Of a stretch of 64,000 nucleotides of DNA, positions 1 to 64,000 are shown piece after piece. Below the pieces are notes generated by a model. The model was not told where the DNA came from. It worked only from the letters and a program-made list of their open reading frames with translations, and did no database searches. The first letter of the stretch is position 1. Each line of letters starts with the position of its first letter. Location of the stretch: assembly GCA_965644265.1 (NCBI GenBank), contig OZ286476.1:31062001-31126000 (forward strand), read 5' to 3'. This DNA comes from Glycera tridactyla (Eukaryota). The translations under genes and the position numbers were made by a program.

Positions 1-218
1 GTATTTAATTGTCCAAGTAAAGCACAGTTTAAGAAATGTCTGGGACACCGAGTCGGATAGGCCCATCGTGGGCCGGTGGATAATCTACATAAAATGTACT
101 CGATGATTCGAATTGATCCAAAGACTCACATGTTTATACAACACATTCATTGTATCTTATCATCCAGTATGCCAATGTACTATTTGTTTGTTTGTTTGTT
201 TGTTTGTTTGTTTGTTTG

Positions 219-395
219 TTTGAGGTTTAACGGTATGTATCAACCCACAGGATTATGTATGCCATGTCTTCCTGGTCAATGAAAGCTAGATATTCTCTCC
301 CCTGCAGACATCACTCTCACAAACCATGAACACAACATGATGGGGAATCTGAAAGATTGTCATGTAGAAGTGGCTGACAGTTCAGACACACCTCT
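219..395 (-). mobile_element. SINE family A copy (~170 bp, ends GCCGTTAAACCTC + (CAAA)n tail)
   Basis: Reverse complement of the repeat GGGTTTGTGAGTGATGTCTGCAGGGGAGAGAACATCTAGCTTTCATTGACCAGGAACAC seen 10 more times on the + strand; (TTTG)n at 184-222 is its tail. Confidence 0.75.
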
Positions 396-1529
396 ACCTA
401 CTCTTCATGAACAAACTGAATCTAATGATGGCATATCTAAGTATGTAACTGGCTGGAAGCCAACACTCAAGCCTGATAGCAAAGCAACATTAAATCATCC
501 TACACATTACAATACTGCTGCTACAAATTTAACAAAATTATGAGTAGCATGTGTTTGGAATGTTCAGTGCATGCTTTTGTTGATAGATATCATCACGTAT
601 ATGTAGGTGAAGATTTTGTCTGATTTATGTGTCCATGTATTTCCAACGACTCGTTGATAAAGTTTGATAATTGGTAATTGTAATTGTTACATCTATCCAA
701 CCATTACTGTGCAAGTTATCATAAAAGTGTGTGTTGGTGGGTGAGTCTGTGAGTGTGTGTATATGTGTATTTGTGTATCTCCTCCATTTCTTTTCCTTTT
801 CTCTCAATCATACTAGCACACCTCGAACACACGCACACATATTCTATTGAAGGTGATAATTAATTTCTCTCGACACGCGATATGAAAGTAGTTTAACCTT
901 GTTGGAATTCTCCGGGGAAAATGCAAATTTGAGGTATCAGGCCAGTTTGTCTGAACACCAATCCAGATATATGGTTGGTCTGCTCGGTGATATGTGACAC
1001 ATCACTGTATGAGCAATAGCAAGCGTGAGGGCAGGTGAACACATGAATCACATCTGCTCATGATTCACACACCAGCATGAGCTCGTAATGAAGTTTCCCA
1101 TAAAAGCTGGTCTCCATTTATCACAGCATAGAAAATATTCATGGAGACCCCCAGAGACTTTCTGAACTAAAAAGAGACCATCAATCTGTCTGAAACTATC
1201 TGTGTTCCCTATTGAAAAAAAACTATATCCTCAGCAAAAATGGCCAGGAACGGTTTCACTTGAAATGTGAGTCCTCCCAGGATTGTGTCAGTGTTCCCAA
1301 TTGTAGCAGGATCTTTCTCCAGAAAATCAGCATCTTACCGATAAGGACCTCTATTAGGACCTGCCAAGTTCCTGTAGGAGTTCACCATGCCAGAAGATCG
1401 ATATAAATTGAAGAATGTTCTCTTAACATGGCCTGAACTTCACTTAATTTCGTTGACAGTTTCGATGATTGTCATTCATCTTTTTCAAAACTGATCGCCG
1501 CTAGATGGAGGTGCGACGATCTCGGCACG

Positions 1530-1640
1530 ATCAGATGGATGGGTTGGAGAGAGCATACACATCAAGCTACTACTCCTAACATGAACAGGGACGAGGGCGC
1601 TTTCTTACTCTCGAGGATCTGGGCCAAGTCCTCCCCATTG
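1530..1640 (+). mobile_element. Penelope-like element remnant (C-terminus of GIY-YIG endonuclease)
   Basis: Translates (with frameshift) to ..ESIHIK..PNMNRDEGAFLLSRIW, resembling the Penelope GIY-YIG tail motif EAIxI...MNRDxG.xxLSxxW. No upstream RT visible. Confidence 0.5.
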
Positions 1641-3929
1641 CTACGAAGGAGGGGGGAGAACAACGACCAAGTGATCGTGTCGAGATCGTCTACAGAGAGG
1701 AAGACGACGATTGGACTACATAGACGCCTTGATATCAGACACTGGTCTATCCACGTTTCGGTTTGACAACGTATATCAAGGTCACTGAAATCATGAAATT
1801 ACATGTGTATTAAATATTTGTTTGTTTGTTTGTAAATTCTTTATTTGAATTAGTCATGTAACAATATTCATATATAGCATATGCTCTCATTAGGAGAATA
1901 TTTCCAGGCTGACGAAAGCATAAAAGCATCGTGAAAGCTTACAGAAAGATGAGTCATGAAATGATGATTGATGATAGATGATGGTAATAAACACAGTTGA
2001 TTGATGTTGGTATGATTTATGAGTGCATATGGCTATCTCGTCAAAGTTGGAAATTCAGTATTAGATGTATTCAGGTTTTAGCAAGAACGTCTATCTTAAT
2101 GGAAAGATGATTTTATATCAATGCATCGGTTTAATGAAAGGGTTCAAAGTGAGACATATATCATATCCATCTCCATGGCAGCGGTCGTCGAGGCAACCAG
2201 GCTACGTGAAATATCCTGAAAAATCACTCATTTTGACCTGGTCCCATGTCTCCTTCATGTTGAATCCCTATATGTTGACTTTATTTCATAAAGAAACATT
2301 TTCCATGCAATATCAATGATGTACCTTTTAAACTTTGCATTACTATTGTCAGGATTGGATTTCTAAGTTGAATAAAACATAGAAAAAATACACATTTTTG
2401 TGTATTTGATGTGAAATATCATCATGAGAAAACCGATCTCAAAGGGCTACATGTTTCAAAAGAGTGTGGTCAAGTCCTTCTACAAACTCAAGAATGAATC
2501 ATCCATGTAATTATACACAAGACATAGCGCCAGGTCGATATATGGAACTTTGAGATGAAATTCGTGGTCACCACTGAAGCCTTGGCAACCAAGGTGATGG
2601 TGTTGGCATCAGAATGCAACTCACATTAATGGTGATGTTCTTTCCTCAATCCATGCTAACTTCAGTTCGGCTGAACTGGTTATCATCTCGTTCAAAAATT
2701 TGATATCTGAATAGGTGTTGGATACACAATCAAATGTACTAAAATATGCATTAACGACATGAGTAAATGACAACCGGTGTTGTGATTGCCTTGATCACAT
2801 CACAACTTACTTTGTAGGCAGATGGCCTTTCTAGAGGGGTTGTTCACTGCGGAGAACACTACCATGGCCCCCACTCCGAGCTGCCATTTTTGCCAAATGA
2901 ATTTGATCGAGATCAAAATTCTAGTCACTGGAAATGTCAACAAAGTCTATCAGTAAAGTTCAATTGAACCCGATGCCAATTCGTAATGTCGGGGTCAAAA
3001 ACGTACGTTTAGACTTACATAGTCCAGTCAATAAACAGTTGAGGTTCAAGCAAATTGTCAGAAAAGCTTTCTCGATGGAATTCATTTTCTTGGCACCTCC
3101 TAATTACCGGGAAAAAAATTACCAAAATTTAACCTGGGCAACTGCTTCAGAAATAGCCAAATCCGTGATGGCCGCCGTAAAAAGGTCCAAAATCCAAAAT
3201 ATGCGTTAATTATGGTGGCAATCAAGATGATAAAAACGTGGTTAATGGGTCTATCTATATCTGCTTCCAATGAGTGATACAATGGATAATAATTTTCCAA
3301 AATGTCTAGCTGAAAATTGGCCAAATCTAAGATGGCCGCCATCAAAATGTCAAAAGAAGATGAAACTCAACCAGCAGGTGCCAAAGATATAAATTCCATT
3401 GGAAACCTTTTCTGACAATTTGATTGAACCTCCTTGTTTTTTTACCTTCGTTGACTGGACTAACAGGCTCGAGTTCATTCATCATCGAGGGAGTTGGTCA
3501 AGTCATTTTTACCCGGGCATAACGACTAGCTTTTCCTATCCACGCGAACCTCGCACGCAATAGGAAGGGAAAGCCTGCATAAATAGATCAATTTCCTGGA
3601 AGGAATGAATGGCTCTCCACCCCTAAGTGATAAGGGTCGTTTTGTTGTTGGTAGAATGGGCAGAGAATCCCCTGACTATTCACAATGCAGAGTGAGATAT
3701 TTTTATCTGATCCCATTCCCCAATGGTAATATTTGTCACGATATTCTGGTCATATTTAGGGACGTCTTGTCGGCGCACTGGGATGATTTAAAAGCTTTTC
3801 CATTTGGTTATTGTAATGCCTGGCAGCTATGAATGACCGTGGGTTGATGAGATCCTGTGATACCGTATATTGCCGGATAAACGCGCAGTGCACTAAGGCA
3901 TTGCCATGTGTCATGTGCGTCTTTTTGGG

Positions 3930-4137
3930 ACCGACTTTTATCACATGGATTTGAGATTTTCAGTGAAGAATCAGGTGTTGAGTATTGCGTGTGATACTTA
4001 ACAGCTGGGTAAGAACTACTTTTTACAATGTCTCCCATAATCCATGTGATAAAATCAACACTATTCGGCCTCGTGACATCCGGTTAAATTCACATCTTGT
4101 TTGGTATCGTGTTTTTACTTCACGGCTGGTCTTGCCA
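3930..4137 (+). repeat. Dispersed repeat family C (~200 bp), copy 1 of 3
   Basis: CACATGGAT..TCAGGTGTTGAGTATTG..ACAGCTGGGTGAGAACTACT..TTTTTACTTCACGGC..GTCTTGC shared with 20470-20675 and 30890-31100. Confidence 0.75.
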
Positions 4138-4189
4138 GGTGAAGACTGACAGATATTTCACTTTCATCACGAAGTACATGATTATTCAG

Positions 4190-4292
4190 GTTTGACATCG
4201 GATCGTTCCACTGAACATCGCTGGTGTCGTGGACGATTTGAATTACAGGGACGCGCATCTGATCGAGTTTGGGCTTTGTACGGCAATAAACG
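4190..4292 (+). CDS. Candidate internal exon of an unidentified upstream gene
   Basis: ATTATTCAG|...|GTATTT flanks; 103 nt, phase 1 to 2; CpG-rich open frame LTSDRSTEHRWCRGRFELQGRASDRVWALYGNK. No family recognised. Confidence 0.3.
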
Positions 4293-4999
4293 GTATTTCG
4301 CCTCGTATCCAATATATTCTATATATCTGGTCGTGACATAATTGTGATAATATTTATGGATGTAGAAACTTCAAAGAAATATTGTCAACAATAAGTTTGT
4401 ACATGTTGTGAATGAGAGTACCTGTATCGAAGTGTTTCTGCATTACCAGAATGAACAACTGACTATTGCTGTCTCATAACTCTGTAGTCATAGATCTAAT
4501 GGTGGTCTAGTATAGGCTGTCTCTGGAAGTCTAACCTCTACTTTCTTTATCTATGATGCAAACTTTGCTCCACTTCATATTCGTAATCATTTATCGAATA
4601 ACTATATACTAATACTTTTACATTCTATTTTTTTTCAAATAGTGTATGCCACCTAACAGCAATATCTGCTGAAAGTTGCTTGCGTTATATATAATCATGA
4701 CTCTTGTCTTTTTCTATGTGCTAGTATCAGAAAATATGTTGACCAGTCATTATCATTCTCATTTCATGTTTTTCTCATTTCGCTATCATTCTCATCAGTA
4801 ATCTTCGTTCATCTATCATATTTTACTGTTGTATGTATATAGTCGTCAACCTGAAGATGAACATGTATATATGTTTAATTGTGATTATTGACGATGCGAA
4901 ATAAACGTTTAAAACCAAATTAAAATCAAATCTTGCTAAACCAATGTGGAGTTATATGAGCGTTGGCTGGCTTGGCGGTATGCTTAAGTGTTTGATCAT

Positions 5000-5560
5000 T
5001 TAGATAGTCGATTGGTTGGTTGTTTAACTCGCTGGTGTTTGATTGATTCATTGTTTGATTGGTTAGTTGAGCGGTTGTTCGGTTGGTTGTTCGGTTAATT
5101 GGTTGGTTGTTTTTTTGGACGGTTGGTTGCTTGGTTGGATGGTTGGATGGATGTAGAAGATTATATGCATTGTAAATATTGATTTCACATTATGAAACTT
5201 GCTATGAATGAAGAAGATTATATGCACTGTAAATATTGTTTTCACCATATGAAACTTGTTTTTTGATAGTTGATCACATTGTCTGCATAAGCGCGTAATA
5301 TGACCTCTCGAGGTCAGTTGTAACCATGTTTGTCTACTTATGCAATAAAAGCATTTCTTATCTTATTTATGTTTGATTGTTTGGTTGGATGGTTGGTTTG
5401 TTGTTCGAACGCGTCTCAATATAGCACATTCACGGCGCTGGCAACATATTGATTTGTTGGTTGGCTGATTGATGGGTTGGTTGGTTGTTCGATTTCTTGG
5501 TTGGTTGGTTGATTGGTTGGTAGATTGTTCGGATGGATGTTTGATTGGTTGGTTGGCCCT
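5000..5560. repeat. Degenerate (TTGG)n/(TTGA)n microsatellite tracts
   Basis: Runs of ttggttgg, gattggtt at ~5000-5150 and ~5380-5560. Confidence 0.8.
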
Positions 5561-6559
5561 TTTTGAAATGAAGGTGAGAGGTTTCTACTATTGTGTGCGT
5601 GTGCTCTCGACCTGTTTAGTGTCTTCCATTGTTCATGGTATTTTTTTCCGAAATTATATCCACTGTGAATTGTGTTGAAACCGTGTGAGTTTTAAATGAT
5701 TTATCTTTTCAGAAGTGAGAAAAGGCTCCGCCCGGTTTTCTCTCACTGCCGCTAGATGGTGCGGAGTTTGCGTCATGGAAATCATTGCCATCTAGCGGGA
5801 AAAGTGGGTTGCACAGTTCTCTAACTTGGTTCCCTCGTCAAATATTATGTATCTACTGGATCAGTTGGACTGGGAAAGAGTGCTACACAGTTCTCGCGTA
5901 GTCTGGTTCTCGCATCGAACGCTAGATGTCGAATCGGTCGGCGTGGTACCGCCACACTCCCCCACCTGGCGGCTGGGAAGGGAAACAGACTAAGTTCTCG
6001 CGCCATAATTCCACCGCGAATAGAAACAGGTTAATTCCTCGTTGCATGTGTTCCTAATTTGACATGCGAAATGGATCTGACCTAATCTTTAGCCCATTGA
6101 AATCGACATGAGCCATCTCTCCGCCTTTTGAAATTGACAAGTCACGCACGGATCTTCGCGAGGCTGAATGTAGGTCATTCGAGTTGATTCATTGTTCACG
6201 AGGTACCGAGCGACCGTTGGGGTCACATATAAAACTCAAGTCTGACAGTCAGGGGAAATAAATCCCTACAAAACCAACCAATAAATACCCTCTCCGACTC
6301 AGGTCTGTCAAATCCGAACGTGATGGGTATGATCAACACGTTAACTTTCCTGTCTTTATTTCTCATCCAATCTTATTTTAAGTGGCACGGAGGGATGGTA
6401 TATTTGTCCCTGTGATCACTGATCTAACAGTCCCGTGACGGAAATAGGGTCAGTAGGGTCCCTATTCAACTTGACATACTTCAGATTTAGCAAACGTTTT
6501 CCCTGTCCACAGACCTGAACAGCCTGTTGGTTTCAAGTAACTTAGTCGGGCAAACTCAG

Positions 6560-6968
6560 TAAAATCCAAATGTGGCTGATACGTTCGTCTGTTCTGAATT
6601 TGAATGGCAGGAATGTATCATATAGGTCTTCCGGTGATTATCGAAACTGGTTTCAGGAATTCTCCATGTATTTGAAGAGGATTATGCAATCATATCATTT
6701 GGTTTTTACGAGGAATCCGCCGGCATTATCGTCTGAACTTTCCTATGTGAAACAATAGAGATGCGGCCGCCGCACCTGCCGTGAAACCAGCGTGAAATCG
6801 ACATATTTGGCGGTCTGAGGTGAAATATACAAGGGGATTTTGCCGAGAGTACATTTCTTGTCGTCGGAGATGTACACAAAGCCTATCAGCCAGTTTCATT
6901 TCAATCTGATGAAAATTCGCGATGCTTGCGTGAAAAACTTACCCGCCACGATTGAAGTTGAGGCTGGA
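6560..6968 (+). mobile_element. ~440-bp MITE family M copy (TIR AGTCTGTCAA..GTGGCGGGTACGTT)
   Basis: Contains the family core CGGCCGCCGCAC..GAAACCAGCGTGAAATCGACATATTTGGCG; ends AAAAACTTACCCGCCACGATTGAAG. Confidence 0.75.
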
Positions 6969-7350
6969 CTGTCAAATCCAAATTTGGCGGGTACGTTACA
7001 AGCACTCATGTCGTCATTTCTCGTCCGATTACGGTTTTAATGGCACGAATGTATTGAGTAGGTCTCCCGGTGATTATCGAATCAGGTTGCAGGGACTCTG
7101 AGTGCTTTTGAAGAGGATTACGCCATCATTTCATTGCATTTTTACAGCGAATCCACGGGCATCATGGCCCGATCTTCCCTATGTAAAACAATGGAGATAC
7201 GGCCGCCGCACCCGCAACCAGCGCGAAATCGTCATATTTTGCGTTCTAAGGTGAAGTTTACGAGGACACTTCGCCGAGACTAAATTTCTAGTCGTAGCGG
7301 ACCTACACAAAGCATGTCTGTCAGTTTAATTCCAATTGGAACCGAATTCG
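6968..7350 (+). mobile_element. MITE family M copy, head-to-tail with previous copy
   Basis: Starts CTGTCAAATCCAAATTTGGCGGGTACGTT; same internal core; 3' end truncated after GAATTCGCGATGCTA. Confidence 0.75.
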
Positions 7351-7394
7351 CGATGCTATGGTGAAAACTGTGTCAATATAAACGTAAATGTAGT

Positions 7395-7790
7395 AGTTCA
7401 GAGTCTGGTATGCTGGACAAGTTCACTCAACTTTACAATTACATTATTTCTCATTACATCTTCCTGGGAAGTACACAACCACAGGCACAGAGTTATGTGC
7501 ATAGGTTTAGCACTCTGCAATCACCATCACTGCCTAGAGTCAAGTACACATTCCCACCTGGGTGAAGTAGAGTGGTGGAGTACAGGGTCCCACTGAGTTA
7601 CTTGCACACAGAAGGGCCTCCTTAGTGAGTAGCGCGGATCATACAGATTGGTGTTATGGTCAGGTCTGGTATGGAATACAGGAATTGTGAGCCTTGTCCA
7701 TTCTGGTCACCCATCCAAGGTGGAGCCCTGCTCACTGTTGTAAACAGTGCTGTTCAGTTGAGAACCGGAGTGTCTACGCCTAACTCGCCA
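7395..7790 (-). mobile_element. SINE family B with 5S rRNA-like head (SINE3-like)
   Basis: Minus strand reads GAGCAGGG..CTTGGATGGGTGACC, matching 5S rRNA AAGCAGGG..CTTGGATGGGAGACC. Body CTTCACCCAGGTG and tail AACTACTACATT are shared with 26560-26790, 46062-46205 and 55790-56226. Confidence 0.55.
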
Positions 7791-8004
7791 AATCTAGCGA
7801 AATGTTCTGGTGAAACTTTTTCAAATTCAGTTATGTGATGTGAGCATTCATATCACAGGTGGCTCATTTGGGCAGTTTTTTTTTATCACGGTGGTGAGGG
7901 GAAGGGGGTCGTGTTACGCGCGTAGAGATACAAAACCGAAGTGCAGAATGATGATGTACCTTCGATCTTGACCTACTTTCTGAATCTCTTTGATCAGTGA
8001 TAGT

Positions 8005-8013
8005 TGCATCGAG

Positions 8014-8083
<70 letters not shown>

Positions 8084-8406
8084 GAGAGTCGGAGAGGCTG
8101 ACAAAGTGACAGACAGATAGGGGAGTGACGGAAGGTGAAAAAGAGGCAGAGATAGAGAGAAAAAGAAAGTGACCGAGTGACAGAGAGAGAGAAGGAGAGA
8201 GAGGGGTGGAGAGAACGAGGTTGAGAGAGATAGAGAGAACGAGAGAGTGAAAGAGAGAGAGGGGAGAGAGAGAGGGGAGGGGCGGAGAGAGAGAGAGGTT
8301 GACAGAGTGACAGAGAGATTGGGGGATAGAGGGAAGGTGAAAGAGAGGCAGAGATAGGGAGACAGAGAAAGTGACCGGGTGACAGGGGTGGAGAGAAATA
8401 GATTGG
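8005..8406. repeat. (GA)n microsatellite and degenerate purine-rich tract, followed by N run
   Basis: Perfect (GA)n at ~8017-8078, then GA/GACA-rich sequence. Confidence 0.9.
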
Positions 8407-9311
8407 NNNNNNNNNNNNNNNNNNNNNNNNNNNNNNNNNNNNNNNNNNNNNNNNNNNNNNNNNNNNNNNNNNNNNNNNNNNNNNNNNNNNNNNNNNNNNN
8501 NNNNNNNNNNNNNNNNNNNNNNNNNNNNNNNNNNNNNNNNNNNNNNNNNNNNNNNNNNNAGAATGAAAAGTCACAAGTAGCAAAAAGGAAGCAATGGCAG
8601 ACTGCCAAACAGACAGATAGTCTGACAGATAGAAATCCATCGTCTCAGTCGAATGACATAGCAGACATAATTTCCTGACTAAAGAAATATATCATAGAAC
8701 CGATCTTCAAACATTAATTAAAAATGTTTTCAAAATGGTTGAGGTTTGAAACACAAATTTTGATCCGGAGACACGCGTTTCTCATGATATGTTGATTTCA
8801 TCGCATTTGTACAGCGAATCAAACGGCATTATCGGTAATTTTCGCGTTGACAGTACGAAATGACGGGTCTGCGGTCGCCGCTCGTGCAATAAAAACCGAA
8901 TGAAATCGACACATGTGTTATTGTGATCACATTTCATAGTCGCCGGAAATATTAGCCGTGTCGATTTCACTCCACTCAGATCTCAGTCGCTGGAAAACAT
9001 ATGAACGACAAGGCACACGTGAGAGGATTTGCGCAATCGACAATCTCGAAAAAAACTCAAGAATGGAACCACATGTCAATCTCGTCGCAAAATGCACCCG
9101 CCAAAATCTAACTTCTCAGACTTCATTATCTACAGTGATCGTCAGACCTTTTTTGCAGATTATTCACATGCATTTAAAGATGATGTACTCTTATTCAATT
9201 GCATTTTTACGGCGGGTCCACAAATAAGTTTTGACTATTTTGGGTGTGACATAATTGTGAAATAGCCGCTGTCCCCTCAGATAAGGCAGCACGAAATTGA
9301 AATCGTTTGTA

Positions 9312-9718
9312 TGTCAACTATTATTGTGACGGGTACGTTTTTCGCCCTAGCATCGCGAATTCGCATCAGATTGAAATGAAACTTGCCGACAGACATTGTT
9401 GACATCTCTGACGATTAGAAATGTGATCACGGCGCAGCCCCTTGTATATTTCACCTTATAGCGCACAATTATGTCAATTTCACCCTGGTTTCGCCCTGTC
9501 TGCGGCGACCGTACGCCCATTGTCTCATATGCAAATATTCGCCGATAATGACGGCGGATTCGCTGAAGAAATGCGACGAAATGATGCCCACTATTCGGGA
9601 GCGGGTTCAAAGATCGCCGGAAGACCTATACAATACGTTCGTGCCATTAAAATTGATATTGGACGAGAAATGGCGAATCTATCGCCTGAAATGTATCCGC
9701 CACATTAGATTTGACAGA
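9312..9718 (-). mobile_element. MITE family M copy (reverse)
   Basis: GGGTACGTTTTTCGCCCTAGCATCGCGAATTC ... CCGCCACATTAGATTTGACAGA; both ends present. Confidence 0.75.
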
Positions 9719-10022
9719 ATTTAGTTAATTTTATCGTGATCACATTTCTAGTCGCCGGGGATGTCAACAAAGTTTGTCAGACTAAAAAGTGAACCCATCA
9801 ACTTTGAAATTGACGCTACAACAAGCCTTCGTTTATTTCGGTCAATACGTTCCGAAATCATTTTCGTCTGATTGGTGATTATTATAGTTACGTATCTGGA
9901 TACATTGAGGTCAATCTTGCAATCTGTTCAAAAGAAAAGCTTAGAAACCGGCATCGAGTGAAAGAAACCCAAAGTGCAGAAAACCGTCTACAGACCTATA
10001 TGAAAATAATATATCCACCGAA

Positions 10023-10375
10023 CTCTGTCAAATCCAAATGTGGCGGGTACGTGTCAGGCGCTAAATTCACCATTTCTCGTCAGATATTAGTTTTAATTGC
10101 ACGAATAAATTATGTAGACATTCTGGCGATCGTTGGACCTGGTTTCATGTAATCTCCATGCTTTTGAAGAGAATGCATCATAATTTCATTGAATTTTTCT
10201 GGCAAATCCGCCGGCATTATCGTCGATGGTTTGTATGTGAAACAGTGGAGATAGATACAATCGCCGCAACCGCCAAGAAACCGGCTTGAAATCGACACAT
10301 TCGGAGTGCTAGGGTGAGATAAACAAAGGAACATTACCGAGATCAAATATCTGGTCACCGGAGATGTAGACGAAG
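10023..10375 (+). mobile_element. MITE family M copy (3'-truncated)
   Basis: CTCTGTCAAATCCAAATGTGGCGGGTACGT start and family core. Confidence 0.75.
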
Positions 10376-10984
10376 TTCTCCATTAAGTTTGGTTCTATCT
10401 GATGCAAATGTTGGGGCCAAACGTTGGCGATTGAACTTTTGAGACCATTTTAGCCGCGTCAAAAATGTTTTTGTGGACACATGGGTGTGTTATAGAGGGC
10501 GTTATGATATTTATCATGCTATCGAGATGCTCTCTGTATGTGGATGACTTTTGTATAAGGGTGGTCTCTCAAGCAGGTTCGACTTTACGTACGTTTCCCT
10601 GTACCATTAAAACTATTTGTGGACTTCCCGTTTGGGTGACTGCTTGGAAGCTGGATCAAAGTCGGTGCTCTTCATCCAAGTACCAAATGTCGAAGAAAAT
10701 ATGAATTCGGACTTGAAATAATCGATTCATATGAATGGCTATGAATGCCTATTTTGAATGTTCATTTCCCCAACCTGTAAAGTAGACATAGCACAAGCAG
10801 AGGAAGGGTGAGAATGGAATGAAGAAATGATTCAGGAATAAAAGGTAGAGAGACATTCAGAGATGCGGAGATAGAGAGGGGGGAGGGGGTAGAGCCCAGT
10901 TTTTCTGACGTAACCTTTACTAGAACAAGGAAAGGGGCTTTCATGTAATTCCTGCAGTGATTGAGATGAATTATGATTGGTGTA

Positions 10985-11280
10985 TGATTGATTGAGAGTG
11001 AGAGTGGTTAGTTCGTTGGTTGGTCGATTGGTTGGTCGATTGGTTGGTGCGTTGGCTCGTTGGTTGTTTGGTTCGTTCGTTCGTTGTCCCGTTCGTTCGA
11101 TTATCGATTGGTTTGATAGTTGGTTGGTTGGTTGGTTAGTCTATCCGTCAATTATATGAATACTTCGTTGTATTACTTGACTGACTGGTCTATCGATTGA
11201 TTCGTTTATCGACCAATTGGTTGCTCGATTCGTCGATCGATTTGTTGATGGATTGATCGATCGATTCATTGATTTTCTGT
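10985..11280. repeat. Degenerate (TTGG)/(TTCG)/(TCGA)n tract
   Basis: Tetranucleotide-based low complexity. Confidence 0.7.
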
Positions 11281-11397
11281 CTGGAATTAGCTCAATTGGT
11301 TAAAGTGATATGCACCCTCATGCATAAATAAAGTATTTACCTTTGCTGGTTAGATATGTCATCGTCAGGTTCATTATGTTCATGTTTTGTGCCTCAA

Positions 11398-11570
11398 TTG
11401 TCAGTCACATTCACTTGACAACCTGTCAGGTCCCCCACCATCTTGTGCAGGGTTTGTGAGAGTGATGTCTGCAGGGGAGAGAACATCTAGCTTTCAATGA
11501 CCAGGAACACATGGTATACATAACCCCAGGATTAATTCATGCCGTTAAACCTCAAATGAACAAACGAAAA
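11398..11570 (+). mobile_element. SINE family A copy
   Basis: CAGGGTTTGTGAGAGTGATGTCTGCAGGGGAGAGAACATCTAGCTTTC..GCCGTTAAACCTCAAATGAACAAAC. Confidence 0.8.
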
Positions 11571-11642
11571 CTGCCCACGCATCTCGATGTTTGATTATGT
11601 GTGAGTCATATATGGGGAAGAGACACACCTGGTATATTGCAG

Positions 11643-11785
11643 AGTCCAGTATTTTCAACATTGAAGACATTTTCCTCGAAATGGAGAAGCATTTTTTCAC
11701 AGAATACCACTTGAACAGATTGACCCAGTTTAGAAATTTGCCATGGCCACTCACTGTCTTGAGAGATGAGTTCACACTTGAAAAT
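11643..11785 (+). CDS. Candidate internal exon of an unidentified upstream gene
   Basis: TATTGCAG| acceptor, weak |GTGTGT donor; open frame SSIFNIEDIFLEMEKHFFTEYHLNRLTQFRNLPWPLTVLRDEFTLEN. Confidence 0.3.
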
Positions 11786-12454
11786 GTGTGTGCAATGCTT
11801 TCATATTATTGCTGGTTTNNNNNNNNNNNNNNNNNNNNNNNNNNNNNNNNNNNNNNNNNNNNNNNNNNNNNNNNNNNNNNNNNNNNNNNNNNNNNNNNNN
11901 NNNNNNNNNNNNNNNNNNNNNNNNNNNNNNNNNNNNNNNNNNNNNNNNNNNNNNNNNNNNNNNNNNNNNNNNNNNNNNNNNNNNNNNNNNNNNNNNNNNN
12001 NNNNNNNNNNNNNNNNNNNNNNNNNNNNNNNNNNNNNNNNNNNNNNNNNNNNNNNNNNNNNNNNNNNNNNNNNNNNNNNNNNNNNNNNNNNNNNNNNNNN
12101 NNNNNNNNNNNNNNNNNNNNNNNNNNNNNNNNNNNNNNNNNNNNNNNNNNNNNNNNNNNNNNNNNNNNNNNNNNNNNNNNNNNNNNNNNNNNNNNNNNNN
12201 NNNNNNNNNNNNNNNNNNNNNNNNNNNNNNNNNNNNNNNNNNNNNNNNNNNNNNNNNNNNNNNNNNNNNNNNNNNNNNNNNNNNNNNNNNNNNNNNNNNN
12301 NNNNNNNNNNNNNNNNNNNNNNNNNNNNNNNNNNNNNNNNNNNNNNNNNNNNNNNNNNNNNNNNNNNNNNNNNNNNNNNNNNNNNNNNNNNNNNNNNNNN
12401 NNNNNNNNNNNNNNNNNNNNNNNNNNNNNNNNNNNNNNNNNNNNNNNNNNNNNN

Positions 12455-13260
12455 GCCAGCCAGCCACTCAGCCACTCAGTCAGTCAATCAGTCAATCAGT
12501 CAATCAGTCACTCCCTTTTTCAATGAGTTGGGCAGTCAGCTAGTCATTCAGTCGATCAGTCACTCGGTCAGTCGGTCAGTCAGCCAATCTGNNNNNNNNN
12601 NNNNNNNNNNNNNNNNNNNNNNNNNNNNNNNNNNNNNNNNNNNNNNNNNNNNNNNNNNNNNNNNNNNNNNNNNNNNNNNNNNNNNNNNNNNNNNNNNNNN
12701 NNNNNNNNNNNNNNNNNNNNNNNNNNNNNNNNNNNNNNNNNNNNNNNNNNNNNNNNNNNNNNNNNNNNNNNNNNNNNNNNNNNNNNNNNNNNNNNNNNNN
12801 NNNNNNNNNNNNNNNNNNNNNNNNNNNNNNNNNNNNNNNNNNNNNNNNNNNNNNNNNNNNNNNNNNNNNNNNNNNNNNNNNNNNNNNNNNNNNNNNNNNN
12901 NNNNNNNNNNNNNNNNNNNNNNNNNNNNNNNNNNNNNNNNNNNNNNNNNNNNNNNNNNNNNNNNNNNNNNNNNNNNNNNNNNNNNNNNNNNNNNNNNNNN
13001 NNNNNNNNNNNNNNNNNNNNNNNNNNNNNNNNNNNNNNNNNNNNNNNNNNNNNNNNNNNNNNNNNNNNNNNNNNNNNNNNNNNNNNNNNNCTCACCCAGC
13101 CACTCGCACATTCACTCACTCTCTCACTAACCAACTAACTAACTAACCCACTCACCCACTCAATCACCCATGCAACCACCCAAAAATCAATTTAATAGGT
13201 CAACCAACAACTAATGCACTCCCCCATCCAATCACTAAACCAATCGATCAATCGATGGGT
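12455..13260. repeat. (AGTC)/(CACT)/(AACC)-type microsatellite region interleaved with N runs
   Basis: CAGTCAATCAGT, CACTCACT, ACTAACTAAC repeats flank both N runs. Confidence 0.75.
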
Positions 13261-13344
13261 GTGGAATCAATCACACCGCATCGAAAACAGAGCAACCTAT
13301 GAAGCAATCAAAGGTAATTAAAAATTACAACCAAGCTAGCTCAG

Positions 13345-13563
13345 AGCGAGTCTGGGTACGTCCCAAAAATCAGGTTCACGGTTGCCAACTTGAAGTCGAA
13401 AGTCAGTGAAGGGGGGTTCTTAGATATCAATTCACCAGGAAGGAATATTTTCGGGACAATCGACAATGACGAGTCCGTGACCGGCGGGAATATTCTAAAA
13501 CGATTCCAAACTGGACTAAGAAAACTGGTCGGGCGAGTCCGCCACAAAGATAGGTTGGTGTAA
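13345..13563 (+). CDS. Candidate terminal exon of an unidentified upstream gene
   Basis: 72-codon open frame SESGYVPKIRFTVANLKSKVSEGGFLDINSPGRNIFGTIDNDESVTGGNILKRFQTGLRKLVGRVRHKDRLV* after CTCAG (poor pyrimidine tract); AATAAA ~40 nt downstream. Phase 0 matches the 11785 donor. Confidence 0.35.
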   Translation, partial: SESGYVPKIRFTVANLKSKVSEGGFLDINSPGRNIFGTIDNDESVTGGNILKRFQTGLRKLVGRVRHKDRLV

Positions 13564-13845
13564 AGTAAAATGCCCACCGTCTTACTATAACAATATTCTT
13601 CAAATAAATAACATATCCAAAATGGTAAAGATTCTCTCAAAATAGACCATCCGGAAAAAATTGATCTCACGTAGTGTCGTAGTAATCATTGATCACATTC
13701 AATTGATCTCTGAATTGATGCGACATCGCAGAACGAAATGATTGGATTTTTTTGTTTCAGATTCACAAAGTTGTCGACAATCGATTTTCTGAGGTATGCG
13801 AACTGAAATTGACAAGGACCTCACCTTCCCCCTCCATCGGGTCCC

Positions 13846-13880
13846 TATATAAGCTCCACACCAGCGAATGACCGGCATTG
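13846..13880 (+). promoter_or_regulatory. TATA box + initiator, predicted core promoter of the CUB gene
   Basis: TATATAA at 13846-13852; GC-A-TTG with the A at 13877, 31 nt downstream; strong donor CAG|GTAAGC at 13930/31. Confidence 0.55.
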
Positions 13881-13930
13881 AGCGTCCGGTGGTCTTGGTG
13901 GAAGTTCTCCAGTCTTTTGCTCTCTCCCAG
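13877..13930 (+). other. Predicted non-coding first exon (5' UTR) of the CUB gene
   Basis: Bounded by TATA/Inr and CAG|GTAAGC. The ATG exon begins with an acceptor at 18215 only 4 nt before the ATG, so an upstream exon is required. Confidence 0.5.
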
Positions 13931-14390
13931 GTAAGCATGCTTTCTTCCACACTCCTTCCGTTTGCTCGAGATTTGACAGGACATTTTTCAGAAGTTGTTT
14001 GGAACGGGATAGGTGATCAATTCAACTACCCTGGCTCGAACGACTGTGGTTTCAGTCGGCGTCTTCAGTCCGTGGCACATTCCAAATAATCCCAATTTAT
14101 TCCAACCTTTTCGTGGCAAGTGCGGCGGCCGTATCTCCACTGTTTCACACACAAATCACCGATAATGCCGACGGATTCGCCGTACAAATGCGATGAAATT
14201 ATGACGTACCCCTTTCAAAATCGTGCACACTGCCTGAAACCATATCACAAGATCTGCCAAGATTTGGATTTTAGTATGGGATGACACTGAAAGAGAATAA
14301 TGTCAAAATCACCTCATCCATCCTCAAATTTGATTGGCATTTCACTCCAGTTTCGATCGGTTTCTCCTTGACTCCAGGGGATTGCGGTAA

Positions 14391-14725
14391 ACTCTGTCAA
14401 GTCTAAATGTGGTGAGTCCGTTTCATGCAATTTATCTTGATGTAGTCTGCATGCTTTTGGAGAGCATACGCCATCACTTCATTGCGTTTCTGCGGCGAAT
14501 CCGCCGGCATTATCGATGTATATTTGTTTGCGAAACAGTTGATAACGGCCGCCGCACTCGCCGTGAAACCAGCGTGAAATTGACATATTTGGAGCTCTTA
14601 TTAGAAATATACATGCGATCGCATTTCTAGTCGCCGGAGATGTCAACAATAACTGTCCGCGTGTTTCGTTTCAAGCCGATGCAAAAACGCGATTCCAGGG
14701 GCAGAAAACGTACCCGCCGCAGGCT
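14391..14725 (+). mobile_element. MITE family M copy
   Basis: CTCTGTCAAGTCTAAATGTGGTG start ... GAAAACGTACCCGCCGC end; a reverse fragment also lies at ~14110-14260. Confidence 0.7.
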
Positions 14726-15339
14726 TTAGTTTCTATGCGAAAATTTCCTCACCTAGCTCCAATGTTTGTCCGTTGATTGCTTTATTTCGAGATCAGCATA
14801 ACTGTTGGCTTTCACTCGATCCCTGGAAATAATCACCTGTCGAGACCTGAAATGTACACCGTATCGACATTTCAGGCGACCGAAAATATGATCTTCGAGA
14901 TGTAGTTCATTTCTATTGTCGTCCCCATTATCCCAAATATCAATTGCGCTAAAAGTTGTTTACGCGAGGTTGCCGGCAGGATCATATTTCATGTCCGAGA
15001 TCTTGTGAATTCCAACTCGAATTAGATTCTGGATGATCTATCTTTCCTCGTATTTTGCCCCTAGAATACAGTGAAGCCTTCCAGCACCCATTGTCAGAGC
15101 AACAAATTCGCATTTGGTGAGGATGACTCCTTTTGAATGACATGGTTGCCCGAAATGCACTTGGGATTTCATCCCAAATTCAGAATTCTATAGGGATGAA
15201 AGCGGAACTGGAAGTCACTTGAAGTGCCACCTTGTGTCGATGCAGTGAAACTCTGATAAAAGTTGGAACTAAATTATCCCCAATAATCTGTATCAAACAA
15301 CCACCGGTGTTTTCTAAACATGTGTGAGGCGGTTTGTTT

Positions 15340-15770
15340 GCGCTAGTGTGAGGTCAAAGAATGTCGATTTAACGCTGGTTTTGCCGCAAGTGTACCGGTC
15401 GTATCTCTACTGTTTCACGTACAAATATTTGCCGCTAATGGCGGTGAATTCGCCGAAAAAATGCAATCAGACGATGGCGCATCCCCTTCAAAAGCAAGCA
15501 GAATAACCAAAACCAGGTTCAATGATCCCTGGAAGCTCTCAAAACTTAGATCGGACAAAAAATTGCGAATTCATCGCATGAAACGTACCCGCCACGTTTG
15601 GATTTGAAAGCATTTGTTCCTGGCGGGATTCGTCTAGGTTCCCTTGTATATTTCACCTTGAGTGCCAAATATGTCGATTTCACGCTGGTTTCGCGGCAAG
15701 TGCAGCGGTCGCATCTCCACTGTTTCCGTACGAATATTTGCCACTAATGTCGGTGAATTCGCCGAAACAA
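15340..15770 (-). mobile_element. Two partial MITE family M copies (reverse)
   Basis: GTCGATTTAACGCTGGTTTTGCCGCAAGTG..GAAACGTACCCGCCACGTTTGGATTTG, then GTCGATTTCACGCTGGTTTCGCGGCAAGTGC. Confidence 0.7.
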
Positions 15771-16332
15771 GAAAGCAGAAAGCTGCAATAAAAAATGTGG
15801 CTATACACCATCTAGCATATAAACTCCTTATGAGAGAATTCATCAGACATTTCCCATATTGAAATGACCAAGGTAATGGGCCCTGTGAGAAGTGGGAATG
15901 TTGGGCTGTAGCGAATGCACCACTTTGAAATTGACACAAAGCTTGTTGATTTCCTTGCCTCTAAATTGAAGGAGCCCCCTGCTTTGAAATTGAAGCCAAC
16001 CTTGTTGATTTTCTAACTGCAACTTGAGGTACTCTCCTGCTTTGAAATTGACACACAACTTGTCAATTTCGTCACAGCTCTCTGTGGCCACTCAACCAGA
16101 ACCTCTGCAGGAGGTCTCTCTATGTACATTTCATGAAATCTGATCACTGACCACTTTGCTTGCCTTCAAACATTTGCCAATTCAACTCTCTGACTATTGA
16201 CCACATGCTGTTTATAGCTCAAAACAACTGCTAACTTGCAGACGGCCCAAACATGGAGGAATGTTGGCAAATGTTGTTTTGTCAGAGTTAGAGCTGTCTG
16301 TTGGTGTCAGATAATGTAAGGTACCTTACTAA

Positions 16333-16769
16333 AGTCTGTCAAGCTTAATCTTGGCGGGTACATTTTTCCGCCCTAGCATCGCGAATTCACATCAGATTGT
16401 AATGGGATTTGCAGACGGACATTGTTGACATCTCCGACGACTAGAAATGTGATCACGGCGAGGTTCCCTTGTTTACTTCACCTTAGAACGCAAAATATGT
16501 TAATTTCACGCTGGTTTCGCGGCAAGTGCGGCGGCCGTATTGCCACTGTTTCTCATACAAATATTCGTCGACAAAGGGGCAGATTTGCTGAAGAAATGCA
16601 ATGGAATGATGGCGTGATCCTCTGAAAAAACACGCAGAATAACCCGAACCAAGTTTGATAATCGCCGGAAGTTCTACACAATTCATTCGTGCTTTTGAAA
16701 CTGAAATTTGAAGAGAAATGGTGAAATGAGTGCTTGAAACGTACCTGCCACATTTGAATTTGACAGACT
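16333..16769 (-). mobile_element. Full-length MITE family M copy (reverse)
   Basis: AGTCTGTCAAGCTTAATCTTGGCGGGTAC ... GTACCTGCCACATTTGAATTTGACAGACT; terminal inverted repeats at both ends. Confidence 0.8.
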
Positions 16770-16859
16770 GTAGTGACTATGTTGTCATTTGAACATGACT
16801 TCTGTCAGGTATGTTGAATCCAAGATGGCAGCCTCCATGACCTGACCCTGTCTGGTAAC

Positions 16860-17130
16860 CAATTGTGGCTACAATTTGGAAAAATGCAATCAAATGATGG
16901 CGCATTCTCTTTAAAAGCAAACAGAATGACCGAAACCAGGTTCGATGATCGCCGGAAGTTCTATGCAATGCATTAGTGTCATCAAAACTTAGATCAGGCA
17001 GAAATGGCGAATTCGACGCATGAAAGGCACGAATCCGCCGGCATTATCGTCCGATCTTCCTACTTGAATCAATGGAGATACGGCCGCCGCACTTGCCACG
17101 AAACCAGCGTGAAATCGACATATTTGGCGC
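16860..17130. mobile_element. Rearranged MITE family M fragments (reverse then forward)
   Basis: Reverse core to ~17020, followed by forward GAATCCGCCGGCATTATCG..GAAACCAGCGTGAAATCGACATATTTGGCG. Confidence 0.6.
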
Positions 17131-17550
17131 TCTAGCGTGCTAGGCGCACTTTGTTCTCAAAGCAGTGACTGTTGAGTTAATGATTCACTGGTCGAGAATG
17201 ACCCCCAGTCAGAGAAGGTCGGCCGTGAAAGCTCTGTAAGGTGGGACAGTCTTGCATTATCGATGGTGACACACAGTCCCGTGTGTAGCCTGGTCGCTGT
17301 TTCTGATGTCTAGTAAATTATTGAGGACTAGGACATTCTTTAGGTCAAGAGTTCAACGTCTTATACACCTCGCGCATTCTGCATTCATGGCCGTCGCCAT
17401 CTTGGAAATCCACAATAGACTACTTCACAGAGTAGACTGAGGGCCCATTCGACCGGTACTTAATGAAAAATCGTTACTTCACGGCAGATTTTCCCCGAAC
17501 AGTAACTAGTTCACGATCGTGGAGTAACCCTACTGATCGAATGTGAATGA

Positions 17551-17930
17551 TAGTCTGTCAAGCTCAATCGTGGCGGGTACGTTTTACGCCCTAGCATCGC
17601 GAATTCACATCGGATTGAAGTGACTCAGACAGACATTGTTGACATCTCCGGCGACTAGAAATGTGATCTCGGCGAAGTTCCCTTGTTTATTTCACCTTTG
17701 AACGCCAAATATGTAAATTTCACGCTGGTTCCGCGGCAACTGTGGCGGCCGTATCTTCATTGTATCACATACAAATAATCGCTGATAATGCCGGCGGATT
17801 CGCCGAAAAAATGCAATGAAATGATGGTGTAGCCCTCTTCAGAAGCAATAGAGTACCTTGAACTAGGTTCGTTAATCGCCGGAAGGCCTATACAATATAT
17901 TTGTGCCATCAAAACTCAGATCAGGCAAAA
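17551..17930 (-). mobile_element. MITE family M copy (reverse, one end truncated)
   Basis: TAGTCTGTCAAGCTCAATCGTGGCGGGTACGTTTTACGCCCTAGCATCGCGAATTC. Confidence 0.8.
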
Positions 17931-18218
17931 AAATGAAACAGCACTGGTTAGTGACATCTAGTGGCAACTATCGAAAATATGTTCACCTCATTCGCTAGAT
18001 GAATTGATAGAAAAATAATTACAATTCTTCGTATAGATAAGCATAGCCTCCCATAGAAATGTATTTGTTCTGCAGCATAATTCGCTTTCCAGGGTGAAAT
18101 TGACAAGGTAGCTTCACTGAGATCACATTCCTAGTTGCCGGAAATGTCGAAAATGTCTTGTCAGCGTGTGAACTTATGTGATTGATGATGTGGATGTCTT
18201 TTCCTTGCTTACAGATTC

Positions 18219-18277
18219 ATGATGGTTCGTTCCCAGCTTCTAGCTATTTTCGCTTGCCTCGCCCTGTGCAGCGTGCT
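18219..18277 (+). CDS. Secreted 3xCUB protein, coding exon 1 (signal peptide)
   Basis: TCCTTGCTTACAG|ATTC ATG; MMVRSQLLAIFACLALCSV(L) is a hydrophobic leader; CT|GTAAGT donor, phase 2. Confidence 0.8.
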
Positions 18278-18548
18278 GTAAGTATTTGATATCTGCACAA
18301 TATTCATTATCTACTTTTTCTTTGACTCCAGTCGAAATATCTTTGATCACAGTGGGTGTTGACTGGAGTATGGTCAGATATGACAGCCCGAGTTTAATGT
18401 TCGCGAGGAGTCGGTGGAGGTGTGTCTGAACTGACTGTCCATTGCCTAGGGTGGTCTTTTGGGGAGGCGGTCTTTTTAGTGGCGGTCTTTTCGAACAGGT
18501 TGAATTGCACTGGAAGGGGCATTCGCTCTTACATCGTCTCATTTTGTA

Positions 18549-18694
18549 CAGTCGAACCTGCTCTTAAGACAACCCCAATTTGAAGGTCACCCTGAGCACC
18601 CATCGTGATAGTATCTCCAACAGTGAGTGACGCCACCTGCCTATAAAGGCCACTTTCGTGCAAGCAGAGGTAAATTCAATCACAGGTTTGACTG
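18549..18694. mobile_element. pogo/Tigger-like (Tc1/mariner) MITE
   Basis: TA-CAGTCGAACC ... GGTTTGACTG termini; internal AAGACCACC/GGCCACT motifs as in copies at 34540 and 39937. Confidence 0.7.
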
Positions 18695-18880
18695 TGCTTT
18701 CCATGTGACCTTCCTTGGTATCTGGAAGGTTTGCCAGCCCTCTATCCCTATGAGATAATCTAATGCGGCACTGGGAGTGCGAGAAGATAGGAGCAACTCA
18801 ATTCTCACCCGAGATTGAGGAATAAGTGCCAATATGCTAACTACAGGGATTTGATTTTATTGTGAATATTCTCTTTCCAG

Positions 18881-18960
18881 TGTATCAGGCGGAAGCAAGA
18901 AGATGGCGAAGAAAGAATGGGGGAAACGCATGTTTGGAAGATTGATGCAGAAATCTCTGG
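18881..18960 (+). CDS. Secreted 3xCUB protein, coding exon 2 (basic pro-segment)
   Basis: CTCTTTCCAG| ... G|GTGAGT; 80 nt bridges phase 2 to phase 1 exactly; VSGGSKKMAKKEWGKRMFGRLMQKSL. Confidence 0.75.
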
Positions 18961-19546
18961 GTGAGTGGAGTATAAAGTTTTGTCTGTCCTCTGTCAGATC
19001 CGAATGTGGCGCGTACGTTTCAGGCGCTAACTTCGTCAATTTTCGTCTGATTTTGACTTTTGATTGCACGAATGCATTGCACAGGTCCTCCGGTGATTAT
19101 CGAATCTTGTCTCGGGTGGTCCGTATGCTATATTTATCATCCGGTGACGGGTCTAGCAAGTTGGTAAGCGTCGCCTACCCTGGCCGTCAGCAGCTTGCTG
19201 GTAACCCGTGCCCGTAGAATCCAGGATCGAGCGGACAGATCACGTGATGCAAAAGCGCCAAAGCTGATTGGTCAGTAAGACAATCGTTCGCGAGAGAAAC
19301 AATCGAGGTCAAGGGTCAACTGGCTGTGTCGCGCATCCGAATCATGCAGCGTCTCGGCAAATATTAGTAAAGATGCTTCTAGAAAAATCGATGTAACTTA
19401 TCAACCAGTGGTCCTATTTTTACGATTTATATATTATCCTATCTATTTATCGGATGATTAATATCAAATGTCCCTCGTCCCCGGCACGGAGACGCGTTAC
19501 GGGCCGAGTAGCCGTTCCCGGGACTGCACGAGTGGCCGTGGATTAT

Positions 19547-19703
19547 AGCAAGAAGTACCCGCTGGAAGTGATCGGGATTTTTCCCAACGAGGTGCGACTC
19601 CCGTCGCCGGGAGTCCCTAGGCCGCAGGCCGAGGGGCCCTCGGCGCCGGGAGCGCTCCGAGTTGGGGAAAAATCCCGATCACTTCCAGCGGGTACTTCTT
19701 GCT
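19547..19703. repeat. 157-bp fold-back (42-bp near-perfect inverted arms, GC-rich core), probably part of a non-autonomous element
   Basis: AGCAAGAAGTACCCGCTGGAAGTGATCGGGATTTTTCCCAAC vs GTTGGGGAAAAATCCCGATCACTTCCAGCGGGTACTTCTTGCT. Confidence 0.85.
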
Positions 19704-20469
19704 TTTCTCTCACGACTATATTGATATGATATGTGTCAAAAAAGCTGGAATGCAAATAATAAATGTTGCGAGTGTTGAAGGTTTGCCAATTAAGTTGCCA
19801 GGTTGCGAGAGTAGTCCTGACGCCATGGGCCTTCGACAACGATACAAAACTAGGGATTTTTTGAGTTCGATTGTTTTGATGATTTCACTAATATAGATGA
19901 ATATCCTATCAAAAATGGAGTAATATCATTTGTCGGACTTACAACATGTTCATTTGTGAAAATAATGGTTAACGGCAGGTAAAAAGCTTGTTTTTGTGCT
20001 TCGTTTGTTCCAAATAATTGCCGCGGCGGCAGCGTAAACAAACCACGCTCGGCGATCGGCAATGTTCGGCTTGCTCACGGAAACAGCCGAAGCCAGGTGG
20101 GAAAGATCGATCCCAGGTGGGAATGATCGACACAATTCCACACCCCCTGATCATTCCCTCAAAATGGCCCTGGTCGTGAGAAAACACGAGTGCAGTCCCG
20201 GTGCCCGGCACTCGGAATATTCTCTATAAAAGCCAGCGTGAAATTGATATACCCGGCGGTCTAAGTGAAATCACTTCGCCGTGATCGCATTTCTAATCGT
20301 CGATGATGCGAGTTGGCGATATTAGGGCGATATCGTACCCGCCTCGATCATACTTAATGGGACTTGGCTAGAATTTTGGCATAAGTGAGCAAGAGTATTC
20401 AGTCAGGTTCGATAATCACTTGTACAATTCATTCAATCTTAAAATTCATCGAGTAATTGTGACATATGA

Positions 20470-20675
20470 TCACATGGATGTGACATTTCAGTGAAGTATC
20501 AGGTGTTGAGTATTGTGTGTAATACTTCACAGCTGGGTGAGAACTACTTTTTGACAGATTTCTCCCAAAGTCTGTGATAAAAGCAAGATTATATGACCGT
20601 GAGGTAAACACGGAATGACATTCACACCTCGTTTGGTATTGCGTTTTTCATCACGGCCATATAGTCTTGCTATAA
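20470..20675 (+). repeat. Dispersed repeat family C, copy 2
   Basis: Homologous to 3930-4137 and 30890-31100; ends CACGGCCATATAGTCTTGCTATA. Confidence 0.75.
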
Positions 20676-21245
20676 TCTTGCGAAATGTACCCGTCATGTT
20701 TGGATCTTGAGTTTACTCTGCCTGAAATCGACTGTTTTGTAGTGATTTGCCGATGTTCGAATATAGAAGTAGTTTCGATAGCTCCAACTGGTCAATCATT
20801 CGAATACTAAAGTCATGTTGGATTACTGTTGTTTCAATGATTCATTGCTATCATGTCCACCTGCATCCGACCAGACTGTTTATTTCGACGTGGGAAGCAT
20901 TGCAACTGACCCCTACATCAGTCCACCCTGTCCTCTTCAGTCACATGCTGGAACAATTGGTGCTCGGATTGAATGGAAAATAATTTATCACGGGAACTGA
21001 ATGTAGCCTTGCACAAGGCAAGTTCTCAGTTTATAATTTTGATTCCACCCCCGAATGTTATTTCCTTGACTTCGCGAAGGAAGTACATAGAAAAGAGGAC
21101 CAGAATCGAAGAATTCCGTCGTGAATTACACGAGTACAAAATATGGTTACTCAAACATTGTTTGAAAGTTTGCATTTTACATTTTTCTAACGTTTCGAGT
21201 TTGAATCTCAAAATCAATACATCACCTGTTTTGATTTGTGTGCAG

Positions 21246-21352
21246 CGAAGCGTAACAGGATTGACGTCACAGAGGCGGGTAACATCGTCACGCCCAACCC
21301 GTACCCAGCAAGTGCGAGGGACGCCTACATCATCGCGGCACCTAGTGGAGAG
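21246..21352 (+). CDS. Secreted 3xCUB protein, coding exon 3 (start of CUB1)
   Basis: TTTGATTTGTGTGCAG| ... GAG|GTAGGT; KRNRIDVTEAGNIVTPNPYPASARDAYIIAAPSGE matches the CUB G.I.SP.YP...I.AP.G pattern. Confidence 0.88.
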
Positions 21353-21408
21353 GTAGGTCAACCTAGTCCCCGAAACCTGTACACTTCATGTATTCCTGCT
21401 TTTACACA

Positions 21409-21500
21409 TGATAATAATAATGATGATGATGATAATGTGCATTTATATAGCGCCTTTTCCTCAGAGCTCAAGGGCACTTTACATATGCATGTAGGCCTAT
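21409..21500 (-). mobile_element. L2/CR1-type LINE- or SINE-derived 3' tail
   Basis: Minus strand AAAGTGCCCTTGAG..GGCGCTATATAAATGCACATTATCATCATC, a typical L2-related 3' end with trinucleotide tail. Confidence 0.55.
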
Positions 21501-22915
21501 CTGAAAGAAAGAAAAAGTGAACCGAGACCTGAGATAGTGTGGTCAAGGTGGGATGCAGGAATGAACGAGTATGTCTTGATTCTGGACTTGAGGATGTTGA
21601 TAGAAGATGCAGTTTGATTTCCAGAGGGAGAGAATTGTATATAAAACAAAGCATAAAATGTAGCTATATTGACCTACTGACCAACCTGTCTCGTGACCTA
21701 CTGAGCAAAAGGCTCATTTATCTAGCACGGACCTGAATACTTCTGGGAATCTCACCATGTTGTTTCCTGTCTTAGCACGGGCAGGTTGTTCATGCAGGCG
21801 GACTCCGGTGGGAACATTTGTTCCACATCCGTCGTGTCGCCGCCATGTTTGGACATCTACCTGCATTATATATTATTTACCTAGGATTGAGCTTTGGAAA
21901 GGAAATAGGGCAGTTTTGATCAATTCATCCATCTACTGTTGAAACCATCATACTACCACCTGTAGGAGTTCCCCGTCTTATGTTCATACAGTCAGTTGTC
22001 CTAAGCATGAAGTCACGGGAGGTTGACAAAATGTGTGCTTAGGGCATGTTCATGCTCAGAACAGGTCAATTATAGTGAAACATATTCTGGCGGGATAAAG
22101 AAAATCCAGTTTCTTAGGGCAAGTTGTAGCTTACTACAAGTCTTGTTAGGAAAAGTTTGACTGTATATAGATCAGATGTTCAGGGTTTGTGAGTGATGCC
22201 TGCAGAGACTTTCAATAGATCAGAAATGCATGGAATGCATAATCTTCGGGTGGATATACTCGACACTGCAACCATTTAACTCCTGTCCTTATATCGGAGA
22301 GAAACGATAAATTGCCCTCGGACAAACTCAAATCAGATTTCAAAGAATAAATCCCATGAGCTTTGAAGACCGTTTTCAGCAAGTTCATACAGGAAATTAA
22401 TTAGGTCTTTCCAAACAGTCCGATTTCTCTCGCATATCAGAATAGAGGACATGCCTGCCCAGTGCATGCAGACTAGGAAATAAAGGCTGGTCGTTCGTTG
22501 TGCTGCATGCAAGTAAAAAAAGCCGACTTGTTTTTCAAGTAGGGGGAAGTTTTCTGGTAGTGGAGTGCTTTCATTGGCTAATTATGATATATTTCCGGTA
22601 TTACTACACAATACTTCTGGAATGCAATAACTTGTCTAATTTCTGATAGAAATCCTATTGTACAATCGAATTGCTCATTACAATGTGGTGTAGAGTACAT
22701 TATCTTGTATGATTGCATACAGGTATTCTTACTTCATGGATATCTTAAGTTAAAATGCTCCACGATACACCATTGCAATGTACAAATTACATTTTTCCAG
22801 CAATCATTGCTACGCTTTGAGGAAGAAACATTGCTATAAGGCTTGAGTGTCAGCTTCCAGCCAGATATATATAAACCTAGGATGCCATATTAACTATATA
22901 TGTCCGGTAGGTAGA

Positions 22916-23085
22916 GGTGTATGAACTGTCAGTTACTTCCACTTGACAACCAGGTTCCCCATCATTTTGTTCAGGGTTTGTGAGTGATGTCTGCAGGAGA
23001 GAGAACATCTAGCTTTCATTAATCAGAAACACATAGCAAACATAACGTCAGGGTTGATACATGCCGTTAGATCTCAAACAAACAC
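22916..23085 (+). mobile_element. SINE family A copy (partial copy also ~22158-22250)
   Basis: GAACTGTCAGTTACTTCCACTTGACAAC..CAGGGTTTGTGAGTGATGTCTGCAGG..GCCGTTAGATCTCAAACAAAC. Confidence 0.8.
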
Positions 23086-23244
23086 AAATTCAGCAATTAT
23101 CCGCTTTCTTGTCGATTTGAACTTATCTCCAGCATGGCTCTAACCGCCCCTAGCCTGTGAGGAAGCAATCTGTCTTGTATGCTATGGGAACGAGGTTAAG
23201 TGATTATTCGATGCAATTCAACAGCACACGATTACCTATTTCAG

Positions 23245-23480
23245 ACGGTGACTTTGACGTTGAACGAGTTTGACCTGGTGTCGACGCCGAACTGTGAGGA
23301 CGATGCGGTGTACATCTACGACGGGCCGACGTTCCGGGACCCGCTGTTGGCCGGACCTCTGTGCGGACCGCTCGCCGAGCTTGACCAAGCCCGCTTCGTC
23401 TCCACCGGCAACGAGATACTGATCTGGTTCCGTTGTGAAACCAACCCCACCAACGAACGTGGATTCAATATCACTGTCGC
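23245..23480 (+). CDS. Secreted 3xCUB protein, coding exon 4 (CUB1)
   Basis: CCTATTTCAG| TVTLTLNEFDLVSTPNCEDDAVYIYDGP...LCG...STGNEILIWFRCE...GFNITV(A) GC|GTGAGT; clear CUB motif. Confidence 0.92.
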
Positions 23481-24612
23481 GTGAGTAAAAGTAGGCCCAA
23501 ATCGCTGTTGCGTGAGTAAAAGTAGGCCCAGATCACTGTCGCGTGAGTAAAAGTAGGCCCAGATCACTGTCGCGTGAGTAAAAGTAGGCCCAGATCACTG
23601 TCGCGTGAGTAAAAGTAGGCCCAGATCACTGTCGCGTGAGTAAAAGTAGGCCCAGATCACTGTCGCGTGAGTAAAAGTAAGCCCAGATTACTGTTGCATG
23701 AGTAAAAGTAGACCCAGATCACTGTCGCGTGAGTAAAAGTGGGCCCAGATCACTGTCGCATGAGTAAAAGTAGGCCCACATCACTGTCGCATGAGTAAAA
23801 GTAGGCCCAGATCAATGTCGCGTGAGTAAAAGTAGGCCCAGATCACTGTCGCGTGAGTAAGTGGTCCCAGATCACTGTCGCGTGAGTAAAAGTGGGCCCA
23901 GATCACTGTCGCGTGAGTAAAAGTGGGCCCAGATCACTGTCGCGTGAGTAAAAGTGGGCCCAGATCACTGTCGCGTGAGTAAAAGTGGGCCCAGATCACT
24001 GTCGCGTGAGTAAAAGTGGGCTCAGATCACTGTCGCGTGAGTAGAAGTGGGCTCAGATCACTGTCGCGTGAGTAAAAGTGGGCTCAGATCACTGTCGCGT
24101 GAGTAAAAGTGGGCTCAGATCACTGTCGCGTGAGTAAAAGTGGGCTCAGATCACTGTCGCGTGAGTAAAAGTGGGCTCAGATCACTGTCGCGTGAGTAAA
24201 AGTGGGCTCAGATCACTGTCGCGTGAGTAAAAGTGGGCTCAGATCACTGTCGCGTGAGTAAAAGTGGGCTCAGATCACTGTCGCGTGAGTAAAAGTGGGC
24301 TCAGATCACTGTCGCGTGAGTAAAAGTGGGCTCAGATCACTGTTGCGTGAGTAAAAGTGGGCTCAGATCACTGTTGCGTGAGTAAAAGTGGGCTCAGATC
24401 ACTGTTGCGTGAGTAAAAGTGGGCTCAGATCACTGTTGCGTGAGTAAAAGTGGGCTCAGATCACTGTTGCGTGAGTAAAAGTGGGCTCAGATCACTGTTG
24501 CGTGAGTAAAAGTGGGCTCAGATCACTGTCGCGTGAGTAAAAGTGGGCTCAGATCACTGTCGCGTGAGTAAAAGTGGGCTCAGATCACTGTCGCGTAAGT
24601 AAAATTAGGCTC
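23481..24612 (+). repeat. 31-bp minisatellite, 36 units (GTGAGTAAAAGTAGGCCCAGATCACTGTCGC)
   Basis: Direct tandem units from 23481 to the last donor-like site at 24595 (1114 = 36x31 - 2; one unit lacks 2 nt). Confidence 0.97.
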
Positions 24613-25275
24613 ACTAAAGTCGTCGATGCAGAAATGAATATTGGAGGTACAGATAAGAGCACGTTACGATACATACCGATGAAATGGGATATGGTAAACT
24701 GTATTTCAATTGATTGAACGCTTCATGAGCTCAGATACCAGATGTTATACAGTCACCAGGATAGCTTGGTAACCGTTGCTATGGCAACGAATGCCGGGCA
24801 GATAATCAATTTCAGGACATTTTGGTATGGCACAGTACCATCTTTCGATCATTTGGCTAAAACTAGTCCACGATGTTTCAAATCGACCTCGATCTTCATG
24901 CACGCCGACTGGGATATCAAAGGCCGGCGTTGTGTTTATAGGTCATATAAAATTATGCACATAAGAACTTCACATATTTTATTATCTGCAGGAATTAGCA
25001 GTATTCATACAAATATGGAGTGTGCATGCTAACCCAGTGCATGCCGACTAGGATATCATAAGGCTGGCAGTTTGTGATTCGTCCCGTATGTGTGGTAAAA
25101 ACCACACGTGTCTTGCAAACAGCAGACACGTCCCCCACGCCTACCCCCCCCCCCCCAACACACCCCCACCCCCCCCCCCCCCCGCCGTCAACGGTGCGTC
25201 CTTTCTTCAGTGGTCCTTCCAAGGTCGATCATATCGTACGGGAAAATGCTGAAGACCAACATTTCTCTCTTCCAG

Positions 25276-25465
25276 GTTCTCCGGTTCGTCGAATGTGTCA
25301 CCCTCGGAGTCGAATGAACAGGGAACTTCCGCTGAACAGGGAACATCGAATGCGATAGCCTATGGACAGGGAACATCGGACGTGACTCCGTATGGACAGC
25401 TATTCATCTCCCCCGACGGTGCGAACCTGGATGTCAACTACCTCATCACAGCGCCAGCAGATAAC
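25276..25465 (+). CDS. Secreted 3xCUB protein, coding exon 5 (S/T/G-rich linker + start of CUB2)
   Basis: TTTCTCTCTTCCAG| phase 2; FSGSSNVSPSESNEQGTSAEQGTSNAIAYGQGTSDVTPYGQLFISPDGANLDVNYLITAPADN|GTAGGT, phase 0. Confidence 0.88.
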
Positions 25466-26200
25466 GTAGGTGGTCTCGGAAGTTCTGTCATGGGATCTTG
25501 TCACTGCCGTGCCCGGTCTCTGCCACCAGCCTGGGTTAAACCCGCCTGGGCTGCCCTGGGTTGGCCTTGTCAATATCATTTGTAATTTTGTCAGTAATAA
25601 CGATATAATTTGGGTAGAGGATCACAATATCATGTTTCATGTAGAATTGATTCACACAAATGTGAGAAAAGTGACCATATTGCCAAGTTGTTAACAAGCA
25701 TAACGTGCACTTTTAGGCAAGTTCTTGAGATACCCGAAATCAAGGTAACCCTTTCACTCAACACTCTAGCGTGAGACCTCTCCGTGATGAACGACACTTC
25801 TCTCGGGTTTCTTTCTACCTTATGTAAGGTTCTCCAGTGATGCACCTATTGAATTCCTTCACAAAGACTGGTGTCGATTCCATCTTCAATCATATCAACT
25901 TGGGATCAGCTGGCCTTTGAATATTTGGCCAGCATAGAGCCCTGGCATGTCTGTCCTTCACAATGAGCTGTGTGTAAGTATGCACACGTTTTTGTGCATT
26001 TGTGCCTTGGATTGCTTAGAATAAAATCTGCAGTCAGTGTTAGTATGCATGTTGTGATACAGGGCCAGTCGAGCTTCGGTGTCATCGACACTCTGGTTTC
26101 TAACTTCTGGTTTTCAAATTCATTGGAATCTCACCTATTGCTAACCAAGGTTGATCTGGTTGCGTGGATGGCGGATTAAATGGGATAATCTTGATTGTAG

Positions 26201-26438
26201 GTAATCCAGATGGAGATTCATAGCCTGCAGATTCAGGACACGGATGGTTGTACGGCGGACAGACTGCTGGTGTATGAGGGAAACAGTGATGAGGCGCCAC
26301 TCCGCGCCACCCTGTGCGGCTCCATCACCAGCACCAACCTGCTCTCTACGGGCAATCAATTCTACGTCAACTACGTCACCAATGACGACGACGTCACCTC
26401 CTCCTTCGCCTTCGATATCGTCTACCACCCTGCCGCAT
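26201..26438 (+). CDS. Secreted 3xCUB protein, coding exon 6 (CUB2)
   Basis: TTGATTGTAG| VIQMEIHSLQIQDTDGCTADRLLVYEG...LCGS...STGNQFYVNYVTND...FAFDIVYHPAA T|GTGAGT, phase 1; alternative in-frame acceptor at 26210. Confidence 0.9.
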
Positions 26439-26559
26439 GTGAGTATTCACGTAAAAATGTCGATGTCGTGGTTCATTTGTAAAGTCGGGTGAACTTGCTA
26501 AGGATACCAATTACGTTTCTTGGCAGGTCTGTTCTAGCTTGACTTTCTCATCTCCTTGG

Positions 26560-26790
26560 AGAGTATAAAACCACAGAGTTAGCTGCAAGCACTCAAGAAT
26601 CCCCATAACCGCCCATATACTGAGTACCAATGCACACCTGGGTGAAGTGGATGTGGGGAGTACAGAGGTCCCACTCAGTTACCTCCACACAGAAGTGCCG
26701 CCTGATTGAGTAGCGCAGATCATACATATCCGTGGGATGGTGTAGGTCTGATATGGCATGGGGCACCTTTGTGAAAGTGAATATCTGCTG
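26560..26790 (-). mobile_element. SINE family B partial copy
   Basis: CACACCTGGGTGAAGTGG..GTACAGAGGTCCCACTCAGTTACC..CACACAGAAG homologous to 7555-7680. Confidence 0.65.
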
Positions 26791-27153
26791 GGGACTGACC
26801 ATCTAGATCTTCGAATTTAGCGCTCTCCCGAATTCCGCGAAGAGTGAAAAGTCCAAACTCACTCAACCGATGTGAGAGTGTAAATTTCTCAGTTTGATCA
26901 GAAAGTTTGATTTTTTGTGAGGACAGAACACTGTTTTGACTCCTTCAACAAATAATTCTCTTAAAGATGACTTTGCATATACCTGCACATGTTTGATTCT
27001 GAAGAAGGTCCTGAGCAAGAAATGGTTTGCTATTCCGAAGATAGTCACTGAAATGACGGATAAGTTGGAATTCACGTCATGACCAGCCATTCTCTCACAC
27101 TAATGTCTCTCTCTGGAGAAATCCTACTTTGAGCTTGTTTTCGAACAAATTCA

Positions 27154-27558
27154 GGAGAGTGAGATTATATTCTGGAGAGTGAGATTATATTCTGGAGAGT
27201 GAGATTATATTCTGGAGAGTGAGATTATATTCTGGAGAGTGAGATTATATTCTGGAGAGTGAGATTATATTCTGGAGTGAGATTATATTCTGGAGTGAGA
27301 TTATGTTCTGGAGAGTGAGATTATGTTCCGGAGAGTGAAATTATGTTCCGTAGAGTGAAATTATGTTCCGTAGAGTGAAATTATGTTCCGTAGAGTGAAA
27401 TTATGTTCCGGAGAGTGAAATTATGTTCCGGAGAGTGAAATTATGTTCCGGAGAGTGAAATTATGTTCCGGAGAGTGAAATTATGTTCCGGAGAGTGAAA
27501 TTATGTTCCGGAGAGTGAAATTATGTTCCGGAGAGTGAAATTATGTTCCGGAGAGTGA
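27154..27558. repeat. 20-bp minisatellite, ~20 units (GGAGAGTGAGATTATATTCT grading to GGAGAGTGAAATTATGTTCC)
   Basis: Period 20 visible line to line; two units shortened by 2 nt near 27280-27300. Confidence 0.95.
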
Positions 27559-27639
27559 TTTCTCGAGTCTGCTTTTCCGACAGGCGAGTGAATGAAAGTA
27601 GTTCGTAAAGACGGTCTTATCTTTGTTACTCGATTACAG

Positions 27640-27823
27640 TGCTGGAATGTCCGAGCCTGCTGTCGGTGATGTCCAACTCAACCCTCCTGTCCCCTGGCTA
27701 CGAAGAGGGCATTTATGGTGACAACCTCAACTGTCTGTGGCGGTTGAAGGCACCGACCGGTAAAAATCTGCAACTGAGAATCGTGGAACTGGACATCGAG
27801 GGCTCGGAGGAAAACACATGCAT
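27640..27823 (+). CDS. Secreted 3xCUB protein, coding exon 7 (CUB3 N-half)
   Basis: GATTACAG| LECPSLLSVMSNSTLLSPGYEEGIYGDNLNCLWRLKAPTGKNLQLRIVELDIEGSEENTC AT|GTACGT, phase 1 to 2. Confidence 0.92.
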
Positions 27824-28156
27824 GTACGTTTTTTTTTTGTGGAAATGTTATTCTCAAAAAGCATTGATGAACCTATTACATGCTTGGAGGGCAATCAGAA
27901 ATAAGAATATATGTACAACATCAACATATATATATATAGATTAGATTTATAATGGTAAGCGCGCTTTCACCTATATACCACCAGAATTAATTCCCAAGTT
28001 ACTATTTTTATCCCGTGACATTTTCATAAACTTCATCAAATCCAAATGTGGTGGGGTACGTTTCACGCGATAAGATTCCCATTTCTCGTCTGACCTGAGT
28101 TTTAATGGCACGAATGTATTATATGTCTGCCGGCGTTCATCAAATTTGATACTCTA

Positions 28157-28285
28157 TCAGGTTCCCAATCATCTTGTGTTCAGGGTTTGTGAGTGATGTA
28201 TGCAGGGGAGATTATCTAGCTTGCAATAATCAGGGAAATATGGCATACATGACCCTAGGGTTGATACATGCCGTTAAATCTCACA
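28157..28285 (+). mobile_element. SINE family A copy
   Basis: CAGGTTCCCAATCATCTTGTGTTCAGGGTTTGTGAGTGATG..GGGTTGATACATGCCGTTAAATCTC. Confidence 0.8.
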
Positions 28286-28399
28286 CATTGTGAGTTTTTC
28301 AGCATGGTGTCGCTAAATAATAATCTATCAGTGTGAAAAGCTTCCCGCTGGAGGACGAACAATACTTATCAAATATCGTCATCTTCTATGGATGATCCC

Positions 28400-28628
28400 A
28401 CCTGCGTGAGGGTGGATGAGTCTCAACGTCCGGTTACCCAGTGCATGCCAACTGGATTATCGGAGGTTGGCCGTGAGAATGCGATTCTGTTCCTGTATGC
28501 ACGTGAAAGAACCACTGCTGTCCTTCGCGAAGAGTATTGATGGCCCAGCCAGCAGTGCGTCCTTTCGTCAACTTTTTCAGTCCGATATAACCCAAGGTGG
28601 TTGAAAGGACGTTAAACCCAAACAAACT
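28400..28628 (+). mobile_element. SINE family D (3' part), tail GGACGTTAAACCCAAACAAAC
   Basis: CCCAGTGCATGCC(A/G)ACT.GA core also at ~22455 and ~25033; GCACGTGAAAGAACC motif and SINE-type tail. Confidence 0.5.
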
Positions 28629-29125
28629 CCACATACGGGTATCAGAGTGGAACAAGTGATACACACAACTTTCCCCACTGCGCAACTTCACCAAATATTC
28701 TTTCTCATCTAGCATCACAAATGTATCGAAAACTATATTTGTGGGTGTTTCGATAATGGTTCGCATCAGAACGAACATATACTCGCAACCTGACTTGTGA
28801 GGTTGCTCCCTTGTTATGAATTTTCACACATTGCTCACGCCTCTCAACTCAATGTCCTGCAGAATAGCCCACAAATATCGTTGTCAATATTTCCACGGAG
28901 GAATTGTGTAAATTCATTGATATAGAATAGATATAGAAGAAAGGATGAGAAGGTTAAGCCGAATATATGCATCCATATTGCTGCTGTTATCACTGCAGGG
29001 GCTTCCTGCTCATCGCTTCTTCCACTCTAGTACCCGTATGTAGCGTTTCGCTGGCCGCGGGTGTGGCGGAAACGCGTGGCGGAAATGGTGCAATTATTTA
29101 AATAACCTGGTACTCTTTCTTGCAG

Positions 29126-29192
29126 AAATGATTTCCTGAGAATCACCGACGGAGAACAGACCATCGAGATGTGTGGAAGTGAAGAAATACCC
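29126..29192 (+). CDS. Secreted 3xCUB protein, coding exon 8 (CUB3)
   Basis: CTCTTTCTTGCAG| (I)NDFLRITDGEQTIEMCGSEEIP |GTGAGT, phase 2 to 0. Confidence 0.9.
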
Positions 29193-30479
29193 GTGAGTAG
29201 AGCCATGACTTTAAGACTGAAATTGACGTGCTCGGCGAGGTCTTACACATGTGTCAGCGATAACTATCGTCGAAGACCGCCTGAGCAATACAGACGGGCC
29301 AGATACAACGAATGTTCGTACTGTTGGCCTACATATACTTGTGAGGGACCAGGGAAGAATCTCTTTGTTGTAGTACAACCAACGACGATTCCAGATCCAA
29401 TACAGCTTTTATTCCCCAAGGATACAGCAAAGTACAGCAATGTACAGCGGTTGTGGGGAAGGCCAGGAATGCTTCAGAACTGGCTTCACGAAGTCCAACC
29501 ACACGCAGTCCTCAGGAGAATTCTGAAGCTTCCATCTCACACCACAGCTATACATATAGTTGGTTGACAACCAGTTCACAAAGGTACCTCATACACACCT
29601 CTTGCACAATCACATGTCCAAACAGGTTCTCACGTCGCGACGTCACGACTCACGGTCAAGGACACGTCCTTTACTCATATGCACCACTATGACAAATGAA
29701 TATATTGTATAAGAGTCGGCATGAATAGAATCAGACAGGAGCAGCCATAAAGGTGAAAAATACGTCTTGACTCATGTAGAGATGTGCGTCGCAGTATTTT
29801 CGCAACGACGTTCGCCTAACCCTAAGATACCATATCCGAAACCCCAGATATCATCATGTTTCATGAATCAGTATTTTGGCGTTGAGACATTTTAGGACAA
29901 ACATGAAAACGAAACTCTAGAAAGACCTCTTCGGCCTTAACAACGGGCAACCCAAAATTGTGCCCCCTCTTTGGGGCAACTGTAGACGTTCCCGTGCCCT
30001 TGGACTGTTGCCACCTCGTCCTCGACCGGCAGCCAGACATCTTGGTACATGGTATAAGTAAAGTAGGGCCATATCGCATGCACTGCATACATGAGGGGCA
30101 AAACTCGCGTGGGTAAAAACACCCAGGGAGCCACAGAGGCTTTGCCCTTAGGGGCCCGGCCTGAATTGGCGAACCTAAAACACACGGGAGGCTTTGTCCC
30201 CCCCCCCCCCCCCCACAACTCCACAAATATTGGTTTACAAAAAGAACAGAATAAATTCGAACAGGAACCTTTATGGAGTAGTCATTTACTGTTAAAATAC
30301 TAGCACGGTCCCAGCCCAGGGTGGCTTTATACAGGTGGTCTTTAGGGAAGGTTCGACTATTTCCTTGATCTGTCATGGACGGTGCTGGTTGCACCACTGG
30401 GCTTCATCAGAATCAGGGGGCTATTGTCCATCTAGCAAAGGGGAGAGGTATTGTCAATCTGGCAAGTTTACCACCGTGC

Positions 30480-30615
30480 ATGTTTCCCATCTCGTGTTCA
30501 GGGACTGTGTAAGCAATGCCTGCAGGGGACAGAACATCTGATTCCAATTGACGCGGAACACACGGCATACATAATCATGTAGGTTGATACATGCTGTTAA
30601 ACCTTACCCGAACCA
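30480..30615 (+). mobile_element. SINE family A copy (diverged)
   Basis: GTGTTCAGGG..CCTGCAGGGGACAGAACATCT..GGAACACACGGCATACATAATC..GTTGATACATGCTGTTAAACC. Confidence 0.7.
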
Positions 30616-30702
30616 AACTACCCGCCCCCCCCCCCCCCCCCCACAAAATAAAATGGAAAAAAGAAAAATCCGCTCAATATTGTAAACTTTTTTCTTTTTC
30701 AG

Positions 30703-30804
30703 GAAGATACGTTCGTGATGGGTGACGATGTTACGCTACTTTTCCATTCTGACGAAGCTGTATCGGTCGGCAGGTGGAAGATCGAAGTGGAACATTTGAT
30801 ATAA
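30703..30804 (+). CDS. Secreted 3xCUB protein, coding exon 9 (end of CUB3, stop)
   Basis: TTTTTCTTTTTCAG| EDTFVMGDDVTLLFHSDEAVSVGRWKIEVEHLI*; TAA at 30802-30804; total CDS 1263 nt = 420 aa. Confidence 0.9.
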   Translation, partial: EDTFVMGDDVTLLFHSDEAVSVGRWKIEVEHLI

Positions 30805-30889
30805 CGAGGTACATTGCATCGCCCTTGTAAACTCCCGCTCTGAAAAGAATCCCTCAGACTGTGTCGAGATTCCAGTATGCATTGTAATT

Positions 30890-31100
30890 TTCACATGGAT
30901 GTGACATCAGGTATCAGGCGTTGAGTATTGCTTGTGGTATTCAACAGCTGAGTGAGAGCTACTTCTCGATCATTTCTCCCCTATTGTATATGATAAAAGC
31001 AAGACTCTATGACCGTGAGGGAAAATGCAATACCAAACTCCGTGTGAATTTCATATGTTGGGATTGCGTTTTTACTTCACGGCCATATAGTCTTGCTATA
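30890..31100 (+). repeat. Dispersed repeat family C, copy 3 (in presumptive 3' UTR)
   Basis: Closely matches 20470-20675, including terminal CACGGCCATATAGTCTTGCTATA. Confidence 0.75.
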
Positions 31101-31282
31101 TGGTGTGGCCCCCAGCGACTACCCATGTAATATTCATGGGTGGAATATTGCTCAGGGCAGCCGTGATCCGGAAGATTTTCTTGGAAATGGTCACTACCTA
31201 TTACAATAGATGTCTAGTTGAGACCAGTGAACAAATATATTTAATTCTGCTTTTCATAGAATGAGAACTCATTATTAATGTC

Positions 31283-31440
31283 TTAGCTACTTCCACTCGA
31301 CAAACTTCCAGGTTCAACATTATCATGTGTTCAGGGTTTGTGTGAGATGTATGCAGGGGAGAGAATATCTAGCTTTCATTGACCAGGAACACTCGGCATA
31401 CACAAGCCTAGGGTTGATGCTTTCCATTAAACAGACAACA
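31283..31440 (+). mobile_element. SINE family A copy
   Basis: AGCTACTTCCACTCGACAAAC..GTGTTCAGGGTTTGTG..GACCAGGAACACTCGGCATACAC. Confidence 0.8.
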
Positions 31441-32074
31441 CCCTTGTAACACAATTTTTAGATTTTCCTACATATTGAGATGAAATATCTGATGCCTGCA
31501 TGTTTTGTGTTGCAGGATGAGTGTGTGGACTGCCGGGATCAGGTGGATGAGCGAGATGGAGGTGTGAACGTGGCGGCTGCTCAACTGCTCACGCTCAACC
31601 TACTAACACCCCCCGTGTTTCATTGTAATTATTGGAATAATATATAGTTGAAAATCACTCGAATTCGTTCTTTATTTTGTAATCTGCAGGATTCACTATT
31701 CCGTCATGTTCATGAGGTCGTTGTTAGGGTGGGGAGGGGTCGAATAGCTTGGTACCCCACAACAACGCTATAGGTGAATTGGGTCGCCACGGCTCAGCTC
31801 CATCTAGCGTCGTTAGCGGGCACTAGACCAGGGTCGAACAGTGCCTAGACCACCCAGGGTCGCATCAAAAGTGGCAATTGTAGGCAGGATGGCTTTCTAA
31901 GGCGAATTGTCGAAGGAGCGATCGCGGCTATGGCCAAGTTGCTATTGTAGGCAGGTGGCATTCTATCGAGTCTCTTTTAACATGAAAATGCAGCGATTTA
32001 AGATGTATAGATCAAGCAAATCATTCGTCAACCTATTTTCATAATGAAAGCGATATTCATTTCCATGAATAATG

Positions 32075-32238
32075 TTATCTGAACTGTCGGCTACTTTCAT
32101 TTGACAACTTTCAGGTTATCACATCATCTTGTGTTCAGGGTTTGTGAGTGATGTCTGCAGGGGGGAGATAACATGGACCAGGAATACACGGCATACATAA
32201 TCCCGCGAGTTGAGACATGCCGTTAAACGTCAAACAAA
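32075..32238 (+). mobile_element. SINE family A copy
   Basis: TCTGAACTGTCGGCTACTTTC..GGGTTTGTGAGTGATGTCTGCAGGGG..ATGCCGTTAAACGTCAAACAAA. Confidence 0.8.
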
Positions 32239-33101
32239 GGCAATTGTTGGTATTTATGGAAGAGAATCTAGTAGGTGGGGCATTCTCCTCGATTGGCCCC
32301 TGACAGTGACGATAACGGTCTTCAATACAGTTATCTGACTCCGGGTATACAATACATACAGCAATTAGCCCGGGTATTCTGGATAAGGCTGTATTTGCTA
32401 TGTGGATAGTAGCACAAAAAGATAGAGCATGGTGATGAAATAAAATGAATTTATGGCTACCACTCCCGAACGCATTTCATTCATATCCCCCGAAAAAATA
32501 TATATTCTGCTACCCATTCACACATTCATATCCTAAACGATGAATTTGTGCAGTTATCCGCATTGGTTCAAAGTTGAATGCATAGCGTTTGAATTCGCCT
32601 CTGGATCATTGAGCACTATCTAGATTCCATCTCGTGCTGCCTTGACACTAACGCGGTCGGGAGCCGAATTGTGACGAATTGCTTCGTGTTAATCTGCGGC
32701 GAATTGGCGAAAGACTTTCATGTAAAATCGGCTCAGTGTAAGAGCAAAACGATAGCCGCGGTTTGGCGCCGGAAAACTTCCATATATGACACTGGTTGAT
32801 TGGTGTCCACTACAACACCCGCCAATTACATCAAGGCCACTACGACCCCTCCCATTCTGTATGCAAACCTTGTCAGTCTGTCTCTCATCCTCGGCAATAT
32901 GCCCCAGTCTGTGTTATATACTTGTGCCATATGCGCCATTCTGCTTCATTCTCTTGTCAGACCATAACAAATCCGCGTCCAATCTGTCTCAATCTGACAG
33001 TACGTGTCCAATCATGCTTCAAACCTTGTGAAGACTATGACGAAACTGCCGCAGATTTATCACATAAAGAGGCAGACTGCAGCAGGTCCAACACGGATTC
33101 A

Positions 33102-33860
33102 TTATGTCTCTCCCCCCCCCCCCCCCCGATGGGGGAGACATATAGAATTCATATTGTCCGTCTGTCCGTCTGTCCGTCTGTCTTGTCTGTCACAAAACCT
33201 TGTGAGCAGGATTGCAGCAAACTACTCATTCGAATTTGATGAAATTTGGCAGGCATACCTCTTGGGAGGGTCTAATGAAGTGATTAGATTCTGGTCCATG
33301 TGACATGATTTTCAAGATCACCAGGGGCAAAAATTTCTCTGAAATTTCACCAAAAAGGTACCCTAATTAAACTCAGTCTGTATTGTGACCTCTCCGAAAT
33401 GAACGCATTTCCCATGCCTCTCCATTCATGTTATGTAAGATATTCTTCGGTCTCTGACAATGCTCTTTTGTCCTGCTCTAATGACTTGACGTTGATTTCA
33501 TCTTCCCTCTCTCCTCAAACAAAAGCCCAAATTTAATTAACTTCCCTGTTTGTGTATGCTCCTTGTTGCTACCTGTGAATATTCAATGGCTATTATACTT
33601 GGCATATTGGTATATAGTCAAACCTCCTCTAAAGACCACCTCGCTATAAAGACCACCTCGCTATAAAGACCACCTTCCTATGAAGACCACCCTGAGCTGC
33701 GACCATGGTAGTATTCTCAATAGTGAATGACCTCTCTATAAAGACCACTTCCCTATAAAGGCCACTTTTTGATGTGACCGAAGGCGGTCTTTATTGAGAG
33801 GTTCGACTCATTGCTGTTAGCGATTTGACAGTCATAGCCCCTGTGTTGGTCCACTGGTGT
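33102..33860 (+). mobile_element. Non-autonomous Helentron (HINE/DINE-1-like), 3'-truncated copy A
   Basis: TTATGTCTC(C)n..GGGGGAGACATA 5' inverted pair, (GTCC/GTCT)n microsatellite, body near-identical to 34016-34770. Confidence 0.8.
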
Positions 33861-34015
33861 AGGTGTGTGTCTGTGCCTGTGTCTGTGCCTGTGTCTGTGC
33901 CTGTGTCTGTGCCTGTGTCTGTGCCTGCGCGTGTGAATACCCCATGGCTACCAAACTTGTGATATTGGTATCCAATTGAGAATTTTTGCCAACCACCATC
34001 CCCCCCCCCCCAGAA

Positions 34016-35892
34016 TTATGTCTCCCCCCCCCCTGATGGGGGAGACATATAGAATTCGTATTGTCCGTCTGTCCGTCTGTCCGTCTGTCCGTCTGTCCGT
34101 CTGTCCGTCTGTCTGTCACAAAACCTCGTGAGCACGATTGCAGCAAAACTACTCATCCGAATTTGATGAAATTTGGCAGGCATACCCCTTGGGAGGGTCT
34201 AATGAACTGATTAGATTTTGGTCTGTGACATGATTTTCAAGATCACCAGGGGCAAAAATTTCACTGAAATTTCACCAAAAAGGTACCCTAATTGAACTCA
34301 GTCTGTATTGTGACCTCTCCGAAATGAACGCATTTCTCATGCCTCTCCATTCATGTTATGTAATATTCTTCGGTCTCTGACAATGCTCTTTTGTCCTGCT
34401 CTCATGACTAGACGTTGATTTCATTTTCCCTCTCTCCTCAAACAAAAGCCCAAACTTAATTAACTTCCCTGTTTGTGTCTGCTCCTTGTTGCTACCTGTG
34501 GATATCCAATGGCTATTATACTTGGCATATTGGTATATACAGTCAAACCTCCTCTAAAGACCACTTCTCTATAGAGACCACCTCCCTATAAAGACCACCC
34601 TGAGCTGCGACTGTGGTAGTATTCTCAACAGTGAATGACCTCTCTATAAAGACCACCTCCCTATAAAGGCCACTTTTTGATGTGAACCAAGGCGATCCTT
34701 ATAGAGAGGTTCGACTGTAAGTGCTGTTAGCGATTTGACTGTCATACCCCCTGTGTTGGTCCACTGGTGTGTTTTTGTCTCAAAGTTTGTATACCTCCTT
34801 CCCTAGACTATGGATTTACATCTTGCATTTCAAGGTCACTGAGTGCAAAATGATTTCCGGGGTTTGTTCATAATTTGAGAGTGAAAATGTATTAGTTTTG
34901 TTCATATATTTCACTTTTCTCATTTACTCATCCTGTGACATCATGCACTCAGCGGGGCATTCACACCCATTGAGTGTATCTACAGGCTAGTGGTGATACA
35001 CTGGCATTTTGAAGATGGTGCCAAAAGGTCAAAGGTCAAGGTCACAGAAGCTATTTTCAGAATTTGAGAATATGGACAAATCTCATTTGCTGAATTGTTC
35101 TTGTTTCCTGGGTCACTGATCAAGACCTGATCAAGAGCCTCCGCTGTCAGCAAAATTCCACTCAAACCGCTGAACCAAATTCAACTGAACTTCTCTGATG
35201 CCTAGGCATATTCTCAAGGACAAATCCTACACAAAGAGACCCCTGTACCCCAGCACACCTCATACCCCAGGACACATTTTTGTACTTATGACTAGGTATA
35301 CTACATCATTGGTCACTCAAAGGATAGTTGTCAACCATTAATGTCTATCTTTTCATGCTTACTTGAAGATGAATAAGCAAGCAGGTGGGATGCCAGGCAT
35401 GTATACGGGTAGTGAATAATTACAAAGTCTGGAGGGAGACATATTGAGTGAGGAGGTGCCTCACTAAAATTCTAGTTTGAGAATATGGACAAATCTCATT
35501 TGCTGAATAGTTCTAGTTTCCTGGGTCACTGATCAAGACCTGATCAAGAGCTTCCCTTGTCAGCAAGATTCCACTCAAACTGCTGACCCAAATTCAACTG
35601 AACTTCTCTGATGCCTAGGCATATCCTCAAGGACAAATCCTACACAAGCAGACCCCCTTTACCACAGCACACCTCATACCCCAGGACACATTTCCGTACT
35701 TATGACTAGGTATACTACATCATTGGTCACTCAAAAGATAGTTGTCAACCATTGATGTCTAGCTTTTCAGTGAGTATGCTCACTTGAAGATGAATAAGCA
35801 AGCAGGTGGGAAGCCAGGCATGTATGAGGGTAGTAAATAATTAGTCTGGGGGGAGACATATTGAGTGAGGAGGTGCCTCACTAAAATTCTAG
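34016..35892 (+). mobile_element. Non-autonomous Helentron (HINE/DINE-1-like), copy B with duplicated 3' end
   Basis: 5' TTATGTCTCCCC/GGGGAGACATA pair, (GTCY)n, 3' GGGAGACATA + stem-loop AGTGAGG-aggtg-CCTCACT + AAAATTCTAG(T). Segment 35063-35475 repeated as 35476-35892. Confidence 0.85.
34540..34717. mobile_element. pogo/Tigger-like MITE nested in the HINE
   Basis: TA|CAGTCAAACCTC...GAGGTTCGACTG|TA; orthologous insertions at 33615-33809 and 39937-40114. Confidence 0.85.
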
Positions 35893-36390
35893 TCATGGTT
35901 GGGAGACCGAAGACTTTTCCATGTCCAAGATTTTAACACCCGCTGAAATCTTAGATCATGACTGCATTTTTTTCCGATTGTGACAGTCTGACGCAGAATG
36001 AAGCAGAATGACGCAGATGGGGGCCGAATTTAGCGCCGGTCTGAAGCGGAACGCTGATCGGGCGCTAACCGTGTGTCAAATCGCGTTAGTGTAAAGGCAG
36101 CAGAAGGAGGTTTCGGCGTATTATCAGTGCGTAGCCTGACTGCATCCCAAGATAGGGTTGTCCGTGAGGGTAGCAAAGATAGTCTTCTAATACCTTATCC
36201 AGTTGCCTGCACTGATAAAGAACCAATATATGTGCAAGATCATGCGTCATTCCTTGCGAGTCGAGAAATCGCTGAAATGTACAGTCCATTACCCTTTTGT
36301 TTGACCATTGTTTTCCGTGAATAACTTGAAAGATAGCCCACAGGTCCCCATGTATAGGAACAATACCCCTTGCTGAAGTGGTCGTGATGG

Positions 36391-36828
36391 TAGTCTGTCA
36401 AATCCAAATGTGATGGGTACGTTTCAGACGCTAATTTCGTCAATTTTCGTCTGATTTGATTTTTAATTGCACGAATGGATTGTACAGGTTTTCCGGCGAT
36501 TATCGAACCTGGTCTCCGTTATTCGGTATGCTTCTGAAGAGGATATGCCATCATTTCATCGCATTTATACGACGAGTCCGCCTGCATTATCGTCCACTCA
36601 TTCCTATGTGAAACAATGGAGATACGGCCGCCACACCTGCCGCGAAACTAGCGTGAAATCGACATGTTTGGCGTTCTGGGATGAATTGAGCAAGGCAACT
36701 TCGCCGAGATTACATTTCTAGTCATCGGAGATGTACACAAAGCCTGTCAGCAAGTTTCATTTCAATCGGAACCGAATTCGCGATGCTAGAGCGAAAAACG
36801 TACCTGCCACGACATAGCTTGACCGACT
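36391..36828 (+). mobile_element. Full-length MITE family M copy
   Basis: TAGTCTGTCAAATCCAAATGTGATGGGTACGTTTC ... GAAAAACGTACCTGCCACGACATAGCTTGACCGACT. Confidence 0.8.
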
Positions 36829-37296
36829 TTAGCACACTGCATTGTAGGCCACGTCAGAGGAGCTAATGAGGAAAGACTGCATTATTCAGATCTCTTCAAC
36901 TGATGAACGAACCAAGTCTTTATATAAGCATACCAAAATATAGCTGAAATGAGTGGCGCACATTCTTCCACAGTGGAAAATTTCCTGCCCACGTTTTTAC
37001 CAATAAAATCGTGAAAACCTAGGGTCACGAAATAAATGGTTTTGACTTTTAGACTGTCTTCGAGATGTGACACCTGACTTTCCTGGATAGTCTGCGATAG
37101 TCTGCGTACTGAAAAATAGATGTCCCCGGGTTCATTGAACCCAACCAGCAAAAGATAACTTTTCCAAACATTGTCTGCCTGTCCAGGTGAAAATTAGATA
37201 ATAGAAAAGAAAAATAAGATTTGAGGGGTGGAATCTTGTGCGGTGAGTTTGCCACTGGATCGCATGGTCATAATATGGAACTTAGTACAGAGACCT

Positions 37297-37580
37297 ACTG
37301 TCAAATCCCAATATGGCGTCTACGTCTCGGATGCTAAATCCGATATTTCTCGCCCGATTTCAATTTAAATAGTACAAATGAAATGTGTAGAGCTTCCGGT
37401 GATCATCGAACCTGATTCCGGTAATTCTACTTGCTTTTTAAGAGGATACGTCATCATTTTACCACATTTTAATGGAGAATATACAAGGTGACTTCACCGG
37501 GGTCACATTTCTAGTCGTCGTCGATGTCAACAATGTCTGTCTCCCTACAATCGGATTCCATTTCGCGATGCTAGGGCGAA
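37297..37580 (+). mobile_element. MITE family M copy with internal deletion
   Basis: CTGTCAAATCCCAATATGGCG start; lacks the central core; CACATTTCTAGTCGTCG..TTCGCGATGCTAGGGCGAA end. Confidence 0.65.
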
Positions 37581-38979
37581 CGAGAGCGCCCACGTGCGCC
37601 GAGAGATCTCCGAGACAGACAGACGGACAGACCGAGACGGGGGTAATGACAAGCCCTCCTTCAGTAATCTGGGGCTGTGGTCCTCCAGGTGCGAGTCATG
37701 AGCAAGCCACCCGTGAATTTGTCTTATACTGTTGTGGCCATAATCCATCACAATAAGTTCTATGCTATCAAGCGCGAGTGCTGATCTCTGATTGGCTGGT
37801 TTTATGCATGCTACCTACAACTCCATTCATGAATCCGTGCAGTGATCCATGAAACCTGGTAATGAGGTGCGAACAAGAAGCACTACACAATTCCTACGAA
37901 ATGATATTTCTTCAGAAATGTATTTTTGGAATGAACGGATAGAAACGTGTTTAGGGGAATGACTAGCTCTCGCGCCGTGTGAGACTCATGGATTCGCTAA
38001 ATTAAGGTACGGCGCTATACAAATTTAATTTGTGACATTGAATATTAATATTGTATTGAATGAATATTCATGATATGTTTTTGACCAAAAAACGTTATTG
38101 TTTTAGGAGTTTGTGAGCTAAGAGGGCGCTGCTGAATGGTAGTATAAAAGCGAGTCACCACGTGATCTCGTCCCACTCTCTGCATAGATTTCGACCCTCC
38201 GCCGTCCCCTTTACGCCACCTGGTGGTTGAGATGTTCGTAGTGGTGGGCAGGCGCTCCTATAGATGTATTCTGCGAAGTCTGGGTTCTCTCCGGGATCAC
38301 CTCCCTGCTCTAGGTCAGGTTACGTCAACGCTTCTTTAGGCTTGGCCTGGGCCTGGCATGTTTTTCCCAAAAACGATGCCCACTTTGTCCATTAGTTGTT
38401 CTTGTTGTTAGGGCCATTCTCCAATAAAAATGTTGTGTTTGAATGTCTCAGAAGTGTTGTTTTACACGTATGCCTTTAGTTAAAATTGAATCAAACTAAG
38501 TGAGATTCAAAATTCTTTGAGCAATTTTAGTTTGCTCGGGTGGTCAGTTTTGACTGCATTGATCTAATTGAAAAAGGGTTTTCAATTATGATTATGGACC
38601 ACATATTGGTCCAAATTGTCGACCACATATTGTCGACCACATATTGGTCCAGATGCACTGTGCCTCTGGGTACTTTTTGGAAATTTAACTCAAAATTACG
38701 ATCATTAGGATCTTGTAGTGCCCAGAGGCATACGTGTTGAAAACAAACAATTTGAGCCAAACATTCACTTATGGTATATGACTCTTTCTTCTTCTTTCAC
38801 ATCGATGAGTTGACAAGGAGCAAGCGATCTACAGTCTATGAATAATCTACAATCATGCACCATAACAAGCACATGTTAATTGTTATCTCTTCAGCAGAAA
38901 AAGGGAAGATTTGTTAAGATTAGTTAGGAGAGGAGATAGACTGATTAGTTCTTGGTGTGTTATCTTCTAAGGATTGCGC

Positions 38980-39290
38980 AACTACACATATTCAAACTGC
39001 AAAAATCAGTGCTTCGGTTATCGACCACAAAAACGAGTATTGAGATAATTACGTAATGGCTACATTTCTTCAAATTGTCTTTCATCAGATCAATAAATTA
39101 TCTTGAAATGTGTTAGATTAGATCATTTGATCTTCTCAGACAGATCCGATCAAGATTCATATGATGATATTAGCCTCGAGAGTCAGAATCGGCGAAGTTG
39201 GTGTGCCGGTCGAGCAGAGGTGATACCATAGAGGTCTCCAGCCGCCGGTGGAGATCTCAAAAACGAAGCCAACACGGTTGAACTTGACAA
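38980..39290 (+). mobile_element. MITE family M2 (shares the family M 3' terminus, different body)
   Basis: Homologous to 41890-42110 (+), 42375-42690 (-) and 44180-44520 (+). The last ends AAAAAACGTACCCACCACGACTGAGCTTGACGGACT, like family M. Confidence 0.6.
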
Positions 39291-39397
39291 GATTTTGGTT
39301 TGGTTTGGTTTGGTCGACTGTTCTGACTGATCTCCGCTCAGTACCACTGTCAGAGCTTGAAGGTTCTGATCTCCCCAGTGCTGCTGTTAGCTATTTA

Positions 39398-40975
39398 TTA
39401 TGTCTCCCCCCCTGATGGGGGAGACATATAGAATTCGTATTGTCCGTCTGTCCGTCTGTCCGTCTGTCCGTCTGTCCGTCTGTCCGTCCGTCCGTCTGTC
39501 CGTCTGTCTGTCACAAAACCTCGTGAGCACGATTGCAGCAAAACTACACATCCGAATTTGATGAAATTTGGCAGGCATACCCCTTGGGAGGGTCTAATGA
39601 ATTGATCAGATTTTGGTCTTTGTGACATGATTTTCAAGATCACCAGGGGCAAAAATTTCACTGAAATTTCACCAAAAAGGTACCCTAATTAAACTCAGTC
39701 TGTATTGTGACCTCTCCGAAATGAACGCATTTCTCATGCCTCTCCATTCATGTTATGTAATATTCTTCGGTCTCTGACAATGCTCTTTTGTCCTGCTCCA
39801 ATGACTAGACGTTGATTTCATTTTCCCTCTCTCCTCAAACAAAAGCCCAAACTTAATTAACTTCCCTGTTTGTGTCTGCTCCTTGTTGCTACCTGTGGAT
39901 ATCCAATGGCTATTATACTTGGCATATTGGTATATACAGTCAAACCTCCTCTAAAGACCACTTCTCTATAGAGACCACCTCCCTATAAAGACCACCCTGA
40001 GCTGCGACTGTGGTAGTATTCTCAACAGTAAATAACCTCTCTATAAAGACCACCTCCCTATAAAGGCCACTTTTTGATGTGACCGAAGGCGGTCCTTACA
40101 GAGAGGTTCGACTGTAAGTGCTGTTAGCGATTTGACTGTCACATCCCCCTGTGTTGATCCACTGGTGTGTTTTTGTCTCAAAGTTTGTATACCTCCTTTC
40201 CTAGACTATGGATTTACATCTTGCATTTCAAGGTCACTGAGTGCAAAATGGTTTCCGGACAATAAATTGAGTTTCAGGTGTAGCCTTCTCAATTCTCTAT
40301 GAGAGGCTGTATATCTATGGCAACACACCCATCGATTTTTCAATTACTTAAGGGGGGGGGGGGTTCATAATTTGAGAGTGAAAATGTATTTTTTTTGTTC
40401 ATATATTTCACTTTTCTCATTTACTCATCCTGTGACATCATGCACTCAGCGGGGCATTCACACCCATTGAGTGCATCTACAGGCTAGTGGTGATACACTG
40501 GCATTTTGAAGATGGTGCCAAAAGGTCAAAAGTCAAGGTCACAGGAGCTATTCTCAGAATTTGAGAATATGGACAAATCTCATTTGCTGAATTGTTCTTG
40601 TTTTTTTGGGTCACTGATCAAGACCTGATCAAGAGCTTCCCCTGTCAGCAAATTCCACTCAAACCGCTGAACCAAATTCAACTGAACTTCTCTGATGCCT
40701 AGGCATATTCTCAAGGACAAATCCTACACAAAGAGACCCCCTGTACCCCAGCACACCTCATACCCCAGGACACATTTTCGTACTTATGACTAGGTATACT
40801 ACATCATTGGTCACTCAAAGGATAGTTGTCAACCATTAATGTCTATCTTTTCATGCTTACTTGAAGATGAATTAGCAAGCAGGTGGGATGCCAGGCATGT
40901 ATACGGGTGGTGAATAATTACAAAGTCTGGGGGGGGAGACATATTGAGTGAGGAGGTGCCTCACTAAAATTCTAG
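39398..40975 (+). mobile_element. Non-autonomous Helentron (HINE/DINE-1-like), complete copy C
   Basis: Same termini, (GTCY)n and nested pogo MITE as copy B; retains ~100 bp (~40255-40360) deleted in copy B; single 3' hairpin + CTAG at 40972-40975. Confidence 0.88.
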
Positions 40976-41039
40976 TGGGTAACAGGTTTAATCTTGGCAA
41001 GGCACAACCCTCTGCCTGTGATTGAATTTTGAACCTCCT

Positions 41040-41275
41040 CTCTTGTGCTTGCATGTGTGTGTATGCTGAGGAGGGGCACTGATGTAGCTGTTTTGCAGTC
41101 ACTTATTATAGCACCACTGCTAACCTAGGACCATTGTTTTCAGAACCCAGATAGGTGCTCACACCATTACCTGGCCCTGATGATGTGTAGCTCCTGCCTC
41201 TTTCTGTGTTTTGAGCTATACACTGGGGGGCCCAGACCACTCGAGTAGTCTGTGACTATTAGTGCAGTGTACGGT
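41040..41275. repeat. Dispersed repeat family F (~235 bp), copy 1
   Basis: GATGTAGCTGTT..AGTCACTTATTATAG..CTAGGACCATTGTTTTCAGA..CCCAGATAGG shared with 50560-50790. Confidence 0.75.
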
Positions 41276-42859
41276 TCATAGCGGTCCTCACTATATGAAT
41301 TTTCTTTCATACCCGAACGCAAATAAATCCTGCGTCTTAGAAAGATTGTGTTGGTTTTATTAGATTCAATGAAATATCCTGGTGTAACGATACGCATGTC
41401 AAGTGCAGGGTTCATACAAGGTATGGAAACCTAGAAAAAAGAGGGAATTTGGAAACACCCTTCCCAGGCCTGGGAAAAGTATGGAATTTTGTAAGAGCGG
41501 CGATGGTGATTTAGACATCTTGTCGGATGTCACTCGACTGGCCAGCTGATAGAACAAACACATGCAAGTGATCACCACTGTGTTTCTTCTTTGATCATGT
41601 TAAATATGATTTGCACCTGGTACAGTCTTCAAGAGTGAAATCATACTGTCATTTTAAGATGGTGGTCAATTCTTCTTGATACAACTTTTTGTTACCAATC
41701 ATATCAATCATGCTTCCATTTATGAAGGGTATTGAAAATTGATGGTGTGGTATGGAAGAGGTATGGAAAACGTATGGAATTTTACTCTCAGACGTCTGTG
41801 TGAAGACTGCAAGTGTCTCGACACTATTGTAATTTTATAAAATATCTTTCACTTTGACCTATTTGACCGATATCAATACGCTCCCTCGCACAAACGTACT
41901 ATTTGCGCGCAGCTATACATATAGGAGCCGGAGTATGTGTGTTGCGGTTTCCGGTCAAGGAGAAATTGTCAGATTGGAGGTCTACATTTTCTCAACCAGT
42001 CGTTCATTAAATCAATAAATACGGACGATATTGTGTTAGATTACACCACGGACCTACATTAGAGTACACCAGTTATGTCGTTCACACGGCTACGACCTGG
42101 ATTCGGATGATGGAAACTGTCTCGAGTGTCAGAAACGCACCATTAGAAAGATCCCGAGAAAATATTGCTTTCGCAAATTGCAGGTCACTTTGAATTCCAT
42201 GGTTTACTGGGTCGTGAGCAGTCAGGATTCAGGACGGGTTGCGCCAAAGGCACGTGCCCATCAGAATTTCTGGACAAATGGTTTGTGAACAGAATCAGAC
42301 ATTATCATAGCCTTTCGTATCGTGCAGATTCATATATCCATATCTACATCACAAATGTCATTGTTCATTATTAGCATCTATTTTTGTGATCTCCGTTGGA
42401 GATCACTATGCTACCACCTCTCTGCTCGAAATGCTTTCTAACTTCGCCGATTCTGACTCTGGAGGCTGATATAATCAAACGAATCTTGATCGGATCTGTG
42501 TAAAAGGATCAGATGATCTAATCTAATACAATTTCAAGATGATTTATCGATCTGATTAACGACAATTTGAGGAAATGTAGCGATTTTGTAATGGGCATTT
42601 TGCCATACATTCGTTTTTGTTGCCGATTACCGAAGCACACAGATATGATCGCTCGGAGATGTAGAGCTACGCACAAATAGTAAATGCCTGCGAGTCCTGA
42701 TTTCTGATTGGCTGGTTTCACACACGCTATCTACAACTCCATTCATGAATCGGTGCATTTATCCACGAAACTTAGTAATGAGGTGCGAACAAGAAGCACT
42801 ACTTCACTCCCCTACAAACTATCATATCAACCAAAACACACACTCACTATTTGTGCGCA

Positions 42860-42889
42860 GAGAGAGAGAGATCCCCAAGACAGAGAGAA

Positions 42890-42920
<31 letters not shown>

Positions 42921-43385
42921 CAGAGAGAGCTACGATTATGCGAAAGTAGTCCCAGCTCATGAATGGAGTTGTAAAAAGCATGTGTAAAACCAGCCAATCA
43001 GAGAGCAGGACTCGGGCAGAAGGCCTAAAGCGTTGCCATTTGAAGTTTATTCCGATGGATTTGACAGCACACATATCTGGCTTTAGCGACCTGACTCTCT
43101 CTCTCTCTCTCTCTCTCTCGTCATTATCATCTTCAGTGAGGTGGGGGTGGTTGTAGTGGTGGTAGTGGTGGTGGGTATGAAGGTGGTGGTGGTGGCGGTG
43201 GTGGTGGGTTTGATGGTGGTGGTGGTGATGCTGCATGGTGATGGTGGTGGTGGATACGAAGGTGGTGGTGGTTGCTGTTGCCATTGCTGATGTCGTCGTC
43301 GTCGTCGCCGTCGTCGTCATCGTCGTCATCGTCGTTATCGTCATTGTCTCTCTCTCTGCCTCTTTCTCTTTCTCTCTCTCTCTAC
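42860..43385. repeat. Compound microsatellites (GA/GAGACA)n, (CT)n, (GGT)n, (GTC/ATC)n
   Basis: Directly visible; these generate the poly-H/T/S/V ORFs in the track. Confidence 0.9.
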
Positions 43386-45329
43386 CTCGGAGATCTCTCG
43401 GCGCACCTGGGCGCTCTTGTTTTCTTTTTATATCACTCATCTCTCCTTTTCATTGTAATGACTGGAGTCATGGGTATTTGTTCCGTTTGTCTTACTGGAT
43501 AGGCCTCTAAGCGAGGTAACTGTATATGACGGAAGACATTAAATAAATAAACATATACACGATGGTAAACCGCGCAAAAGTCATAACACGAAGAAACACG
43601 AGATGGCGCTTCTCGCGGTGGCTGCCATTTGCATCGGTACTTCCGCTATGGTGGCCTCCAAAAATAAATGTGAGAGACAGACAGACAGACAGGGTGACAG
43701 ACAGGGAGACAGCCCCCTCGAATTCACAGGTAATCTATAGAGGCATAGAATCCATGGTTCATTGCTTGTCAGTAAATCACTCCCCCTCCAAATCCCCAGC
43801 CTGCATCTTCTAGCCCTCCTTCCCCTCTAACTGTGGCCTCTCTCCTTTTTCTCAGATCATCACTCCACTCGGAGAGGGGGGGAGAGATGTTCGTTGTGTT
43901 TTTTGTGAAATATCACAGATGTATTGCATAGAGGGGTACTGAACCGGAAGTGATGTTGCACGAGCAATACGACCTGATAGCGCCTGATCATTCCACCAGA
44001 TGGCGAATTACGAGCGCAGGTTGAGCAGCATCTTGGTAGTAGCAACGTAATCTCAATCCGCAGGTGCAGATCACAACAAGAGCGCCCACATGCGCCGAGA
44101 GATCTCCCAGAGAGAGAGGGGGGTATCTGCAGACGCTCTCTCACCATGACCTATTTAGAATATATTAATATGCTGCCTTGCCCGCATTATTTGTGCGCAG
44201 CTATACATATCTGAGCTGCCGAGATCTGTGTGAAGGGGTAGTCGGCCACAAAAACGAGGGTGGTAAGATTTGCCTATTATGTAATCGGTACATTTTCTCA
44301 AATAGTCATTTCAAATAGATAAATCATCTTAAAATTGTCTTAGATTATCAGCTGTACCTTTCACACAGCTACGATCAAGATTTATTTGATGCAGCCTCGA
44401 AAGTCAAAATCGGCGAATTTCGAAGGTAGGTTGAGCAGAGAGGTGATAGCATAGAGATCTCCAGCCGCGGGCGCGGATCGCAAAAAAACGTACCCACCAC
44501 GACTGAGCTTGACGGACTTCAGCAGAGTGATCTCAATCCGCAGGCGCAGATCACAGAAATGGACCCGTCACGTTTGGGTTTGACAGCTCAATCACTTGGG
44601 ATTGTCTGGACATCGATCTGCGTCTGGTCAATCCCATCTAATAACACATCAACCAAATCTCACGACAACGCCAGCTGTCATATATATTTACTGTGAGGCT
44701 GGCTTGAGTTTGACAGGTCACAAATGAAGCATTCGATACATATTCCCTGAGCAGAATATATATGTTTGGATTTGACAGGTCTCAAATGAAACATTCGATG
44801 AGTATTCCCTGAGTGGAATATATACTTGTCTCCTGTGATTTATGGAAAATCAGCACTTCCAAGCTTCGGTGTTTTCGACCTGTTGGCCAGTCGGTCATAT
44901 ATATTCACTGTGAGGCTGGCTTGAATTTGACAGGTCGCAAATGAAACATTCGATACATATTCCCTGAGTGGAATATATACTTGTCTCCTGTGATTTATGG
45001 AAAAAATCAGCGCTCCCAAGCTTTGGTGCTCATTTTCAACCAGCTTTTGATCGGATTACTGTATCCATCACAGCTGGATCCATGCATCATGAAATGTAGG
45101 CAAAGGTGTGTATGATACGACAGCTACTTCCACTCAATCGAGACTCTCGCTTCAATGGATCTTGAGCAGATGACATACGCAATTCGAAGGGTTAAATAAT
45201 GTCATCAAACCCCAGCCACCGTTCATATTGTATTCAGGGTTTATGAGAGTGATGTCTGCAGGGGAAAAATATCTAACTTTCTTTGACCAGGAACGGTCGG
45301 CACATATACTTCTAAGGGATGATACCTAT

Positions 45330-45970
45330 CAGCCAACCAACCAACCGACTAACCAAGCAATCAACCAATCAACCAACCAACCAACTGACTAACCCATCAA
45401 CCAACCAACCAACCGACTAACCAATCAATCAACCAATCAACCAACCGAATGACTAACCAATCAATCAACCAATCAACCAACCAACCAACCGACTAACCAA
45501 TCAATCAACCAATCAACCAACCAACTAACCGACTAACCAATCAATCAACCAATCAACCAACCAACCAACCGACTAAACAATCGATCAACCAATCAACCAA
45601 CCAACCAACCGACTAACCAATCAATCATCCAATCAACCAACCAACCGACTAACCAATCAATCAACCAATCAACCAACCAACCAACCAACTAACCAATCAA
45701 TCAACCAACCAACCAACCGACTAACCAATCAATCATCCAATCAATCAACCAACCAACCGACTAACCAATCGATCAACCAATCAACCAACCAACCAACCGA
45801 CTAACCAATCAATCAACCAATCAGCCAACCAACCAACCGACTAACCAATCAATCAACCAATCAATCAACCAACCAACCGACTAATCAATCGATCATCCAA
45901 TCAACCAACCAACCAAGCGACTAACCAATCAATCAACCAACCAACCGACTAACCAATCAATCAGCCGACT
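45330..45970. repeat. Composite (AACC)/(AATC) tract with ~36-bp higher-order unit
   Basis: Recurring AACCAACCAACCGACTAACCAATCAATCAACCAATC; follows a SINE A copy (45100-45330). Confidence 0.85.
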
Positions 45971-59500: not shown

Positions 59501-60030
59501 AAATATCGATTCAGAAGAGTAGGGTATCTTGATGATCACAGTAGCCAATTGTTTGGTCATGTCTTTGTATGCGATAACGGTTCAGAAGAGTAGAGTATCT
59601 TTATGGTCACAGTAGCCAATTGTTTGGTGATGTCTTTGTATGAAATATCGATTCAGAAGAGTAGGGTATCTTGATGATCACAGTAGCCAATTGTTTGGTC
59701 ATGTCTTTGTATGCGATAACGGTTCAGAAGAGTAGAGTATCTTTATGGTCACAGTAGCCAATTGTTTGGTGATGTCTTTGTATGAAATATCGGTTCAGAA
59801 GAATAGGGTATCTTAATGATCACAGCAGCCAATTTCAGGGTGATGTCCTTGTATGAGATAATGGTTCAGATGAGTAGGGTATCTTAATGATCACAGCAGC
59901 CAATTTCAGGGTGATGTCCTACTATGAGATAATGGTTCAAAAGAGTAGGGTATCTTCATGATCCCAGCAGCCAATTTCAGGGTGATGTCCTTGTATGAGA
60001 TAAAGATTTAGAAGTAGAGTATCTTTTGAT
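56552..60030. repeat. 71-bp satellite array, 49 monomers, with 142-bp dimer higher-order structure
   Basis: First monomer at 56552, last at 59960 (48x71 exactly). Interior alternates ..GGTCATGTCTTTGTATGCGATAACGG.. and ..GGTGATGTCTTTGTATGAAATATCGA.. Confidence 0.98.
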
Positions 60031-60787
60031 TAATTTTTGTCCTAATTTTATCATCGATGAAGCTCTTTCAGATTTTCTCTAAATTGTTCAATGTCACTGA
60101 CATTGAAATCAGGGTATCTATCGACATGCCAGTTCCAATATTGAGCAGTTCGGTGCCTGAAGTTTTGGTCATTAGTGATACAACCATTATTAACATGGTC
60201 ATCATCATAATCTTCATAGGTATGAAGAGTATTAATATCAGATTCATCATAACTATCATCAAATTCATTAGTGATACTCATTTCAATGGTGTTTCTATCA
60301 GATGTCAGTATGATTGCCGTGTGATTGTGTGCAGATTTATCAACCTAATACAGGTATTGCACTGAGATAAAAGCCAACGACATGTTGCGAAAAACTATGA
60401 CATGTGCCAGCGTTATATCTTGATCCAGGCTCCATGGTTGAGGTAACCCTAATAACCACTTACGCCATAAACATGGCATATGCTGTAGATAGGTCCTAAT
60501 CCGGGCATTATGATGAGATGGAGTACAGTCATGCCAGAGACCAGTATTGGATCACATTTCATAATACCACCATGTTGACCACCATACGACCACCATGTTG
60601 ATGACGTCTGAATGGAACATCATCCAGGGTAATTAATTGGTGAGGTTAAAGCTGGGATAAACCACACTCGACAAATTAGTGATCTGTTCTACATTCCCGC
60701 CCAATCATATTATGTAAGCTGATTATTCTATATTCATGTCCATTTGGGTGCAGACTCCAGCGTGTCATTGGCCTAATACAGGTGTTG

Positions 60788-60965
60788 AAAAATGGTTTTG
60801 TTTTAGGTCCACTTTCTGCACTTGAGTAGGCTAAATCGGACCACCTGCCAAGGAGGAGCGAAGATGAAGGGTGAACATTCCTGCATGGTAGGCCCGGGTA
60901 TTGAACCCCGGACCCATGGCATGCCGGCCCAGTGCGCTACCACTGAGCCACCGAGGCAGGCCGGC
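60788..60965 (-). mobile_element. tRNA-derived SINE (178 bp) with 11-bp target-site duplication
   Basis: Minus strand has A box TGGCTCAGTGG and B box GGTTCAATACC; flanked by TACAGGTGTTG at 60777-60787 and 60966-60976; single empty site at 52742-52752. Confidence 0.9.
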
Positions 60966-63900
60966 TACAGGTGTTGCACTGAGATATGTCACAAAATCTA
61001 TGACATGTACTGGCGTTATATCTTAATCCAGGCAATATGGTTTAGGCAAGCCTAATGACCACTTTACCATAAACATGGCATATGCTGTAGATGGGTCTTA
61101 ATCTGGGCAATATGATGAGATTGAGTACAGTCATGTCAGAGACCAGTCTCAGTCCACATTAAATACTAAATGAATTGCATGACCACCATGTCAATGATGT
61201 CTGGAGGGAACATGATATAGAGTAATTATTTGATGAGGTTAAAGCAGAGATAAAGCACACCTGACAAATTATTAACTCACATCACATTCCCGCCCAATCA
61301 TATTTTGAATGCTGATGCTTTTTTATATCCATGGTGACCTTGATCGCGCATGGTAGATATTGCAGCAATTGAATAGATGGTGTCATTCCCCATTATGATT
61401 ATGTAATCCTTCCAATATGACAATGGAATAAAACCAGTCATCCGACAGGCTTGTAGGAGTATTCCCTCCTTTTCCTTAAGATGCAACCTTGGCAAGAAGT
61501 TTATATCTGATTAAATCCCCATTATCAAGAACAGCAGGAAGCAATGTTTCAGACGAACCGGGCTTTTGTCCCATTTATCCCAATATCAAAATAAATGGCA
61601 TTGCTCCTGTGGATCGATGTTCACAAAAATATACGTTGTACTAAAAGATGTTATAAGCGTGATCAGCATTACATGTTGAATCCCATTGTTTGCCAAGCTC
61701 TAATGAAATCATAAATCTATAAAGTCATCTCAATTCTCACACAGGGAACTCAAATATTGGTTCAAAAGTATAAGAGACACATAAATAGAGTTGTAGATAC
61801 ATATTTTAATTTGTATATGGTTCACATAATATAATGTAAATGACAGATCATAAATTGAACGAGACGATATTGAATATCACAGTATCCAATTGACAAAAAG
61901 TCAGTCATACTCATAATTCAATAAATAAATTCAATTTGAATATTCAGATCTGAACCAGATAACACGTATGACAAGTATGGAAGAATTCATAATACATAAA
62001 TACCAGTGAATATCAGAATAATACAACTCATGATATACAAGTACACAGGCTATTCATGATTGACCGACAATGTGAGGTACCTCATTGCATAACACAATTA
62101 GAACCCCCAAAGAGTCTGGTGTTTGAGCTCAAACCTTACTGAATGTGATATCTATCTCTCTTGCTCCAACGTTGACTTGGGCGCTTGTCGAGTGGCCACT
62201 GTAGCTAGCTGGAAATAAAACAAAGTCAAAGACACTGTGTCTAGATAGTTAGTGCACACTTGGTATATAACTTGAAAGTTTGGGTTAAAGACCAACGATG
62301 AAGAATCGACTTTAAAAGTTAATATAATGGTGGCCACCTAGTTGCACATGTGAAGACGAACCGTTGATATATATTCCATGTTCAGCTAGTATATGATAGC
62401 AGCGAATACTAGAACGCGTATCGTAGATGGAAGAAGGAGTATAGAGGAGTTTTCATTCCTCTTGAGAAACGTATCCTATCTCATATTGAAGTACGATCAA
62501 ATCTCACCGTATGAAGTGACTATTTCCCACACATCTCATATGGGAATAGTGTGTCAAACACACTATAGGTACAGCTGGCGGAATATAGGCATATCTGCCT
62601 ACAATAGCTGCATTCCGTATGCCAGGATGGCGACGTGTTAATGAAGTGGCCTGAAGAGTACGCACCTCTCCAGTTACGACATCTCAGACGTGCTGGTCAC
62701 TGCAAGAAGATAAAAAAAGTCTCCTACCAACTATCCAAGTATCATAAAGAAAAGTTTTGATTCACAAAGTATCTGTAAACAACTCTAAGTTTTTAATTTG
62801 TTTGTTGCGTGCACTTAGTTACTTGCAGTTGCCAGATCTATTATAGTGGGAAGGCAGGATCCCACTTTATTCCCCACTAACTAAATAGCATAAGAATTTA
62901 AACTACAAGTTACCATTGATCAAGTTACTAGAAATATTTCAACCTTCAGTTGAAGAGATTGTCAAAAGACAATCAGCAAGTATCACCGTTGAAAAGAAAT
63001 CTCAATGCACTTAAGCCATTATCAACGGAGCAGGCACTGAGCCAACTAAGTTAATAAATCAATGAACAAGGCATTAAAATATCATCAGCTGTATCAGAGA
63101 GAGCTAAGTTCACGGGGAATGAACTAGAAAGGTGGACACACCAAGTCCTCTCTCAGTCAGCTGGGATCATGATGCAGCAGCAATACAGCGAAAAAGTTGA
63201 AGTCCAACTGTCTGCATGAAAAGAGCAAGCACGCTTTTCAAAATAAAAAATAGTCAAGTCCTCATCAAATCAAATTCAAAAATTTGAATAAATTCTAAGT
63301 TAAGAATCCAAGATAGAGAAATTAATCTATTCAGAGCAGGTGGTCTTTATAGACAGATTCAGATGAAGTCACCACTCACCGAAGCAAGGGGAAAGATCTG
63401 AAATCAACCCAAGTTTCCCCTCCCTGTCGCTGTGAGTATAACCTACCTAACATAGACCGGAACGCACTAAGTCACAACTGCAGCAGCAGCGGGTCTACGT
63501 TCCGATCTACCAAGTCCGTGCTAAGTTCGAATTCTAAAATTCACCAAATCCCAATTTCAACTCATTTCAAGCCATTTGGTAATGCCTAAAGTCGAAATTA
63601 GTCATGTAATTCCAGAAATATAAGAGCGAAATGCATTTACATGCAGTCCCATATGTCACAAACCACAAACACAAATGTGCTTACAGTGTAAGACCATGAG
63701 TAAGTCCGGTAAGCACCGTGCTAAGTTTTAGTCAACGCGCTAAGTTCGCGCTGTCAAATCACAAATAGCGATAAAGCCAGCACACTGAAGTTCTACAAAA
63801 GCAATCCGCATATAGCGAGAAACAATTCCGATCAATTTTAAAGCAGCTAAAAGCTTTTATCAAAAGTGAAAAAGTTTCAAACTTGTTGAAAAGTGTAAAG

Positions 63901-64000
63901 TGGATCGGAAGCTCAAAGTGAGGCTCATACATGTGGCGGATGGAAATCCAAAATGGCGGATTGTTTACATCTGACCGATCAGTCAGAAACAGCTGTTCAT

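Follow-up and report, generated by a model that had tools for sequence, protein, structure and literature searches.

A minisatellite repeating the exon-intron junction of a multi-CUB-domain gene in Glycera tridactyla

The CUB gene and the array at the end of exon 4

We analysed a stretch of 64,000 nucleotides of the Glycera tridactyla genome (hereafter the window), whose forward strand carries a multi-CUB-domain gene with exon boundaries placed from the sequence and not from cDNA. Exons were searched singly and are numbered 3 to 7, which are provisional labels taken over from an earlier reader of this DNA. Exon 3 (21246..21352) encodes the first half of the first CUB domain (CUB1), lies between an acceptor ...gtgcag and a donor gtaggt and runs in phase into position 23245; alone it is too short for a Pfam match. 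Exon 4 (23245..23480, 236 nt, phase 2 end) encodes the second half of CUB1 and is bordered by an acceptor tttcag at 23244 and a donor gtgagt at 23481. In the stop-free stretch up to 23481, residues 1-77 of 78 match Pfam CUB (PF00431, E 1.3e-8) over profile positions 38-109 of 110. Since the profile match reaches the end of the domain at the end of the stretch, the exon ends where the CUB domain ends. The presumed authentic 5' splice site, CGC/GTGAGT (23478..23486, forward strand), closes the exon (...GTCGC/GTGAGT at 23480/23481), and its G+1 falls in a CpG.

Exon 5 (25276..25465) encodes a Ser/Gly-rich linker and the first half of CUB2 between an acceptor ctcttccag and a donor gtaggt at 25466. 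Within this exon a 30-bp coding repeat (25336-25399, 2.1 copies) repeats a Gln-Gly-Thr-Ser...Tyr-Gly linker motif before CUB2. Exon 6 (26201..26438), again bordered by splice sites, encodes the second half of CUB2 (Pfam CUB, E 9.3e-10), and exon 7 (27640..27822, acceptor gattacag, 3' end approximate) encodes the first half of CUB3 (Pfam CUB, E 4.4e-6). Joining the donor at 23480 to the acceptor at 25276 keeps the frame, the first base at 25276 completing the split codon. From 21246 to 27640 onward the five exons show canonical splice sites, and their phases are coherent only with the first donor of exon 4; the gene therefore looks intact. Pfam searches with single short exons (35-65 aa) mostly gave no match. 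A word search with the exon 4 peptide found no annotated protein, a full phmmer search retrieved distant multi-CUB proteins only (28-42% identity, none collinear with the exons of the window), and no close paralogue of exon 4 was found.

Exon 4 ends inside a minisatellite (23470..24613, forward strand), for which Tandem Repeats Finder gives a period of 31, 37.0 copies, 96% matches, 0% indels and a score of 1917. Cut at the unit start, the array yields 37 units, as many as the junction copies that the earlier note had counted; unit 13 has 29 bp and the other 36 have 31 bp. The first unit consists of the last 11 nt of exon 4 and the 20 nt with which the intron begins. Each unit thus repeats, as had been described, the exon end followed by a donor, and 36 of the donor motifs are spare. 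The motif is GTGAGT in 33 units, ATGAGT in three (units 8, 10 and 11, with first intron bases 23698, 23760 and 23791) and GTAAGT at 24595 in the last unit; the three ATGAGT copies and the final GTAAGT had been seen before. Of the exon 11-mer, ATCACTGTCGC, there are 28 exact copies, all of them in the array, and 25 are followed by GTGAGT. The trinucleotide CAG, to which the earlier note had also pointed, stands directly before 34 of the units.

When two mismatches at most were allowed, a 28-nt pattern of the unit matched the 2.04-Gb genome at 35 places, all within the array; the reversed pattern, which served as control, matched nowhere. A DNA search of the 207 contigs with four array units matched this locus alone. 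As both kinds of matches are confined to the array, it is locus-specific and no mobile element; it is real in the assembly and far beyond chance. An origin as part of a transposon or as a dispersed satellite was rejected on the same grounds. A coding repeat was likewise rejected: TGA and TAA occur in the unit, whose length of 31 bp is not divisible by 3, and neither strand of the array has an ORF of at least 50 aa. No Rfam family was found in 21000-28000.

The next-but-one intron of the CUB gene contains a further minisatellite (27150-27558, 20-bp unit, 20.6 copies). It is wholly intronic and spans no junction, its end lying about 80 nt upstream of the exon 7 acceptor; together with the junction array, two of the CUB-gene introns seen here carry arrays. 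Downstream of the gene lie several arrays of 59-71-bp units (53352-55104) and a 71/142-bp satellite of about 49 units and 3.5 kb (56549-60030).

Repeated donors and internal history of the array

Translation beyond the first donor runs into GCG TGA (stop at 23482-23484), as the earlier note had stated. Because this TGA directly follows the exon, every later donor brings in an in-frame stop, whatever the length added. The first donor is thus the only one that leaves the frame open. In predicted strength the intact donors hardly differ. The authentic site and all GTGAGT units alike have a predicted U1 duplex of -7.4 kcal/mol, and the terminal GTAAGT has one of -7.3 kcal/mol; for the three ATGAGT units it is -4.2 kcal/mol. 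The predicted probability that the 9-nt donor is unpaired is about 0.001 both for the first site and for the median decoy, and RNA structure was therefore rejected as a feature discriminating the first donor from the decoys. As U1 pairing and local RNA accessibility are alike, position alone would have to favour the first donor.

Internally, the array is made up of parts of different age, all on the forward strand. Units 1-13 (23470..23870) form an old, degenerate part, to which all three ATGAGT units and the 29-bp unit belong and which shows a mean of 2.3 differences between neighbours. Units 14-36 (23871..24583) form a young, homogenised part with a mean of 0.23 neighbour differences, composed in order of four G/CC units, eleven G/CT units, six units of a TGTTGC variant and two further G/CT units. 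The terminal unit (24584..24613), with its GTAAGT donor at 24595, is diverged and adjoins unique intron sequence, so that both end units of the array are diverged. Since units 14-36 are near-identical and the exon-proximal units 1-13 are degenerate, recent growth of the array took place in the distal two thirds, away from the exon. The earlier note had described the variants as polarised along the array and had concluded that it expanded from the exon end. The gradient from A/CC through G/CC to G/CT is real; the proposed direction of expansion does not hold, the young units being distal.

Several of the sporadic changes are CpG transitions, namely C>T in column 9 and G>A in column 12, the latter accounting for the loss of GT in three units. 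Such changes fit neutral decay driven by methylation better than selection acting on the decoys. Identical runs beside degenerate units, together with diverged ends, would be consistent with turnover, as seen in one haplotype. By analogy, the variation of the array resembles the neutral decay and local homogenisation of the repeats termed mirages in amphioxus (PMC3087553).

Minisatellites and further junction arrays in the genome

Twenty 10-kb stretches (L022-L041) at fixed positions on three other contigs served as a sample of the genome, in which arrays with a period of 10 or more and no fewer than 4 copies were counted. These 200 kb contain 31 minisatellites, one per 6.5 kb, which occupy 8.9% of the bases and have a median period of 23 bp. 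The genome is very rich in minisatellites.

Among the sampled arrays we looked for those whose first unit holds a donor-like motif preceded by an open frame. A second clear case was found on contig C29, where the last 14 nt of a P450 exon and the donor region form a 19-bp unit present in 26 copies (L036:9354-9851). The feature as a whole spans L036:9242-9851 (C29:5009242-5009851), its 42-codon exon ending at L036:9367 with AAG/GTGAGC. Since the next exon downstream (L043:3681-3971) encodes the P450 I-helix (Pfam p450, E 9.9e-16), the host is a real gene. A plausible third case lies on the reverse strand of contig C42 (L029:5368-7245; C42:5005368-5007245), with 23 copies of a 78-bp unit behind ...CACG/GTAAGT. 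Its putative exon is an open stretch of 36 codons that has an acceptor-like tttcag; it encodes Tyr-x-x-Val motifs and gave no Pfam match.

If approximately 1.75e5 donor junctions are assumed and units average about 49 bp, random seeding would place about 0.35% of arrays across a donor. Among 31 arrays 0.11 would be expected to do so; one or two were observed. This is suggestive of an enrichment of splice junctions as array seeds and is not proof of it. Even without enrichment, approximately 3e5 arrays should give hundreds of junction-spanning ones.

Counting repeated donors genome-wide gave about 7,900 occurrences per strand of three GTAAGT spaced 14-44 nt, against about 120,000 in the reversed control, dispersed satellites dominating both. 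A dispersed 21-bp satellite with GTAAGT in its unit, present at several loci and in both orientations (C1:5076695-5078401, 7366128-7367081 and 7613011-7613438), swamps such simple counts. At C1:7938904-7939236, units of about 30 bp end in ...CCAG followed by GTAAGTAC, which is a repeated near-consensus donor; judged by its units, this may be another junction-seeded array. Apart from repeats, the mitochondrial contig (L017:1501-2841; C207:1838-3178) encodes COX1 (Pfam E 3.1e-125), and as its reading frame contains 12 TGA codons, TGA is a sense codon in this mitochondrion. An HSP70 ORF of the genome matched animals from many phyla, with identities of no more than 86%.

Known junction-spanning minisatellites and interpretation of the CUB array

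Minisatellites with an exon-intron boundary in the first unit are known from the human genes F7, CBS, IFI6, LMNB2 and PDGFA (PMC1557585) and, as mirages, from amphioxus. The arrangement, which the earlier note had treated as new, thus belongs to a class already described. The repeat in intron 7 of F7 has a 37-bp unit and 5-9 units (Borensztajn et al. 2006, PMC1557585). In its remarks on the other genes, the same paper gives an authentic site and 25 pseudo-sites for intron 2 of IFI6 (6-16), a 31-bp VNTR of 15-20 repeats for intron 13 of CBS, 10-15 units of 100 bp for LMNB2 and 16-18 units of 81 bp for intron 4 of PDGFA. According to this paper, the authentic donor alone is used in F7, LMNB2 and PDGFA, and the two nearest pseudo-sites are used constitutively besides the authentic donor in IFI6 and CBS. 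Tests with 50 F7 constructs showed that the pseudo-sites can function but lose in every case to the functional site lying farthest upstream, and even pseudo-sites with higher U1 complementarity failed to compete (PMC1557585). In vitro, the intron-proximal one of competing strong donors is sometimes favoured, according to the debate as summarised in PMC1557585. In amphioxus, tandem duplications of boundaries in Adh3, troponin C, globin and PGBD5 leave splicing undisturbed and are unstable in length (PMC3087553, PMC3902484). Inner units of amphioxus mirage clusters are homogenised with the boundary units excluded, and one mirage was mis-assembled in the draft genome (PMC3087553). Moreover, at thousands of loci in humans an association between tandem-repeat length and splicing is documented (PMC10078293), and a VNTR in ABCA7 is stated there to affect exon skipping (citing De Roeck 2018). 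The precedents with splicing data are all chordate.

The CUB array shows these features of the class: a head-to-tail array of units of minisatellite size (about 10-150 bp), a first unit that holds the predicted exon-intron boundary, a splice site repeated in the intron, and a locus-specific sequence whose source is the host gene itself, no mobile element being involved. It is a further case of a described repeat type, and as a single locus it is ordinary. As in F7, the first monomer spans the boundary, identical pseudo-donors follow the authentic donor, the unit length is similar, and use of a pseudo-site would lead to non-functional transcripts. F7 is a vertebrate gene with 5-9 units and 4 exonic nt per unit, whereas the invertebrate CUB gene has 37 units with 11 exonic nt each; some F7 pseudo-sites keep the frame, whereas every decoy of the CUB array meets an immediate stop. 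CBS and IFI6 also carry junction-spanning arrays, with 15-20 and 26 repeated donors, respectively. The 31-bp unit common to CBS and the CUB array is a coincidence; there is no sequence relationship. Donor use in F7 was established by experiment, and in CBS and IFI6 two pseudo-sites are used constitutively; for the CUB array it is predicted from the sequence.

Amphioxus offers boundary duplications in invertebrate genes, with diverged boundary units and several affected genes per genome as here; concerted evolution of inner units and length instability are further features of its mirages. The CUB array differs in its genome and in a copy number above that of the globin BflGb6/9 cases (3-6). Mirages include acceptor-side cases and units of 150-160 bp, whereas the CUB array is donor-side and has a short unit. 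Like the VNTR of ABCA7, the CUB array is a tandem repeat within an intron close to a splice site, and in both, splicing might in principle depend on repeat length. For ABCA7, the presumed mode of action is binding of splicing factors and exon skipping and not donor repetition, and it is there that an association of length with splicing was shown.

We consider it likely that the CUB array is a tolerated by-product of the mirage type, with the first donor being used and the decoys leaving with the intron. A 31-bp seed duplication would by chance have straddled the 5' splice site of the CUB exon, and replication slippage and unequal exchange in a minisatellite-prone genome would have amplified this seed to 37 intronic units. 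We infer that the spliceosome picks the donor at 23480/23481. This donor would win by its position directly after the exon, as the first one downstream of the 3' splice site of the exon, be it by exon definition or by 5'-to-3' scanning. The 36 copies behind it would be removed as ordinary intron sequence; the array would lengthen the intron by 1.1 kb and would be no purpose-built regulator. Against this reading stand the like U1 pairing and accessibility of the donors, the preference for intron-proximal donors sometimes seen in vitro and the restriction of the splicing precedents to chordates. Leakage to a downstream donor would produce a stop-containing transcript, which would be expected to be degraded.

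How far such leakage may go is the point at which another reading departs. A fraction of the transcripts could be spliced from the 33 intact downstream donors, most likely from the nearest ones, and the TGA would then lead to NMD or to a CUB1-only protein, with array length and the integrity of the decoys setting a heritable output, as on the rheostat proposed in the earlier note. The GTGAGT decoys are predicted to be as strong as the authentic donor, and every one of them is out of frame or stop-bearing. Some leakage is made plausible by IFI6 and CBS, in which, by the account in PMC1557585, the first two pseudo-sites are used constitutively, and the human associations of repeat length with splicing, like the exon skipping in ABCA7 (PMC10078293), point in the same direction. 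However, the spare sites are silent in F7, LMNB2, PDGFA and the amphioxus cases, and since this holds for most of the cases studied, the default expectation by analogy would be that no rheostat operates. Known leakage is limited to the first one or two decoys, so that it would not scale with array length. The three decoys without GT agree better with CpG decay than with selection, and the occurrence of like arrays in unrelated genes of this genome argues for mutation bias rather than locus-specific design. Taken together, we regard this reading of leaky decoys as unlikely. A bolder proposal would extend it to many genes: splice junctions would be preferred seeds of minisatellites in this genome, and leaky stop-bearing decoys coupled to NMD would turn array length into a fast-mutating heritable dial, the CUB gene being one instance. 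This we hold to be doubtful indeed.

The array might instead act at the RNA level apart from donor choice. Its 34 motifs able to form a 7-bp U1 duplex within 1.1 kb could, by binding U1 snRNP, curb premature intronic cleavage and polyadenylation or slow the release of the transcript; or the array could mark a short isoform ending in ...NITVA, either intron-retaining or intronically polyadenylated. As the stop directly follows the exon, an intron-retaining isoform would encode CUB1 only. Such roles are purely speculative, the region matches no Rfam family, and similar arrays in the genome differ in sequence and host; we consider them very improbable. Similarly improbable is an error of repeat assembly in the length or the very existence of the array. 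Tandem repeats are error-prone in assemblies, as the mis-assembled amphioxus mirage illustrates (PMC3087553), but collapse or stutter would not create ordered variant blocks, a 29-bp unit and diverged ends. Moreover, at only 1.1 kb the array could be covered by a single long read, the assembly reaches chromosome scale (207 contigs), and similar arrays recur at other sites in the genome.

With 36 spare stop-bearing donors, the CUB array is one of the largest natural set-ups described for the question of which 5' splice site wins; for comparison, IFI6 has 25 pseudo-sites, CBS 15-20 repeats and F7 4-8 pseudo-sites. It is found outside vertebrates, the group from which the scanning rule was derived. 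Clean use of the first donor, which we consider likely, would extend this rule to a distant animal; if leakage is true, the locus would be a natural NMD-coupled VNTR. A genome with many such arrays could serve to gauge how often junction-seeded repeats arise, how much they inflate introns and at what cost.
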